DNA from: an uncultured Bacilli bacterium
GTDB lineage: Bacteria > Bacillota_I > Bacilli_A > RF39 > UBA660
NCBI GenBank assembly: GCA_947628535.1
Contig: CANRAF010000003.1
Location: 22,350 to 86,349 of the forward strand
DNA: 64,000 nucleotides
Direction of reading: 5' to 3'
Shown here: one piece after another, positions 1-64,000 of the stretch
Layout of the letters: each line of letters starts with the position of its first letter
Position numbering within the stretch: position 1 is the first letter of the stretch
The notes under the pieces: model-generated
Told to the model about the DNA's origin: nothing
Databases searched by the model: none
What the model saw: only the letters and a program-made list of their open reading frames with translations
Position numbers and translations under genes: made by a program

Positions 1-32
1 TTAAAAATATACTTAATTAAAGTCTTTTTTTT

Positions 33-60
33 GTATAAATAGTAAAAATAGACATAGTAT
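33..60 (+). promoter_or_regulatory. candidate sigE-type promoter of spoIVA (GTATAAA-N13-CATAGTAT)
   Basis: Resembles the sigma-E consensus (ATA...CATAnnnT); spoIVA is sigE-dependent in model spore formers. Confidence 0.55.
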
Positions 61-82
61 TAAATTGAAAGAGAGTGATGCT

Positions 83-1558
83 ATGGATAAACAAGAGATA
101 ATCAAAAATATTGCCTATCGTACAGGGGGAGATATATATTTAGGAGTAGTAGGAGCGGTTAGAACAGGGAAATCTACATTTATCAAAAAAGTAGTTGAAT
201 CGCTTGTTGTTCCTAATATTGAAGATGAATATGAGAGAAAAAGAACTTTAGATGAAATACCTCAATCAAGTGGCGGGAAAACTATTATGACAATTGAACC
301 AAAATTTGTACCTAACAATGTTGCTAAAATAAAAATTGACGATATGACTTGCAATATGCGTTTAGTGGACTGTGTTGGGTATGTTATAGATGATGCCAAA
401 GGTTATGAAGATGAAAATGGGCCAAGAATGGTAAAGACTCCTTGGTATCCAGATGAAATACCATTTATTGAAGCTGCAGAAATAGGAACAGAAAAAGTTA
501 TTAAAGATCATTCAACAATTGGTATTATCGTAACAACAGATGGTTCAATTGGAGAATTTGAAAGAAATGACTATGTAGATGCAGAGGAAAAAATAGTAGA
601 GGAACTTGAATCTATTCATAAACCATTTATAATGGTGCTTAATACTACTAAACCGGGTAGTACAGAGGTAGAAAGTTTAACTAGAGAACTTAATGATAAA
701 TACAAAGTCCCAGTACTTCCAATGGATGTTCTTAATATGAATGAAGTTGAAATAACTAATATTTTGCGTGAGGCATTATATGAATTCCCTGTTATTGAAG
801 TTGATGCTAAAATTCCTGAATGGATAGGAGTTTTAAAACCAAATCATTATGTTAAAAAAGCATATATTGAAAAAATAAAAGAAAGTGTTGTTGAAGTAGA
901 TAAACTTCGTGATGTAGATGGAATTATAAATCATTTTAGTGATTGTGAATATATTAAACAAGCTTATATGTCAGAAGTTGATCCCAAAACAGGAGTTATT
1001 ACTATAACTTTAGAGGCACCTGAAGAATTATTTGAACAAGTTTTAAATGAAATGATTGATATAGATATTTCAAATAAGGCTAATTTACTTTCAATGTTTC
1101 AAGAATATAAAGAATCAAGACTTGAATATGAACAGTTTAAGACAGCCCTTAAAATGGTTAAAACAACAGGATATGGAGTTGCTAATCCAACTATAAATGA
1201 TATGAAACTTGATAAACCTGAAGTTACTAAACAAGGAACAAGATATGGTATTAAATTAAAAGCAACAGCTCCTTCAATTCATATGATTAGAGTAGATGTT
1301 GAATCTAGTTTTGAACCAATTATAGGAACTGAAGCTCAAAGTAAAGAATTAATAGATCATCTTATGAAAGATAGTAAGGACGATCCAAATAGTGTTTGGT
1401 CTAGTGAAATCTTTGGTAGAAGTTTAGATACAATAGTTCAAGAAGGAATTCAATCAAAAATAGCAATGATGCCAGAAAATGTAAGATATAAATTCCAACA
1501 AACTATGTCAAAAGTAGTTAATAAAGGCTCAAATAATTTAATAGCAATAGTAATTTAA
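83..1558 (+). CDS. spoIVA: Stage IV sporulation protein A (spore coat basement-layer ATPase)
   Basis: RTGGDIYLGVVGAVRTGKSTFIK Walker A, MTIEPKFVP, VDCVGY, APSIHMIR, IWxSEIFG-like motifs; ATG at 83 after GAGAGTG. Confidence 0.97.
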   Translation: MDKQEIIKNIAYRTGGDIYLGVVGAVRTGKSTFIKKVVESLVVPNIEDEYERKRTLDEIPQSSGGKTIMTIEPKFVPNNVAKIKIDDMTCNMRLVDCVGYVIDDAKGYEDENGPRMVKTPWYPDEIPFIEAAEIGTEKVIKDHSTIGIIVTTDGSIGEFERNDYVDAEEKIVEELESIHKPFIMVLNTTKPGSTEVESLTRELNDKYKVPVLPMDVLNMNEVEITNILREALYEFPVIEVDAKIPEWIGVLKPNHYVKKAYIEKIKESVVEVDKLRDVDGIINHFSDCEYIKQAYMSEVDPKTGVITITLEAPEELFEQVLNEMIDIDISNKANLLSMFQEYKESRLEYEQFKTALKMVKTTGYGVANPTINDMKLDKPEVTKQGTRYGIKLKATAPSIHMIRVDVESSFEPIIGTEAQSKELIDHLMKDSKDDPNSVWSSEIFGRSLDTIVQEGIQSKIAMMPENVRYKFQQTMSKVVNKGSNNLIAIVI

Positions 1559-1573
1559 ACTATTGCTTTTTTT
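1543..1573 (+). terminator. intrinsic terminator after spoIVA
   Basis: AGCAATAGT/ACTATTGCT stem followed by a T run. Confidence 0.7.
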
Positions 1574-1662
1574 ATATTAAAATATTTTGCTCATTTCATA
1601 AGTTTATCTTGCAAGTATTTTTGTAATATTGTATAATTTTATTGAGGTTAAGAGGGATGCTT

Positions 1663-2898
1663 ATGAGAAAAATATATACAAGTATTGATATTGGTACTGA
1701 TGAAGTAAAAGCAGTAACAATTGAAGAGTATAATGAAAAATTTAACGTTTTAGCAACTGCTATTGTTAAATCCAAAGGCGTTAAAAAGGGTTTAATAACT
1801 GATGCATCACTTATTACAAGTGCTGTTAAAAAAGCAATTAAACAACTTGAAAGCAAACTTGGAACAAAAATAGAACAAGTTATAGCAGTAGTTCCTTCTA
1901 ATAACAGAGATATAAATATTACAATGGGCGAAACTACAGTTAATACAGAAGATCATATAATTGATGGTGAAACTATCTTTAACTGTCTTCAAAAATCTTT
2001 AAAAAACAATGTTTCTAAAGATGTAGAAGTAGTAAGTGTAATGCCTATTGAATATAAAATTGACGATGAAAAGAAAGTTAAAAATCCTCTTGGTCTTGAA
2101 GGCTCTAAATTAGCCTCTAAATCTGTTGTTGTAACAGTTCCTAAAAAAAATGTTTATTCAGTAGTTGGAATACTTGAAAATATTGGTGTTGAAGTAGTTG
2201 ATATTACAATTTCTTCAATTTCTAGTTATTTTGCAATATCTGATAATGAACTTGATAAAAATGTAGTAGCTTTGGTAGATATTGGTAAAGAAAAAAGTGT
2301 TCTTTCAGTATTTAATAAAGGAATTTTAGTTAAGGAATCAATTACTTCAATGGGTGGAGATGATTTAGATGAGTTAATTAGTTTTAATTTTAAAACTGAT
2401 GAAAGAGAATCAAAAAGAATAAAAGAAGAATATGGAGTTGCTAATAGAAAATATGCTGATTCAGATGAAACATATAAAGTAATAAATAGAATTAACCAAA
2501 ATATTGTTATAAATCAGTATATTTTAGCAGAAATGATAGAGCATAAAATAACAGAAGAACTCAAAAATATCAAAAATAATATAAATAACTTAACAAATCG
2601 AGAAATTAGTTATATAATAGTTACAGGAGCAATTTCTTCAATGCTTGGGTTTGATGCTCTAGTGCAAGATGTATATGGAAGCAAAGGACAAATATTAAAT
2701 TTAAATATTATTGGACTTCGTGATAATAGGTTTGATGTTTGTTATGGAGCAATCAAATATTTTGTAAACAAATTAGAACAAAGAGAAAAAGAATATACGA
2801 TGTTTATAGATGAAAAGGTCGATGAAATGCTAAAGGCAAGGAAAAAAATGGGGACAGGCAGTGCACTAGGAAAAATATTTGGAAAAATATTTGAATAA
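1663..2898 (+). CDS. ftsA: Cell division protein FtsA
   Basis: SIDIGT, GVKKGLI, LVDIG, MGGD motifs of the actin-like fold; directly upstream of ftsZ. Confidence 0.9.
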   Translation: MRKIYTSIDIGTDEVKAVTIEEYNEKFNVLATAIVKSKGVKKGLITDASLITSAVKKAIKQLESKLGTKIEQVIAVVPSNNRDINITMGETTVNTEDHIIDGETIFNCLQKSLKNNVSKDVEVVSVMPIEYKIDDEKKVKNPLGLEGSKLASKSVVVTVPKKNVYSVVGILENIGVEVVDITISSISSYFAISDNELDKNVVALVDIGKEKSVLSVFNKGILVKESITSMGGDDLDELISFNFKTDERESKRIKEEYGVANRKYADSDETYKVINRINQNIVINQYILAEMIEHKITEELKNIKNNINNLTNREISYIIVTGAISSMLGFDALVQDVYGSKGQILNLNIIGLRDNRFDVCYGAIKYFVNKLEQREKEYTMFIDEKVDEMLKARKKMGTGSALGKIFGKIFE

Positions 2899-2910
2899 GG
2901 AGATGAAGTT

Positions 2911-3990
2911 ATGTTTGATTTAGCAATGACAGACCAACTAGCTAAAATAAAAGTAGTTGGAGTTGGTGGAGGCGGAGGTAACGCCATTAACAGAATGATA
3001 GATGCTGGAGTACGTGGCGTTGACTTTATTGCAGTTAATACCGATGCTCAAGTTTTAAATGCCTCAAAAGCTGAGAAAAAAATACAACTTGGCACTCTTG
3101 GAGCCGGGGGAAGACCTGAAATAGGAAAAGAAGCTGCTATGAAAGCTAAAAAAGAATTAGAGGAATGTTTAAAAGGTGCTGATATGGTATTCATCACTTG
3201 TGGTATGGGTGGTGGAACTGGAACAGGAGCAGCACCAGTAATCGCTGAAATTTCTCAAAATTTAGGGGCTCTTACAGTAGCTATCGTAACTAGACCATTT
3301 TCATTTGAAGGAAAACGCCGAATGGATAACGCTTTGGAAGGAATTGAAGAATTAAGAGAACATGTTGATACTTTAATTGTTATTCCAAATGATAGATTAA
3401 GAGAAATTATTGATAAATCCACTTCAATGCTTGATGCCTTCAAAGAAGTTGATAATGTTCTTCTTCGTGGAGTTCAATCAATTTCTGATTTAATTGCAGT
3501 TGTTGGACTTGTTAACCTTGACTTTGCCGATGTAAGAGCAGTAATGGAAAACTCTGGTAACGCAATTATTGGTATTGGTATTGGAATGGGTGAAGATAGA
3601 GCAATTGAGGCTGCTAAACAAGCTGTTTCATCTCCACTTCTTGAAACCTCAATTCATGGAGCAACAGATGCTATAATCAATATAACTGGTGGTGCTAATT
3701 TAACCCTTTTTGAAGCAGAACAAGCCGCTGAAGTTGTTCGCGCAGCTGCTAATACAGATATTAATACAATATTTGGATCAGTTATCAATGAAAACTTAAC
3801 TGATGAAGTAATTGTTACTGTAATAGCAACAGGTTTTGATAAAAAAGGGAAAAAACCACTTTACAATCAATTAAATAATAGAAGTGAATCTAGTTATATA
3901 GATGATGACGATGATGATAATGAAACTTCAGATGGAGATTTTGAACCACAAGAAATAGAAATACCAACATTTATGCATAAAAATTTTTAA
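2911..3990 (+). CDS. ftsZ: Cell division protein FtsZ
   Basis: GGGTGTG tubulin signature, NLDFADV, C-terminal EIPTFM peptide. Confidence 0.99.
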
Positions 3991-4067
3991 GTGTCAAATA
4001 AGTAAGAAAGCATACTACTAAGTTTGCTTTTTTCATATAATATGGTATAATGTTTTGTGGTGAGGAA

Positions 4068-4556
4068 ATGGAAAACAAAGAATATTTACAGATTGTTGGA
4101 GATTTGTTAGAAAACAGAAAATTCAATAAATTAAAACAAGAAAAACACCATCATAACAGCAATAGATTTAATCATTGTGTAGATGTTTCATATATGACAT
4201 ATAATGTTTGTAAAAAATTAAAATTAGATTATGAAAGTGCTACAAAAGCGGCACTTTTACATGACTTTTTCTTTGATGATGAATTTAAAAACAAAAGAAA
4301 AAGAATGCTTTCGCATCCAGAAACGGCAATTAAAAATGCTAAAAAAATTACAACGTTATCTTCCAAAGAAGAAAGCATAATTGTATCACATATGTATCCA
4401 ATTGGTGGGAAAATGCCTAAGAATATAGAAAGTATTGTTGTAGATGTAGTAGATGATTATGTTTCATTAAAAGAAAAACTTGGAGGGGACTTGAAGAGTT
4501 TAAAAGCAGCAGTAAATTTTTTATTTGTATTAACGATAAATGTTTTATTAAGATAA
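4068..4556 (+). CDS. HD-domain phosphohydrolase
   Basis: H...H, ALLHDFF, HP..A..NA, SHMYP motifs. Confidence 0.8.
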   Translation: MENKEYLQIVGDLLENRKFNKLKQEKHHHNSNRFNHCVDVSYMTYNVCKKLKLDYESATKAALLHDFFFDDEFKNKRKRMLSHPETAIKNAKKITTLSSKEESIIVSHMYPIGGKMPKNIESIVVDVVDDYVSLKEKLGGDLKSLKAAVNFLFVLTINVLLR

Positions 4557-4568
4557 AACATTTATTTT

Positions 4569-4645
4569 GTCCCCGTAGCTCAGTAGGATAGAGCAATTGC
4601 CTCCTAAGCAATAGGTCGGAGGTTCGACTCCTCTCGGGGACGCCA
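4569..4645 (+). tRNA. tRNA-Arg(CCT)
   Basis: GTCCCCG/CGGGGAC acceptor stem, ATTGC-CTCCTAA-GCAAT anticodon arm, TTCGACT loop, encoded CCA. Confidence 0.97.
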
Positions 4646-4647
4646 CT

Positions 4648-5322
4648 TTAAATATACTTTATTGGCATGTCGACGATATAGAAAGTATTATCGGACATGT
4701 TTTTTTTAAGTTCTAAATATTTTTTCTTATTGTTAAGAGCCCAAACAAATATAGGTTTTTTATAGTCTTTTAATTTATCAATACTATAACTACTTAAAGC
4801 TAAAAAATCATAATTATCATTTAAGTGAGAAGAATTTATAATTTTACTAATTAAGATGCCACATTTTAAGTTTGGATAAGAATTTTTAATTTGCTTTATA
4901 ATATCTTCGTTAAAACTCATTATATAAATATTTTTAAATAAATATTTACTAATTTCTTTATAAAATCTTTCTACAAATAAAGTACTTTCTTTATCTTGTT
5001 TTATTTCTATTAAAATAATTTTATCTTTAGGACATATTTTAATAATTTCTTTTAACGTACTTATTTTACAAGGATTTTCTTTGGTACCAAAATTATATTT
5101 TCTAAGATTTTTATAAGTCATATTTTTAACAAAACCAAATCCATCACTTGTTCTATTGATAGTGCTGTCATGAATTACAACAATTTTTCCATCTTTTGTC
5201 ATTCTAACATCAAATTCAATACCTTTAACATAATCTTTAAGTAAACTATCTCTAATAGCAAGTTTAGTATTTTCTTTATAATTTTTATTATTAACACCAC
5301 GATGAGCAATTAAATTTGACAT
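4648..5322 (-). CDS. Glycerophosphodiester phosphodiesterase family protein
   Basis: IAHRG, ENT, IEFDVRMTKDG, VIHD, IEIK motifs. Confidence 0.92.
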   Translation of the reverse strand: MSNLIAHRGVNNKNYKENTKLAIRDSLLKDYVKGIEFDVRMTKDGKIVVIHDSTINRTSDGFGFVKNMTYKNLRKYNFGTKENPCKISTLKEIIKICPKDKIILIEIKQDKESTLFVERFYKEISKYLFKNIYIMSFNEDIIKQIKNSYPNLKCGILISKIINSSHLNDNYDFLALSSYSIDKLKDYKKPIFVWALNNKKKYLELKKNMSDNTFYIVDMPIKYI

Positions 5323-5495
5323 AATATTTCACCATTATATAATATGAAAAAAGAACTAAATTTGGACCTTAAGTCTACAAATGTTTATTATATAATCGTT
5401 TTTTGTGTTTTACTACGAAAAAGAAATGATTTAGAATAAATGTAAAAGAAACAAAAATTTGAAATAAATACTTTCAAGTTTTTTCTTTTTATACT

Positions 5496-5514
5496 ATTGG
5501 TAATTTTTACCAAT
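5496..5514. promoter_or_regulatory. 8-bp inverted repeat ATTGGTAA-TTT-TTACCAAT, candidate operator
   Basis: Perfect IR about 60 bp upstream of the XRE gene. Confidence 0.4.
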
Positions 5515-5574
5515 TAATGCATATCTATTGAAAACAGTATAATATATTATACAATATTGTTAGGAGGTAAAAAT

Positions 5575-5811
5575 ATGGAAAAGGAAAAAATTTTAATGGA
5601 CTTGGAGTATGAATTTATTTGTGATTTTATTAAACTTAGGAAAGAAAAGGGACTTACTCAAAAGGCCCTTGCAGAAATGTCTGGAGTGGTAAGAGAAAAA
5701 ATTGCTAAAATTGAAAACAAACTTAACTCTCCACAACTTAATTCTTTAATCAAAATTTTAGAACCTATTGGTTATACAGTAAAAATAATGCCAATAGAAA
5801 AGGAAAAATAA
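5575..5811 (+). CDS. XRE-family HTH protein (HigA/antitoxin-like)
   Basis: LRKEKGLTQKALAEMSGV...IAKIE...PQLNSLIKIL; GGAGG RBS. Confidence 0.85.
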   Translation: MEKEKILMDLEYEFICDFIKLRKEKGLTQKALAEMSGVVREKIAKIENKLNSPQLNSLIKILEPIGYTVKIMPIEKEK

Positions 5812-5812
5812 A

Positions 5813-6322
5813 ATGCCTTATCTAAAAGCAGGAATAGTTACTAGGATAGAGATAGATAGAATAAAAAATGATTTAAATTATTTAGATAAGTTTTTTAATT
5901 TAAATCTTTTTTGTAATGGTAATAATGTATTTTTATTAAAAAAAAATATTTTAAGAGAAAACCTTGTTAGTTTTAGAAAAGAGTTTATGAATATAACTAA
6001 TTATAGAGGTGATAGTTTAAATAATTGTGAGGCATATTCTCTTGAAATTGATGTAAATAAAATGCTTGAAAATGAAATATACTTAAGTGATGATGGTAAA
6101 AAATTTTATTTTGAAAATTTTGAAAATATGAAATTTGATACTGATCAGTGTTATTACAAAGATAAAAAAATATCAATGCTAATATTTTTTATTCCTATTT
6201 TTTGGGATATAAATAAAATAGTAGCAGAAGATTTTGATATTATTACTGTAACTGTAAATAATTTGACGCGTTTAGCATTAAAAAATAAATTAAAAGATGC
6301 TTGTTGGTTTGCAGTAATATAA
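5813..6322 (+). CDS. hypothetical protein
   Basis: 169-aa ORF directly after the XRE gene; no recognised motif. Confidence 0.6.
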   Translation: MPYLKAGIVTRIEIDRIKNDLNYLDKFFNLNLFCNGNNVFLLKKNILRENLVSFRKEFMNITNYRGDSLNNCEAYSLEIDVNKMLENEIYLSDDGKKFYFENFENMKFDTDQCYYKDKKISMLIFFIPIFWDINKIVAEDFDIITVTVNNLTRLALKNKLKDACWFAVI

Positions 6323-6364
6323 AAAAATTTGTTTACGTGGTATAATACTATAGAGGTGGTATAC

Positions 6365-7642
6365 ATGAAAAGAGCGCTTGTTTTATCTGGTGGAGGTGCT
6401 AAAGGTTCTTATCAACTTGGGGTTTATAAAGCTTTAAAGAGACTAAGAATTAAAATTGATATTATAGCAGGTACATCAATAGGTTCTATTAATGGTGCTC
6501 TTTTTGTAGCAGGGGATTATCATAAGGCTAAAAGATTATGGCAAAAAATCACAACCGAGGAGCTTCTTAATTATGGATTTGAAGACGTAAAAGATTATCC
6601 AAAGGCTGCTAAAGAAATTGTTAAAAATAAAGGTTTAAAATTTGATAAAGCTGAGGAATATATTGGTAAAGTAATAGATGAGAGAAAGGTTAGAGAATCA
6701 AAAATAGATTATGGTTTAGTTACAGTTAATTTAAAAAATATGGTACCTAAAATGCTTACTAAGGAACAAATACCTAATGGAAAACTTATTTCTTATATTG
6801 TAGCATCATCAACTTGTTTCCCAGCAGTTGAAATGAAAGAGATAGATGGGAATTACTATATAGATGGGGGATATTATGATAACCTTCCTATTAATTTAGC
6901 AGTTCAAATGGGAGCAGATGAGGTAATAGCAGTAGATCTTTCAGCAATTGGAATAAAACAAAAAGTAAAGGACAAAGATATAAAAATAGATTATATAAAA
7001 ACAAAAAATAAACAGTTATTTGTTTTAGAATTTAATCCAGAAGTTGCAACACGTAATATTAAACTTGGATATAACGATACAATGAAATATTATGGAAAAC
7101 TAGATGGAGATATGTTTACCTTTAAAAAAGGCTCACTTGAAAGAAACTGTAAAAAATATAGTGAAAAGTACATAAATTTAATTAAAGCAGTGTTAATTTC
7201 TGATAGTAAAAAGGTAAAAATTACTGATATTTTAAAAAATAAAAGATATCAAAGTATTTTCCTTAAAATAAAACAAAACAAGAGTTTAGAAAAGGAAATA
7301 AATAGTTCTCTTGAATATTTAGGTAATTTATTTGGACTTGAAAATGAAAAAATTTATAATATAGAAATATTTAATAAAAAATTGATATCTGAGGCAGAAA
7401 GCTTAAAATATATAACTATTGATAAAAAACTAAAAGGTAAGATGCTTATAGGTTATATATACAATCAATATATGAATTCTGAAAATAAAGAAGATGTATA
7501 TAAAAAATTATTTAATATTGCCCTTATTTTTCAAAAAGATTTTTTAGCGGCAATTTATTTAATAGCTATTTCAAATATTGAACCAATTAATTTAAAAAGT
7601 GAAAGTTTCTTTGATGAAATTTTAAATCTAATTAAAAAGTGA
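6365..7642 (+). CDS. Patatin-like phospholipase
   Basis: LSGGGAKG, GTSIG (GxSxG), DGG motifs. Confidence 0.93.
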   Translation: MKRALVLSGGGAKGSYQLGVYKALKRLRIKIDIIAGTSIGSINGALFVAGDYHKAKRLWQKITTEELLNYGFEDVKDYPKAAKEIVKNKGLKFDKAEEYIGKVIDERKVRESKIDYGLVTVNLKNMVPKMLTKEQIPNGKLISYIVASSTCFPAVEMKEIDGNYYIDGGYYDNLPINLAVQMGADEVIAVDLSAIGIKQKVKDKDIKIDYIKTKNKQLFVLEFNPEVATRNIKLGYNDTMKYYGKLDGDMFTFKKGSLERNCKKYSEKYINLIKAVLISDSKKVKITDILKNKRYQSIFLKIKQNKSLEKEINSSLEYLGNLFGLENEKIYNIEIFNKKLISEAESLKYITIDKKLKGKMLIGYIYNQYMNSENKEDVYKKLFNIALIFQKDFLAAIYLIAISNIEPINLKSESFFDEILNLIKK

Positions 7643-7724
7643 TTGTCAAATTATGTCTAATTTACACTCATTGCTTGTAAAGGGAAAAAATATATTATAT
7701 TCTTAATATAGGGAGTGTGATACA

Positions 7725-7925
7725 ATGATATATCCATCTATTGATAAACTACTTTTGCATGTTGATTCTAAGTATCGTTTAGTACATATAGTTGCTAAAC
7801 GTAGCAATGAAATAAAAAAAACAGGACATTTGCAAATGAATGATGAAGAGTATATTTCTTCAAAAAATATAGGAAAGGCTTTAGAAGAAGTTGAAAAAGA
7901 TCTAATTGATATTAAAAAGAATTAG
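7725..7925 (+). CDS. rpoZ: RNA polymerase omega subunit
   Basis: MIYPSIDKLL..VDSKYRLV..VAKR...ALEE. Confidence 0.93.
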   Translation: MIYPSIDKLLLHVDSKYRLVHIVAKRSNEIKKTGHLQMNDEEYISSKNIGKALEEVEKDLIDIKKN

Positions 7926-7950
7926 TTCTTTTTATTTAAGGAGTTTGTTT

Positions 7951-8685
7951 ATGAAAATTGAAAAGTATAAATATTTAGGGAACGGAAGATATAAAGTATT
8001 TATTGATAAAAATGATTACATTATTTTTGAAGATATAATCTTAAAATATAAAATTTTAGGGAAAGATAATATCACTAAAGAAGAACTTTCAAAATATTTA
8101 AAAGAAAATACTTTTTATGAAGGATATTATAAAGCTACTTCTTATATAAATATTAAATTAAGGACTAAAAAAGAAATAGAACAATACTTAAGTAAGAATG
8201 ATTTTGATAGTAAAGTAATAACAAAAATAATAGATAAACTTACAAAAGATGGGTATTTAAATGAAAATATTTATACTGAAGCATATATAAATGATCAAAT
8301 AAATTTGAAAATTATTGGGCCTTTAAAAATAGAAAATGATTTAATAAAACTTGGAATAGATAAAAATATAATAAATAAACATTTAAACTGTTATACAAAA
8401 GAAATGCAATATGAAAAAATAAGAAAAGTTATAGATAAAGAAATAAGGTTAAATAAAAATAAATCTAGTGAAATGCTTAAAAATAAAATATTAATGGGAT
8501 TAATAAATAAAGGTTTTTATAGAAATGATATCATTTTAATTTTAGATGAGTTTGAAATAGATGATAAAGATATTTATGAAAAAGAATATCAAAAATTATA
8601 TAATAAGTTATCTAAAAAATATAGTGGTCAAGTTCTTGAATATAAAATAAAGGAAAAATTATATCAAAAAGGTTTTAGAAAATAG
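7951..8685 (+). CDS. recX: Regulatory protein RecX
   Basis: RTKKEI..YL, GYLNE..Y, GPLKI..L...GI, repeated L..KGF; Bacilli-type length. Confidence 0.85.
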   Translation: MKIEKYKYLGNGRYKVFIDKNDYIIFEDIILKYKILGKDNITKEELSKYLKENTFYEGYYKATSYINIKLRTKKEIEQYLSKNDFDSKVITKIIDKLTKDGYLNENIYTEAYINDQINLKIIGPLKIENDLIKLGIDKNIINKHLNCYTKEMQYEKIRKVIDKEIRLNKNKSSEMLKNKILMGLINKGFYRNDIILILDEFEIDDKDIYEKEYQKLYNKLSKKYSGQVLEYKIKEKLYQKGFRK

Positions 8686-8720
8686 AAAGTGGTTTTGAAT
8701 CCATTTTTTATTTTCTTTTT

Positions 8721-8749
8721 GTATAAAAAAACTAAAAGGTCTAATACTA
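8721..8749 (+). promoter_or_regulatory. candidate sigG-type promoter (GTATA-N17-AATACTA)
   Basis: Resembles the forespore sigma G consensus GyATA-N17/18-CAwAhTA. Confidence 0.45.
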
Positions 8750-8771
8750 ATAAAAAAGGAGGCTTTTAATA

Positions 8772-9200
8772 ATGGAAGAAAATATTAATGCTTTAGATGA
8801 GTTACATAAGGGTACTTGTATGGGTATGGATGCCATTCATTTTGTTAGAGAAAAAGTTGAAGATGAATCTTTAAAAAAGGAACTTGATAAGGAATATAAT
8901 GATTATAAAGATATTGCTAAGAGAATAGAAGAGGTTTATCCAAAATATAATGATGGTAAACCACATACTACTAATGCAATGACTAAAACTATGACTTGGT
9001 CAATGACTGAGATGAAAACTTTAGCAGATAAAAGTACTTCAAAAATAGCAGAGTTATTGCTTCAAGGGGTAAACATGGGTATTATTGAAGGTAGGAAGAT
9101 ATTAAATAATAAAAATATTGATAAAGAAGTTAATAAAATTGCATCAACATATGTAAATATGCAGGAAGAAAGTGTAGAAACACTTAAAAATTATTTATAA
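8772..9200 (+). CDS. Ferritin-like four-helix protein of a family common in spore-forming Bacillota
   Basis: L.ELHKGT.MG.DAI...SKIAELL.QG..MGI...LK.YL pattern; GGAGG RBS. Confidence 0.65.
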   Translation: MEENINALDELHKGTCMGMDAIHFVREKVEDESLKKELDKEYNDYKDIAKRIEEVYPKYNDGKPHTTNAMTKTMTWSMTEMKTLADKSTSKIAELLLQGVNMGIIEGRKILNNKNIDKEVNKIASTYVNMQEESVETLKNYL

Positions 9201-9244
9201 TAAAAAAAGAAATTATTTCATGTTATTTTAGAAATAATTTCTTT

Positions 9245-9964
9245 TTATATACTTTTATTTTTTCCTGTTACAAGTGCTGTCAAAGATGAAATACTATCTA
9301 TTTCCATTATTATAGCTTTTTTATCAGCTTTTTTAAGTAATCTTCCTTCAATACTTTTTGCTTTTTTTATATCAAATATTGAATTAATAGAATTATCTGT
9401 ATTTTCTACTAAAAAGTTATAATATTTAAAGTTTTTAAGAAGATGCTTATTATTTAAATCTAAATCCTTTGAATTTACTTTCCTAACAGGAAGAGGCCAC
9501 ATATGATGAATAATTCCATCAATTATTTTTTCAGCACGTTTCTCATCTTTAAAATATTCAGGATACCAAGAATAAGCATTTAAAACTGCTTCAATAGGAT
9601 GAGTAAATCCATGTTTGTTTTTTAAGGATTTAATCCTGTTTTTTTCATTATTTTGCCAAGGCTCTGTGTATAGATCATGAAAAAGAGCAATTACAACAGC
9701 ATCTTCAACATTTATTTTACCTGGATTTTCTATTTCATAATCTATTGCTAGTCTTAAAGTTAAAATTGCATCTGTTAGAATATGTTGTCCTAAAGTTGTA
9801 TTAGAGTGATGTGGAAATTCATCTGTACATCTTTTTACAAATTCATTATGAAAAATAATAGGTTCAACTATATTATAAAACAGTCTCTTTTCTTCTACTG
9901 TTAAATCACTATTTTTTAATGTGAGCCATAATAATTCTTCGACATTTTCACGCATATTTATCAC
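9245..9964 (-). CDS. HD-domain protein
   Basis: HH...H, ALFHDLY..W, HGFTHP, IIHHMWP, ADK. Confidence 0.8.
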   Translation of the reverse strand: MINMRENVEELLWLTLKNSDLTVEEKRLFYNIVEPIIFHNEFVKRCTDEFPHHSNTTLGQHILTDAILTLRLAIDYEIENPGKINVEDAVVIALFHDLYTEPWQNNEKNRIKSLKNKHGFTHPIEAVLNAYSWYPEYFKDEKRAEKIIDGIIHHMWPLPVRKVNSKDLDLNNKHLLKNFKYYNFLVENTDNSINSIFDIKKAKSIEGRLLKKADKKAIIMEIDSISSLTALVTGKNKSI

Positions 9965-10032
9965 CTTTATACAGATATCAATATATCAGCTTTAATATTA
10001 AATGTCAAAAAAATGTGTCTAGTTTTTTGTAA

Positions 10033-10710
10033 CTATTCGTAAAGTCCTATAGCCTCACTTATTGGAAGAGAAAATACAATGCCACTACCTTTAGTTTTTA
10101 GACCATTTTCTTTAACTATTGCTTCCATAACAGTATTTTTTATGTCTTTCTTAATAACATTTATAACTATGTCTTTTTCAGGTTCTATAGAAAATCCTAG
10201 GAACTGTCTTTTTGTATCTCCCTTTACTAGACTTCTTCCTCTTATTAAAGTACCACCATTTGCACCCGCTTTTTTAGCAGTTGCCATTACATTTTCAGCA
10301 AATCCTTCACTTACAATTGATACTATAAGTTCATAGTTTTTATTATTAATTATTTTTTCTTCGTTATCTTTTTCCATAGTAACCTCCTTATTTACATTAC
10401 TTGTTAATTTATCACTTATATATTTTGTTGAACTTGATAGGGGAATAGTAAAACAAATTCCATTGCCTGGAGTATCAAGTTTTATGTCATTGTTTATTTT
10501 ATTTAAAACTTTGCTGCTCATATCTTTTTTTATGAGAGAAAAATAAATATATTTTTTAACTTCTTCAAGACCAAAATACTCTAAAAGGGAAGATGATGCA
10601 GTACCATTACCATAAGTTGCTAAATTAAGTGGTAAGTTAAATTTTTTATAAATGGCTTTTATTTTTTTATCGTATTTAGCATTAGTTATAATACATAATA
10701 GTTCTATCAT
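10033..10710 (-). CDS. P-II family signal transduction protein (two tandem PII-like domains)
   Basis: G.GTA, AGANGGT, EKDIV, GIVFSLPI repeated twice; ATGA overlap with the upstream gene. Confidence 0.85.
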   Translation of the reverse strand: MIELLCIITNAKYDKKIKAIYKKFNLPLNLATYGNGTASSSLLEYFGLEEVKKYIYFSLIKKDMSSKVLNKINNDIKLDTPGNGICFTIPLSSSTKYISDKLTSNVNKEVTMEKDNEEKIINNKNYELIVSIVSEGFAENVMATAKKAGANGGTLIRGRSLVKGDTKRQFLGFSIEPEKDIVINVIKKDIKNTVMEAIVKENGLKTKGSGIVFSLPISEAIGLYE

Positions 10711-12206
10711 AATGCACTCCTCCAATCATATTCAATTATCTCTTCATCAATACTACTATAGATTTCTTGTTTTGTTTTTATTTTAAAGATAAATCCAAGA
10801 AGCTGAATAGTTATAAGAGGGGACATAGCGATTAAAGCTACAAGTCCAAAAGCATCTGTAAATATATTTCCCCCTAAAGCAGAAGATGCTCCAATTGCAA
10901 GAGGCAGGATAAATGTTGCAGTAAGCGGACCACTTACAGAACCTCCAGCATCAAAAGCAATTGATGTAAATATTTTTGGAGAGATAAACATAAGGACTAA
11001 AGCAATAATATAACCAGGTATTAAAAAATATAAAATAGATATACCTGTTGCAATTCTTATTAAAGATAAACAAATTGCTAAAGCCGTTCCTATTGATAAA
11101 GAGATTTGCATCATTGATTTTGAAATAGATCCCTCAGTAATATTTTCAACTTCATTATTTAGAATTTTAACAGCAGGTTCTACTAAAATAATTAAAAATC
11201 CAATTATCATACCAAATGGTAAGAGAAGAGCAAGTTTTTCATGATTTATAAATAATTCTCCAATTTGATAACCTATTTTCATATAACCTACATTAGCACC
11301 TGTTAAAAATAAAGTAAGACCAATAAAAGTTATAATAAATCCTAAAATAATTTTCCTGTTTTCTCTTTTACTAATAGTATCTTTTTTTATTGTTTTAAAT
11401 ATTAAATAGACTATAAAAACAGGAAGAATACAGAATAAAACATCTTTTAAACAAGTAACAAAATTATTTAGATAAGAAGTAATTAAAGGTAAGTTACTTG
11501 TATAAATACTAGCATCATAAGTACTGGTACCATGGAATAAAAGTCCTAAAATAAGAACAGTTATAATTGGACCAATAGAACATAAAGCAATTAAGCCAAA
11601 AGTATCATTTTTTGATTCTTTATCAGTTCTAAATGATGTGAGACCAACTCCTAAAGCTAAAATAAATGGAACGCTTATAGGCCCTGTTGTAACACCACTT
11701 GCATCAAATGCTACAGGGATAAATTCCTGTGGTGAAAAACAAAGGAGAGCAAAAATAATTAAATAACTAATTATTAAAATAGTTCTCATTTCTAATTTAA
11801 ATAATATTTTTATTGCTGAAAGCATTAGAAAAAGACCAATTCCTAGAGACACTACGAGAATTAAAGTTTCCTCTGGTATACTGGTAAGTTGAGTTGCTAG
11901 GACTTTTAAATCAGGTTCAGCCATAGTAATAATAACTCCAATTAAAAAGGTTACTAAAAGAATAATTTTTGTTTTTCTACTGTTTATCAAAGCACTACCA
12001 ATTTTTTCTCCTATTATCATCATTGAAATATCTGCACCAAAGGTAAAAAATGATATACCAATTATCAAAAGAACTGAACTTATAATAAAAGAAAAAACAT
12101 TTTTACTATCTACTCCAAAAAGAAGTGATACGAAAATTATTAATAAAGCAATTGGAATAATTGTAATTGTTGTCTCTTTACAAGATTTTATGAAATTGTT
12201 TATCAT
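10707..12206 (-). CDS. DUF1538 family membrane protein (duplicated domain)
   Basis: AEPDL, AFDASGVTTGP and a second EPAV, AFDAGGSVSGP; multiple TM helices. Confidence 0.88.
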   Translation of the reverse strand: MINNFIKSCKETTITIIPIALLIIFVSLLFGVDSKNVFSFIISSVLLIIGISFFTFGADISMMIIGEKIGSALINSRKTKIILLVTFLIGVIITMAEPDLKVLATQLTSIPEETLILVVSLGIGLFLMLSAIKILFKLEMRTILIISYLIIFALLCFSPQEFIPVAFDASGVTTGPISVPFILALGVGLTSFRTDKESKNDTFGLIALCSIGPIITVLILGLLFHGTSTYDASIYTSNLPLITSYLNNFVTCLKDVLFCILPVFIVYLIFKTIKKDTISKRENRKIILGFIITFIGLTLFLTGANVGYMKIGYQIGELFINHEKLALLLPFGMIIGFLIILVEPAVKILNNEVENITEGSISKSMMQISLSIGTALAICLSLIRIATGISILYFLIPGYIIALVLMFISPKIFTSIAFDAGGSVSGPLTATFILPLAIGASSALGGNIFTDAFGLVALIAMSPLITIQLLGFIFKIKTKQEIYSSIDEEIIEYDWRSAL

Positions 12207-12302
12207 TATACCACCTATTATAAGTTTAACATGAAAATAAAAATTGTTAAAGAAATTTGTTGTTATAAACCTAATTTAAAGATATAATAAAGTTAATAGT
12301 AG

Positions 12303-13559
12303 GTGATTGTTTTGAAAGATATAATAAATAAATTAGAGAAAAAAGAGATTTTAACTTATGAAGAATTAGATAAATTATTTACTGGATATTTAAAAGGAAA
12401 AGTAAATGATAAAGATATGACTTCAGTTTTAAAACTTATATGTAAAAACTCTCTTACTAGGGAAGAAGTATTTAATCTTACAGATATTTTTATTAAAAGC
12501 GGGGATGTTTTTTTAAAAAATTTATCTTTTATTGATAAACATTCAACAGGAGGAGTAGGAGATAAAACAACACTTATTGTTCTTCCTATTTTAGCAAGTT
12601 TAGGAATTAAAATTTCTAAGATGAGTGGTAAGGCTTTAGGGTATACAGGAGGCACTATTGATAAGTTAAATAGTATTGGAGTTAAAACTGATCTAACTAA
12701 GAAAGAATTTTATGACACAATTGGTAAAGTTAATATGGTTATATCTTCTCAAACTGATAATTTGTGTCCTCTTGACAAAAAGGTTTATGCTCTTCGTGAT
12801 GTAACAGGTACTACTAATTCTGTTCCTTTAATTGCTGTTAGTATTATGAGTAAAAAAATTGCTAGTGGTGCTGGTAAGATTTTAATTGATATAAAAGTTG
12901 GAAGAGGAGCATTAGTTGAAAATAAAAAAGATGCTTTAGAACTTGCTCATTTAATGATTGATATTGGGAAAAAATATGGCCGTGAAGTTAAATGTTTGCT
13001 TACTAAAATGGATAATCCTTTAGGAAGTAATATTGGAAATAAACTAGAAGTAATGGAAGTAGTTGATATTTTAAAAAATGGTAAAGAAAATAATCTTAGT
13101 TTTTTATGTACTGAAATGGCTTCTATTATGTATAAAATGATGAAAAAAGTTTCTTTAGATGTAGCAAGAGAAAAAGTAAAAGATGTTCTTAAAAATGGTA
13201 AAGCCTATGAAACGTTTATTAAATTTGTAAATTTACAAGGGGGCTTTATAAAAGATGAAGAACTTAAATATAAAGAAATTAAATCAGTTAAATCTGGTTT
13301 TATAAAGAGTATTGATAGTAGACTTATAGGAAAAAGCTCTATGGCGCTTGGAGCTGGAAGAGTTAAAAAAAATGATAAGATAAACTATGATGCTGGTATA
13401 ATACTACAAAAAAGGGTAGGAGACTATGTTAGAAAAGGTGAGGTATTATGCTATCTTTATGGAAAAGATATAAATCATAATGATATTTATGATGCTTATA
13501 AATTTTCATTTTTCAAACCTTTAAAAGAAAAAATCATAATTGATTTGATAGAAGAATAA
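12303..13559 (+). CDS. pdp: Pyrimidine-nucleoside/thymidine phosphorylase
   Basis: DKHSTGGVGDKT, KMSG.ALG.TGGT.DKL, YALRDVT; exact start uncertain. Confidence 0.93.
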   Translation: MIVLKDIINKLEKKEILTYEELDKLFTGYLKGKVNDKDMTSVLKLICKNSLTREEVFNLTDIFIKSGDVFLKNLSFIDKHSTGGVGDKTTLIVLPILASLGIKISKMSGKALGYTGGTIDKLNSIGVKTDLTKKEFYDTIGKVNMVISSQTDNLCPLDKKVYALRDVTGTTNSVPLIAVSIMSKKIASGAGKILIDIKVGRGALVENKKDALELAHLMIDIGKKYGREVKCLLTKMDNPLGSNIGNKLEVMEVVDILKNGKENNLSFLCTEMASIMYKMMKKVSLDVAREKVKDVLKNGKAYETFIKFVNLQGGFIKDEELKYKEIKSVKSGFIKSIDSRLIGKSSMALGAGRVKKNDKINYDAGIILQKRVGDYVRKGEVLCYLYGKDINHNDIYDAYKFSFFKPLKEKIIIDLIEE

Positions 13560-13610
13560 CATTGTAATAAACGATTTCTTATGATATAATTTAGCTAGGA
13601 GTGATGTTAA

Positions 13611-13964
13611 ATGAGTAAATTTTGTTCTAATTGTGGTACTGAAATTAAGAAAGGTGCTTCGTTTTGTTCAAACTGCGGAAAAGAATTAAAAGAGGCGACT
13701 TCAGTAAGTCAAGAAGAAACTCAAACTGAATATGTTCAAAAATCAAGACTTGCAGGCGGTCTTTTAGGAGTCTTTTTAGGATCTCTTGGGGTACACAATT
13801 TTTATTTAGGTTATACTGGTAAAGCCGTAGCACAACTTTTAATTACTGTTCTTTCATGTTGGTTTCTATTTCCTGTATCAGGAATTTGGGGATTAATTGA
13901 AGGAATACTTATTTTGACTGGTTCAATTAATGTTGATGCTGAAGGAAGAAAATTAATTGACTAA
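13611..13964 (+). CDS. Double zinc-ribbon + TM2 domain protein
   Basis: FCSNCG twice; KSRLAGGLLGVFLG.LGVHNFYLG. Confidence 0.88.
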   Translation: MSKFCSNCGTEIKKGASFCSNCGKELKEATSVSQEETQTEYVQKSRLAGGLLGVFLGSLGVHNFYLGYTGKAVAQLLITVLSCWFLFPVSGIWGLIEGILILTGSINVDAEGRKLID

Positions 13965-14325
13965 AGAATATAAATTTATTTTATTTATAATGCTAATACT
14001 ACTTGTATTTGGAATACTAGTAGTATTTGTTTTTGATGTAAACTGTATTTTTAAAAGTATTTTTTCTATTAGTTGCCCAGGATGTGGACTTACAAGAGGT
14101 TTTAGAGAACTTTTTTCAGGTAATATTATTGGGGCATTTTATTATAATATTTTAACAGTTCCTATTTTTGTATTTTTAGTTTTGTTTGTAATTTTATTTT
14201 TAATTGATATTTTTAAAAACAAAAGATATTTAATTAATTATTTAAAGTTTTTTGAAAGACATTATGTTTTTATTATTTTATTAGTAATCTTAAGTTTTAT
14301 AATTAATATTTTAAAAGATATTTAA
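13957..14325 (+). CDS. DUF2752 family membrane protein
   Basis: CIF......CPGCGLTR....L..G....A..YN motif. Confidence 0.85.
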   Translation: MTKEYKFILFIMLILLVFGILVVFVFDVNCIFKSIFSISCPGCGLTRGFRELFSGNIIGAFYYNILTVPIFVFLVLFVILFLIDIFKNKRYLINYLKFFERHYVFIILLVILSFIINILKDI

Positions 14326-14333
14326 AAAGAGCA

Positions 14334-15788
14334 TTAAGCTCTTTTTATGTCTATAACATAAGGAGAAGTTTTGTCTTTGGTGTTATAAAATTTTTCAAAT
14401 CTATAATTTTTATTACTTTTTAGATATTTTATTACTTCTTTACTTTCTTTAAGACCTTCTTCATGCCCTGGATATATTACCATTACAATATGGCCTTTTC
14501 TGTTTAATAATTTAAACCCTTCTTCAATTGCTTTAATAGTAGATTTATAATTTGTAGTGATAGGGCTTTTACTTTTTGGAAGATATCCAAGATTAAATAC
14601 AATTAAACTTATTTTATTTTGATAATCTTTTAATATTTTTGCTATGTTTTCATGACTAGTTTGAAATAATTCATAATTACTATATTCTTTTAAAAGCATT
14701 TTACTTTTAATAATTGCTTCTTTTTGAATGTCGAAACCAAATAATTTTCCTTTTTTAATATGTGGTAGTAAAAATAAACTATCTTTACCATTGCCTAATG
14801 TAGCATCAATTACTAAATCTTTTTCTTTTAAATTTTCAAGCATTAAATTTCTGGCTTTATTTAAAATACTTAAATTAAAACCTTGATAGGTATTTTTTTC
14901 TTTTAACTTTTTATCAATATCATTTAAAACAGTAAATTTTTTAAGAGTCCATAGAGGCGCAATTAAATCTTCTTTTATAGGATCACCTGTGAGTCTACAA
15001 ATTACAACGTTTTCATTTAAGTTTTCAATTTGACTTGTAGTTATGTCAATATATTCTTCTTTTGTAAGAATATGAAAAGGTTTTTCTTTATATAACTTTT
15101 CAAGTTTAGTGCCCTTTAAAATTTGAAGCATATGAATTTTTATTCCATCTATTTTAAGTTTATTTAAATATTTTACAGTTTCAAGCATCATTTCTTTAGT
15201 TTCATAAGGCAAACCATTTATAATATGAACTATAACTTTGATACCTGATTTTTTAAGTAATTTATAAGTTTCTTCAAATTCTTCTAAAGTGTGCCCTCTA
15301 TTTATTAAAATAGATGTTTTATCGTGAATTGTTTGAAGTCCTAATTCAATAGTTAAATCAGTTTTTTTATTTAATTCTTTTAAATAGTTTAGACATTCTC
15401 TGGAAATGGCATCAGGACGAGTAGCAATATTTATTCCAAGAACATCTTCATAAGTTAAAACTTCTTCAAATGATTTTTTAAGATAGTTTAAATCTCCATA
15501 GGTATTGGTATTATTTTGAAAATAAGCAATATATTTAGCATTTTTCCATTTTTTATGTAAAACAGTTTTTACTTCTTCAAATTGAATTTTTAAAGGTTTT
15601 TTATAATCATTTATACTTGTTTTACTACCATTTTTACAGAAAATACAGCCACCATAACCTTTAGTGCCATCAATATTAGGACAGGTTAAGTTTAAATCAA
15701 GAGTAACTTTAAAAACTTTAGTACCGTATTTTTCTTTATAATAAGAATCTAAAGTATAGTATCTTTTGTTTTTGTCTAAATATTTCAT
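14334..15788 (-). CDS. Fused TIGR01212 radical SAM (YtqA/MnmL-like) + class I SAM methyltransferase (YtqB/MnmM-like)
   Basis: CX11CX2C, YFQ..TNTY, TRPD, ELGLQ, KIH, RLTGD, then DATLGNG.D, FNLGYLP, YPGH.EG in one ORF. Confidence 0.88.
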   Translation of the reverse strand: MKYLDKNKRYYTLDSYYKEKYGTKVFKVTLDLNLTCPNIDGTKGYGGCIFCKNGSKTSINDYKKPLKIQFEEVKTVLHKKWKNAKYIAYFQNNTNTYGDLNYLKKSFEEVLTYEDVLGINIATRPDAISRECLNYLKELNKKTDLTIELGLQTIHDKTSILINRGHTLEEFEETYKLLKKSGIKVIVHIINGLPYETKEMMLETVKYLNKLKIDGIKIHMLQILKGTKLEKLYKEKPFHILTKEEYIDITTSQIENLNENVVICRLTGDPIKEDLIAPLWTLKKFTVLNDIDKKLKEKNTYQGFNLSILNKARNLMLENLKEKDLVIDATLGNGKDSLFLLPHIKKGKLFGFDIQKEAIIKSKMLLKEYSNYELFQTSHENIAKILKDYQNKISLIVFNLGYLPKSKSPITTNYKSTIKAIEEGFKLLNRKGHIVMVIYPGHEEGLKESKEVIKYLKSNKNYRFEKFYNTKDKTSPYVIDIKRA

Positions 15789-15858
15789 AAAAACCTCCAA
15801 CAGTATTATAAATAAAACCATAAAAAAATACAAATAATTTATTTCTTATTTGTATTTG

Positions 15859-16869
15859 TTATTTAAGTTTTCTAACCTTTGGGAAAGATTCTACTTCTAA
15901 CTTTTGATTATTACAACTATTTCCATTATGTTTTAGTTTAGAAGTATATTCACCAATTTTAAATATTTCATCTTCAGTTATTAATATATGATTGATAAAA
16001 CAACTTTCAATATGACCAAATTTATCAAATGTAAGTTCCATATCTAACATTTGGGGCATATAAAGATGACCATGATTCATATCGATACTACACATAGCAG
16101 GAGCATGTATAACTAAATTATTGCTGTCATAAAAATGTAGTTTATTCATGTGACTTCCGCCTTTTATACATATATTAGCGTCATATGATTTAGCTTGTAT
16201 TTCACTAATTTTGTGATATATAGAAAGTTTATCTTTTTTAATACTTACAGTACCATATGCAAAACCAATTGGAACAATATCTTGTCTTCTTGCTTTTAAA
16301 ACTTCTTCAATATTTAATCCTTGTTCTTTGAAAATATGAGTATCATGGTTTCCTAAAAGTGTAAAGTTTAAAATATTTTTATCAAAAGGGTAATTTTCAA
16401 TTAGGTAACTGACTTGATCGTATAAATTTTTAATTTTAGGAGAGGCCATTGTTCCACCAGCTCCTTCTACTAAATCACCACCATTAATTATGACGTGAAT
16501 ATTATTTTTTATGCAGTAATCATAAGCGTCGTTTAAAGCTTTTATATTATCTTCGCTGGATCCTATATGAGTGTCAGATATTATTATCATTCTCGCAGTG
16601 TCATCATTTTTTAAAGTTATAATATCAACATTATTTTCTTCTTTTGTCTCTGTTAATGTTTTCATATTTCTTTTTTTTAAAAGAGTTTGACCATTTATAA
16701 AGTATTTTCTATTAAAATCAAAACCTTGGTTTTTTAAAATATTTAATCTATTATAGAGTTGTTTATGAGTTATATTTAAATCGCTTGCAATATCATTAAT
16801 GGTATACCCACTGTTTATTAATTCCAGGATTCTTAAAGAACTTTCACTTAATCTTGTAACTTTATTCAT
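15859..16869 (-). CDS. N-terminal HTH + calcineurin-like metallophosphoesterase
   Basis: ISDTH, GGDL, GNHD motifs; N-terminal IA..LNIT.KQLY.RL helix-turn-helix. Confidence 0.8.
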   Translation of the reverse strand: MNKVTRLSESSLRILELINSGYTINDIASDLNITHKQLYNRLNILKNQGFDFNRKYFINGQTLLKKRNMKTLTETKEENNVDIITLKNDDTARMIIISDTHIGSSEDNIKALNDAYDYCIKNNIHVIINGGDLVEGAGGTMASPKIKNLYDQVSYLIENYPFDKNILNFTLLGNHDTHIFKEQGLNIEEVLKARRQDIVPIGFAYGTVSIKKDKLSIYHKISEIQAKSYDANICIKGGSHMNKLHFYDSNNLVIHAPAMCSIDMNHGHLYMPQMLDMELTFDKFGHIESCFINHILITEDEIFKIGEYTSKLKHNGNSCNNQKLEVESFPKVRKLK

Positions 16870-16915
16870 TGTAACAACTCCTTATGTGCAATTAATGCGT
16901 ATAAATGTAGTTGTT

Positions 16916-16944
16916 ATTATAATTATTAAATGAAATGTTGTCAA
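16916..16944 (-). promoter_or_regulatory. consensus sigma-A promoter TTGACA-N17-TATAAT
   Basis: Perfect match on the minus strand upstream of the metallophosphoesterase. Confidence 0.8.
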
Positions 16945-17067
16945 CAGGATTTTATTTATTAAGGGATATTATTTTTTAATGTTAAAATTTATTTATTTTT
17001 AATATTTACTATTTTTATTAAATTTATTATAATAAAGGGGAAATGTTTCTATTTAGGAGTTGAGATT

Positions 17068-17433
17068 ATGAATTTTTATTTTTTAGTTATGCAGTTTTCT
17101 ATAGCTGTAGTGTTGGTACTTCTGTATTATTATTTTTTTGAATTTTCTAAATCGGATAATTATACTAAAAAAAATATTCCTGTTGATTTGAAGTTTTTTA
17201 TAGAAACTCAAAAAATAAATGTTAGAAAAATAAAATATAAAAAACTTATTAGAATTTTAGCATTTATTAATGCAGTTGATGTAGGAATTGTTCTCTTAAT
17301 TACTAATCTAGTTAGCAATTTACTTTTGAAACTTTTAATTGCTATACCATTTATATTTATTGTTTTATATGCAAGTTATAATTTTGCAGGATATATTTTT
17401 AAAAAGAAAGGATTGACTATTGATGAATCATAA
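17068..17433 (+). CDS. small membrane protein
   Basis: About 3 hydrophobic segments; overlaps the leuS start. Confidence 0.65.
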
Positions 17434-19834
17434 ACAAATAGAAGAAAAATGGCAAAAATATTGGGAAGAAAATGAAACATTTAAGACTGATATTTGGGAT
17501 TTTGAAAAACCTAAGTTTTATGCTCTTGATATGTTTCCTTATCCTTCAGGAGTAGGACTTCATGCAGGACATCCTGAGGGTTATACGGCAACAGATATAG
17601 TTTCTCGTATGAAAAGAATGCAAGGATATAATGTTCTTCATCCAATGGGGTTTGACTCATTTGGTCTTCCTGCAGAGCAATATGCTGTAAATACAGGGAA
17701 TCATCCATCAGGATTTACTGAAGAAAATATTAAAACTTTTACTAAACAATTAAAAATGCTTGGATTTGATTTTGACTGGAGTAGAGTACTTGCTACAAGT
17801 GATCCAAAATATTATAAATGGACTCAATGGATTTTTAAGAAACTTTATGAAGATGGACTTGCTAAACTTATAGATATGCCTGTTAATTGGTGTGAAGAAC
17901 TTGGAACAGTTCTTGCCAATGACGAAGTAATAGATGGAAAAAGTGAACGTGGAGGTTTTCCTGTTGTTAGAAAAAATATGAAGCAATGGGTAATTGATAT
18001 ACCAAAATATGCTGAAAGATTACTCGAAGGACTTGATGAAATAGATTGGCCAGAATCAACTAAGGAAATTCAAAGAAACTGGATTGGAAAAAGTAATGGA
18101 GCAGAAGTTACTTTTAAAGTAGCAGGAACTTCTAAAGATTTTACAGTTTATACTACAAGACCTGATACACTTTTCGGAGCTACTTACTGTGTGCTTGCTC
18201 CAGAACATGATTTAGTAGATGAAATAACAACTGATAAACAAAAAGAAGAAGTAGAAAAATATAAAGCAGAATGTGCTACAAAAAGTGAACTTGAAAGAAC
18301 AGAACTTAATAAAGATAAAACAGGAGTGTTTACAGGTGCTTATGCAATTAATCCTGTTAATGATGAAGAAATTCCTATTTGGATTAGTGATTATGTTTTA
18401 GCATCTTATGGAACAGGGGCTATTATGGCAGTACCTGCTCATGATGAAAGAGATTATGAGTTTGCTAAAAAATTTGATATACCAATTATTCAAGTTTTAG
18501 AAGAAATAAAGGATGAATCAAATCAAAAATCCATTGAAAATGGTGCAATGGTTGGTGATGGAATTCATATTAATTCATCTTTCTTAAATGGTCTTAATAA
18601 GGATGAAGCAATAGAAAAAATAATTTCTTTCCTTGAAGAAAAGAAATGTGGTAGAAGAAAAACTAATTATAGAATTAGAGAATGGATTTTTGCTCGTCAA
18701 AGATATTGGGGAGAACCGGTACCAATCGTTTATTTAGAAGATGGTTCTATGAAAGCTTTAGATGATAAAGATCTTCCTTTAATTCTCCCTGAAATGGAAG
18801 ATTATAAAGGTAAAAATGGTAAGGCTCCTCTTGATAATGCTGAAGAATGGAAAAATGTTGTTATTGATGGTAAGAAAGGTGTTAGAGAAACATCTACTAT
18901 GCCGGGATCTGCTGGGTCATCATGGTATTTCTTAAGATATATTGATCCACATAACGATGATGCTTTTGCAGACCCAAAATTATTAAAACACTGGATGCCT
19001 GTTGATTTATATGTAGGTGGTCCTGAACATGCTGTTGGACATTTACTATATTCTAGAATGTGGAATAATTATCTATATGATAAAGGTTTAGTACCTGTTA
19101 AAGAACCATTTAAAAAACTAGTCCATCAAGGAATGATTCTTGGATCAAATGGTTTAAAAATGGGCAAGAGATTTCCTGAATTTGTTATTAATCCAAATGA
19201 TATTGTAAGAGATTATGGTGCTGACACTCTTAGATTATATGAAATGTTTATGGGACCTTTAGAGGCCGATAAACCTTGGAATGATCGTGGTGTTGAGGGG
19301 GCTCATAAATTCTTAGAGAGAATTTGGCGTCTGTATACAGAAGATAATAAAATTAAAGATGAAGAAAACAAAAATTTAGATAAGGTTTATAATGAAACTG
19401 TTAAAAAGGTTACTCTTGATTATGAAACACTTAATTTTAATACTGCTATCAGTCAAATGATGATATTTATAAATAGTGTTTATAAAGAAAATATTTTCCC
19501 AAGAAAATATGCACTTAACTTTTTAAAACTTTTAAATCCAGTATGTCCTCATATTACTGAAGAACTTTGGGAAAGAATGGGTAATAAGGATACTATTGCG
19601 TATGAAAAATGGCCAGAGTTTGACGAAAGTAAACTTGTAGAAGATGAAAAACAAATTGCTGTTCAAGTAAATGGTAAGGTGCGTGGGGAAATTACTATTA
19701 ATACATCACTTACAGAAGATGAGATAAAGGAAAAAGCTTTAAATCATGAAAATGTAAAGAAACATATTTCAGGAAAAGAAGTTGTAAAAGTAATTGTTAT
19801 TAAAGGAAAAATAATAAATATAGTAGTTAAGTAG
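17423..19834 (+). CDS. leuS: Leucine--tRNA ligase
   Basis: MFPYPSG.GLHAGH, TTRPDT editing domain, RQRYWG, KMGKR (KMSKS variant), VQVNGK. Confidence 0.98.
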
Positions 19835-19978
19835 GATTTCAGGGATTTAATCCTTATAATAAATGGTAATTTTGATTTGGTTAAATAAAGTTAAGTTTTA
19901 TAACTTAGCTTTTTTTATTTACGTTTTTATGTTATAATTTAGATACTATAATTAATAAAATTAGAATAAGGAGGATTT

Positions 19979-22546
19979 ATGCTGGAACTAGTTGATATTA
20001 AAAAAGATTATGCGATGAATAGTGAAGTAGTTCATGCTTTAAAGGGAATAAATTTAACATTTAGAGAAAGTGAATTTGTATCAATACTCGGACCATCTGG
20101 TTGTGGAAAGACAACACTTTTGAATATAATTGGAGGACTTGATAGGTATACAAGTGGAGATTTAATAATAAATAATGTATCAACAAAAAAATATAAAGAT
20201 AAAGATTTTGATAAATATAGAAATCACAAAATAGGTTTTGTTTTTCAAAATTATAATTTAATATCTCATTTAAATGTTCTTACCAATGTTGAGCTTTCAC
20301 TTACTTTATCTGGAATTTCTAAATCTCTTAGAAGAGAAAAGGCTTTAGAGGTTCTAGAAAAAGTTGGTCTTAAAGATCAAATATATAAAAAACCTAATCA
20401 AATGAGTGGCGGTCAAATGCAAAGAGTTGCTATTGCTCGTGCACTTATAAACGATCCAGATATAATTTTACTTGATGAACCAACAGGAGCACTTGACTCT
20501 AAAACAAGTGTTGAGATTATGGAACTTTTAAAAGAAATAGCATCTGATAAATTAGTCATTATGGTAACACATAACCCTGAACTTGCAGATAAGTATTCTT
20601 CGAGAATAATTAAACTTCTTGATGGAAAAATAATTGATGATTCTAATCCTTATAAAAACGAGCAGGATAAAGATGCTAAAAAATCATCTGAAAAAACATC
20701 AATGTCATTTTTTACAGCTCTTCATCTTAGTTTTAATAATTTACTTACTAAAAAAGGACGTACATTTTTAACAGCTTTTGCAGGTTCAATTGGAATTATA
20801 GGAATTGCGCTTATTCTTAGTTTATCAAATGGAGTTCAAAGTTATATTGATGGAGTAGAAGAAGATACTTTATCATCTTATCCGATAACGATTGAAAAAG
20901 ATGCTGTTGATTTTGCAGCTCTTTTAGAAGAAATGATGAAAATGAATCAAACAAATGATGATAATAAAAGTGGTAAAATAAAATCTAAAAATATTATGAA
21001 TGATATGTTAGAGACTATGACTGGGGATAAGAAAAGTAATAATTTAGAAAAGTTTAAGAAGTATTTAGATAAAAATTCTTTAGTAAAAGATTACACAAGT
21101 GACATACAATATAGTTATCCTCTTAAAATAAATGTTTATAATGAAGATGTAAATGATCAAATTGTAAGGGTAAACCCAAATACTATTATAGAAAAAATAG
21201 GACTTCAAGATGCTTATGAAATGGGATCTACTTTTATGTCTGAGAGTATGAATACTAATGATGTTTTTAAAGAATTATATAGTGATGAAGATTTACTTAA
21301 AAGTCAGTTTGAAATAGTAAAAGGAAAATTTCCTGAAAAGTATAATGAAGTTGTTTTAGTAGTTGATCAAAATGAAGAAATAAGTGATTATACTTTATAT
21401 GCTCTTGGATATTTGAATCAGGATGAACTTATTGATAATATGAATAAGATGTTAAAAGGAGATAAAGTATCTAAATCAAAAGATCTTTCTTATAATTATG
21501 ACGATTTTATAGGGGATAAATTTAAACTTGTTCTAAACACAGATATCTATGAAAAGGAAAATGGTATTTGGACTGATAAAAGTGATGATGAAAAATATAT
21601 AAAAGATATGGTGAAAGATAAAGAAAATCTTGAAATCGTAGGTATTATAAAACCTACTAACAATACTAATAATACTCTTATGTATGGTGGAATAGGATAT
21701 ACAGAAGATCTTACTAAATATGTTGTAGATAAAATAAAAGATGAAGAAATAGTTAAAGATCAATTAAAAAATAAAAATATTAACATTTTTACAGGTATGA
21801 AATTTAATTCTGACGAAGAATTTTCTTTAGATAACTTAACTATTGAGCAACAAAGATATATTATGGGACTTTCTGATAGTGAAAAATTAGATTTTTATGA
21901 AAGATATCAAAAATATAGTAAAGCAACTTATGAATCTAATTTAGAATCTTTAGGTTATGTTGATTTAGAAAATCCAAGCATGGTAAATATTTATGCTAAG
22001 GATTTTGAAACTAAAGAAAAACTTACTGATTTAATAAATGATTATAATAAAAAAGAAAAAAATGCTGGTAATGATGAAGATATTATAAATTATACAGATA
22101 TTGTTGGAGTGATGATGTCTTCTGTTAAAAGAATCGTTAATATGATTAGTTATGTACTAATAGCTTTTGTAGCAGTATCTTTAATTGTTTCATCAATAAT
22201 GATTGGTATAATTACTTATATTTCAGTACTTGAGAGAACAAAAGAAATTGGTATTTTAAGAAGTTTAGGGGCTTCTAAAAAAGATATATCAAGAGTGTTT
22301 AATGCTGAAACGTTTATAATAGGACTTGTAAGTGGAATTATTGGAATAGCAGTTACTATTTTAATTAATATACCTATCAACATAATAGTTAAGAATTTAA
22401 CAGATATTGATAAAATAGCAACTTTACCAGTTGGAGGGGCTATAATTTTAATTATAATAAGTATGATTTTAACTATAATAGCAGGTCTTATTCCTTCGAG
22501 GATGGCAAGTAAAAAGGATCCTGTAGAAGCTTTAAGAACTGAATAA
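19979..22546 (+). CDS. ABC transporter, fused ATPase + FtsX/MacB-type permease
   Basis: GPSGCGKT, MSGGQ, DEPT; C-terminal SVLERTKEIGILRSLGA and DPVEALR. Confidence 0.93.
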   Translation: MLELVDIKKDYAMNSEVVHALKGINLTFRESEFVSILGPSGCGKTTLLNIIGGLDRYTSGDLIINNVSTKKYKDKDFDKYRNHKIGFVFQNYNLISHLNVLTNVELSLTLSGISKSLRREKALEVLEKVGLKDQIYKKPNQMSGGQMQRVAIARALINDPDIILLDEPTGALDSKTSVEIMELLKEIASDKLVIMVTHNPELADKYSSRIIKLLDGKIIDDSNPYKNEQDKDAKKSSEKTSMSFFTALHLSFNNLLTKKGRTFLTAFAGSIGIIGIALILSLSNGVQSYIDGVEEDTLSSYPITIEKDAVDFAALLEEMMKMNQTNDDNKSGKIKSKNIMNDMLETMTGDKKSNNLEKFKKYLDKNSLVKDYTSDIQYSYPLKINVYNEDVNDQIVRVNPNTIIEKIGLQDAYEMGSTFMSESMNTNDVFKELYSDEDLLKSQFEIVKGKFPEKYNEVVLVVDQNEEISDYTLYALGYLNQDELIDNMNKMLKGDKVSKSKDLSYNYDDFIGDKFKLVLNTDIYEKENGIWTDKSDDEKYIKDMVKDKENLEIVGIIKPTNNTNNTLMYGGIGYTEDLTKYVVDKIKDEEIVKDQLKNKNINIFTGMKFNSDEEFSLDNLTIEQQRYIMGLSDSEKLDFYERYQKYSKATYESNLESLGYVDLENPSMVNIYAKDFETKEKLTDLINDYNKKEKNAGNDEDIINYTDIVGVMMSSVKRIVNMISYVLIAFVAVSLIVSSIMIGIITYISVLERTKEIGILRSLGASKKDISRVFNAETFIIGLVSGIIGIAVTILINIPINIIVKNLTDIDKIATLPVGGAIILIIISMILTIIAGLIPSRMASKKDPVEALRTE

Positions 22547-22795
22547 TATAAAAGATAATATTGCAAGAGTTAATTCTTAAAATATTATCTTTTTTAAAGT
22601 AATAAAATTTTATGATAAAATATAATTATAATAAATTGTTTTTTATATAGCTTTAAAATTATATTTTTTAGAAAAAAAGTAATAATAGTTTAAAAAGCAA
22701 GCAAAACATACAAAACTTTATATGAAAATAATCATTAAGATATTTAATTGATAATGAAAAAACACTGTGTTATAATAAAAAAGGAGAGTGATAAA

Positions 22796-23539
22796 ATGAG
22801 ATTAAAAAATAAAGTTGCAATTGTAACAGGAGGTTCTACAGGAATAGGACTTGCCATAGTAAATGCTTATTTAAAAGAGGGGGCTAAAGTAGTAATTGTA
22901 TCATATAGTAAGGATGAAATAGACCAAGCAATTTCAGATCTTTCTAAAAAATATGATAAAAATAATATTCTTGGAGTTCCTTGTGATGTAAGAAGTACAA
23001 AAGATGTAAAAAATGTAGTTTCTGAGGCCATTAAAAAGTTTAATAGAATTGATATTTTAGTAAATAATGCTGGTATAACAAGTGCAAAACCAAGTGAAGA
23101 AGTAACAGATGAAGAATTTATTAATATGTTTGATGTAAATACTTTTGGAGTATTTAGATTTATTAGAGAAGTTATTCCACATATGAAAAAAGAGGGGGGC
23201 TCTATTATTAATACTAGTTCTATGGTTGCTAATAATGGGGCAAGAATGCAAGCAGCTTATTCAGCATCAAAATATGCTATAAATGGAATAACTACATCAT
23301 GTGCTAAAGAATTAGGAATGTATAATATTAGGGTAAATGCTGTTAGTCCTGGAGCAGTAATGACTAATATGGTTAGACAGTCAACTACTGAAGAGATGAG
23401 AGAAATGCTTTGTAAAACATGTGCTCTTAATAGAATATCAGAACCTGAAGAACTTGCGGGGGCTTATGTTTATTTAGCTAGTGACGAAGCATCTTTTACA
23501 ACAGGGGCAATATTAAAAGTTGATGGGGCTACTCAATAA
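22796..23539 (+). CDS. SDR family oxidoreductase (FabG-like)
   Basis: TGGSTGIG, NNAG, YSASK, RVNAVSPG. Confidence 0.93.
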   Translation: MRLKNKVAIVTGGSTGIGLAIVNAYLKEGAKVVIVSYSKDEIDQAISDLSKKYDKNNILGVPCDVRSTKDVKNVVSEAIKKFNRIDILVNNAGITSAKPSEEVTDEEFINMFDVNTFGVFRFIREVIPHMKKEGGSIINTSSMVANNGARMQAAYSASKYAINGITTSCAKELGMYNIRVNAVSPGAVMTNMVRQSTTEEMREMLCKTCALNRISEPEELAGAYVYLASDEASFTTGAILKVDGATQ

Positions 23540-23599
23540 TTTTAAAAAATTAAATATACTTATAATAAAGCTTAATCATATTTATGTTTAATTGCATAA

Positions 23600-24217
23600 A
23601 TGATATACTTTAAAAGAGGTGTTAAAGTGAAAACAAAAGAAGAAATAAAACAAGTATTAAAACAAATGCAAGTGAGTTTTAATCCTATGAAATCTACTTA
23701 TAGAATTATTGATAAAATAGTTAAAAATGATTTATCTTCTGAAGAGATGCTTTCTTATTTTTCTGATATTAAAGGGACAGAAAAATATCCTAAAGAATTA
23801 AAAGATCAATATGATGATGTCAAAAAATCTCTTGATAATTTAATAATGATGGAAAAAGAAGCTGAAGAAAAAGCTAAGCAAGAAGAAACAACTAAAGAGT
23901 TAAAAGAAATAATAGATAAACTAGAGGCAAATGTTGGTAAAAAGGAAGAGTCTGAAAGTTCTTTAGAGGATTTAGACAAAACAGAAGTTATTGATCTTGA
24001 TTTTGATGAAAAAGAAGAAAATAAAGAGGATAATAAAGAAGCCAGTCATGAATCTTTAGAAAAAGAGCATGAAAATAAAATAGATAAAACTGATGTAAAA
24101 AAAGAATCTAAAGAGCCTGAAGAAGATAAATATAAAGGTAAAAAATTATTTGTATTTTTAACTATAATGATTTTTGTTTTACTTGTTTGTGGAGCTTTAA
24201 TATTATTATTTTATTAA
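23600..24217 (+). CDS. acidic protein with C-terminal TM anchor
   Basis: Glu/Lys-rich body, hydrophobic C-terminal helix; start uncertain. Confidence 0.65.
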   Translation: MIYFKRGVKVKTKEEIKQVLKQMQVSFNPMKSTYRIIDKIVKNDLSSEEMLSYFSDIKGTEKYPKELKDQYDDVKKSLDNLIMMEKEAEEKAKQEETTKELKEIIDKLEANVGKKEESESSLEDLDKTEVIDLDFDEKEENKEDNKEASHESLEKEHENKIDKTDVKKESKEPEEDKYKGKKLFVFLTIMIFVLLVCGALILLFY

Positions 24218-24229
24218 GGGTGATTTATA

Positions 24230-25063
24230 ATGAGTAATATTATAGATGGAAAAGAAATTGCAAATATTAAAAAAAATGCTTTAATTAAAGAGATAAACAG
24301 TGTTAAAGATAAATTAAAACTTGTAGTAATTCAAGTAGGAAATGATCCTGCGAGTGATGTATATGTTAGGAACAAAAGAAAAATTTGTGAAGAATTAGGG
24401 ATTTTATTTAATCATTTAAAGTATGAATCTATAAGTGAAGATGATCTTATTACGACAATAGAAAAACTTAATAATGAAAAAGAAGTTACAGGAATTTTAG
24501 TGCAACTTCCGCTTCCAAAAAATATTGATGAAAAAAAAGTTATAGAAGCTATTTCTCCTTTGAAGGATGTAGATGGATTAACTAAAGCAAATGTTGGAAA
24601 TTTATTTTCATTTCAAGATGGTTTAAAACCTTGTACAGCTTTAGGGGTTATAGAAATTTTAGATTGTGCAAATACTAAAATAGAAGGTAAAAATGTCGTT
24701 ATTGTTGGAAGAAGTAGATTAGTGGGACTTCCTCTTATTTCACTTTTTCTTAAAAGAAATGCAACTGTTACTATTTGTCACTCTAAAACAGAAAATTTAA
24801 AAGACATTACAAAAAAAGCCGATATTCTTGTAGTAGCTATTGGTAAAAAAGAGTATATAAAAGAAGATTATGTAAAAGATGGAGCAGTTGTAATAGATGT
24901 TGGTATAAATAGAGAAAATGGTAAATTATATGGAGACTGTGACTTTGAAAATATAAAAGATAAGTGCAGTAAAATAACAAAGGTTCCCGGAGGAGTTGGA
25001 CCACTTACAGTAATTATGCTTGCAAGCAATGTTGTAGAGGCTTATAAACTTCAAAATAGGTAA
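24230..25063 (+). CDS. folD: Bifunctional methylene-THF dehydrogenase/cyclohydrolase
   Basis: YVRNK, GILVQLPLP, KDVDG, PCT, VPGGVGP. Confidence 0.97.
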   Translation: MSNIIDGKEIANIKKNALIKEINSVKDKLKLVVIQVGNDPASDVYVRNKRKICEELGILFNHLKYESISEDDLITTIEKLNNEKEVTGILVQLPLPKNIDEKKVIEAISPLKDVDGLTKANVGNLFSFQDGLKPCTALGVIEILDCANTKIEGKNVVIVGRSRLVGLPLISLFLKRNATVTICHSKTENLKDITKKADILVVAIGKKEYIKEDYVKDGAVVIDVGINRENGKLYGDCDFENIKDKCSKITKVPGGVGPLTVIMLASNVVEAYKLQNR

Positions 25064-25142
25064 AACATATAAAAATAGCGATTTTACTTGAAATATTTCT
25101 GTTTATATTTTATAATTAATATGCACTATTTTAAGTGCCTTT

Positions 25143-25233
25143 GGAGTGGTACTCAAGAGGCTGAAGAGGCGCCCCTGCTAAGGGTGTAGGTCGGGTAACT
25201 GGCGCGAGGGTTCAAATCCCTCCCACTCCGCCA
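25143..25233 (+). tRNA. tRNA-Ser(GCT)
   Basis: GGAGTGG/CCACTCC acceptor stem, CT-GCT-AA anticodon loop, long variable arm, TTCAAAT, CCA. Confidence 0.97.
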
Positions 25234-25365
25234 TATAAAAATTAAACTCTTTTTAAGAGTTTTTTTAATGCTTTTAAATTTTGAGCTTCACTTACATTTC
25301 AAAATTGTAAGGTTAATATTATAATAATGCATGATATAATTTTAACTATGGAAAGTGGTGAAATT

Positions 25366-26028
25366 ATGGATAGAATAATGATTATTGAAGATGATAAAAT
25401 AATTTGTGAAGAATTGAAGAAGTTATTAGTAAGTAATGGTTATGAAGTATTTATTGTTAAAGACTTTAATAATTCTTTAAATGAAATACTAACAATATCC
25501 CCAAATTTGATTTTACTTGATATTAACATACCTTATATAAATGGAGAACTTCTTTTAAAAAAATTAAGAAAAGAATCTAATATTCCAGTTATTATGGTAA
25601 CTAGTAAAATTTCTGAAACAGATGAAGCATTATCAATATCATATGGAGCAGATGATTACATTACAAAACCATATAATCCTAATATTTTACTTCTTAGAAT
25701 TGGTGCTGTTTTAAAAAGAACAAATGAAAAATTAGATGATATTTATTATAGAGATTTAAAAATAGATGTTGGTAAAGGAACTATTAAAAATGATAAAAAA
25801 GAAATTATTCTAACAAAAAATGAAATGATAATTTTTAATTATTTGTTAAAACATAAAAATAAAATAGTAACAAGAGATGAATTAATGACAGATTTATGGA
25901 ATAATAGTGAGTTTATAAACGATAATGCTTTAACAGTTAATATAAGTAGGTTAAGAACAAAACTTAAAAGTATTGGTTATGAAAATGTTATAGATACAAG
26001 AAAGGGAATAGGGTACATATTATTATGA
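25366..26028 (+). CDS. OmpR-family response regulator (BceR/GraR-like)
   Basis: IEDD, LLDINIP, GADDYITKP, NALTVNISRLR, TRKG.GY. Confidence 0.92.
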   Translation: MDRIMIIEDDKIICEELKKLLVSNGYEVFIVKDFNNSLNEILTISPNLILLDINIPYINGELLLKKLRKESNIPVIMVTSKISETDEALSISYGADDYITKPYNPNILLLRIGAVLKRTNEKLDDIYYRDLKIDVGKGTIKNDKKEIILTKNEMIIFNYLLKHKNKIVTRDELMTDLWNNSEFINDNALTVNISRLRTKLKSIGYENVIDTRKGIGYILL

Positions 26029-27041
26029 ATTTTAAAAAGTATTTAAAAGATAAATCTTACGCATTTATAATTTTAATAATTAGTTATTTCATAATTTTAC
26101 TAATGCTATTTGCTTTTGAAATTAGAGTAGAACTTATAATTTCAATAACTATTATTTTTTTAGTATCGTCTATTTTAATTTTAACAATCTCATATTTGAG
26201 AAAAAAGAATTTTTACAATAATCTTTTTTTTGGTATAAAAAACTTAGATGAAAGTTATCTAGTAGTTGAAACTCTTTCTAAGCCAGAGTTTTACGAAGGA
26301 AAATTACTAATGAATGCTCTATATGATATAAATAAATCTATGATAGAAAATGTAAATAATCAAAAAACATTACTTAGAGATTTTAAAAATTATATAGAAA
26401 TGTGGATACATGAAGTTAAAATACCACTTGCAACTTTAAATTTAACTTTGACTAATAAAAAAGGATTAAATACTAAAGTTAAAACTCAATTAAAAAGAGT
26501 TGAAGACTGTGTAGATCAAGTGCTTTTTTATGTTAGAAGTGAAAATGCTGAAAAAGATTATCTTATAAAAGAAACTAATCTTAAAGAAATAATAAAAAAT
26601 GTTGGTCTTAAAAATATAGATGATTTAAGAGAAAATAAAATTGATTTCATTACAGAAAATATTGACTATAAAGTTTTAACAGATTCCAAATGGTTAGAAT
26701 TTATATTAAGACAAATTATAAATAATAGCATTAAATATAAGAGAAATATAAAAAATTCATATATAAAAATAAAAGCATTTAAAGATTTTGATACACTAGT
26801 TTTAATGATTGAGGATAATGGAATTGGTATTTTAAAGCAAGATATAAATCAAGTTTTTGATAAAACATTTACAGGAAGTAATGGAAGAGAATATAACTCT
26901 TCTACAGGTATGGGACTTTTTATTGCTAAAAATTTATGTAATAAACTTGGTCACAAAATAAAAATAGAATCTATTAAAGATAAATATACAAGAGTTTATA
27001 TAACATTTGGAAGTAATAATTATTATGATGTTTTAAAATAA
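26025..27041 (+). CDS. Intramembrane-sensing histidine kinase (BceS/GraS-like)
   Basis: Two TM helices with a short loop, WIHEVKIP H-box, TDSKW, NSIKY, DNGIG, STGMGL. Confidence 0.92.
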   Translation: MNFKKYLKDKSYAFIILIISYFIILLMLFAFEIRVELIISITIIFLVSSILILTISYLRKKNFYNNLFFGIKNLDESYLVVETLSKPEFYEGKLLMNALYDINKSMIENVNNQKTLLRDFKNYIEMWIHEVKIPLATLNLTLTNKKGLNTKVKTQLKRVEDCVDQVLFYVRSENAEKDYLIKETNLKEIIKNVGLKNIDDLRENKIDFITENIDYKVLTDSKWLEFILRQIINNSIKYKRNIKNSYIKIKAFKDFDTLVLMIEDNGIGILKQDINQVFDKTFTGSNGREYNSSTGMGLFIAKNLCNKLGHKIKIESIKDKYTRVYITFGSNNYYDVLK

Positions 27042-27043
27042 TG

Positions 27044-27067
27044 TTACAAAATTGTAATAATCTGTAA
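27044..27067 (+). promoter_or_regulatory. BceR-type binding box TTACA-AAAT-TGTAA plus a downstream TGTAA half-site
   Basis: Matches the TNACA-N4-TGTAA BceR-family consensus upstream of the transporter. Confidence 0.7.
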
Positions 27068-27127
27068 TATTAAAATAGCGACAAACTTAGTATTTTAAGT
27101 TATGTTTAATTTGAAAGGAGAAATTAT

Positions 27128-27895
27128 ATGGAACCAATTTTAAAAGTTAAAAATATAGAAAAATACTATGGAAGTCGTTTTTCTTTAACTAAAGCCATTG
27201 ATGATATGTCGTTCGAAGTTTTAAAAGGAGAATTTGTTGCTATTATGGGTGCATCTGGCTCTGGAAAGACTACACTTTTAAATGTAATTTCAACAATTGA
27301 TAAAGTAACAGTAGGTAAAATTTATGTTGGAGATGAAGAAGTTACAAAATTAAAAGGAAATAATCTTAATAAATTTAGAAGAGAAAAGTTAGGATTTATA
27401 TTTCAAGATTTTAATTTACTTGATACTTTAACATCTTATGAAAATATTGCTCTTGCTCTATCTATTTTAAATGTAAAAGCAAATGAGATAGATAAAAGAA
27501 TAAAAAAAATAGCTAGAGAACTTCAAATTACAGATGTTTTAGATAAATATCCTTATCAAATGAGTGGAGGGCAAAAGCAAAGAGTAGCAGCTGCCAGGGC
27601 TATTATAACTAATCCTAAACTTGTTTTAGCAGATGAACCGACAGGAGCACTTGATTCTAAATCTTCAAAAATGTTACTAGAAAAGTTTAAGTATTTAAAC
27701 GAAGAAATGAAAGCCACAATACTTATGGTAACACATGATGCTTTTACAGCCTCTTATAGTAATAGAGTAATTTTTATTAAAGATGGTAAGATTTTTAAAG
27801 AACTTTACAGAGGAGATAATACAAGAAAAGAATTTTTTGACAGAATAATAGATGTGGTAACTTTACTTGGAGGAGATTTAAATGATGCTTTGTAA
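27128..27895 (+). CDS. ABC transporter ATP-binding protein (BceA-like)
   Basis: GASGSGKT, FQDFNLLDTL, MSGGQ, DEPT, MVTHD. Confidence 0.93.
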   Translation: MEPILKVKNIEKYYGSRFSLTKAIDDMSFEVLKGEFVAIMGASGSGKTTLLNVISTIDKVTVGKIYVGDEEVTKLKGNNLNKFRREKLGFIFQDFNLLDTLTSYENIALALSILNVKANEIDKRIKKIARELQITDVLDKYPYQMSGGQKQRVAAARAIITNPKLVLADEPTGALDSKSSKMLLEKFKYLNEEMKATILMVTHDAFTASYSNRVIFIKDGKIFKELYRGDNTRKEFFDRIIDVVTLLGGDLNDAL

Positions 27896-29954
27896 ATTAT
27901 CACTTAAAAATGTTAAGAAAAGTTTTAAAGATTACGCTATTTATTTTTTTACTTTGATTTTAGGAGTTTCAATATTTTATGTATTTAACGCTTTAGAAAG
28001 TCAAACAGTTATGATGAATGTTTCAGAATATACCTCAAGTTTAATAAAAATGATGATGTCAATGCTCTCTGGGGTAAGCGTCTTTGTTTCATTTATTTTA
28101 GGTTTTCTAATTGTATATGCATCAAGGTTCTTAATGAAAAGAAGAAATAAAGAATTTGGTATATATTTAACTTTAGGAATGGGAAGAAGAAAAATATCAA
28201 TAATTTTGTTTTTGGAAATACTTTTTATGGGTATTATTTCTCTTTTCATAGGACTTATACTAGGATTTATCTTATCACAGTTAATGAGTATTTTAGTTGC
28301 AAATATGTTTGAATCAGATTTAACTAATTTTAAATTTGTATTTTCTTTAAGTGCCTGTGTAAAAACAATTATTTATTTTGGAATTATGTATCTTTTAGTA
28401 ATGATTTTTAATACTTTAAGTGTTAGTAGATGTAAACTAATTGACCTTTTAAATAGTTCTAAAAAAAGTGAAAAAATAAAACTTAAAAATCCTTATCTTT
28501 GCACAGTTATTTTTCTAATTTCTGCTTTTGTTTTGGGAGCAGCTTATTACATCGTATGCTATAAAACTTATGCCCTTAGAGAAGTTACAGATATAATTAT
28601 TCCTATAATAATGGGATCAGTTGCAACCTTTTTTATATTTTGGTCGTTATCAGGTTTAATATTTAGAATTATTAGTTCTTTTAAAAATCATTATTATAAA
28701 GGATTAAATAGTTTTACCTTAAGACAGTTTAGTAGTAAGATTAACACTACAGTTTTCGGGGCAACAATTATTTGTTTAATGCTTTTTATTACTATTTGTT
28801 TACTATCCTCATGTCTTACAATAAAAAATTCTATGAATGCTAATATTGAAAAACTAACACCAGCTGATGCTGAATTTTCAGTTGTTATGAATATGGAAAA
28901 ATACTATGATGATTTCAAGAGTTATGGATATAGTGATTCACAAATAAAAAATTCTAATTATACTGTTATAGAAGATTTTGCTTTATTTGATTTTGACATA
29001 CTTTCATATTTTAAAGATTATATTGAAGTAAATATTTATACTACTCCTGATTTAACTTTTAATCATACTTTAGGGTCAAAATTAGAAATAGTTAAATCGA
29101 AGTTTCCTTTTTTAGATTATGATGACTCTGAAGCAATAATGAAGATTAGTGATTATAATAAAGTAGCTAAATTTTATGGAATAGATGAATATTCTTTAAA
29201 AAATGATGAGTATATGATTATTGCAGATTTTGACTCTATGGTTGAAATAAGAAATATTGCTCTTAAAAATAAAGAATCAATTAATTTATTTGGGCATACT
29301 TTAAAACCAAAATACGATGCTTGCCAAGATGGATTTTTAGAGATGTCTAGTCAGCATATTAATACAGGTATAATTTTAGTTCCAGATGATATAGTAAAGG
29401 AAGAATATTTATATGAAAATCATTTAATAGGTAATTATAAAACAACTGATAAAAAAGAGATTACGAAAATAGAAAATGATATTAGAAAACTTGAGAAAAA
29501 TGAATTAGTTACTACTTATTTACTACCTAATGGAAATACTAAACTATCAATTAAAGAAGCAACAGTAGGCCTTAGTGCAATGGTAACATTTATTGGACTT
29601 TATATAGGTATTATTTTCCTAATTAGTAGTGCTGCTATTTTAGGATTGAAAGAATTATCTGAGAGTAGTGATAATAAAGAAAGATTTAAAATGCTTCGTA
29701 AGATTGGTGTAGATGAAAAGATGATAAATAAGGCTTTATTTAGACAAATTGCAATTTTCTTTGGGTTACCACTTATTCTTGCAATTATTCATTCAGTATT
29801 TGGAATTATTTTTGCTATCAATATTTTAGAGGTATTTGGAAATGAAGAGTTATTACCATCGATTATTATGACAGCAATATTTATTATTTTAATATATGGT
29901 GGTTATTTTTTAATTACTTATTGGTCTAGTAAAAATATAATTAAAGATAAATAA
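27882..29954 (+). CDS. ABC transporter permease (BceB-like)
   Basis: RRNKEFGIY..LGM, about 10 TM helices, large extracellular loop, LRKIG, F.LP...AIIHS. Confidence 0.9.
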   Translation: MMLCKLSLKNVKKSFKDYAIYFFTLILGVSIFYVFNALESQTVMMNVSEYTSSLIKMMMSMLSGVSVFVSFILGFLIVYASRFLMKRRNKEFGIYLTLGMGRRKISIILFLEILFMGIISLFIGLILGFILSQLMSILVANMFESDLTNFKFVFSLSACVKTIIYFGIMYLLVMIFNTLSVSRCKLIDLLNSSKKSEKIKLKNPYLCTVIFLISAFVLGAAYYIVCYKTYALREVTDIIIPIIMGSVATFFIFWSLSGLIFRIISSFKNHYYKGLNSFTLRQFSSKINTTVFGATIICLMLFITICLLSSCLTIKNSMNANIEKLTPADAEFSVVMNMEKYYDDFKSYGYSDSQIKNSNYTVIEDFALFDFDILSYFKDYIEVNIYTTPDLTFNHTLGSKLEIVKSKFPFLDYDDSEAIMKISDYNKVAKFYGIDEYSLKNDEYMIIADFDSMVEIRNIALKNKESINLFGHTLKPKYDACQDGFLEMSSQHINTGIILVPDDIVKEEYLYENHLIGNYKTTDKKEITKIENDIRKLEKNELVTTYLLPNGNTKLSIKEATVGLSAMVTFIGLYIGIIFLISSAAILGLKELSESSDNKERFKMLRKIGVDEKMINKALFRQIAIFFGLPLILAIIHSVFGIIFAINILEVFGNEELLPSIIMTAIFIILIYGGYFLITYWSSKNIIKDK

Positions 29955-30018
29955 TTGATATATGAAAAAATAGTTACTTTGTGTAGCTATTTTTTTAGTA
30001 TTTAAAACATTTACTTTT

Positions 30019-30046
30019 TCATAAAAACCTTATAAAAACATAGTTT
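30019..30046 (+). promoter_or_regulatory. candidate sigE-type promoter (TCATAAA-N13-CATAGTTT)
   Basis: Same architecture and spacing as the site upstream of spoIVA. Confidence 0.5.
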
Positions 30047-30061
30047 ATATTAGGTGATGTT

Positions 30062-31249
30062 ATGAATTATAAAGTTGTAATAGACCCAGGGCACGGGGGA
30101 AATGACTCTGGAAATACTGGTAATGGGTTAGTAGAGAAAGACTATGCTCTTTTAGTTTCTAATTACATAAAAGATAGACTTGATGATTTAGGTATAGATA
30201 ATATAATAACTAGAAATACAGATCGAGATTTATCAATAGATGAGAGAATAAGTATAATAGAATCTACTTATGGACTTGATGAAAATGTCCTTGTTGTTTC
30301 AAATCATCTTAATAAAGGTGGAGAAGAAGGTTTAGAGGTTATCTATGCTTTAAGAGATAAAGATGATTTTGCAGAACAAATTGCAAATGAAGTTGAAAAG
30401 TCTGGAGGTCTTGTAAATAAATACTATCAATTAAGAGATAATGTTAACACACAAAATGATTATTATCCACTTCTTCGCGATACACCAAATTATGAAACTG
30501 TAATGATAGAATATGGTTATGTCGATAATGCTAAGGATGCTAAAAGGGTGAGTGATGACTATTTAGAATATGCTGAAGCTGTTGTTAGAGCAATAGCACT
30601 TTATACTAAAACAGATTATGTTCCACTTCCTGGAGATAACTATTATGTTGTCAAAAAAGGAGATAGTTTATATAAAATAGCCAATATGTATGGTATTACA
30701 GTCGACGAACTTAAAAAAGCTAATAATCTAACGAGTAATAATTTGGATATTGGACAGCTTTTGCTTATTCCATCAAGTTCTAAGGCTCCAAGCAGTGACC
30801 AAAGTGGAACAACTTATGTAGTTAAAAAGGGAGATACATTATACAAAATAGCAAGTGAATACAAAGTAACAGTAGATGCAATAAAAAAAGCTAACAACTT
30901 AACAAGCAACACACTTCAAATAGGCCAAAAATTAATAATTCCAGGGAATAGTTCTAATACTTATATAGTAAAAGCAGGGGATACACTATACAAAATAGCA
31001 ACTGAATATAATGTAACAGTGGATGAAGTAAAAAGAGCTAACAATTTAACAAGTAATATACTTCAAATAGGACAAAAATTAATAATTCCAGGAAGCACGA
31101 CTAATACTTCTTATACAGTCAAAAAAGGAGATAGTTTATATAAAATAGCCAATATGTATGGTATTACAGTTAATGAACTTAAAAAGGCTAATAATTTAAC
31201 AAGTGATATTTTACAAATAGGGCAGATACTTACTATACCTTCAAATTGA
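30062..31249 (+). CDS. N-acetylmuramoyl-L-alanine amidase (Amidase_3) with four LysM domains
   Basis: DPGHGG, EKD, SNH, IEYGY catalytic residues; four YxVKxGDxLYKIA...GQxLxIP repeats; no signal peptide. Confidence 0.93.
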   Translation: MNYKVVIDPGHGGNDSGNTGNGLVEKDYALLVSNYIKDRLDDLGIDNIITRNTDRDLSIDERISIIESTYGLDENVLVVSNHLNKGGEEGLEVIYALRDKDDFAEQIANEVEKSGGLVNKYYQLRDNVNTQNDYYPLLRDTPNYETVMIEYGYVDNAKDAKRVSDDYLEYAEAVVRAIALYTKTDYVPLPGDNYYVVKKGDSLYKIANMYGITVDELKKANNLTSNNLDIGQLLLIPSSSKAPSSDQSGTTYVVKKGDTLYKIASEYKVTVDAIKKANNLTSNTLQIGQKLIIPGNSSNTYIVKAGDTLYKIATEYNVTVDEVKRANNLTSNILQIGQKLIIPGSTTNTSYTVKKGDSLYKIANMYGITVNELKKANNLTSDILQIGQILTIPSN

Positions 31250-31274
31250 CATTTGCGCAAACTTATGTTACAAT
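31246..31274 (+). promoter_or_regulatory. sigma-A promoter TTGACA-N17-TACAAT (extended -10) with palindrome TTTGCGCAAA in the spacer
   Basis: Read directly from the sequence. Confidence 0.7.
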
Positions 31275-31291
31275 GTTAACTACTCGAAAGG

Positions 31292-31765
31292 ATGTTCATT
31301 ATGGAGGAAAAATATAAAAATTACGAGAATTTAATTGACGTTATTTCAGAAAATGAAGATATAACTAGCATTTATTTAGATGACGCTGATGGTAAATATG
31401 AATATAAAAGAACAGGTCATAATAACACAGATTATAAATTTATAGATATAATGGATACAGATGGAATTATAAAATTAGAAAATAATAAATCATGTTACGT
31501 AGAAAATGCTAGTTATGTAGCAATAAAAACATATGAAAAGGATAGTTTAAAAAAAGTTTTAATAATATTATCACTCGAAGGTTATGGACTTTTGCATTCA
31601 ACTATTTTACGAAGTGGTAATGATAATTTATTTTCTAAAATAAATAGTGATAATGGTATAGTTTCATATGGAATCGAAAATTATGAAATAGATGAAAAAA
31701 GTTCAAGTTTTTCAATAATACCTTCAGCAGGTATAGAAAGTAAAAAAATAAGATCAAGAGTTTAA
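31292..31765 (+). CDS. hypothetical protein
   Basis: 157-aa ORF with its own strong promoter; start may be at 31301. Confidence 0.65.
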   Translation: MFIMEEKYKNYENLIDVISENEDITSIYLDDADGKYEYKRTGHNNTDYKFIDIMDTDGIIKLENNKSCYVENASYVAIKTYEKDSLKKVLIILSLEGYGLLHSTILRSGNDNLFSKINSDNGIVSYGIENYEIDEKSSSFSIIPSAGIESKKIRSRV

Positions 31766-32148
31766 ATAAGAGGGGTATCAATATTTCCTGGTTCATCATT
31801 TCTTTTAATACCTTCAAAGGTTGTATAAAAAAGAATAAAACCAGCAATTAAAGTTAAAATTGAGGCGATAAATTCATATAATGAAAGAGTCCCTTGATTT
31901 TTTTTCTTGTTAATTTCATAAAAAACATAATTGATATAAGTAAAGACTATTACTAAAACAGTAACTATTATTCTGTTTATAATAGTTAAATCATTTTCGC
32001 TTTTAATATTAAATAAAGGTTTTTTTCCGTTTTTTTTAAGGATATTGTTATAAGTTAGTATAACGGAAACTATAATGGTAATAATAAATAATAAAGAAGC
32101 ATATATTTGTTCATATAATAGTTGTGTTTCTTTATTTGTTTCATTCAT
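31762..32148 (-). CDS. small membrane protein (3 TM)
   Basis: Three hydrophobic segments; CATATAAT sigE-like -10 just upstream. Confidence 0.65.
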   Translation of the reverse strand: MNETNKETQLLYEQIYASLLFIITIIVSVILTYNNILKKNGKKPLFNIKSENDLTIINRIIVTVLVIVFTYINYVFYEINKKKNQGTLSLYEFIASILTLIAGFILFYTTFEGIKRNDEPGNIDTPLI

Positions 32149-32180
32149 GATTTATTATATGAGAAAAAAATTAAAATATT

Positions 32181-32207
32181 TTAGCACTCACACTTGACAA
32201 GTGCTAA
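32181..32207 (+). promoter_or_regulatory. CIRCE element (HrcA operator) overlapping the TTGACA -35 of hsp20
   Basis: TTAGCACTC-N9-AAGTGCTAA, one mismatch to consensus; TATAAT at 32216-32221. Confidence 0.9.
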
Positions 32208-32245
32208 AATAAGTGTATAATATAAATTGTAAGGAGGAATGAAAA

Positions 32246-32632
32246 ATGAATTTAATACCTAGAAGTTTCTTTTTAGATGATTTCTTTGATGATTTTGGGA
32301 AGGTAAAAACAGTAGATATGAAATGTGATGTCTATGAAGAAGGAAATGATTATGTTATCGAAATGGATGCTCCAGGACTTAAAAAAGAAGATATTGATAT
32401 TGATGTAGATAAAGGATATCTTACAGTTTCTATATCACGTAATGTAGAAAATAGCGATGAAGGTAAAAATTATATTAGAAAAGAAAGATTTTATGGTTCT
32501 ACAAGAAGACAATTCTATATTGGTGATGCCAGTGAAGATGACATAAAAGCTAACTTTGATCATGGTGTATTAAAAATAGTCGTTCCTAAAAAAGAAGAAA
32601 TTCAAAGTAAAAAGAAAATAGAAATCGAATAG
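32246..32632 (+). CDS. Hsp20/alpha-crystallin small heat-shock protein
   Basis: MKCDVYE, DAPG..KEDI, YIRKERFYG, A.F.HGVL.I.VPK. Confidence 0.95.
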   Translation: MNLIPRSFFLDDFFDDFGKVKTVDMKCDVYEEGNDYVIEMDAPGLKKEDIDIDVDKGYLTVSISRNVENSDEGKNYIRKERFYGSTRRQFYIGDASEDDIKANFDHGVLKIVVPKKEEIQSKKKIEIE

Positions 32633-32633
32633 T

Positions 32634-32657
32634 AAAACGCCTACTAAAGGCGTTTTT
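32634..32657. terminator. bidirectional terminator between hsp20 and feoB
   Basis: AAAACGCCT-ACTAA-AGGCGTTTT. Confidence 0.8.
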
Positions 32658-32673
32658 AATTTAATTTAGAAGA

Positions 32674-34551
32674 TTAGATAAATAGTTTTAGTAAACTTGT
32701 TACTATAAAGCAGAGAATAAATCCAGTAATAGTTGGAATTAAAATTGAAAGTATAGTCCATTTTAAACTATTTGTCTCTTTTTTTATTGTCATAATAGTT
32801 GTTCCGCATGGGAAGTGACATATAGTAAATATCATAAATGCTATAGCAGTTATTATAGTCCAGTTATTACTTACAAGTAAATTTTTTAGAGATTCTAAAG
32901 ATGAATAATCCATTAAACTTGAAGTTTTTGTATAAGCCATTAACATGATTGGTATAACTATTTCATTAGCAGGAAGTCCAAAAAGGAAAGCAATAAGTAT
33001 GGTACCATCAAGTCCAATAAGGTTTCCTAAAGGATCTAAAAATGATGAGATATAGTATAAAATAGAATAGTCGTTTATCATTATATTAGCAGCAAGCCAA
33101 ATAATGATTCCCGCGGGCATTGAAACACATATAGCTCTTCCTAAAACAAATATTGTTCTATCTAGAATTGATCTTATAATAGTATCTATAATTTTTGGTT
33201 TTCTATAAGGGGGTAGCTCTAAAGTAAACGATGATGGTTCTCCTTTTAAGACAGTTAAAGATAAAATCTTAGAGATTAAAAGAGTTACCAAACAAGAGAA
33301 AACTATTAGGCCTAAAAGAGTTAGGGCAGACATTCCTGAAGATACAAATTTATTGGAAAATCCTGATACTAAAAATATAGAAATAATTGCAATTAAACTT
33401 GGAAATCTTCCATTACAAGGAGAAAATACATTTGTTAAAATAGCAATTAGTTTTTCTTTTTTTGATTCAATAATACGACAACCTATAACTCCGCAGGCAT
33501 TACAACCATATCCCATACACATTGTTAAAGACTGTTTTCCATGGGCACCACATTTTTTAAATAACCTATCCATATTAAAAGCTATTCTTGGTAAATATCC
33601 TAAATCTTCCATTAAAGTGAAGAGTGGAAAAAATATTGCCATTGGTGGAAGCATTACAGATATTACCCAAGCTACAACTTTATATATACCATTTAATAAA
33701 AAATCTATTACTGTTTGATTGATTCCAAGATTAGTTAATAATATGAATAACTTATCATAAATATAGAATAGTCCCTTACTTAAAAGTTCAGAAGGGTAAT
33801 TAGCACCAATTATAGTTATCCAAAGAATCATACCTATAGTTAAAAGCATTATAGGAATACCATATTTTTTAGAAGTTAGTATTTTATCTATTTTAATAGT
33901 TCTTTTATTATAATTTTCATCTTTTAACGTTACACATTTATCATATATTTCTTTAGCTTTGTCTTCAGTATTAACAATATAAGATGATTTTTCATCTTTA
34001 TTTTTAAAGGAGTAGATTTTTTCAAGTAATTTATTTATACCTTCTTTTTTTCTAGCACTCATACCTATTACAGGAAGATTTAATTCTTTTTCAAGACCTT
34101 TTATATCAATAGATATATTTTTCTTTTTTGCTTCATCAAGAAGATTTAAACAAACAATGATATTTGTTTTTATATTTTTAGCTTCTAAAACTAAATTTAA
34201 ATTTCTTTCAAGTGATGTTGCATCTACTACTATTAAAATAATATCTATATCTTTTTCGATTAAAAAATCTTTAGCGATTTCCTCTTCTTCAGAAAAGGCA
34301 TTTAACGAGTAAATACCGGGAAGGTCAATTACATTATAAGTTTTGTCTTTTATTTTCATAATTCCTTCAGCATTTGATACTGTCTTTCCTGGCCAGTTAC
34401 CAGTATGTCCACGAAGTCCTGTTAAATTATTAAAAAGAGTAGTTTTTCCGACATTAGGATTTCCTAAAAGAGCAATTAAATTTGAAGATGCATTTGTTAT
34501 ATTTTCTTTGTTTTTACTTTTAAATTTTTTAGAACTTCTAGTAAGACCCAT
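32674..34551 (-). CDS. feoB: Ferrous iron transporter B
   Basis: GNPNVGKT, GNWPGKTV, DLPG, EDxGYLPR, GxGCN, ELPPYR, PANE, FPC. Confidence 0.95.
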   Translation of the reverse strand: MGLTRSSKKFKSKNKENITNASSNLIALLGNPNVGKTTLFNNLTGLRGHTGNWPGKTVSNAEGIMKIKDKTYNVIDLPGIYSLNAFSEEEEIAKDFLIEKDIDIILIVVDATSLERNLNLVLEAKNIKTNIIVCLNLLDEAKKKNISIDIKGLEKELNLPVIGMSARKKEGINKLLEKIYSFKNKDEKSSYIVNTEDKAKEIYDKCVTLKDENYNKRTIKIDKILTSKKYGIPIMLLTIGMILWITIIGANYPSELLSKGLFYIYDKLFILLTNLGINQTVIDFLLNGIYKVVAWVISVMLPPMAIFFPLFTLMEDLGYLPRIAFNMDRLFKKCGAHGKQSLTMCMGYGCNACGVIGCRIIESKKEKLIAILTNVFSPCNGRFPSLIAIISIFLVSGFSNKFVSSGMSALTLLGLIVFSCLVTLLISKILSLTVLKGEPSSFTLELPPYRKPKIIDTIIRSILDRTIFVLGRAICVSMPAGIIIWLAANIMINDYSILYYISSFLDPLGNLIGLDGTILIAFLFGLPANEIVIPIMLMAYTKTSSLMDYSSLESLKNLLVSNNWTIITAIAFMIFTICHFPCGTTIMTIKKETNSLKWTILSILIPTITGFILCFIVTSLLKLFI

Positions 34552-34786
34552 TTTCTTTCCTTATTACCATTATTTGACTTGCATCTTCTTTTCTAATAGC
34601 AAGTATTACATTTTTTACAAGATATGCTGTAGGATCTTTAAAAGGACTTTTATAAAGACATTTTATTTTGGTATTTTTAGTAATTCCAAGATTAGTTAAG
34701 TGCTGTTTATTATCTTTCTTTATGTTGTTTTCGACAATATAGGCAGTTTCTTCTAAATTTAAATTATCTAATGTATCTATTTTCAT
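34538..34786 (-). CDS. feoA: Ferrous iron transport protein A
   Basis: L..LGI..., SPF.DP.AY.V....LAIRKEDA..I. Confidence 0.92.
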   Translation of the reverse strand: MKIDTLDNLNLEETAYIVENNIKKDNKQHLTNLGITKNTKIKCLYKSPFKDPTAYLVKNVILAIRKEDASQIMVIRKENGSY

Positions 34787-34807
34787 TTAAACTCACCTAT
34801 CTAGTTT

Positions 34808-34835
34808 AATATATGCCCATTTATTTTGGTTTGTG
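34808..34835 (-). promoter_or_regulatory. candidate sigK promoter of feoAB (CACA-N16-CATATATT)
   Basis: Matches the sigK consensus ACA-N16-CATAnnnT. Confidence 0.6.
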
Positions 34836-34950
34836 AGTACTAGTTAAATATTAATAAACTAAAAAAATATTTTTAATAGGTTGCAATTTTTTAAAACTTT
34901 GATGCCTTGTAATTTTTTTCATAGTAATATATACTTGTAAATAAAGTAGG

Positions 34951-35547
34951 GTGATTTTTTTGGAAAATAAGAAAGATGAAAAAATAAAAAAAATTAGATA
35001 TACTTTAGCACTTATTATTTCTATAGTAGGACTTTTATGCTTAATAGGAATACCGAGTTATGCCATATTAAAAGGAAAATTATTTTCTTCAAATGAGCAA
35101 ATTATAAGAGCAGGAAGTGTAGAACTTTCTTTAACTGAATATTATAGTGATATGAATGGTGATATTTCAGTAATGAATGATAAAGATGGTCTTGATGATA
35201 CTGATACTTATGATTTTGTGATAAAAAATATTGGTAGTGAACCTGCTACATATGATGTAAAACTATTTAATGAAGCTCCAAGTGATTTTTCTGGGAATTT
35301 GCTTAAAGATGAATATATAAAAGTTGGACTTTTGGTAAATGATAAAGAAATGGGACCAATGAGTTTAAAAGATGTAGAAAATGTAATTGATAGTAACACT
35401 TTAAATAAAAAAGAATTAGTAAAATATAAACTTAGAATATGGATTGATAAAAAATATGAGTCAGAACTTTTAAAAGAGGATAATTACAAAGCATTTTTAA
35501 AAATAGCAGTATCTGCAAAACAAAGTGAAAACTTAGATAATAACTAA
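34951..35547 (+). CDS. Secreted TasA/CalY-like (SipW-class signal) protein
   Basis: TM then SYA...IRAGSVELSL, YDFVIKNIGS..A.Y.V.L, YKLRIWI, C-terminal IAVSAKQ. Confidence 0.6.
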   Translation: MIFLENKKDEKIKKIRYTLALIISIVGLLCLIGIPSYAILKGKLFSSNEQIIRAGSVELSLTEYYSDMNGDISVMNDKDGLDDTDTYDFVIKNIGSEPATYDVKLFNEAPSDFSGNLLKDEYIKVGLLVNDKEMGPMSLKDVENVIDSNTLNKKELVKYKLRIWIDKKYESELLKEDNYKAFLKIAVSAKQSENLDNN

Positions 35548-35587
35548 AGAATAATTGAAAAAAATTTACATAAGATTTTATGGGTGA

Positions 35588-36544
35588 TTGTATTTGGAAA
35601 AAGTAAATACTAAATTAATAAACTTTTTGCTAATAACAATTGCTATTTTTTTTATTTCGGAGTGTTTAGATTTTTACAAGAATATATTATTAGTTGTTCT
35701 TGATGTAATTTTTCCTATATTCCTTTCTTTTTTTATTAGTTATTCTCTTTATCCATGTGTTACTTTTTTAAATAAGAAACTTTCATTTAATGTTTCTTCT
35801 TTTTTAACATTATTTATAGTATTTACTTTGTTTTTTTTAATGATATATTTTTCAGTACCTTTATTTACCAAAGAGATAGGTTTAATAAGTGAAGATATAG
35901 TTTACTTTCTTTCTAAATTTAATATATTCGATTTTGATATTTCTTCTTTTGTTAAACAATTTTTATCTTTTAATAATAGTCTTTCTTTAATTAATAAAGG
36001 AACAGTTTTTTTTACTAAATTTATAATTGTTTTTGTTCTTTCAATCTATTTTCTTTTTAATATGAATAACATAAAAAAGTTTTTATCCAAATACGAACTT
36101 TTTAATATGATAGATAAAGATTTATATAATTATTATAAGGGATTTTATTTAGTTATATTAATTGAAATAGTAGAGTACTTAGTAGTTTATTTTTTAATAG
36201 GACATCCTTACTATTTTCTTCTGGCAACTTTATCTGGGCTTACTTCTGTTATTCCTTTTTTTGGAGCAATTTTTACTAATTTACTGGCACTTATATCGGC
36301 TTTTTCAATAAGTACACCTCTTTTTATAGCAACTTCTATAGTGATGGTTTTAATTCCACTTTTTAACAGTTATTTTATTGAACCTAAAATTTATAATAAG
36401 ACTTTAAAAGTATCTTTAATAAGTATAATAATCTCTTGTTTTGTCTTTGGAATGCTCTTTGGTTTTACAGGAGTTATCTTTGCTATTCCTTTTTTCTTAA
36501 TTATTAAGAATTTTATCACTTTTTTCTTGTTACGTGAAAGATAA
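35588..36544 (+). CDS. AI-2E family transporter
   Basis: PI..SF..SY.L.P, IPFFG, IEPKI...LKVS, FGF.GVIFAIP; multi-TM. Confidence 0.8.
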   Translation: MYLEKVNTKLINFLLITIAIFFISECLDFYKNILLVVLDVIFPIFLSFFISYSLYPCVTFLNKKLSFNVSSFLTLFIVFTLFFLMIYFSVPLFTKEIGLISEDIVYFLSKFNIFDFDISSFVKQFLSFNNSLSLINKGTVFFTKFIIVFVLSIYFLFNMNNIKKFLSKYELFNMIDKDLYNYYKGFYLVILIEIVEYLVVYFLIGHPYYFLLATLSGLTSVIPFFGAIFTNLLALISAFSISTPLFIATSIVMVLIPLFNSYFIEPKIYNKTLKVSLISIIISCFVFGMLFGFTGVIFAIPFFLIIKNFITFFLLRER

Positions 36545-36564
36545 ATGTGATATGATGTTTATAG

Positions 36565-37419
36565 GTGATAGTTATGATGCTTGATATAGAAGTAAACAAG
36601 TATTTATTAATATGGCATTTACTTTATGAATCATCTGTTAGTGATGAGGTAAATAAGCTTAAACAAAAAATATGGAAAAATCATAAAAAGGAATATTCTC
36701 TAGTGCATAAAGATAAAAGAGAAATTTTAATGTGTTTAGATGATTATATACCTAATGATGATCTTATTTATAATTTAGTAGAAGTAAGTCCAGTTTATAA
36801 AAAAATAAAATTAGATACTAATAGATACCGAAATAGTATTTTAGAGATATGGGATAAAAATAGAAAAAAATATTGTAAAGAACTTAATTCAATATTAAAG
36901 TTTGACTTTAAAGATAAATATAAAATATGCGTGGTTCATCCATTTTTAGATGTTGTTGAAACAGATTTTGAGTCAAACATTATAACTATTGGAAAGAGAA
37001 TTATTACTCGTGATAAAGATAATTTTTTAACGTATTTAGTATATAAAATTGTAAAAAATGAAATATCTCGTCTTAAGACAGATGAAAAAGATATTTTAGA
37101 TGTTGTAGTAGAACTTGCAATAACTAATGAACTTTATACAAGAGTTACTAAAGAATCTAAATATAAAGTAGGTAAAAAAGATTTAAGGGAGTTAAAAGAA
37201 AAAATCTATCCTTACTGGCTTATGTATCTTGGAGTATCTCCTGATGATTTTGATAAATATATGATTAGAGATAATATCTTTTTTGATAAAAGCAAATATA
37301 AATATGAAAAATTACTTAGAACAGTTGATATTTATTCTTTTATCGCATTTTTAGTTAAGAATAAAAGGGTTATATTTAAAACAAAACTAGTACCAGTAGA
37401 GAGTATTGAAGTTTTATAA
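36565..37419 (+). CDS. hypothetical protein
   Basis: 284-aa ORF immediately upstream of polC. Confidence 0.7.
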   Translation: MIVMMLDIEVNKYLLIWHLLYESSVSDEVNKLKQKIWKNHKKEYSLVHKDKREILMCLDDYIPNDDLIYNLVEVSPVYKKIKLDTNRYRNSILEIWDKNRKKYCKELNSILKFDFKDKYKICVVHPFLDVVETDFESNIITIGKRIITRDKDNFLTYLVYKIVKNEISRLKTDEKDILDVVVELAITNELYTRVTKESKYKVGKKDLRELKEKIYPYWLMYLGVSPDDFDKYMIRDNIFFDKSKYKYEKLLRTVDIYSFIAFLVKNKRVIFKTKLVPVESIEVL

Positions 37420-37431
37420 CAAGGAGGAAAA

Positions 37432-40400
37432 ATGGAAGCAAGGATTGAAAAGTTACTAAAAAAAATAAATTACCCAGATGAGTATTTCTCTTGCTTTAAT
37501 AATGCTTTACTTGAGAAAATTATCGTAATAGAGGATAAGAATACTTGGAATATATATATTAAAAACGATACTAATTTCAAATACGAAGCTATTAGTACTT
37601 TTTTAAAGTGCCTTGAAGATTTTACTTTAAATAAATATACTTATAATATAGTAGTAAAAACAGAAAAAGAGGATTTAGAACTTTTTCCTGAATATTTTAA
37701 ACAAATACTTATTTTAATAAATAATAATAGTCTATTTTTAGATATGTTTTCTGATAGATTAATTAGAGAAAATAATGATTTTTATATTGAAATATATAAT
37801 AAAGCAGAAGAGCTAACTTTAAATAAAAAACTTGATTGTATAAAAACTCGCTTTAAAAACTTTGGTTTTAAAACTATGCCTAGTATTCGTTATAATATGG
37901 GAAAGGGAAGTTTTATAAAAGAAGAGATTAAAGATCTTAAAAAGATTGATGAAAGTAAATTTGAAGCTATAAAAAGTTCTAAAGAAAAGGTATCCCCTAA
38001 AAAAGATAATAAAAAAGGTTTTACTAAAGGATATGAAAGAAGTAATAGTAAAGGCTTTTTAGGAGAAGTTACAGGTAAAATTACACCTCTTAGTGATATA
38101 AGTTATGAAATTGATAATATTTGTATAGAAGCTAAAATTTTTGGAGTAGTACCTTCTACAAAAAAAGATTTTTATTCACTTACTTTAAAAGTTACTGATT
38201 ATACTACCAGTATGTATGTAAGACTTTTTGGTAGAAGTGAAGAAGAGTATGAAGAGATGCTTAGTAAATTTAAAGAGGGTATGTGGATTAGGGTTTCTGG
38301 TTATGTTAGAAATAATAGTTTTTATAATGATTTTGTAATAAGTGCGAGAAAAACTCAAATTATTGAAAAAGAAGAAAACATAGAAATGGATGAGGAAGAA
38401 GAAAAGAGAGTAGAACTTCATACTCATACAACAATGAGTCAGATGGATGGGGTAGTATCAGTATCTGATCTTATTAATAGAGCTATTAAATGGGGACATA
38501 AAGCAATTGCAATTACAGATCATAATGCTATTCAAACCTTTCCTGTAGCCTCTAAATTCAAAAAAGATATAAAAGTTTTATTTGGTGTTGAACTTGCTAT
38601 GATAGATGATGATCTTGATTTAGTACTTAGAGAGGATGAGTCTAATCTTCTTGATAATACTTATGTAGTATTTGACTTTGAAACTACTGGATTTAATGCT
38701 GGTGGAGGAGACTCTATTATTGAAGTTGGGGCTGTAAAGATTAAAAATGGAGAAATAATTGATACATTTGACAGATTAATAAATCCTGGGAAACCTCTTG
38801 AAGAACATATTGTAAAACTTACTCATATAACTGATGATATGCTTAAAGATTGTCCAAGTGAAGAAGAAGTTATAAAAGAATTTATCGATTGGTATGGTGA
38901 TCTTCCAATGGTTGCTCATAATGCTAAATTTGATTCTTCATTTTTAGAGATGGCTTATCAAAAATATAACCTTGGAGAGTATGATAATATGCTTATTGAT
39001 ACTTTACAACTTTCAAGAGCTTTAGATACTGAATTTTCAAGACATTCTTTATCAGCACTTGTTAAAAGATATGATATTGAATTTGATGAAGAAGGTCATC
39101 ATAGAGCAGATTATGATGCTTTAGCAACTGCTAAAATATTTCATAAAATGCTTCTTAAACTAAAATCAAGGAAAATAGAAAAAGCAAGTGAGATAAGTTT
39201 ATTAGTAAGTAAAAATGATATTCATAAATTTGGGGAATTATATCATATAAATATTTTAGTTAAAAATAAAACTGGTCTTAAGAATTTGTTTAAACTTGTA
39301 AGTTATGCTAATACAAAATATTTATATAAAACCCCGCGAATAATTCGTAGTGAAGTAGAAAAACATCGTGAAGGACTTTTAATTGGAAGTTGCTGTAGTA
39401 ATGGTGAAATATTTAAACAAGCTCGTAGTAAAAGTGAAGAAGAGTTAAGTGATTTAATGAATTTTTATGATTTTATAGAAGTTCAACCTCCTGAAGTTTA
39501 TTCTTATTTAGTTGATTTGTCTGACTTTAAAAATATGGATGAAGTAAAAGATAATATTTCTAAAATTATAAAAGTTGCTGATGATAAGAGAAAAATAGTT
39601 GTAGCAACAGGAGATGTTCATCACTTAACAAGAGATGATAAAATCTATAGAGAAATAATTGTAAATCAAAAAGTTCCTGGAGGAGGAATGCATCCACTTA
39701 ATAGAAAAGATATAAAAAATATTCCTTCAATGCACTTTAGAACTACTAAAGAAATGATTTCAGATTTTTCTTATTTAGGAGATGAAACTGCTAAAAAGAT
39801 AGTAGTTACTAATACTAATAAGATAGCGGATTTAATTGAAGAATTTGAAATTATTCCTGATACTAAGGGAATACCATTTTCTCCAAAATTTAAAGATAGT
39901 GATAAAACTATTAGAAAGATTTGTTATGATAAAGCAACTTCTATATATGGAGAAAAACTTCCTAAAATTGTAGAAGAGAGATTGGAGTCAGAGTTAACTG
40001 GTATTATAAATGGTGGTTTTGATTCAATTTACTTAATATCTCAAAAACTAGTTGAAAAAAGTAATAAAGATGGTTATGTTGTAGGATCACGTGGTTCGGT
40101 TGGTTCATCTTTTGTTGCGACAATGCTTGGAATTTCAGAGGTTAATCCTCTCCCAGCCCATTATGTTTGTCCTAAATGTAAAAAATCTATCTTTGAATAT
40201 GAAGATGGAACTTTATTTGGCAAAGATTATCCAAGTGGATATGACCTTCCTGATAGAAAATGTGAGTGTGGAGAGATGATGAGAAAAGATGGCCAAGATA
40301 TGCCATTTGCTACTTTCTTAGGATTTAATGCAGATAAAGTACCTGATATTGATCTTAACTTTTCTGGAGATTATCAAGCAAGGGCTCATGATTATACAAA

Positions 40401-41787
40401 AGTTTTATTTGGAGAAGACCATGTATTTAGGGCTGGTACAATTGGTACAGTTGCTGATAAAACAGCTTTTGGTTTTGTAAAAGGTTATTATGAAGATAGA
40501 GGGATTGAAGGAGTTAGACCTTTAGAAATAGAACGTTTAGCAATTGGAGTTACAGGCGTTAAAAGAACAACTGGACAGCATCCTGGGGGAATAGTAGTAG
40601 TTCCTGATTATAAAGAAATTTTTGATTTTACCCCTTATCAGTATCCGGCAGATGATGCTTCTGCTGAATGGGCAACTACACATTTTAATTATCATGATAT
40701 TGAAGATTGTCTTTTAAAACTTGATATACTTGGGCACGATAATCCAACAATATTTAAAATGCTTTATGATCTTACTGGAATAGACCCTCAAACAGTACCA
40801 ATGGATGATAAAGAAGTTATGAGTCTTTTTACCTCTACAAAAGCTCTTGGAGTAACTCCAGAACAGATAGATTGTGAAGTAGGATGTGTTGGGCTTCCAG
40901 AGTTTACTCGCTTTGTTATAGGGATAGTTTTAGAGACCAAACCTAAAACTTTTGCTGAACTTGTTAAAATTTCTGGACTTTCTCATGGTACTGATGTTTG
41001 GAATGGTAATGCTCAGGAACTTGTTAGAAATAATATTTGTCCATTTAAAGAAACAATTGGTTGTCGTGATGATATTATGGTTTATTTAAGTAATCATGGA
41101 ATAAAACCAATTGATGCGTTTAAAATAATGGAACTTGTCCGTAAAGGAAAACAAAAGAAAATGAAAGATAAGTGGGATGAGTATAAAAAACTTTTAAGGG
41201 ATGCTAAAATTCCTGAATGGTATATAGAATCATGTGATAAGATTAAATACATGTTCCCTAAGGCTCATGCTACAGCTTATATTTCTGCTGCTTGGAGAAT
41301 TGCTTGGTATAAAATAAATAGACCAATTGAATATTATGCTACGTTTTTCTCTATAAAAAGTTTTGCTTTTGATCTTGAAGCTATGGAACTTGGATATGAT
41401 AAAATTAAAGAGAGACTTAATGAACTTAAACTTAAAAAATTTGGACTTACTGTAAAAGAACAAGATTTGATATCAACTTTAGAAGTTGCTCTTGAAATGA
41501 CTGCACGTGGGTTTAAATTTGGTAGTGTAGATTTAGAAAAAAGTCACTCTAAAAACTTTATTATAGAAGGTGATACTTTAATTCCACCTTTTAGAGCAAT
41601 TGATGGGCTTGGAGATGCAGTTGCAAATAATATAATAGTAGAAAGAGATAAGAAAAATTTTATAAGTATTGAAGAATTTCAAAAACGATGCAAAGTGTCT
41701 CTTTCTTTAACTGAAAAAATGAAACTTATGGGAATTTTAAGAAATTTACCAGAATCTAGTCAGCTTTCATTATTTGATTATGTGTAA
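37432..41787 (+). CDS. polC: DNA polymerase III PolC-type alpha subunit
   Basis: RVELHTHT PHP domain, DFETTG exonuclease, GSRGSVGSS, PDIDLNF, YMFPKAHA. Confidence 0.99.
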   Translation: MEARIEKLLKKINYPDEYFSCFNNALLEKIIVIEDKNTWNIYIKNDTNFKYEAISTFLKCLEDFTLNKYTYNIVVKTEKEDLELFPEYFKQILILINNNSLFLDMFSDRLIRENNDFYIEIYNKAEELTLNKKLDCIKTRFKNFGFKTMPSIRYNMGKGSFIKEEIKDLKKIDESKFEAIKSSKEKVSPKKDNKKGFTKGYERSNSKGFLGEVTGKITPLSDISYEIDNICIEAKIFGVVPSTKKDFYSLTLKVTDYTTSMYVRLFGRSEEEYEEMLSKFKEGMWIRVSGYVRNNSFYNDFVISARKTQIIEKEENIEMDEEEEKRVELHTHTTMSQMDGVVSVSDLINRAIKWGHKAIAITDHNAIQTFPVASKFKKDIKVLFGVELAMIDDDLDLVLREDESNLLDNTYVVFDFETTGFNAGGGDSIIEVGAVKIKNGEIIDTFDRLINPGKPLEEHIVKLTHITDDMLKDCPSEEEVIKEFIDWYGDLPMVAHNAKFDSSFLEMAYQKYNLGEYDNMLIDTLQLSRALDTEFSRHSLSALVKRYDIEFDEEGHHRADYDALATAKIFHKMLLKLKSRKIEKASEISLLVSKNDIHKFGELYHINILVKNKTGLKNLFKLVSYANTKYLYKTPRIIRSEVEKHREGLLIGSCCSNGEIFKQARSKSEEELSDLMNFYDFIEVQPPEVYSYLVDLSDFKNMDEVKDNISKIIKVADDKRKIVVATGDVHHLTRDDKIYREIIVNQKVPGGGMHPLNRKDIKNIPSMHFRTTKEMISDFSYLGDETAKKIVVTNTNKIADLIEEFEIIPDTKGIPFSPKFKDSDKTIRKICYDKATSIYGEKLPKIVEERLESELTGIINGGFDSIYLISQKLVEKSNKDGYVVGSRGSVGSSFVATMLGISEVNPLPAHYVCPKCKKSIFEYEDGTLFGKDYPSGYDLPDRKCECGEMMRKDGQDMPFATFLGFNADKVPDIDLNFSGDYQARAHDYTKVLFGEDHVFRAGTIGTVADKTAFGFVKGYYEDRGIEGVRPLEIERLAIGVTGVKRTTGQHPGGIVVVPDYKEIFDFTPYQYPADDASAEWATTHFNYHDIEDCLLKLDILGHDNPTIFKMLYDLTGIDPQTVPMDDKEVMSLFTSTKALGVTPEQIDCEVGCVGLPEFTRFVIGIVLETKPKTFAELVKISGLSHGTDVWNGNAQELVRNNICPFKETIGCRDDIMVYLSNHGIKPIDAFKIMELVRKGKQKKMKDKWDEYKKLLRDAKIPEWYIESCDKIKYMFPKAHATAYISAAWRIAWYKINRPIEYYATFFSIKSFAFDLEAMELGYDKIKERLNELKLKKFGLTVKEQDLISTLEVALEMTARGFKFGSVDLEKSHSKNFIIEGDTLIPPFRAIDGLGDAVANNIIVERDKKNFISIEEFQKRCKVSLSLTEKMKLMGILRNLPESSQLSLFDYV

Positions 41788-41833
41788 AGTTATAATAGAT
41801 GAAAAAATAAAGTGAAATATTAAGTAAAAATAT

Positions 41834-41862
41834 TTTACTTTTTTTATATTTTATGGTAAATT
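41834..41862 (+). promoter_or_regulatory. sigma-A-like promoter of pair 1 (TTTACT-N17-TAAATT, extended -10) overlapping a terminator hairpin
   Basis: Repeated almost identically at 44838-44866 before pair 3. Confidence 0.55.
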
Positions 41863-41884
41863 TATACTATAGGAGGAATGGAAA

Positions 41885-42553
41885 ATGTCTGATGGTAATA
41901 AAGAGAAAAAAAGTGGAAAACTTACCTTTATAATTTTAGGAATAGTTATTTTGATTTTAGCTATGGGAGGTGTTGCACTTGCAACATATACTTGGAATTA
42001 TACAAGTAAGAATCCTAACAATATTAGTACAGGTAGTATTTCACTGAGTTTACTTGAATCGACAGATACTATTAGTATTGAAAATGCTCTTCCTATGTCT
42101 GATGATAAAGGTAAAGTTTCAGGAGAAAAATTTGATTTTGCAGTTACAACTGAGGCAAGCGGTAATCCTGGTGATATAAAGTATAAATTATCTATTACTG
42201 AAGTAGATGAATTAGATGAAGGCTATACAAAACTTGATAAAAGTAATGTTAAAATTTATTTAACAGTTCTAGAAGATGATCAAGAAAATGGAACTACAGA
42301 AACAGAAGTTGTTGCGCCTACTAAGGTAGATAGCATTATAACTGAAGAAAATGGTGAAGGAACTTTGACATTTACAAAAGAAGAATATTTAAAACATACT
42401 CATAATGAGGTTAATAAAGAAATAACAACGAAATATAGACTTAGAATGTGGATAGCTGATGATACTGATGCTTCAAACTGGGATGATAGTAATCAAAAAA
42501 ATCAATATAAATTAAAGATTGGTGCATCTGGGACTATAGCACCTATTAGTTAA
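41885..42553 (+). CDS. Secreted TasA/CalY-like protein, family A, copy 1
   Basis: TM + ALA-TYTWNYTS..N.ISTG.I.LSL, FDFAVTT, YRLRMWI, YKLKI. Confidence 0.65.
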   Translation: MSDGNKEKKSGKLTFIILGIVILILAMGGVALATYTWNYTSKNPNNISTGSISLSLLESTDTISIENALPMSDDKGKVSGEKFDFAVTTEASGNPGDIKYKLSITEVDELDEGYTKLDKSNVKIYLTVLEDDQENGTTETEVVAPTKVDSIITEENGEGTLTFTKEEYLKHTHNEVNKEITTKYRLRMWIADDTDASNWDDSNQKNQYKLKIGASGTIAPIS

Positions 42554-42570
42554 ATTAAAGGGGTGGAGAT

Positions 42571-43323
42571 ATGGATAATAAAAAAGTTTTAGCTATTTCA
42601 ATTACTGCAGTTGTCGTTTTAGTGCTAGCATTAGCAGCAACATCATATGCAATGTTTTCAGCCAATCTTACTGGTAGTAAAGAAAATGAACTTACTACAG
42701 GTTATGTAACTTTAAATTGTACAGAAAAAACATTTGAACTTGAAAATACTAGTCCAATGAACGATACAGAGGGTATTGCTCTTGAAAATAATGCAGCTGA
42801 ATGCACTTTAACATCGGAAATGAAGGGTACAATGACAATAGGTTATGATATAGCATTAGATGGTGTTGATACTAAAACGCCAGAAGATGGTATTACTGAA
42901 GACAATGTAAAAATTCAAGTTTCTAAAACAATTACAGAACCAGAACAAGGACAACTTGAATATTTATTAAAAACCAATAATACAGAGGGTATTTATGTTA
43001 GTACAATAAAGGAATCCAAAGGACAATATGACAGATCAATTGATGGTTATAAACTGGATTCTGATACTATAACAGGTAATAAGAAAATTGTTTATAAAAT
43101 TGTAGCCTGGGTTTCAAATGAACAGGCTGAAAATACACGAATTAATGATTCAAATATAGTATTAGATGAAAATGGAAAATGTAGTAATTCATCTTATACG
43201 GATAAAGATACTTGTGAAAATGCAAGTGAAATTTGGGGAGATAGTAAAAAATCTACTCAAGAAGGAGGAACATTTAGTTTTAAACTTAAAATAGGAGCAA
43301 CTCAAGTATTGGAAAATAATTAA
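42571..43323 (+). CDS. Secreted TasA/CalY-like protein, family B, copy 1 (4 Cys)
   Basis: TM + TSYA-MFSA...NELTTGYVTL.C, GYDIALD, YKI.AW, CSN..Y...CE.A.EIWG, FSFKLKIGATQ. Confidence 0.65.
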   Translation: MDNKKVLAISITAVVVLVLALAATSYAMFSANLTGSKENELTTGYVTLNCTEKTFELENTSPMNDTEGIALENNAAECTLTSEMKGTMTIGYDIALDGVDTKTPEDGITEDNVKIQVSKTITEPEQGQLEYLLKTNNTEGIYVSTIKESKGQYDRSIDGYKLDSDTITGNKKIVYKIVAWVSNEQAENTRINDSNIVLDENGKCSNSSYTDKDTCENASEIWGDSKKSTQEGGTFSFKLKIGATQVLENN

Positions 43324-43364
43324 TACATTTTGCTTTTTGTTATTATATATGGGAGGAATCTTAA

Positions 43365-44048
43365 ATGTTTGAAGAAGAACCTAAGGAAAATCATAGAGCG
43401 TCATTTACAATTTTAGGAATATTTGTTCTTTTGTTAACAGTAGTAGGTGTTGCTATAGCGGCATATACTTGGACTTATACAAGTAATAATGCAAATAGTA
43501 TTAGTACAGGTAATATTTCAATGAGTTTACTTGAATCAACAGATACTATTAGTATTGAAAATGCTTTACCTATGTCAGATGATAAGGGAAAACAGTTAAA
43601 AAATAATGGAACTTTTGATTTTGCTGTTACAACTGAAGCAAGTGGACAACCTGGTGATATAAATTATAAATTATCTATTACTGAAGATAATGCTGACTCA
43701 GATTATACTTTGCTTAATAAAGAGCAAGTTAAGGTTTATTTAACTGTGTTAACAAATAATGAAGATGCCGAAAATGAAGTTTTGGAAACACAAGTTGTAA
43801 AACCTACTAAAGTTAGTGATATTATTACTGAAAATAGCGATAATGAAACAGGGGTTTTAACCTTTGATGAAGGGCAAACACAACATCTTACTCATCACCA
43901 TAATAAAATAGGTGAAACTATAACAACAAAATATAGACTTAGAATGTGGATATCTGATGATGTCGATGCTTCAAATTGGAATGAAAGCACTAAATATCAA
44001 TATAAATTAAAAATAAATGCTTCAGGAAGTATAGATCCTATACAATAA
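43365..44048 (+). CDS. Secreted TasA/CalY-like protein, family A, copy 2
   Basis: Paralog of 41885..42553. Confidence 0.65.
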   Translation: MFEEEPKENHRASFTILGIFVLLLTVVGVAIAAYTWTYTSNNANSISTGNISMSLLESTDTISIENALPMSDDKGKQLKNNGTFDFAVTTEASGQPGDINYKLSITEDNADSDYTLLNKEQVKVYLTVLTNNEDAENEVLETQVVKPTKVSDIITENSDNETGVLTFDEGQTQHLTHHHNKIGETITTKYRLRMWISDDVDASNWNESTKYQYKLKINASGSIDPIQ

Positions 44049-44068
44049 TCTTTAGTGAGGTGAAAATT

Positions 44069-44824
44069 ATGGATAATAAAAAAGTTTTGACTATATCAAT
44101 AGTTGCCGTTGTAGTTTTAGTTATTGCAATAATTTCAACATCTTATGCAACTTTTTCAGCACAAATTTCAGGGGAAAAAGAAAATAAATTAACAACAGGA
44201 TATGTAACATTAAAATGTGATGAAGAAGTTTTTACACTTAATGATACAAGTCCAATGACAGATGAAGAGGGAATAGCTCTTGAAAGTAATGAGGCGGTAT
44301 GTACTTTATCTTCTGAAATGAAAGGTGAGATGACCGTTGGATATGATATAGCATTAGATGATGTAGATGCTGAAACACCAGATGATGATTTAACAGAAAA
44401 TGATGTAAAAGTTCAAATTTATAAAATAACTAATGAACAAGATCCAGCACAAACAAAATATTTGCAAGGTACTAGTGAAAATACTGGAACGTATATTGCT
44501 AATTTAAAAGAAAAATCTGGAACATACGATACTGAGAGTGTTGAAAATTATCTAATTGATTCTGACAAGATTACTGGTACTACTCAAGTTATATATAAAG
44601 TAAAGGCGTGGGTATCTAATAATAAAAATGGTGTAGAAAATATTCAAACTAATTCTGTTACTAATAGTGATGATGGTGTTTGTAGTAATTCTGAATATAA
44701 TACTCAAGCAGAATGTGAATCTGCAGGAGAAGTTTGGGGGAATAGTCAAAAATCTACTCAGACAGGAGGAACATTTAGTTTTAAACTTAAAATAGGGGCA
44801 ACCCAAATATTAGAAGATGAATAA
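44069..44824 (+). CDS. Secreted TasA/CalY-like protein, family B, copy 2
   Basis: Paralog of 42571..43323; start MDNKKVL. Confidence 0.65.
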   Translation: MDNKKVLTISIVAVVVLVIAIISTSYATFSAQISGEKENKLTTGYVTLKCDEEVFTLNDTSPMTDEEGIALESNEAVCTLSSEMKGEMTVGYDIALDDVDAETPDDDLTENDVKVQIYKITNEQDPAQTKYLQGTSENTGTYIANLKEKSGTYDTESVENYLIDSDKITGTTQVIYKVKAWVSNNKNGVENIQTNSVTNSDDGVCSNSEYNTQAECESAGEVWGNSQKSTQTGGTFSFKLKIGATQILEDE

Positions 44825-44888
44825 AAGTAAAAAGCATTTTACTTTTTTTTATTTATATGATAAATTTATATTATAGGAGGAATAGAAA

Positions 44889-45569
44889 ATGTTTGAGGAA
44901 AAAGAGAAAAATAAAAACCGCGGTTTAACATTTACTATTTTGGGAATATTTGTTTTATTATTAACTAGTGCAGGTATTGCTATTGCAGTATATACTTGGA
45001 ATTACACAAGTGATGAGAATAGAATAAGTACAGGTGACATTTCAATGAGTTTACTTGAATCAACAGATGTTATTAGTATTGAAAATGCTTTGCCTATGTC
45101 AGATACAAAGGGGAAACAATTAGGAAAAAATGAATCTTTTGATTTTGCAGTTACTACGTATGCAAGTGGAAAACCTGGAGATATAAATTATAGTATATCA
45201 ATTACAGAAGATGCAGTTGATGAAGGGTATACTAAACTTGGAAGTGAAAATGTTAAAGTATATTTAACAGTTTTGCCTGAAAAGAGAAATGATGCGTATC
45301 AACAAGAAATAGAAGTTGTTGCACCTACTAAAGTAAGTGAAATTATAAAAGAAAATAATACTGGTAATTTTACTTTTAAAGATGAACAATATTCTAAACA
45401 TTCGCATACTTCTTCTGGTTCCACTATAACAACAAAATATAGACTTAGAATGTGGGTAGATAGCGAAGTAGATGCAAGCGATTGGAAAAAAGATTCTGAT
45501 TCTAAATATCAATATAAATTAAAAATAGGGACTGCTGGCAGTATTAAACCTATTGGAGTAGTTGAGTGA
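44889..45569 (+). CDS. Secreted TasA/CalY-like protein, family A, copy 3
   Basis: Paralog of 41885..42553. Confidence 0.65.
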   Translation: MFEEKEKNKNRGLTFTILGIFVLLLTSAGIAIAVYTWNYTSDENRISTGDISMSLLESTDVISIENALPMSDTKGKQLGKNESFDFAVTTYASGKPGDINYSISITEDAVDEGYTKLGSENVKVYLTVLPEKRNDAYQQEIEVVAPTKVSEIIKENNTGNFTFKDEQYSKHSHTSSGSTITTKYRLRMWVDSEVDASDWKKDSDSKYQYKLKIGTAGSIKPIGVVE

Positions 45570-45582
45570 GGAAGGTATAATT

Positions 45583-46344
45583 ATGAGTAATAAAAAAATA
45601 ATGGTATTATCAGTAGTTTCAGTCATAGTTTTAGTAATAGCGATAGTTGCAACATCATATGCAATGTTTACAGCAAATCTTAGTGGTACTAAAGCAAATG
45701 AATTAACAACAGGATATGTAACTTTAAATTGTGAAGAAACAACATTTAAACTTGAAGATACAAGCCCAATGACAGATGCAGATGGTATAAAAATGGAAAA
45801 TAATGAGGCAATATGTAAGCTTACATCAACAATGAAGGGTACAATGACAATTGGATATGATATAGCGTTAGATGTGATTGATGAATCCCAAGAAGATGGG
45901 GTTAATGAAGATAATGTAAAAATCCAGGTTACTAAGTCAACTAAGGGAGCTGAGGAGCAACCAAAGTATTTACTAGAAACTGATGCTAATAAAGGAGTAT
46001 ACATTAGTTCAATTCAGGATGAAACTGGGCAATATAATGATGATGAAGATCAGGGTTACAATTTAGATAGTGATACTATAACAGGTGATACAGAAATAAC
46101 TTATAAAATTAAAACCTGGGTTTCAAATTTAAAAACTACAGGAGCAGATGAGGAGGAAGTACCTAATATAAATGAAAGCAGTAGTTCTAGCACTTGTAGT
46201 AATCCTCAGCTTAAAACAAAAGAGGAGTGTCAATCTGCTGGTGAGATTTGGGGAGATGAACAAACATCTACTCAAAAAGGAGGAACATTTAGTTTTAAAC
46301 TTAAAATAACTGCAACTCAAGTATTAAGCGATAGTGGTGAATAA
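45583..46344 (+). CDS. Secreted TasA/CalY-like protein, family B, copy 3
   Basis: Paralog of 42571..43323; start MSNKKIM. Confidence 0.65.
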   Translation: MSNKKIMVLSVVSVIVLVIAIVATSYAMFTANLSGTKANELTTGYVTLNCEETTFKLEDTSPMTDADGIKMENNEAICKLTSTMKGTMTIGYDIALDVIDESQEDGVNEDNVKIQVTKSTKGAEEQPKYLLETDANKGVYISSIQDETGQYNDDEDQGYNLDSDTITGDTEITYKIKTWVSNLKTTGADEEEVPNINESSSSSTCSNPQLKTKEECQSAGEIWGDEQTSTQKGGTFSFKLKITATQVLSDSGE

Positions 46345-46357
46345 AATTTAATTTATT

Positions 46358-46391
46358 AAGAGAAGATTTTTAGTAAAAACTTCTCTTTTTT
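46358..46391 (+). terminator. terminator after the A/B array
   Basis: AAGAGAAG...CTTCTCTT stem plus a T run. Confidence 0.7.
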
Positions 46392-46474
46392 ATATATTAA
46401 TTTAAATTTATTAAATATTATAAATAATTTTATTTTTCGACATATAATTTAATGTAAATAAGAAAGGAGAAAAA

Positions 46475-47134
46475 ATGAAAAAAAGAATTTTATTTATAAT
46501 ATCACTATTTTTAATGATTACTGCTTTTATACCAAATGTTTTTGCAGCAACATATGGAGCTGTTACAGTTTTAACAAATCCAGATGATGTTGAAATAGTA
46601 ACCAATAGGGGAAAGACTACTATTACTTATAAAAACCCTATAGATATTCAAATAGCAGAAGAGGATGAAACACTTGGAAGACCAGGTGGTTCTGGATGGC
46701 TTGGAATGAGAATAAACGCTCCATCAGACAGCAATGAAAATAGTTTAAAAGATGCAACATATTATTCAATTGTAGAAGGTGTTGGAGAATCTAAAGCTAC
46801 TGCAGAAGTTAAAAAATTTTTAGATAAAAGAGATGGAAGTTGGTATATTGATATTTGGAGTGGTATTAGTCTTGATAGAATAAGAGAGGCTGAACAGAAT
46901 AATCTTAATTCAATTACAAGAGATTGGTATTTTGACTGGGATGGAAATGGAGTTTACGAACAAGAAGTTACAGTAGTTATGCCACTTATAAATATAAATT
47001 TAACTGATGAAAATGGAAATGTTTTATATACTCCTGAAAGTATGAGCGAAAAAGTCAAAACTGAAAAATTGGATAATATACCGAAAACAGGATTTATTTA
47101 TGCAATAGTAAATTATTTAAGTTATTTATTTTAA
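46475..47134 (+). CDS. Secreted protein with IPKTG motif and short tail
   Basis: Sec signal peptide ending PNVFA; C-terminus KLDNIPKTG-FIYAIVNYLSYLF. Confidence 0.75.
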   Translation: MKKRILFIISLFLMITAFIPNVFAATYGAVTVLTNPDDVEIVTNRGKTTITYKNPIDIQIAEEDETLGRPGGSGWLGMRINAPSDSNENSLKDATYYSIVEGVGESKATAEVKKFLDKRDGSWYIDIWSGISLDRIREAEQNNLNSITRDWYFDWDGNGVYEQEVTVVMPLININLTDENGNVLYTPESMSEKVKTEKLDNIPKTGFIYAIVNYLSYLF

Positions 47135-47214
47135 TGAGAAAGACTTTTAGATTTTGTTATTAAAATCTTTAATAGTCTTTTTTATGTCAAAAAAGTATAA
47201 AAATATAAAACAAC

Positions 47215-47244
47215 TTGACAATGCCCGGGGGGGGGTGATATTAT
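47215..47244 (+). promoter_or_regulatory. promoter with G9 tract in the spacer (TTGACA-N18-TATTAT, extended -10)
   Basis: TTGACA ATGCCC G9 TGA TATTAT. Confidence 0.8.
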
Positions 47245-47270
47245 ATATGTATAAATATGAAAGGAGAGAT

Positions 47271-48257
47271 ATGATGAAAAAGAAAATATTGTTTATGGCA
47301 TTTGCATTTGTAGTAAGCATGTTCATTGTTCCAAATGTTTTTGCAGCTAGTGTATCTGATATTAAATCATGGGGAGAAACAGGAACACATATTAAAGTTG
47401 AAGGAAGTGATAATAATTATACACTTACTTTAACAGGTGAACCAAAACAAGATCTTATTATTTCACAAGGAGAAACAGTTACCATTGATTTAGCAGGGCA
47501 TACATTAACTAATTATACTAACAATAATTCTGTTATTACAATTAATTCAGGTGCTACAGTTACTATTATTGATAGTAGTAATGACGGAAAAATTAGTCTA
47601 AAAAGTGATGATAATGGCACTGCTCCAGTTATAAATAATGCTGGTACTTTAACTCTAGAAAATGGAACTATTGATTCTACTAAGGCTGGAAGTACAGGAA
47701 TTTATAACAGTGGAACATTAACAGTTGCTGGTGGAGAAGTTAAAACAAGTGTAAATGGCGCATGGGGTCTTACTAATGTAGGAACTGCGACTATTACAGA
47801 TGGAACATTTACTCAAGGAAATGACTTTTCAGTAGTACTTAATGCAGGTACAATGACAGTTGAAGGTGGAAATTTTGTTGCTGCAGATGGTGGTTCACAT
47901 AATTCATTAATTACAAATAAAAACGATGATGGAACTGCTAGTATGACAATTAATGGAGGAACATTTGATAGTACAGGAATTTTCTATAATGAAGATGGAG
48001 ATAGCATAGTAATAACAAGTGGAAATTTCGCAAGTGATGTTTCTGAGTACTTAGCTGATGGTCTAGTAATGGAACAAGATGAAGATGGTAATTTTATAGT
48101 AGTAGATGCTCCAGAAATACCTGACGATAATACAAATAGTGAAGAAAATAATTCTACTACTGTTGTAAACAAAGTTATAGATAAAACAAAACTTGATGAT
48201 GTACCAAAAACAGGAAGTATTTATTCAGTATTAAATTTCATGAATTATTTAAGATAA
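47271..48257 (+). CDS. Secreted beta-helix-like surface protein with VPKTG motif and short tail
   Basis: Signal peptide ending PNVFA; N.GTLT..GG.F repeats; KLDDVPKTG-SIYSVLNFMNYLR; AAGGAG RBS. Confidence 0.75.
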   Translation: MMKKKILFMAFAFVVSMFIVPNVFAASVSDIKSWGETGTHIKVEGSDNNYTLTLTGEPKQDLIISQGETVTIDLAGHTLTNYTNNNSVITINSGATVTIIDSSNDGKISLKSDDNGTAPVINNAGTLTLENGTIDSTKAGSTGIYNSGTLTVAGGEVKTSVNGAWGLTNVGTATITDGTFTQGNDFSVVLNAGTMTVEGGNFVAADGGSHNSLITNKNDDGTASMTINGGTFDSTGIFYNEDGDSIVITSGNFASDVSEYLADGLVMEQDEDGNFIVVDAPEIPDDNTNSEENNSTTVVNKVIDKTKLDDVPKTGSIYSVLNFMNYLR

Positions 48258-48262
48258 TAAAT

Positions 48263-48300
48263 AAGACTATTGAATATAATGTTTCAATAGTCTTTTTTTT
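48263..48300 (+). terminator. intrinsic terminator
   Basis: AAGACTATTGAA/TTCAATAGTCTT stem plus a T run. Confidence 0.8.
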
Positions 48301-48336
48301 GTGTGTAAATATAAAATATGACAAAAATAAAATAAC

Positions 48337-48367
48337 TTGACAATACCCGGGGGGGGGGTGATAATAT
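48337..48367 (+). promoter_or_regulatory. promoter with G10 tract in the spacer (TTGACA-N19-TAATAT, extended -10)
   Basis: TTGACA ATACCC G10 TGA TAATAT. Confidence 0.75.
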
Positions 48368-48388
48368 ATTTATAGAAAGGAGATAATT

Positions 48389-49411
48389 ATGAAAAATATT
48401 AAATTTATGTTAGTGGCAGCTATATTTGCAGTATTTGGAATGGTAAGTGTAAATGCAGCAACACCACAAAATCTTTTAGATTGGAAGGTAGCAGATGGAA
48501 CATGTAGTAATAATGTTTGTGATTTAAAATTAAATCAAAAGGCGGTTCAAGATTTAGAAATTGGCGCTGGGCAAGTGGTTACACTTGATTTAAATGGCTT
48601 TGAATTTACTAATTTTTCTGATGGTACATCAAATAAAGGTAAATTATCAGCTATTTGGATACTTTCTGGAGGAGAACTAACTATTAAAGATACGAATAGT
48701 AATGGTACTGGGAAAGTATATATTTCAGGTGATGATACACTTCCTGCAGTTAATAACCTTGAAGGTGGAAAATTAACTATTGAAGGAGGTATTTTCGAAG
48801 CTAGAAAAGCCGGAGGAGATGCTATTCATAATAGTGGTGAATTAACATTTACAAATGGTACAGTAAAAACTACAGTAGATGGCGCATGGGGATTAGTAAA
48901 TGAAGGTACAGCAGTAATCAACGGAGGAACATTTGATCAAGGAAATGATTATTCCGTAGTACTTAATGCTAAAGATATGACTATAAATGATGGAACATTC
49001 AATGCTACTGGTGCAGGACATAATGCTGTTGTTAGTAACGTTGGTAAATCTTCAGATGCTCCAGCAAAACTTACTGTTACTGGAGGAGATTTTAATGCAG
49101 AAGATAATGCTAAAATATTTTCTAATGGATTAAATGATGAAGGTGAGAATAGCACAATAGCTGTTAGTGGCGGTACATTTTCAAACGAACTAAAAGCAGA
49201 ATATTTAGCAGATGGTTTAGTAATGGAACAAGATGAAGATGGTAACTTTGTATTAGTAACTGAACCTGATGAACCAATTGATGATCCTTCAAATGATGAA
49301 AATAATTCTACTACTATTGTAAACAAAGTTTTAGATAAAACAAAACTTGACGATGTTCCAAAAACAGGAAGTGTTTATTCAGCATTAAGTTTTATGAAAT
49401 ATTTAAGATAA
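48389..49411 (+). CDS. Secreted beta-helix-like surface protein, paralog of 47271..48257
   Basis: Signal peptide ending VNA; the same repeats; KLDDVPKTG-SVYSALSFMKYLR. Confidence 0.75.
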   Translation: MKNIKFMLVAAIFAVFGMVSVNAATPQNLLDWKVADGTCSNNVCDLKLNQKAVQDLEIGAGQVVTLDLNGFEFTNFSDGTSNKGKLSAIWILSGGELTIKDTNSNGTGKVYISGDDTLPAVNNLEGGKLTIEGGIFEARKAGGDAIHNSGELTFTNGTVKTTVDGAWGLVNEGTAVINGGTFDQGNDYSVVLNAKDMTINDGTFNATGAGHNAVVSNVGKSSDAPAKLTVTGGDFNAEDNAKIFSNGLNDEGENSTIAVSGGTFSNELKAEYLADGLVMEQDEDGNFVLVTEPDEPIDDPSNDENNSTTIVNKVLDKTKLDDVPKTGSVYSALSFMKYLR

Positions 49412-49466
49412 TATAAAAGACTACTTGAAATTATTGTTTCAAATAGTCTTTTTTTTGTGTTAATTA

Positions 49467-49664
49467 TTATTCGTTTTCCTCAACACTAATAGCGCCTGTA
49501 GGACAGTTTTCTTTTGCATCTTTTACTAAATCTTTATTATTATCTTTTACTTTACTATTTAGTGCATATGCAATACCGTTATCATTTATGTCAAATTCAT
49601 CAGGAACTAAAGCTGCACAAGCTCCACATCCAATACATAAATTATCTACTACTTTTACTTTCAT
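49467..49664 (-). CDS. Ferredoxin (single cluster)
   Basis: CIGCGAC...CPTGAI. Confidence 0.92.
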   Translation of the reverse strand: MKVKVVDNLCIGCGACAALVPDEFDINDNGIAYALNSKVKDNNKDLVKDAKENCPTGAISVEENE

Positions 49665-49769
49665 TTTTACCTCCTAAAAATATTATATAATAAAAAATTC
49701 AAAAAATAAAATGTTTTCTTTTTTTATTATTTATGTTATAATTTTTATAGTCAATGATAGGGTGATTTT

Positions 49770-50711
49770 ATGTATAGTAGAATGGAAAAATATGATGTAG
49801 ATTCAACTGAAAAAAAGAGAACTACAAGAAATGAAAAACTATATAGTGAAGTACAAAATATGAATATAGATTATGTTGATATTAATGTTGATAATGCTGT
49901 TGAACTTTCTGCGAATAATAATGGAAAGTCATCTCGTGAAGATTTTCAAAAGCAACGTGAACTTGATAAAATTTTACCAAGACATGAAAAAAGCAGTAAA
50001 ATAGTGTCAACTGAAGTTGAGCCTAAAGAAGATAGAGTTTATGATATTGATGAAATTTTGAAAATGGCTAGAGAGAATAAACTTTTTGAAGATGCTGATA
50101 AAAAAAGATTAATTAATACAGAATATAATATTTTAACGAAACTTGATGTTCAATCATTAAAAACTGAAGAGATGAAGAAAGAAGATTTACGTAATTTAAT
50201 TGATGATATATATTCAAAAGAAAAAAAACCTGAGAGAAAAAAATATCCACGTAAAGTGGAAGAGAGACTACTTAATGATTTGTTTGATGATTATGAAAGG
50301 GAACCTGAACTTGATGAAGAATTAAAATTACAAGAAGAGGTAAGTGAAGGGGTTCTTAATAATATTTCTTTAAACGATAATTCTGAAAATAATATAGCTG
50401 CAAATGAATCTTCAGAAGAAAGCGATAAACAAATAACTGAAGAGGAAGACAAGACTGAAGATGCTAGTATTGCAACGTTGATTGGAAAAGATAAATTTTC
50501 TAAGAAAGAAAAAAAGAAAAATAAAAAAGAGAAAAAAAATAAAATAGGTGATTTTGAAGAAGAATTTAATGACAAAAAAAATGAAGAAGTATATGATGAT
50601 TATATAGAAGAAAAAGAAGGTAAGGGCCTTTTAATTGCAATTATAGTAGTTGTTATATTAATAGTAATTACATGTGGTTTCTTTGTTTATGAATACTTTT
50701 TTGGATTATAA
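49770..50711 (+). CDS. acidic protein with C-terminal TM anchor
   Basis: Highly charged 313-aa ORF with a single C-terminal hydrophobic helix. Confidence 0.7.
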   Translation: MYSRMEKYDVDSTEKKRTTRNEKLYSEVQNMNIDYVDINVDNAVELSANNNGKSSREDFQKQRELDKILPRHEKSSKIVSTEVEPKEDRVYDIDEILKMARENKLFEDADKKRLINTEYNILTKLDVQSLKTEEMKKEDLRNLIDDIYSKEKKPERKKYPRKVEERLLNDLFDDYEREPELDEELKLQEEVSEGVLNNISLNDNSENNIAANESSEESDKQITEEEDKTEDASIATLIGKDKFSKKEKKKNKKEKKNKIGDFEEEFNDKKNEEVYDDYIEEKEGKGLLIAIIVVVILIVITCGFFVYEYFFGL

Positions 50712-50770
50712 TTAATAAACAGAAAAAAAACATTCAAAGTTATGTTTAAACTAATGATTGAATGTTTTTT

Positions 50771-51205
50771 TTAATCTATTCTTCCACATAACCAGTCAAG
50801 AGATATGTTGTATTTTTTAGCAATATCATAAGCAAATGCTGTTAAAAGCATTGTTTTTCCGTTTTCATAGGCACTTATAGTTGAATGAGATGTATTAAGT
50901 TCTGCAGCTAATTGTTCTTGGGTTAAACCGCTTGTTTTCCTAAAACTTTTTAAACGTTTACCAATTAATTCTTTATTAATTTTTTTATTTGTAATAATAT
51001 AGTTTTTTTCACTATTTAAACCAGTTATATAATCCATACTAACATTAAAGTAATTACAAAGATTATTTAAATGAGTAAGAGGAATTATTGCTTCATCAGT
51101 TTCCCATCTTCCATAAGTTGATTTTGAAACGCCCATAATTTCAGCCATTTTTATTTGGTTTAAATCATTTAAATCTCTAAGATCTTTAATTTTTATAAGT
51201 AACAT
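50771..51205 (-). CDS. Double-domain XRE HTH regulator, copy 1
   Basis: Two HTH_3 domains (LR....LNQ..MA..TY.RWE; LTQEQLA...TISAYENG...SLDWL.GR); GGTGG RBS. Confidence 0.88.
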   Translation of the reverse strand: MLLIKIKDLRDLNDLNQIKMAEIMGVSKSTYGRWETDEAIIPLTHLNNLCNYFNVSMDYITGLNSEKNYIITNKKINKELIGKRLKSFRKTSGLTQEQLAAELNTSHSTISAYENGKTMLLTAFAYDIAKKYNISLDWLCGRID

Positions 51206-51306
51206 ATAACCACCTACATATAATTTTCTCATTAAATAAGTAAATAAACATTTTCTCCCCTTATATACGACATCGGTGATATAATTAATAAAAGGAGATA
51301 TTTAAT

Positions 51307-51777
51307 ATGGAGAAAAGTTTTGTAAAAATAGATAGTTTAGGAAGGATAGTAATACCTAAAAAAATTAGAAAAAGTTTTTCTATTAATTCTAATTCAGTTT
51401 TAAATATGGAAATAGCTAATGAAGAGATATATTTTAAAATTGATAAAAATGTTGATAATAAAAATACAATCAATAAAATTAAAATATTGGAAAGATTGTC
51501 AAATTTAAAATTTATTGTTTTAGATAATAATCAAATAATATATAGCACAAAGATTTTAGGAAGTAAGGATAAAATAAAAGTAAGCAGTATAAAAGAAGTT
51601 TTAAGCAAAGAAAACGAAAGCTATAATGGCATATTAAAAATTACTGATAAATTATCAGTAAGTAACTATTATTATTCTATTTTGAATTTAAATAATTATA
51701 CTAAAATTTTAGTAATAGTAATTTATAGTGAAAAGCAAGAAAAATCATTAGCTAAAATAGTTGCAGAATTTTTATAA
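51307..51777 (+). CDS. AbrB/SpoVT-like regulator, copy 1
   Basis: KIDSLGRIVIPKKIR N-terminal AbrB domain plus a degenerate GAF-like C-terminal domain. Confidence 0.8.
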   Translation: MEKSFVKIDSLGRIVIPKKIRKSFSINSNSVLNMEIANEEIYFKIDKNVDNKNTINKIKILERLSNLKFIVLDNNQIIYSTKILGSKDKIKVSSIKEVLSKENESYNGILKITDKLSVSNYYYSILNLNNYTKILVIVIYSEKQEKSLAKIVAEFL

Positions 51778-51782
51778 TATTT

Positions 51783-52244
51783 TTATTTATTATATTCCTT
51801 TATTAACATCTCATCGGATCTTCCATATAAATAGTCCATAGATACTTTATATTTTTTAGATATTTCATAGGCTACTCTTGTAATCATTTTAGTTTTTCCT
51901 GTTTCGTATGCACTTATTGTAGAGTGTGATGTATTAAGTTCTGATGCTAATTTTTCTTGGGTTAAATTAAAATGTTTTCTAAATGTTTTTAATCTTCTAC
52001 CAATTAATTCTTTATTTAATTTTTTACTTGTAATAGGTATTTGTCTTACTTTAGTAAATTTTGAAGCGTAATCCATACTTATATTAAAATAATTGCAAAA
52101 GGTATTTAAATGTTCTGAGGGAATTATCTCTTCATCTGAATCCCATTTGCTATAAGTAGATGCAGAAATACCAATTATTTTTGCCATTTTTGCCTGAGTT
52201 AAATCATGATCTTCCCTTATATCCCTTATTCTTCCATATGCCAT
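51783..52244 (-). CDS. Double-domain XRE HTH regulator, copy 2
   Basis: Paralog of 50771..51205 (shared ELNTSHSTISAYE.GKT). Confidence 0.88.
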   Translation of the reverse strand: MAYGRIRDIREDHDLTQAKMAKIIGISASTYSKWDSDEEIIPSEHLNTFCNYFNISMDYASKFTKVRQIPITSKKLNKELIGRRLKTFRKHFNLTQEKLASELNTSHSTISAYETGKTKMITRVAYEISKKYKVSMDYLYGRSDEMLIKEYNK

Positions 52245-52340
52245 ATAACCACCTATAATAATTGTCTCATTAAAAGGTTAAATCATTATTTGTTCCCCTA
52301 TAATACGACAAATATGATATAATTATTATGGTGATGTAAA

Positions 52341-52763
52341 ATGATAGAAAATATGCAAATAAAAGTAGATGCCTCAGGGAGAATTTTAATTCCTAAAAAA
52401 GTTAGAGATATATTTGATATAAATAAAGATGATATTTTTCTTTTAACTACTTTTGATGATGGATTTAAATTAGTAAAAGAGAAAGGTTTAGAAAAATATA
52501 ATGAAGTTATTTCTAAAATAAAAAAAATAGAGATTGAATATAATTTTGACATAATTTTAACTGATTATGAAAAAGTTATTTATACAAGTGATAAGTATAA
52601 AAATATTATTGGTAAAAAGCTAGATAATAATTTTAAATTAAAGGATTTATCTTTAAAAAAGGATATTAAATTAGATAAATATAGAAGAGGAAATATAATT
52701 ATTATTTATAAAAATAAAGAATATTTAAATATTGCTAGAATTGTTTGTGAACTTTTGAAGTAA
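52341..52763 (+). CDS. AbrB/SpoVT-like regulator, copy 2
   Basis: KVDASGRILIPKKVR; IILTD..KVIYTS resembles the SpoVT C-terminal domain. Confidence 0.8.
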   Translation: MIENMQIKVDASGRILIPKKVRDIFDINKDDIFLLTTFDDGFKLVKEKGLEKYNEVISKIKKIEIEYNFDIILTDYEKVIYTSDKYKNIIGKKLDNNFKLKDLSLKKDIKLDKYRRGNIIIIYKNKEYLNIARIVCELLK

Positions 52764-52867
52764 TATTATGATAGGCAAGTAAAATAGAAAAGCAAATTAA
52801 TGAATTAATTTTGACATAACTTACTTTAATATGTTAAAATTGTAATAGTTTGAAAGAAGGGATTATT

Positions 52868-53767
52868 ATGGATCAAAGTTCTGAAAGTGCTCTAACACTT
52901 TTACAAAATCTTAGAATGCTTTTAAAAGAAAAAGAATCTAATGATAAGCGTTATACTACAATTAGAATAAGTGCAGATGATGCAATGAAGAAAATAGAAA
53001 CAACACTTTCTAAAACTCCCTCTCAATATCATGAAGAGATTTTAGAAAAGGCTATTTATTTTACCGAATATAAAATGAATAAAAAAATATTAGATTGTAA
53101 TGATATATTTATGGCCCTTACTACTTATGTAGAGGATGTTAAGAAAAATCTTTTAGATGATAAATATACTACTCCTGAAATTGAAAGAATGAATTATATT
53201 CGTGGGACAAAAGATGTAATAGATAAATTTTTGGCTGTTCTTAAAGATTATAATAGATATGAACTTATTAGTTATGAAGAAAACTGCAATAAACTTTTAA
53301 AGGAAAGGACTTCTGTTTATGGACGAAAAACAGCAAGTGGAGGAATTATTGGGGCTTTAAATCGTGGTATGTATGGGCAAACTAGAGAAGAATTTATAGA
53401 TGAACTTAGAGAAGACGGTGTCAAATTAAGCTCTAATACGAGATTTATTCGTTCTATGAGTAATGAACTTATAAAATATAGAATAGTTGGACTTTATATA
53501 GCTTCTAAATATTGTGATAGGATAGAAGAAAGATGGAAAAAAAATGCTACAGATAGTGACTCTAATACAGCTTTAAAAGATTATAATGAGGCTAAAGTAA
53601 AAACAAAAATTTTGGGTGGAATTTTAAAAGATGTTTATTCTGAAAAATATAATATAACTCCTAAAGATGAAATAAAAAATCATCTTTTTGATGGCGACCA
53701 AACAGTAATGGATTTTATGACTACTAAAAGCGAGAGTGATAAGAATAACCAATCTCCTAAAAGATAA
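52868..53767 (+). CDS. hypothetical protein
   Basis: ~300-aa ORF with its own TTGACA-N18-TAAAAT promoter (52811-52840). Confidence 0.7.
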   Translation: MDQSSESALTLLQNLRMLLKEKESNDKRYTTIRISADDAMKKIETTLSKTPSQYHEEILEKAIYFTEYKMNKKILDCNDIFMALTTYVEDVKKNLLDDKYTTPEIERMNYIRGTKDVIDKFLAVLKDYNRYELISYEENCNKLLKERTSVYGRKTASGGIIGALNRGMYGQTREEFIDELREDGVKLSSNTRFIRSMSNELIKYRIVGLYIASKYCDRIEERWKKNATDSDSNTALKDYNEAKVKTKILGGILKDVYSEKYNITPKDEIKNHLFDGDQTVMDFMTTKSESDKNNQSPKR

Positions 53768-53813
53768 TTTTTAAGTATAACAATAATAAGATTAAATAAG
53801 AAGGGAAGTTGCT

Positions 53814-54452
53814 ATGCAAGATATAATAATTGAAATAATGAATCAATTTGGATACTTTGGAATAATGTTTTTAATTGCTATTGAAAATATTTTTCCACCA
53901 ATCCCTTCAGAAGTTATTTTAACCTTTGGTGGCTTTATGACAACTTTTTCTGAACTTTCTGTTATTGGAGTAATTGTTTTTTCAACTATTGGGGCATTAA
54001 TTGGTGCAATGATTTTGTATTTAGTTGGAAGAATACTAAAAAAAGAAAGACTTATGCGTCTGGCAGATGGAAAACTTGGAAAAAGATTGAGATTTAAAAG
54101 CGAAGATATTGAAAAAGCAGATAAGTGGTTTAGTGAAAAAGGAACAAAAACAGTGTTTTTTTGTAGATTTATACCAATTATTAGAAGCTTAATATCTATT
54201 CCGGCGGGAATTAATGGTATGAAAATATCTTTGTTTCTTTTTTATACTTTACTTGGTACACTTATTTGGAATACAGTTTTAACAGTATTGGGAACAATAC
54301 TTGGAGAAAACTGGACTAAAGTTGTAAGTGTTATTGACATATATGGAAATATTACTTTAATTATCATTATAATAGCAGTTATAGTTTTAGCTATACTTTA
54401 TTATAAATTTAGAATAAAGAAGAATAAAAATAAAAAGAAAAGTAATAATTAG
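53814..54452 (+). CDS. DedA family membrane protein
   Basis: ENIFPPIPSEVIL, RFIPIIRSLISIPAG. Confidence 0.93.
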   Translation: MQDIIIEIMNQFGYFGIMFLIAIENIFPPIPSEVILTFGGFMTTFSELSVIGVIVFSTIGALIGAMILYLVGRILKKERLMRLADGKLGKRLRFKSEDIEKADKWFSEKGTKTVFFCRFIPIIRSLISIPAGINGMKISLFLFYTLLGTLIWNTVLTVLGTILGENWTKVVSVIDIYGNITLIIIIIAVIVLAILYYKFRIKKNKNKKKSNN

Positions 54453-54493
54453 AATAAAATATTTATATTTGTAAAATAAATGATATAGAGTAG

Positions 54494-55303
54494 GTGAGTT
54501 TTATGAAAACAAGAATAATAAGTGCTTTGGTTATGTGTGCTATTGCTATTCCAATTTTAATAATTGGAGGTTTACCATTTAAAATATTTACTATTGTAAT
54601 AGCTATTTTATCGTTATATGAACTTATAAAGGCTAGAGAAAAAAAGAGTGAAATTCCAATTTTTATTAAAATTCTTTCATATATTTTAATAGGTGTATTT
54701 ATTGGATTTAGTGTTAATCTTTACACAGTAAATTATGAATTTATTTATAAAATAATAATTGGTTTTATACTTCTTTCATTTATTCCAGTTGTTTTTATAA
54801 ACAATACGGATAAATATAGTATTACAGATGCTTTATATGTACTCGGAGGAACATTATTTTTAGCAGTTGCTTATACCTCATTTGTTTTAATTGATAATAT
54901 AAGTTTACTATATATTATTTATATTATAATTATTGCAATGGTAACTGATATGTTTGCTTATTTTACAGGTTATTTCATTGGAAAAAATAAAATGTGTGAG
55001 ATGATATCTCCTAAAAAAACTTGGGAAGGTGCTATTGGAGGGAGTTTAATTGGTACTATTGTGGGAACACTATTTTATGTATTTTTAATTCATCAAAATA
55101 GTAATCTTTTAATAGTAATAGCAATTACACTTTTACTTTCAATAATTGGGCAAATTGGTGATTTATTTTTCTCAAGTATAAAAAGACATTATAAAATAAA
55201 AGATTTTTCAAAATTAATACCAGGACATGGCGGTATTTTAGATAGACTTGATAGTATAATTTTTGTAGTTTTAACGTTTGTACTATTTATAAATATTTTA
55301 TAG
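54494..55303 (+). CDS. cdsA: Phosphatidate cytidylyltransferase
   Basis: D.FAYF.G, ISPKKTWEG, GDL..S.IKR...IKD...IPGHGGILDR.DS. Confidence 0.96.
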   Translation: MSFMKTRIISALVMCAIAIPILIIGGLPFKIFTIVIAILSLYELIKAREKKSEIPIFIKILSYILIGVFIGFSVNLYTVNYEFIYKIIIGFILLSFIPVVFINNTDKYSITDALYVLGGTLFLAVAYTSFVLIDNISLLYIIYIIIIAMVTDMFAYFTGYFIGKNKMCEMISPKKTWEGAIGGSLIGTIVGTLFYVFLIHQNSNLLIVIAITLLLSIIGQIGDLFFSSIKRHYKIKDFSKLIPGHGGILDRLDSIIFVVLTFVLFINIL

Positions 55304-55310
55304 GAGTGAT

Positions 55311-56366
55311 ATGATGCATATATTATTAACAATAATTCTATTTGTACTTATTTTAGGAGTAATAGTACTTGTTCATGAGGGAGGACATTTCCTTTTTGCC
55401 AAACTAACAGGAGTACATGTATATGAATTTTCTATTGGTATGGGACCTTTAATTGCTAAAAAAATAGCTAAAGATAAAACTCAATATTCTATTAGAGCAA
55501 TACCAATTGGAGGATATGTTTCTTTAGCAGGAGAAGAAGTAGATGAAGAAGAAAGAAAGAAAACAAAGGGACATAATCTTCAAGACAAAACAGTATTTCA
55601 AAGATTTTTGGTTATGTTCATGGGAGTTGGTTTTAACTTTGTTTTTGCTTTCTTAATATTATTTTTAACAGGACTTATTTTTGGAGCACCTTCAACTGAA
55701 CCAATAATTGGAGGAGTATCAGAAGATTATCCTGCTGCTTTAGCAGGCCTTGAAAAGGGTGATAGGGTTTTAAGATTGAATGGTCATAAAATAACTTTTC
55801 TAGAAGATATTTCTCTTTATTTAGCTATTGAAGATTTAACTAAACCAGTTTCTTTTGAAGTTGAAAAGAAAAGCGGAGAGATAGAAACTTATAACATTTT
55901 ACCGGAAAAAGTAAAAGAAGATGGAAAAGAAAAATATGCAATTGGTATTATGCTTAAAGCTGATACAGATAAGGGAATTATTCCATCAATTGTCTATGCC
56001 TTTAATGAAGAAGGTGCAATATTTAAGCAAATGTTTGTAGTTTTAGGGAACTTATTTACAGGTGGAGTTTCTATGAATGAATTAAGTGGACCTGTAGGAA
56101 TTTATTCAATAGTTGGGAAAATGAGTGCACAGGGAGTATCTTCATTACTTTATTTAACAGCTTTATTAAGTATTAATGTGGGAGTTATCAACATTTTACC
56201 ATTCCCAGCATTTGATGGCGGGAGGATACTGTTCCTTATAATTGAAAAAATAAAAGGATCACCAGTAGATCCGAAGATTGAAAACACAATTCATAATATA
56301 GGGTTTATTTTAATTATATTGTTGATGATATATGTCACGTTTAATGATATTTTAAAATTATTTTAG
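55311..56366 (+). CDS. rseP: RIP metalloprotease RseP
   Basis: HEGGH, PDZ domain, N.LP.PAFDGG; follows cdsA. Confidence 0.94.
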   Translation: MMHILLTIILFVLILGVIVLVHEGGHFLFAKLTGVHVYEFSIGMGPLIAKKIAKDKTQYSIRAIPIGGYVSLAGEEVDEEERKKTKGHNLQDKTVFQRFLVMFMGVGFNFVFAFLILFLTGLIFGAPSTEPIIGGVSEDYPAALAGLEKGDRVLRLNGHKITFLEDISLYLAIEDLTKPVSFEVEKKSGEIETYNILPEKVKEDGKEKYAIGIMLKADTDKGIIPSIVYAFNEEGAIFKQMFVVLGNLFTGGVSMNELSGPVGIYSIVGKMSAQGVSSLLYLTALLSINVGVINILPFPAFDGGRILFLIIEKIKGSPVDPKIENTIHNIGFILIILLMIYVTFNDILKLF

Positions 56367-56403
56367 ATTAAATTTTTAGAAAAACATTATAGGAGTAAAT
56401 TTT

Positions 56404-56862
56404 ATGAACAAATATATGGAAATGGCTAGACTAAGTGCTTTAAAAGGAATTGAAAAAAAAGAAGGTGGGCCTTTTGGAGCGGTAATTGTAGCAAAAGATG
56501 GTACTGTTATTTCAACAGGAAATAATATGGTTTTAAAAGAAAAAGATCCAACTGCTCATGCAGAGATTGTTGCTATTAGAAGGGCATGTAAAGTTTTAGG
56601 AACTAATGATTTAAGTGGACACATTTTATATACATCGTGTGAACCATGTCCAATGTGTCTTTCTGCAATAATTTGGGTTAATATTAGAGAAGTATACTTT
56701 GGCTGTACACGAAGTGATGCTGATAATATTGGTTTTAGGGATAAAGACATTTATGAATTTATGAAAGGTAAAAATAATATAATAACTTTAAGACAAATTG
56801 ATAGGGATTCATGTCTTGAGGTAATGAATAAATATAACGATATTAATGGAGAGATCTATTAA
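56404..56862 (+). CDS. Nucleoside/guanine deaminase (GuaD-like, CDA superfamily)
   Basis: GGPFGA, DPTAHAE, CEPCPMC, GF.D..IY. Confidence 0.88.
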   Translation: MNKYMEMARLSALKGIEKKEGGPFGAVIVAKDGTVISTGNNMVLKEKDPTAHAEIVAIRRACKVLGTNDLSGHILYTSCEPCPMCLSAIIWVNIREVYFGCTRSDADNIGFRDKDIYEFMKGKNNIITLRQIDRDSCLEVMNKYNDINGEIY

Positions 56863-56960
56863 TGGTCGTTTTTTTATTGTGTTAAATAATTTTACTTTTA
56901 ATTTAAAACAATTGACTTATAACTTTTATATGAGTTAAAATATATATAATAGCGGAGGTT

Positions 56961-58307
56961 ATGAATATGGAAAACCAAACTAATAATCCTAATTTGCAAA
57001 ATGGTGTTAATGTAGATACTCAAAATCAAGATAATAACCAAACTAAAGGTGTAATAGTTAATTTAAATGATAAAAAATTAAAAGCTACAACACTTAACAA
57101 AAAAACTAGATTTAAGTATAGGGTAGAAAATGAAAAAGGGAAAAGATTTTATGGTTATTTAGATGCTTATAGTGAACCTGAAGTAATATCATATCTTAAA
57201 AATGAAGGATATAAAATATTAAAAGTAGAACCTCAAAATTCTGTTTTAAATATGACTATTGGTGGAGGAAAACTTAATTATTCAGAGCTTTCATTTTTGC
57301 TTACTCAACTTTCTACTTATTTAAAAGCTGGTATTCCATTAATTGAATCAATTAAGATTTTGGAAAAGCAATCAGTAAAACCTGATAAAAAAAGAATATA
57401 TTCAAATATTATTTATGAACTTTCTAAGGGTGAAAATTTTTCAAGTGCGTTAACATCTCAGGGTAATGTATTTCCACCTCTTCTTATAAACATGGTTAGA
57501 ACTGCAGAAATGACTGGGGATTTACCTGAAATATTAGATGATATGCGTGATTATTATGAAGCTATTGATAGAACTAGAAAATCTGCTATAAGTTCAATGA
57601 TTTATCCAACAATTTTATTTGTGTTTGCAATATGTGTACTTGTTTTCATTTTAACGTATGTTATTCCATCATTCGTTTCACTTTTTGAACAACAAAATGC
57701 AGATCTTCCTGCAGTTACAAAAATAGTTTTAGCTGCTAGCTCATTTATAACAGGAAATAAATATTTGTTAGTTGGTGGCTTAGTCGCTATTGTACTTTCA
57801 TTTGTATTACTTTACAAATATGTTAAACCATTTAGAAAAACAATGCAAACTATTGTTATGAAACTACCTGGATTTGGTAAGATTACAATTTATAGAGAAG
57901 TTACTATGTTTACTAAAACATTTGCTTCACTATTACATCATAATGTATTTATAACAGATTCAATGGCAATACTTAGTACAGTATCAAATAATGAAGTATT
58001 TAAAGATATTATTAATGAATCTTTAGAGTATCTTGCTAAGGGTGCAAAAATAAGTGATGCTTTTGAAGATAAATGGGCCTTTCCAGTTGTTGCCTATGAA
58101 ATGCTTGTAACAGGTGAAAATACAGGACGCCTTCCAATGATGATGAGTTATGTTGCAAATTACTATGAAGATTTACATGCTAACTTAGTTAAAAGAATTA
58201 ATACTTTTATCGAACCACTTTTAATTATGTTTATTGCAGTAATTGTTGGTATAGTTGTTATTTCAGTTGTTGTTCCAATGTTTGATTTCTATGGAACTGT
58301 ATTATAG
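56961..58307 (+). CDS. pilC: Type IV pilus platform protein PilC/GspF family
   Basis: QLST.L.AG.PL, AE..G.L, YP, LP..T, GE.TG.L, IEP, P(M)F. Confidence 0.88.
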   Translation: MNMENQTNNPNLQNGVNVDTQNQDNNQTKGVIVNLNDKKLKATTLNKKTRFKYRVENEKGKRFYGYLDAYSEPEVISYLKNEGYKILKVEPQNSVLNMTIGGGKLNYSELSFLLTQLSTYLKAGIPLIESIKILEKQSVKPDKKRIYSNIIYELSKGENFSSALTSQGNVFPPLLINMVRTAEMTGDLPEILDDMRDYYEAIDRTRKSAISSMIYPTILFVFAICVLVFILTYVIPSFVSLFEQQNADLPAVTKIVLAASSFITGNKYLLVGGLVAIVLSFVLLYKYVKPFRKTMQTIVMKLPGFGKITIYREVTMFTKTFASLLHHNVFITDSMAILSTVSNNEVFKDIINESLEYLAKGAKISDAFEDKWAFPVVAYEMLVTGENTGRLPMMMSYVANYYEDLHANLVKRINTFIEPLLIMFIAVIVGIVVISVVVPMFDFYGTVL

Positions 58308-58314
58308 GTAAAGT

Positions 58315-59082
58315 ATGGAAGTATTTTTTATAATAGTTTTTGCACTTTTTGGTTTAGTTTTTGGATCATTTTTCAATGTTGTTGGATTAAGGCTTTGCAA
58401 GGGAGAGAATCTAGCTTTTCCAGGCAGTCACTGTCCTAAATGTAATCATATGCTTAAATATTATGAACTAGTGCCTGTCTTTTCTTATATATTTTTAAAA
58501 GGAAGATGTAAAAATTGCAAAGAAAAAATAAGTATTATGTATCCTGTAATTGAAATGTTTACAGCTGTTTTATTCGCAGTTTGTTATTATGTATATGGTT
58601 TTACTCCAGAACTTTTTTTAGGGCTTCTTCTTTGTTCTTTATTTATAATTATTATAGTAACAGATTTAAATTATTATATTATTCCTGATAGTATAGTTAT
58701 AACTTTTGGAATACTCATATTTATATATAACATTATAACTAAAGGTATACTTGATGCTGCAACTTATGTTTTATTTGGTTTTATTATGTTTTTATTTATG
58801 TTTGCTCTTATGAAATTTGGTAATTTTCTTTTTAAAGAAGAGAGTTTAGGGGGAGGAGATATCAAACTAATGGGTATTTTAGGAATGACTGTAAAACCTT
58901 TAGTTTCTGCTTTATCTCTTACTTTAGCAGCTATTATAGCGCTTCCTTGTTCACTTTTCTTTTTAATAAAAAAGAAAGATAAAATTATACCTTTTGGGCC
59001 ATTTATAGTAGCAGCTTTTATCATTTTAATTTTTACAGGTATTGATACTAAAGATATTATAGATTTTTTGATGAGAATGTAA
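58315..59082 (+). CDS. pilD: Prepilin peptidase
   Basis: GSFFNV..RL, S.CP.C, GRC..C, GGGDIKL, IPFGPF. Confidence 0.92.
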   Translation: MEVFFIIVFALFGLVFGSFFNVVGLRLCKGENLAFPGSHCPKCNHMLKYYELVPVFSYIFLKGRCKNCKEKISIMYPVIEMFTAVLFAVCYYVYGFTPELFLGLLLCSLFIIIIVTDLNYYIIPDSIVITFGILIFIYNIITKGILDAATYVLFGFIMFLFMFALMKFGNFLFKEESLGGGDIKLMGILGMTVKPLVSALSLTLAAIIALPCSLFFLIKKKDKIIPFGPFIVAAFIILIFTGIDTKDIIDFLMRM

Positions 59083-59170
59083 TAAAAGTAAGATTTTAAT
59101 TATAACTTAGTCTTACTTTTTTTATTTGTATATCTTATTTTTTTGTTTTATAATAAAATTGGTGATGTAA

Positions 59171-61741
59171 ATGAAAAAAGTAATACTCGTGGACGGAAAT
59201 AATCTTCTTTTTAGAAGTTATTATGCAACAGCTTATAAAGGTTCAATTATGAGAAATTCCAAAGGTTTTCCTACCAATGGATTATATAGTTTTATAAATA
59301 TGTTAAATAAAATAATATCAGAAGAAAATCCATCTTATATGATGATTGCATTTGACAAAGGCAAAACATTTCGTCATGAAAAATATAAAGATTATAAAGA
59401 TGGGAGAAAAGAAACTCCTGAAGAGTTAAAAATGCAGTTTCCTGTTGCTAAAGAAATATCTAAAGCAATGGGTATATCTTGTTTTGAAATAGATAATTAT
59501 GAAGCAGATGATATAATTGGAACATTTGCAACTGAAGTTGATATAAATGATGAATTTGTCTCTACAATTATTAGTAGTGATAAAGATTTACTTCAGTTAA
59601 TATCAGATGATAATGAAGTAAAACTTTTAAAAAGTAATGATTATATTAGATTTGATAAAAAAACTTTTATCGAAACATATGGTTTTACTCCTGAAAAAAT
59701 AACTGATTTAAAAGGTTTAATGGGAGATTCAAGTGATAATATTCCTGGAGTTAAAGGGATTGGAGAAAAAGGTGCTATTTCACTGGTGTCTAAATATGGA
59801 ACTTTAGAAAATATTTATAAAAATATTGATGATATAAAAGGAAAAACTAAAGAAAAGTTAGAAAATGATAAAGATAGTGCCTTCTTTTCTAAAGAATTAG
59901 CAACTATTTGTAGAGATGTTCCAATTGATAAAGATTTAGAAAAAATAAAGTACAGAGGTGTTACTCCAAAATTAGTACCACTTTTAAAAGAATATGAGTT
60001 TTTCTCTCTTATAAAAAAATTAAATATAAAAGAAGAAATAGAAGAGAAGAAAACTTATGAAATTGTAGATAGTATTGAAATTAATAAAGATAGTTCTATA
60101 TATATTGAGACAAATGGTAATTATCATGATAAAGAAATACTTGGTATTTCTATATCTAATGAAGATGGTAACTATTTTTTGGAAAAAGAAAATATTAAAA
60201 ATATAAAAATAAATGAAAAAGTTAAACTTTATACTTATGATCTTAAAAAACTTATTATTTTATTTAAATATAATGGTGTATCAATCAAAAACAAAGTAGA
60301 GGATTTGATGATTGAAGCCTATATTTTAAATTATCATATTAAAGAAGATATTCATTATCTTATGAATATATGTGGCTATAGTAGTTCATCTTGTGAAGAA
60401 ATGCTTAAAAGAAAAGCAAAACTTGTACATGAAGATTTTATAGAAAATATGGTAAAAAAAGCTAGTTTTATCTATGAAAATAAAGATAGATTTTATAAAG
60501 AACTCGAAAAAAATGACTTCTTATCTTTATATAACGATATTGATCTTCCACTTACTTATGTTTTAATTGATATGGAATATACTGGTGTTAAAATAGATAA
60601 AGATTTTCTTCTTTCAATGAAAGATGAAGTTTATAAAAAGGTAGTAGAACTTGAAGAAGATATATATACTCTCGCCGGTACTAGAGATTTTAATATTCAA
60701 AGTCCTAAACAACTTGGACTTGTGCTTTTTGACAAACTTAAAATACCTTATCCAAAGAGAATAAAAAGTGATAAAAGTTATTTTACAAGTGTAGATATTT
60801 TGCAAAAACTTACTGATTATGAAATTATTAGAAAGATTTTAGATTATAGAACTCTTACTAAACTTTATTCAAATTATATAGTAGGATTAATTGATTATAT
60901 AAAAGATGATGGGAAAATTCATACTATTTTTACACAGACTTTAACAAGGACAGGAAGACTTTCATCAACAAGTCCAAATCTTCAAAATATACCTGTTCGT
61001 GAAGAATATGGACGACTTATAAGAAAAGCTTTTGTTCCTAGTGATGGAGGAGTCATAATATCTTCTGATTATTCACAAATCGAACTTAGAGTTTTTGCTC
61101 ATATGTCTAATGCCGATAACTTAATAAAGGCTTTTAATAATGATTTAGATATTCATACTAAAACTGCTATGGATATATATCACGTTAAGGAAAACGAAGT
61201 TACTAAACAAATGAGAAGAAACGCCAAGGCTGTTAATTTTGGTATATTATATGGTATCAGTAGTTTTGGACTTTCTGAAGATTTAGGAATAAATGTAAAA
61301 GATGCAAAAGTATTTATTGATAATTATTTAAATACTTATCCTGGTATTAAAGATTATATGAATAATTTAATTAAAGATGCTCATGATAATGGTTTTGTAA
61401 AAACTTTATTAGGACGTGTTAGAATTATAGATGAGTTAAAAAGTGCAAATTATATGGTAAAGTCTCAAGGAGAGAGAATGGCTCTTAATACTCCAATACA
61501 AGGGACAAGTGCTGATATAATAAAAATGGCTATGATAAATATTTATGATGAACTTAATAAAAGGGGATTAAAAGCCAAAATGATTATTCAAGTTCATGAT
61601 GAACTTTTAATAGATTGTCCTAGAGAAGAAATAGAAGAAGTAACTAAGTTGATAAAAGATCAAATGGAAAATGTTTGTAAATTAAAAGTACCTTTAAAAG
61701 TTGATATTGAAAGTGGAAAAAATTGGTATGAAGCAAAATAA
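59171..61741 (+). CDS. polA: DNA polymerase I
   Basis: LVDG..RSYY, GDSSDNIPGV.GIG, TGRLSS..PNLQNIP, DYSQIELR, QVHDEL. Confidence 0.98.
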   Translation: MKKVILVDGNNLLFRSYYATAYKGSIMRNSKGFPTNGLYSFINMLNKIISEENPSYMMIAFDKGKTFRHEKYKDYKDGRKETPEELKMQFPVAKEISKAMGISCFEIDNYEADDIIGTFATEVDINDEFVSTIISSDKDLLQLISDDNEVKLLKSNDYIRFDKKTFIETYGFTPEKITDLKGLMGDSSDNIPGVKGIGEKGAISLVSKYGTLENIYKNIDDIKGKTKEKLENDKDSAFFSKELATICRDVPIDKDLEKIKYRGVTPKLVPLLKEYEFFSLIKKLNIKEEIEEKKTYEIVDSIEINKDSSIYIETNGNYHDKEILGISISNEDGNYFLEKENIKNIKINEKVKLYTYDLKKLIILFKYNGVSIKNKVEDLMIEAYILNYHIKEDIHYLMNICGYSSSSCEEMLKRKAKLVHEDFIENMVKKASFIYENKDRFYKELEKNDFLSLYNDIDLPLTYVLIDMEYTGVKIDKDFLLSMKDEVYKKVVELEEDIYTLAGTRDFNIQSPKQLGLVLFDKLKIPYPKRIKSDKSYFTSVDILQKLTDYEIIRKILDYRTLTKLYSNYIVGLIDYIKDDGKIHTIFTQTLTRTGRLSSTSPNLQNIPVREEYGRLIRKAFVPSDGGVIISSDYSQIELRVFAHMSNADNLIKAFNNDLDIHTKTAMDIYHVKENEVTKQMRRNAKAVNFGILYGISSFGLSEDLGINVKDAKVFIDNYLNTYPGIKDYMNNLIKDAHDNGFVKTLLGRVRIIDELKSANYMVKSQGERMALNTPIQGTSADIIKMAMINIYDELNKRGLKAKMIIQVHDELLIDCPREEIEEVTKLIKDQMENVCKLKVPLKVDIESGKNWYEAK

Positions 61742-61753
61742 AGGAGTGGTATT

Positions 61754-62572
61754 ATGCCTGAACTTCCCGAAGTAGAAACTGTAAGAAAAAGTCTTCTTTT
61801 AAAACTAAAAGGAAAAACTATCAAGGATTTGAAAGTATTACATAATAATGTTTTTCAAAGTCAAAATATAGAAGAAGTTATTAAAAATATTAAAAATCAA
61901 ACTATTAGAGATATTAAAAGACGTGGTAAATGGCTTATGTATGATTTAGATGATTATTATTTACTTAGTCATTTAAGAATGGAAGGAAAATATATCTATA
62001 GAGATATAAATGAAAAAATAGAAAAACATGAGCTTGTTATATTTAATATTGATAATGAATTTGAACTTAGATATAAAGATGTTAGAAAATTTGGTAAAAT
62101 GTATTTAGTTTTAAAAGATGAGTTAGATAAAAGTCCAATTGGCAAACTTGGGCTTGAACCTTGGGATAAGAATTTAACAAAAGAGTATTTGAAAAATGCT
62201 TATAAAAATAAAAAACTTTCTATTAAAACTTTACTTTTAGATCAAAGTATAATAGTAGGAATAGGAAATATATATGCAGATGAAATATTGTTTTTAAGTA
62301 AAATTAATCCATATAAAAAAGGAAATGAATTAAGTAATAAAAATTTAGAAGATATAATAAAAAATACAAGAATTGTTTTAGACAAAGCAATAAAAGCAGG
62401 AGGAACTACTATTAGGAGTTATACATCAGAAGAAGGAGTTACAGGACTTTTTCAAAATGATTTAAATGTTCATAAAAGAGAAGGAGAAAAATGCCCTAAT
62501 TGTGGAAATATAATAATAAGAGAAAAAATAAATGGTAGAAGTAGTTATTACTGTAATAAATGTCAAAAGTAA
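61754..62572 (+). CDS. mutM: Formamidopyrimidine-DNA glycosylase
   Basis: PELPEVET, RRGK, HLRMEG, GIGNIYADE, C-terminal Cys4 zinc finger. Confidence 0.97.
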   Translation: MPELPEVETVRKSLLLKLKGKTIKDLKVLHNNVFQSQNIEEVIKNIKNQTIRDIKRRGKWLMYDLDDYYLLSHLRMEGKYIYRDINEKIEKHELVIFNIDNEFELRYKDVRKFGKMYLVLKDELDKSPIGKLGLEPWDKNLTKEYLKNAYKNKKLSIKTLLLDQSIIVGIGNIYADEILFLSKINPYKKGNELSNKNLEDIIKNTRIVLDKAIKAGGTTIRSYTSEEGVTGLFQNDLNVHKREGEKCPNCGNIIIREKINGRSSYYCNKCQK

Positions 62573-62773
62573 ACGGTTTAAGCCGTTTGCTCTTTTCTTA
62601 TTTTTAAAATTTTTGGGTTATAATTTAAATAGATAAACTAAACTTTGAAACTATTGATTTCAAAGTTTTCCCTTTTGTTAAATTTTTGTGAAATGTGTTG
62701 AAAAAAGAACTTATTTATCATATAATGTAAAGGCGTAGTAAAATAGTAGATGTAAAAATTAACAGGAGGAAAT

Positions 62774-64000
62774 ATGAGGAAATTAATAAAAAAGTTAAAT
62801 AAACTTCAAGTTTTTCTTGTACTTATTAGTATAATTTTCGTAATAGTTCAAGTATGGCTTGATTTAAAAATACCGGATTATATGAATGAAATAACAAGAT
62901 ATGTAGAAACCAAAGGAAGTACCATGGCCGATATTTTAAAACCTGGTGGATATATGGTAATATGTGCTTTTGGTAGTTTAATTTCTTCTATCATAGTTGG
63001 TTATTTTGCAGCATATATTGCAGCATCTTTTTCTAAGAATTTAAGACAAGATGTATTTAATCAAGTTTTAAAATTTGGTATGGAAGAGATAAAAGATTTT
63101 TCTACAAGTAGTTTAATTACTAGAACTACAAATGATATAACCCAAGTAGGAATGCTTATTTCAATGGGGCTTCAAGTTATTATAAAAGCTCCGATTATGG
63201 CTATATGGGCGATTACTAAAATTGCAGGAAAAAGTTATCAATGGTCTTTGGCAACTGGAGTAGCTATTTTTGTATTAGTTGCTATGATTATGGTTTTAAT
63301 ATTCGTAGCTCTTCCTAAATTCAAAAAAATTCAGTGGCTTACTGATAATTTAAATAGAATTACTCGTGAAAATTTAACAGGTATAAGAGTAGTTCGTGCA
63401 TATAATGCAGAAAAGTATCAACTTAATAAATTTGCAGTTGCTAATAACGAACTTACAGATACACATTTATTTACTTCCAGGGTTATGGCAATTATGAATC
63501 CTGTGATGAATATGATTATGTCTGGACTTTCTTTATCCATCTATTTTATAGGAGCTTATTTAATAAATGAAGCAAATATGCTTGATAAAATAGGTCTATT
63601 TAGTGATATGGTAGTCTTTTCAGCATATGCAATGCAAGTAGTAATGTCATTTATGATGCTTACTATGATATTTATTTTATATCCTCGTGCTAGTGTAGCT
63701 GCTAAAAGAATAGGAGAGGTTTTAGAAACTGAAAGTTCTATTAAAGAAGGAGACAAAGAAGAAGGACTTGAGAAAGGAACAATTGAATTTAAAAATGTTT
63801 CCTTTAAATATCCTGATGCTGAAGAGTATATGCTTAAAGATATTAACTTTAAAGTAAAACAAGGAGAGACAATTGCCTTTATAGGAAGAACAGGAAGTGG
63901 AAAAAGTACAATTATTAATTTAATTCCAAGACTTTATGATGTTACAGATGGAGAAGTTTTGGTAGATGGAATAAATGTAAAAAATTATAAAGAAAAAAGT
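62774..64000 (+). CDS. ABC transporter fused TMD+ATPase (multidrug exporter type), truncated by the window end
   Basis: Absent from the ORF track; read by hand: MRKLIKK...SSLITRTTND...RENLTGIRVVRAYN...IAFIGRTGSGKST; GGAGG RBS. Confidence 0.9.
   Translation, partial: MRKLIKKLNKLQVFLVLISIIFVIVQVWLDLKIPDYMNEITRYVETKGSTMADILKPGGYMVICAFGSLISSIIVGYFAAYIAASFSKNLRQDVFNQVLKFGMEEIKDFSTSSLITRTTNDITQVGMLISMGLQVIIKAPIMAIWAITKIAGKSYQWSLATGVAIFVLVAMIMVLIFVALPKFKKIQWLTDNLNRITRENLTGIRVVRAYNAEKYQLNKFAVANNELTDTHLFTSRVMAIMNPVMNMIMSGLSLSIYFIGAYLINEANMLDKIGLFSDMVVFSAYAMQVVMSFMMLTMIFILYPRASVAAKRIGEVLETESSIKEGDKEEGLEKGTIEFKNVSFKYPDAEEYMLKDINFKVKQGETIAFIGRTGSGKSTIINLIPRLYDVTDGEVLVDGINVKNYKEKS

Follow-up and report, generated by a model that had tools for sequence, protein, structure and literature searches.

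In Mycoplasma hyorhinis, a bacterium with a reduced genome, each gene of the vlp family of surface proteins stands under its own promoter with a poly-A spacer. Campylobacter jejuni, whose genome is AT-rich and is not known to encode MutS or MutL, carries many G9-G11 tracts, mostly intragenic. In porA of Neisseria meningitidis, a poly-G spacer lies between the -35 and -10 elements and expression depends on 17-bp spacing; tp0126 of Treponema pallidum likewise has poly-G between -35 and -10 and is transcribed best at 17 nt (PMC7864442). As given in that source, the T. pallidum genome is GC-rich (about 52.8%), and most of its poly-G tracts of at least 8 vary in length in vivo, clearly so in 76% of 17 targets (PMC7864442). 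In Bifidobacterium breve UCC2003, G10-G12 tracts in sortase-dependent pilus genes vary within the population, and the authors mention G tracts in promoter spacers, without analysing them in the passages concerned (PMC9187656). A search of articles on RF39, phase variation and contingency loci in MAGs found no relevant report.

Here we describe two promoters in the window, the whole 64,000-nucleotide stretch of DNA that was analysed, from an uncultured, tiny-genome bacterium whose habitat is the rabbit gut. As in porA, a G run makes up part of a sigma-70-type promoter spacer upstream of a gene for a surface protein, and as in tp0126 this poly-G lies between -35 and -10.

Two promoters and their surface-protein genes

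Both promoters are built as the sequence-only reading had claimed, with TTGACA, a G9 or G10 run in the spacer, TGA and a -10 hexamer, the spacers being 18 and 19 bp (Table 1). TTGACA is followed by ATGCCC, G9 and TGATATTAT in promoter 1, and by ATACCC, G10 and TGATAATAT in promoter 2. At both loci, therefore, a homopolymer of at least 8 separates the -35 and -10 elements of the gene's own predicted promoter. A consensus scan of positions 45500-50000 ranked them as the top two promoter-like sites, both matching at 11 of 12 positions; with 31 promoter-like sites overall, this interval was no richer in them than shuffles (28±5.5). Each promoter lies 23-32 nt downstream of a strong terminator and about 25-30 nt upstream of its gene. 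The terminator of the upstream paralogue, which none of 200 shuffles equalled in folding, isolates promoter 1. A further terminator-like call at 47222-47237 was rejected, being merely CCC pairing with the G run.

Table 1. Features of the two tract promoters and neighbouring genes (positions in the window)
Feature	Position	Strand	Basis or remark
Third paralogue, 219 aa, IPKTG tail	46475..47134	+	ORF list
Intrinsic terminator of upstream paralogue	47132..47192	+	fold -17.5 kcal/mol, z -5.1, then T run
-35 hexamer TTGACA, promoter 1	47215..47220	+	sequence
G9 tract, promoter 1 spacer	47227..47235	+	sequence and run census
Extended -10 TGA-TATTAT, promoter 1	47236..47244	+	hexamer 47239-47244; spacer 18 bp
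Ribosome-binding site AAAGGAGAG	47260..47268	+	2-5 nt upstream of ATG 47271/47274
Surface-protein gene 1, 328 aa	47271..48257	+	signal peptide, beta-rich body, DDVPKTG tail
Intrinsic terminator, gene 1	48258..48305	+	fold -14.4 kcal/mol, z -5.5
-35 hexamer TTGACA, promoter 2	48337..48342	+	sequence and promoter scan
G10 tract, promoter 2 spacer	48349..48358	+	sequence and run census
Extended -10 TGA-TAATAT, promoter 2	48359..48367	+	hexamer 48362-48367; spacer 19 bp
Alternative -10 GATAAT, promoter 2	48360..48365	+	promoter scan; spacer 17 bp
Ribosome-binding site GAAAGGAGA	48375..48383	+	5 nt upstream of ATG 48389
Surface-protein gene 2, 340 aa	48389..49411	+	ORF and paralogue comparison
Intrinsic terminator, gene 2	49410..49465	+	fold -15.2 kcal/mol, z -5.7

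Genes 1 and 2 are paralogous (51% identity, E 3e-75). Both proteins have a signal-peptide-like N-terminal segment and a C-terminal tail of DDVPKTG, 12 residues and R, the residues after VPKTG being SIYSVLNFMNYLR or SVYSALSFMKYLR (hydrophobic, then R). A longer frame from 47154, running through the G9 tract, has no ribosome-binding site and was taken as spurious. The AF2 model of the gene 2 product (pLDDT 73.5) places residues 22-265 in an all-beta, solenoid-like body, which a linker modelled with low confidence joins to a helix at the C terminus. Foldseek gave no match in the PDB at E <= 0.001, and the weak matches were right-handed beta-helices. Pfam had no family for any of the three paralogues, and NCBIfam none for the first and third; for gene 1 it gave no more than a signal-peptide match below the cut-off.

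Classical sorting signals are longer than the VPKTG tails seen here. The elements of an LPXTG-like sortase substrate are nevertheless all in place, namely a signal peptide, xPxTG, a hydrophobic stretch, a basic end and sortases, for which the genome has four matches. Together with the beta-solenoid-like model, the signal peptide, the VPKTG tail and the four sortases predict that the products of genes 1 and 2 are surface-exposed. The genome contains nine complete PKTG-tailed ORFs, and a tract promoter is found at five of the seven complete genes of this kind that have assembled upstream DNA; an eighth PKTG-tailed gene, truncated by a contig end, likewise has one. There is no G run upstream of the third paralogue, where positions 46345-46474 hold a terminator and AT-rich DNA.

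Poly-G tracts in the genome and across the family

The genome is 0.93 Mb in size, 26% GC and 93.6%-complete, and the contig bearing both tracts is 26.3% GC. The earlier remark that G runs stand out in this AT-rich DNA was borne out: we counted 23 G/C runs of at least 8 against 0.16 expected from base composition (0.02 for runs of at least 9), a number far exceeding chance. Twelve of the 23 lie in spacers of TTGACA promoters, with 6-9 nt from TTGACA to the run, and downstream of all 12 are genes whose products carry a signal peptide, transmembrane segments or a prepilin leader. Most of the remaining runs fall within the opening codons of genes for large surface proteins, and in this genome tracts are located solely upstream of or within envelope genes. 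The G strand is the sense strand in 23/23 tracts; the skew-positive strand carries 23/23 tracts and 385/443 long ORFs. TGA precedes the -10 hexamer in 8 of the 12 tract promoters. Many tract copies belong to paralogous gene families with a common promoter and 5′ UTR, and near-identical promoters differ in having G9, G10 or G11, lengths taken, like all those given here, from low-coverage metagenome assemblies with a possible error of one.

Tracts of like length inside 5′ coding regions keep the reading frame in some paralogues and break it in others. The G10 tract at C1:148019 leaves its gene off, and the G9 tracts at C1:78416 and C5:49584, with near-identical flanks, leave theirs on. In congeners the upstream start was in frame in 6/26 copies (four of five examined; G006 had no usable copy). 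The genome has intact frames for both MutS (859 aa) and MutL (597 aa), so that the host is without the mismatch-repair defect known from Campylobacter and Helicobacter.

We surveyed 121 genomes of the family, one per genus, with a looser spacer pattern. The sense-strand poly-G pattern gave 174 matches in 22 genomes and the reversed control pattern none, as in an earlier set of 41 genomes; a poly-C spacer pattern gave 2 matches in 2 of the 121, one of them the opposite strand of a G site. The promoter families differ in the flanks of the tract, which adjoins -35, is central or adjoins -10, and the total spacer is about 16-21 bp irrespective of where in it the tract lies. Paralogous promoters with otherwise the same flanks differ in G number alone (for example, from G9 to G14). 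Those of genome G051 read TTGACAAATATGC-Gn-TATCCT with n = 9, 9, 10, 11, 11, 13, 14 and 14, with two exceptions: TATTCT closes one of the G14 copies, and AATATAC precedes the run in one of the G9 copies. The tract promoters of three other genomes comprise five G9 and eight G10 (G057), one G9, eight G10 and two G11 (G022), and seven G10 and one G11 (G055, where seven copies amount to 17 bp). In G024 and G014, long G runs at contig ends are artefact-like.

Ordinary promoters of the rabbit-gut genome have an optimum at 17 bp: tract-free TTGACA...TAnnnT pairs peak at this length (29 pairs vs 3-11 at other lengths), and a control hexamer gave a flat spacer distribution in the same scan. The spacers of the 12 tract promoters are 17 (1), 18 (3), 19 (7) and 20 bp (1), so that one or two slips would reach or leave the optimum; in the genome and the survey alike, the consensus spacers of tract promoters cluster at 19 bp, not 17. 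The sequence-only reading took G8 to give the optimal 17 bp, so that the assembled lengths might be intermediate and off states. This holds in the TGn-TAWTAT register and fits the genome's 17-bp peak, but not in the alternative register of promoter 2, TTGACA-17-GATAAT, where G10 already gives 17 bp. With two possible -10 registers for promoter 2, sequence does not fix which lengths are on and which are off. It is also possible that the extended -10 (TGn) renders the promoters partly independent of -35 and of spacing.

We compared the window with published reads and other assemblies. Five runs matched, four from one rabbit-gut sample (X1-X4) and one from another study (0.05 share of words); they exist as Logan contigs, of which those of X1, X2, X3 and X5 were compared with the window at a depth of 3-5x. 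At this depth the contigs stop at both tracts or close to them (X1 record 1 runs as far as 47244 and record 2 resumes at 47249; X3 record 18 reaches 47235; the first base of X1 record 5 is 48349). One 317-nt contig (record 1) of X1, a run that may be the window's own source, spans the G9 tract with no gaps, and there were no indel rows at the tracts among the 3-5x contigs that break there. X5 contigs are only 90-95% relatives. Contig scans and protein searches found no second assembly of the species: genome_contigs searched with TTGACAATRCCC plus G8 gave one match, in a rumen MAG labelled Spirochaetaceae (L030) and not a second genome of the species, and metagenome_contigs searched with the run loosened to G6 gave nine, all in unrelated DNA of 55-71% GC with G6-G7. 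The 524-aa ATP-grasp protein encoded at another tract of the genome matched a single near-identical protein, a 307-aa C-terminal part. The surface protein was not found in the 16 congeners searched, which leaves no orthologous promoters to align. The sole homologue found outside the species, among 60 other genera, is in G057 (43% identity), where the spacer G10 adjoins -35.

Switch, promoter element or by-product

The tracts are probably slipped-strand promoter-spacer switches of the porA/tp0126 type. One G gained or lost at replication would alter the spacer by 1 bp, and this change would turn transcription of one monocistronic surface-protein gene up or down, independently of its neighbour. 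Since the spacer of each gene would slip independently, the population would be mixed, made up of cells with differing combinations of sortase-anchored, beta-helix-like surface proteins. Both tracts would be part of a genome-wide poly-G contingency set, of which 12 lie in promoters and the others in 5′ coding regions, and the same design recurs in many genera of this uncultured family, whose genomes are of ~1 Mb. The sequence-only interpretation is partly supported as a whole; its proposal that the two loci are phase-variation candidates is strongly backed, by a design that recurs 12 times before envelope proteins and in 22/121 genomes, with no match for the reversed pattern, and by the G-number differences between paralogous promoters. 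The strand bias of the tracts, with G on the sense strand, is not what a pure length ruler predicts.

This bias could instead mean that promoters use the G run as an element whose sequence and orientation both matter, recognised by RNA polymerase or by some further factor co-regulating the envelope genes; control would then be deterministic, not stochastic, and length variation incidental. The asymmetry between poly-G (174 matches in 22/121) and poly-C (2 in 2/121) and the 23/23 tracts with G on the sense strand point this way, as do consensus spacers of 19 rather than 17 bp. Spacers of ~19 bp mark activator-dependent promoters in other systems. However, the strand bias cannot be separated from that of genes and replication (23/23 tracts and 385/443 long ORFs are on the skew-positive strand), flanks differ among promoter families, the tract has no fixed position in the spacer, and like-length tracts in coding regions create frameshifts. 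Nor was any MerR_1-family gene found in the 93.6%-complete genome; promoter 2 has the 19-bp spacer of a MerR-type long-spacer promoter, but neither a dyad nor a MerR_1 match accompanies it. We regard such an element as unlikely. It is rather unlikely, too, that poly-G is an orientation-locked element (G always non-template) in which hypermutation is coupled to recognition by RNA polymerase or a dedicated factor, and which controls the whole variable surface repertoire with mismatch repair intact. A distinctly unlikely case is that the tracts are hypermutable with little effect on expression, the TGn extended -10 tolerating spacer changes, and are a by-product spread with duplicated promoters. 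TGA before the -10 hexamer in 8/12 tract promoters and the many copies in paralogous families sharing promoter and 5′ UTR would suit this; yet runs expected at 0.02-0.16 per genome have been kept in 22/121 genera with differing flanks, are confined to positions before or inside envelope genes, and leave the total spacer near 16-21 wherever the tract sits.

The sequence-only reading had also offered a CsoR/RcnR-type G/C-tract operator, which would place the surface-protein genes under a metal-sensing repressor. The genome does encode one CsoR-family protein (G000:C10:2967-3206, E 1.5e-29), and the csoR operator likewise occupies a TTGACA-17-TATAAT spacer, its first bases being ATACCC as in promoter 2. 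This sole csoR gene, however, has a palindromic operator, the perfect dyad TACCCCTATAGGGTA, at its own copA-type operon, and TACCC-N3-11-GGGTA is present only there and at C1:131970. Tract promoters have no such dyad: they end in GGGTGA, the relaxed ACCC...GGGT is matched by only 3 of 12, and the flanks of the remaining ones are unrelated. The RcnR operator motif is TACT-G6-N-AGTA, and no TACT-Gn-AGTA site occurs in the genome. The targets, moreover, are surface proteins, not metal genes, and an operator leaves the variable G number and the coding-region tracts unexplained, so that we consider this alternative very improbable. That the tracts arose by chance, or through an error of sequencing or assembly (two-colour chemistry, for instance, can yield poly-G), is hardly credible. 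The runs in G024 and G014 do look artefactual, and several contigs of the rabbit-gut genome terminate at or near tracts; but both tracts here lie in the interior of a 98-kb contig and have conserved functional surroundings, a contig of run X1 (the same sample as X2-X4, and maybe the window's source) crosses G9 gap-free, and only 0.02-0.16 runs are expected.

Comparison with known systems

If the tracts switch, a gut commensal with a genome of less than 1 Mb keeps about two dozen mutable sites for reshuffling the proteins on its surface, a strategy best known from pathogens. The proteins affected would be sortase-anchored beta-helix-like, pilin-like and very large wall proteins. The spread over 22/121 genomes and the near-absolute G-strand bias provide a data set on promoter origin and on spacer sequence versus spacer length. 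The presence of a gene in these MAGs would then say little about its expression, and caution is due where the assemblies break at tract sites.

Unlike porA, a single locus of a Gram-negative pathogen, the design is found here at 12 promoters of a ~1-Mb genome, in an uncultured bacterium whose envelope is, to judge by its sortases, of Gram-positive type. The tpr tracts of T. pallidum lie on or close to the -10 and start site, whereas the tracts here are in the spacer, and at 26% GC, against 52.8% in T. pallidum, they are far more conspicuous. B. breve shares with this bacterium the life of a gut commensal, sortase-anchored surface proteins and G tracts, but is a high-GC actinobacterium in which the tracts studied are intragenic. 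The C. jejuni phasome is similar in its many G9-G11 tracts and AT-rich genome and differs in that MutS and MutL are intact here. With vlp of M. hyorhinis the likeness extends to multigene surface proteins, each with its own homopolymer promoter, and to a reduced genome, although the homopolymer is poly-A there and poly-G here. A poly-G spacer that works as a random dial of expression is an already known kind of switch, to which this genome probably adds another case.

Promoters and genes at the window locus

The sequence-only reading described two TTGACA/TAWTAT-like promoters carrying G9 and G10 in their spacers, and the sequence reads as claimed. Promoters 1 and 2 were the top two promoter-like sites (11 of 12 matches) in a consensus scan of 45500-50000, a region whose 31 such sites are no excess over shuffles (28 ± 5.5). 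A strong intrinsic terminator lies shortly 5' of each of these two promoters, and a good ribosome-binding site and ATG follow 25-30 nt downstream. As terminator, promoter, and ribosome-binding site with ATG frame each of them, the two surface-protein genes (genes 1 and 2) are separate transcription units. Their products are 51% identical; a third paralogue lies upstream of both. With G9, a frame from TTG 47154 crosses promoter and tract into gene 1 (window 47154-47270), giving a 367-aa ORF. We rejected this as the real N-terminus and regard it as a gene-caller trap, because the frame lacks a ribosome-binding site and includes the terminator.

Features at the window locus, and coding-region tracts elsewhere in the window's own genome (G000; contig:position)
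Feature	Position	Strand	Details
Third paralogue	46475-47134		no G run before gene
Intrinsic terminator upstream of promoter 1	47132-47192	+	z between -5.1 and -5.7
Promoter 1	TTGACA 47215-47220; G9 47227-47235; TATTAT 47239-47244	+	TTGACA, ATGCCC, G9, TGA, TATTAT; 18-bp spacer
Gene 1	47271-48257	+	own promoter and terminator
Intrinsic terminator between gene 1 and promoter 2	48258-48305	+	z between -5.1 and -5.7
Promoter 2	TTGACA 48337-48342; G10 48349-48358; TAATAT 48362-48367	+	TTGACA, ATACCC, G10, TGA, TAATAT; 19-bp spacer
Gene 2	48389-49411	+	own promoter and terminator
Intrinsic terminator after gene 2	49410-49465	+	z between -5.1 and -5.7
Large-surface-protein tracts	G000:C1:35545, C1:78416, C1:148019, C3:97390, C5:17667, C5:49584, C19:1		G9/G10; outside window

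No Pfam or NCBIfam family reached cut-off for the window paralogues. An AlphaFold model (input, five paralogues and homologues; mean pLDDT 73.5) has an all-beta body at residues 22-265, then a low-confidence linker and a C-terminal helix. A Foldseek search with this model produced nothing at E ≤ 0.001; its weak hits were right-handed beta-helix proteins (pectin methylesterases, pectate lyases, Ag43 and HxuA), and an Atlas search, whose nearest clusters were from Bacillota, gave the same lead. The window proteins are thus probably sortase-anchored, adhesin-like beta-helix proteins.

Poly-G tracts in the genome and its relatives

The window's own genome comprises 933,275 bp in 20 contigs (26% GC, 93.6% complete), the window being part of its contig C3; the only public runs holding the stretch are labelled rabbit gut metagenome. 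From base composition, 0.16 G/C runs of at least 8 and 0.02 of at least 9 are expected in it. We observed 23 of at least 8: two G8 (one truncated where its contig begins), five G9, fourteen G10 and two G11, all with G on the sense strand as oriented by the nearest gene. The G tracts in the window are a real, non-random feature. Twelve tracts have a perfect TTGACA 6-9 nt before the run and a -10-like hexamer after it, in eight cases TGA-TAWTAT as in the window, and envelope proteins are encoded behind all twelve. Six of the proteins carry a PKTG tail (a sortase-type sorting motif; one of the six is truncated at the start of its contig). Two more are large and have a GFxxxE leader of prepilin type (NCBIfam TIGR02532), another two are small membrane proteins with a zinc ribbon, one of which also has an FxLYD domain, and the last two have signal peptides. 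Nine PKTG-tailed ORFs are complete; five have a tract promoter, two have none, and two have their upstream DNA unassembled at contig ends. The genome has four sortase genes.

The two GFxxxE-leader proteins (at least 773 aa, with cysteine-rich ends) sit under G9/G10 spacer promoters at C1:50766 and C2:23419 (pieces L022 and L027), so that pilin-like surface structures seem to be switched too. Upstream of another PKTG paralogue (C12:170-1213) the promoter starts with AACTTGACAATG, as in tract promoters, and continues with no G run; this may be a related promoter that lacks the tract and is possibly constitutive. At C12:82, the ends of C16 and C18, and C19:1-8, contigs begin or terminate no more than ~100 nt from a tract or PKTG-gene promoter. 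It seems that the assembler breaks at repeated promoters bearing G runs; the number of tracts in this genome is therefore a minimum, and a tract length may be wrong by one base.

Most non-promoter tracts sit 18 nt inside the coding sequences of very large surface proteins of one family (one member has 2,426 aa), downstream of a ribosome-binding site and start that are conserved. Of these seven, four are in frame, two are out of frame and the last is truncated where its contig begins; with near-identical flanks, C1:148019 (G10) is out of frame and C1:78416 and C5:49584 (G9) are in frame. Other coding tracts are inside ATP-grasp ligase paralogues. From five congeners we retrieved 38 tracts of G9-G13, mostly in the 5' coding region of the multicopy surface-protein family, at the same place as the G9/G10 here. 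In one congener (G006) three tracts lie in promoter spacers and follow TTGATT. The other four gave 26 copies whose retrieved piece holds both a putative upstream start codon and the long downstream frame, and in 6 of these the two are in frame.

The pattern TTGACA-N6-9-G8 was matched in 7 of the 41 relatives scanned (the window's genome counted in both figures), with many copies only in that genome, G022 (same family, other genus) and G033 (other family); the reversed control pattern had no match in the 41 genomes. Family-wide, with one genome per genus, TTGA-N2-11-G9-N0-6-TANNNT gave 174 matches, which count several registers per site, in 22 of 121 genomes, and its reversed control none in all 121. 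Among paralogous promoters sharing flanks, the G number, derived from match lengths of this looser pattern, varies in four relatives. In G051, TTGACAAATATGC-Gn-TATCCT has n = 9, 9, 10, 11, 11, 13, 14 and 14 (spacers 16-21; one G14 copy ends TATTCT and one G9 copy has AATATAC). The TTGACAAAACGCTCT family of G057 has five G9 and eight G10 (spacers 18 and 19), and a 9-nt family before TATGAT in G022 has one G9, eight G10 and two G11 (spacers 18-20). TTGAAAGACCAAT-Gn-TATATT in G055 has seven G10 and one G11 (spacers 17 and 18, respectively).

Within the spacer the tract may adjoin the -35, be central or adjoin the -10. The total spacer is 15-21 bp in most family matches with a clear -10 hexamer; some are much shorter, such as TTGACTTA-G10-TATGAT in G130 (12 bp), and for these, which fall much below that range, the real -10 may be further downstream. 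Outside the species, a homologue of the window proteins was found only in G057 (43% identity; 1 of 60 other genera), and none in 16 congeners. Its promoter is TTGACT-C-G10-TAGTTATCG-TATAAT; because this G10 sits elsewhere in the spacer, the gene family keeps a G run in the spacer and not its place. In a rumen MAG labelled Spirochaetaceae (CACZPR010000032.1, 1548-5567; 41% GC), an identical TTGACAATACCC is followed by G9 and TATAAT (15-bp spacer), upstream of a 156-aa lipoprotein-like gene.

Spacer length and alternative explanations

For ordinary promoters we counted TTGACA...TAnnnT pairs that lack a G run and match TATAAT at five or more of its six positions. Spacers of 13 to 22 bp gave 3, 8, 4, 11, 29, 8, 6, 9, 6 and 4 pairs, a clear peak at 17 bp that was absent for a control hexamer. 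The spacers of the 12 tract promoters are 17 (one), 18 (three), 19 (seven) and 20 bp (one), placing the assembled states mostly 1-2 bases above the optimum. The earlier proposal that the assembled tracts exceed a 17-bp optimum thus mostly holds, but is ambiguous for promoter 2, where the consensus scan also listed TTGACA-17-GATAAT; if GATAAT is the true -10, the spacer is 17 and G10 is optimal. Promoters with TATAAT or TATTAT abutting the run have no such alternative register and are still at 18-19 bp.

The tracts had alternatively been proposed to be CsoR/RcnR-type G/C-tract operators. The genome does have one family member, before a copA-like gene: this csoR-family gene (103 aa) runs into the first part of an ORF resembling a heavy-metal ATPase, and the textbook operon promoter, TTGACA-17-TATAAT, has the perfect CsoR-type dyad TACCCCTATAGGGTA in its spacer (G000:C10:2859-2873, outside the window; L040 1386-1414). 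However, the full dyad is confined to this place and a single further one in the genome, neither being a tract promoter. The relaxed ACCC...GGGT motif fits just 3 of the 12 tract promoters, and these three end in GGGTGA; TACT-Gn-AGTA sites of the RcnR type are absent. This alternative is therefore not supported. A MerR-type long-spacer promoter was also rejected: we found no MerR_1 gene in the 93.6% complete genome, and the spacers have no dyad.

A sequencing or assembly artefact is very improbable. Where their contigs begin or end, some relatives (G024 and G014) do carry G runs of up to ~30 that look like two-colour-chemistry poly-G artefacts and make raw G9 counts there inflated and untrustworthy. 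Both window tracts, however, lie in the interior of a 98-kb contig, and a Logan contig of the public run X1 spans G9 without gaps, though X1 is the same sample as X2-X4, maybe the window's source, and so gives no independent support. Logan contigs of the runs at the locus have 3-5x depth and are broken at the tracts. A genome-contig scan and 16 congeners yielded no second genome of the species.

Proposed slipped-strand switching and known systems

The most economical reading of these patterns is the classical one, slipped-strand switching of the spacer. Poly-G runs would be hot spots for slipped-strand mispairing, each slip would alter the -35/-10 distance of one promoter, and, since the genes are monocistronic, each surface protein could be dialled up or down on its own. 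Mismatch repair looks intact (MutS frame 859 aa, MutL frame 597 aa), which is a point against slippage, or unexplained, and the TGn extended -10 could blunt the spacing effect. The strand bias is not predicted by a pure length ruler either. Spacer tracts in the family almost always have G on the sense (non-template) strand; the poly-C version of the looser pattern gave two matches in 2 of 121 genomes, one being the other strand of a G site. In the window's genome local GC skew on the G strand is positive at 23 of 23 tracts, and as 385 of 443 long ORFs are on the skew-positive strand too, transcription direction and replication strand are inseparable. Given this bias, the run could also have a role that depends on its orientation.

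Poly-G promoter-spacer tracts before surface genes are of a well-known kind; open-access papers, searched under a guessed lineage name, yielded nothing on phase variation in this lineage. What this case adds is density (12 promoter and ~10 coding tracts in 0.93 Mb), spread over 22 of 121 sampled genomes of the family (one per genus), and the G-strand bias. Published work describes the spacer-changing poly-G mechanism for Treponema pallidum tp0126 and Neisseria meningitidis porA (PMC7864442), which the window promoters resemble in that the G run sets the -35/-10 distance. The window case is also like that of a gut commensal with G tracts in sortase-dependent pilus genes, in a study that also mentions promoter-spacer G tracts (PMC9187656).
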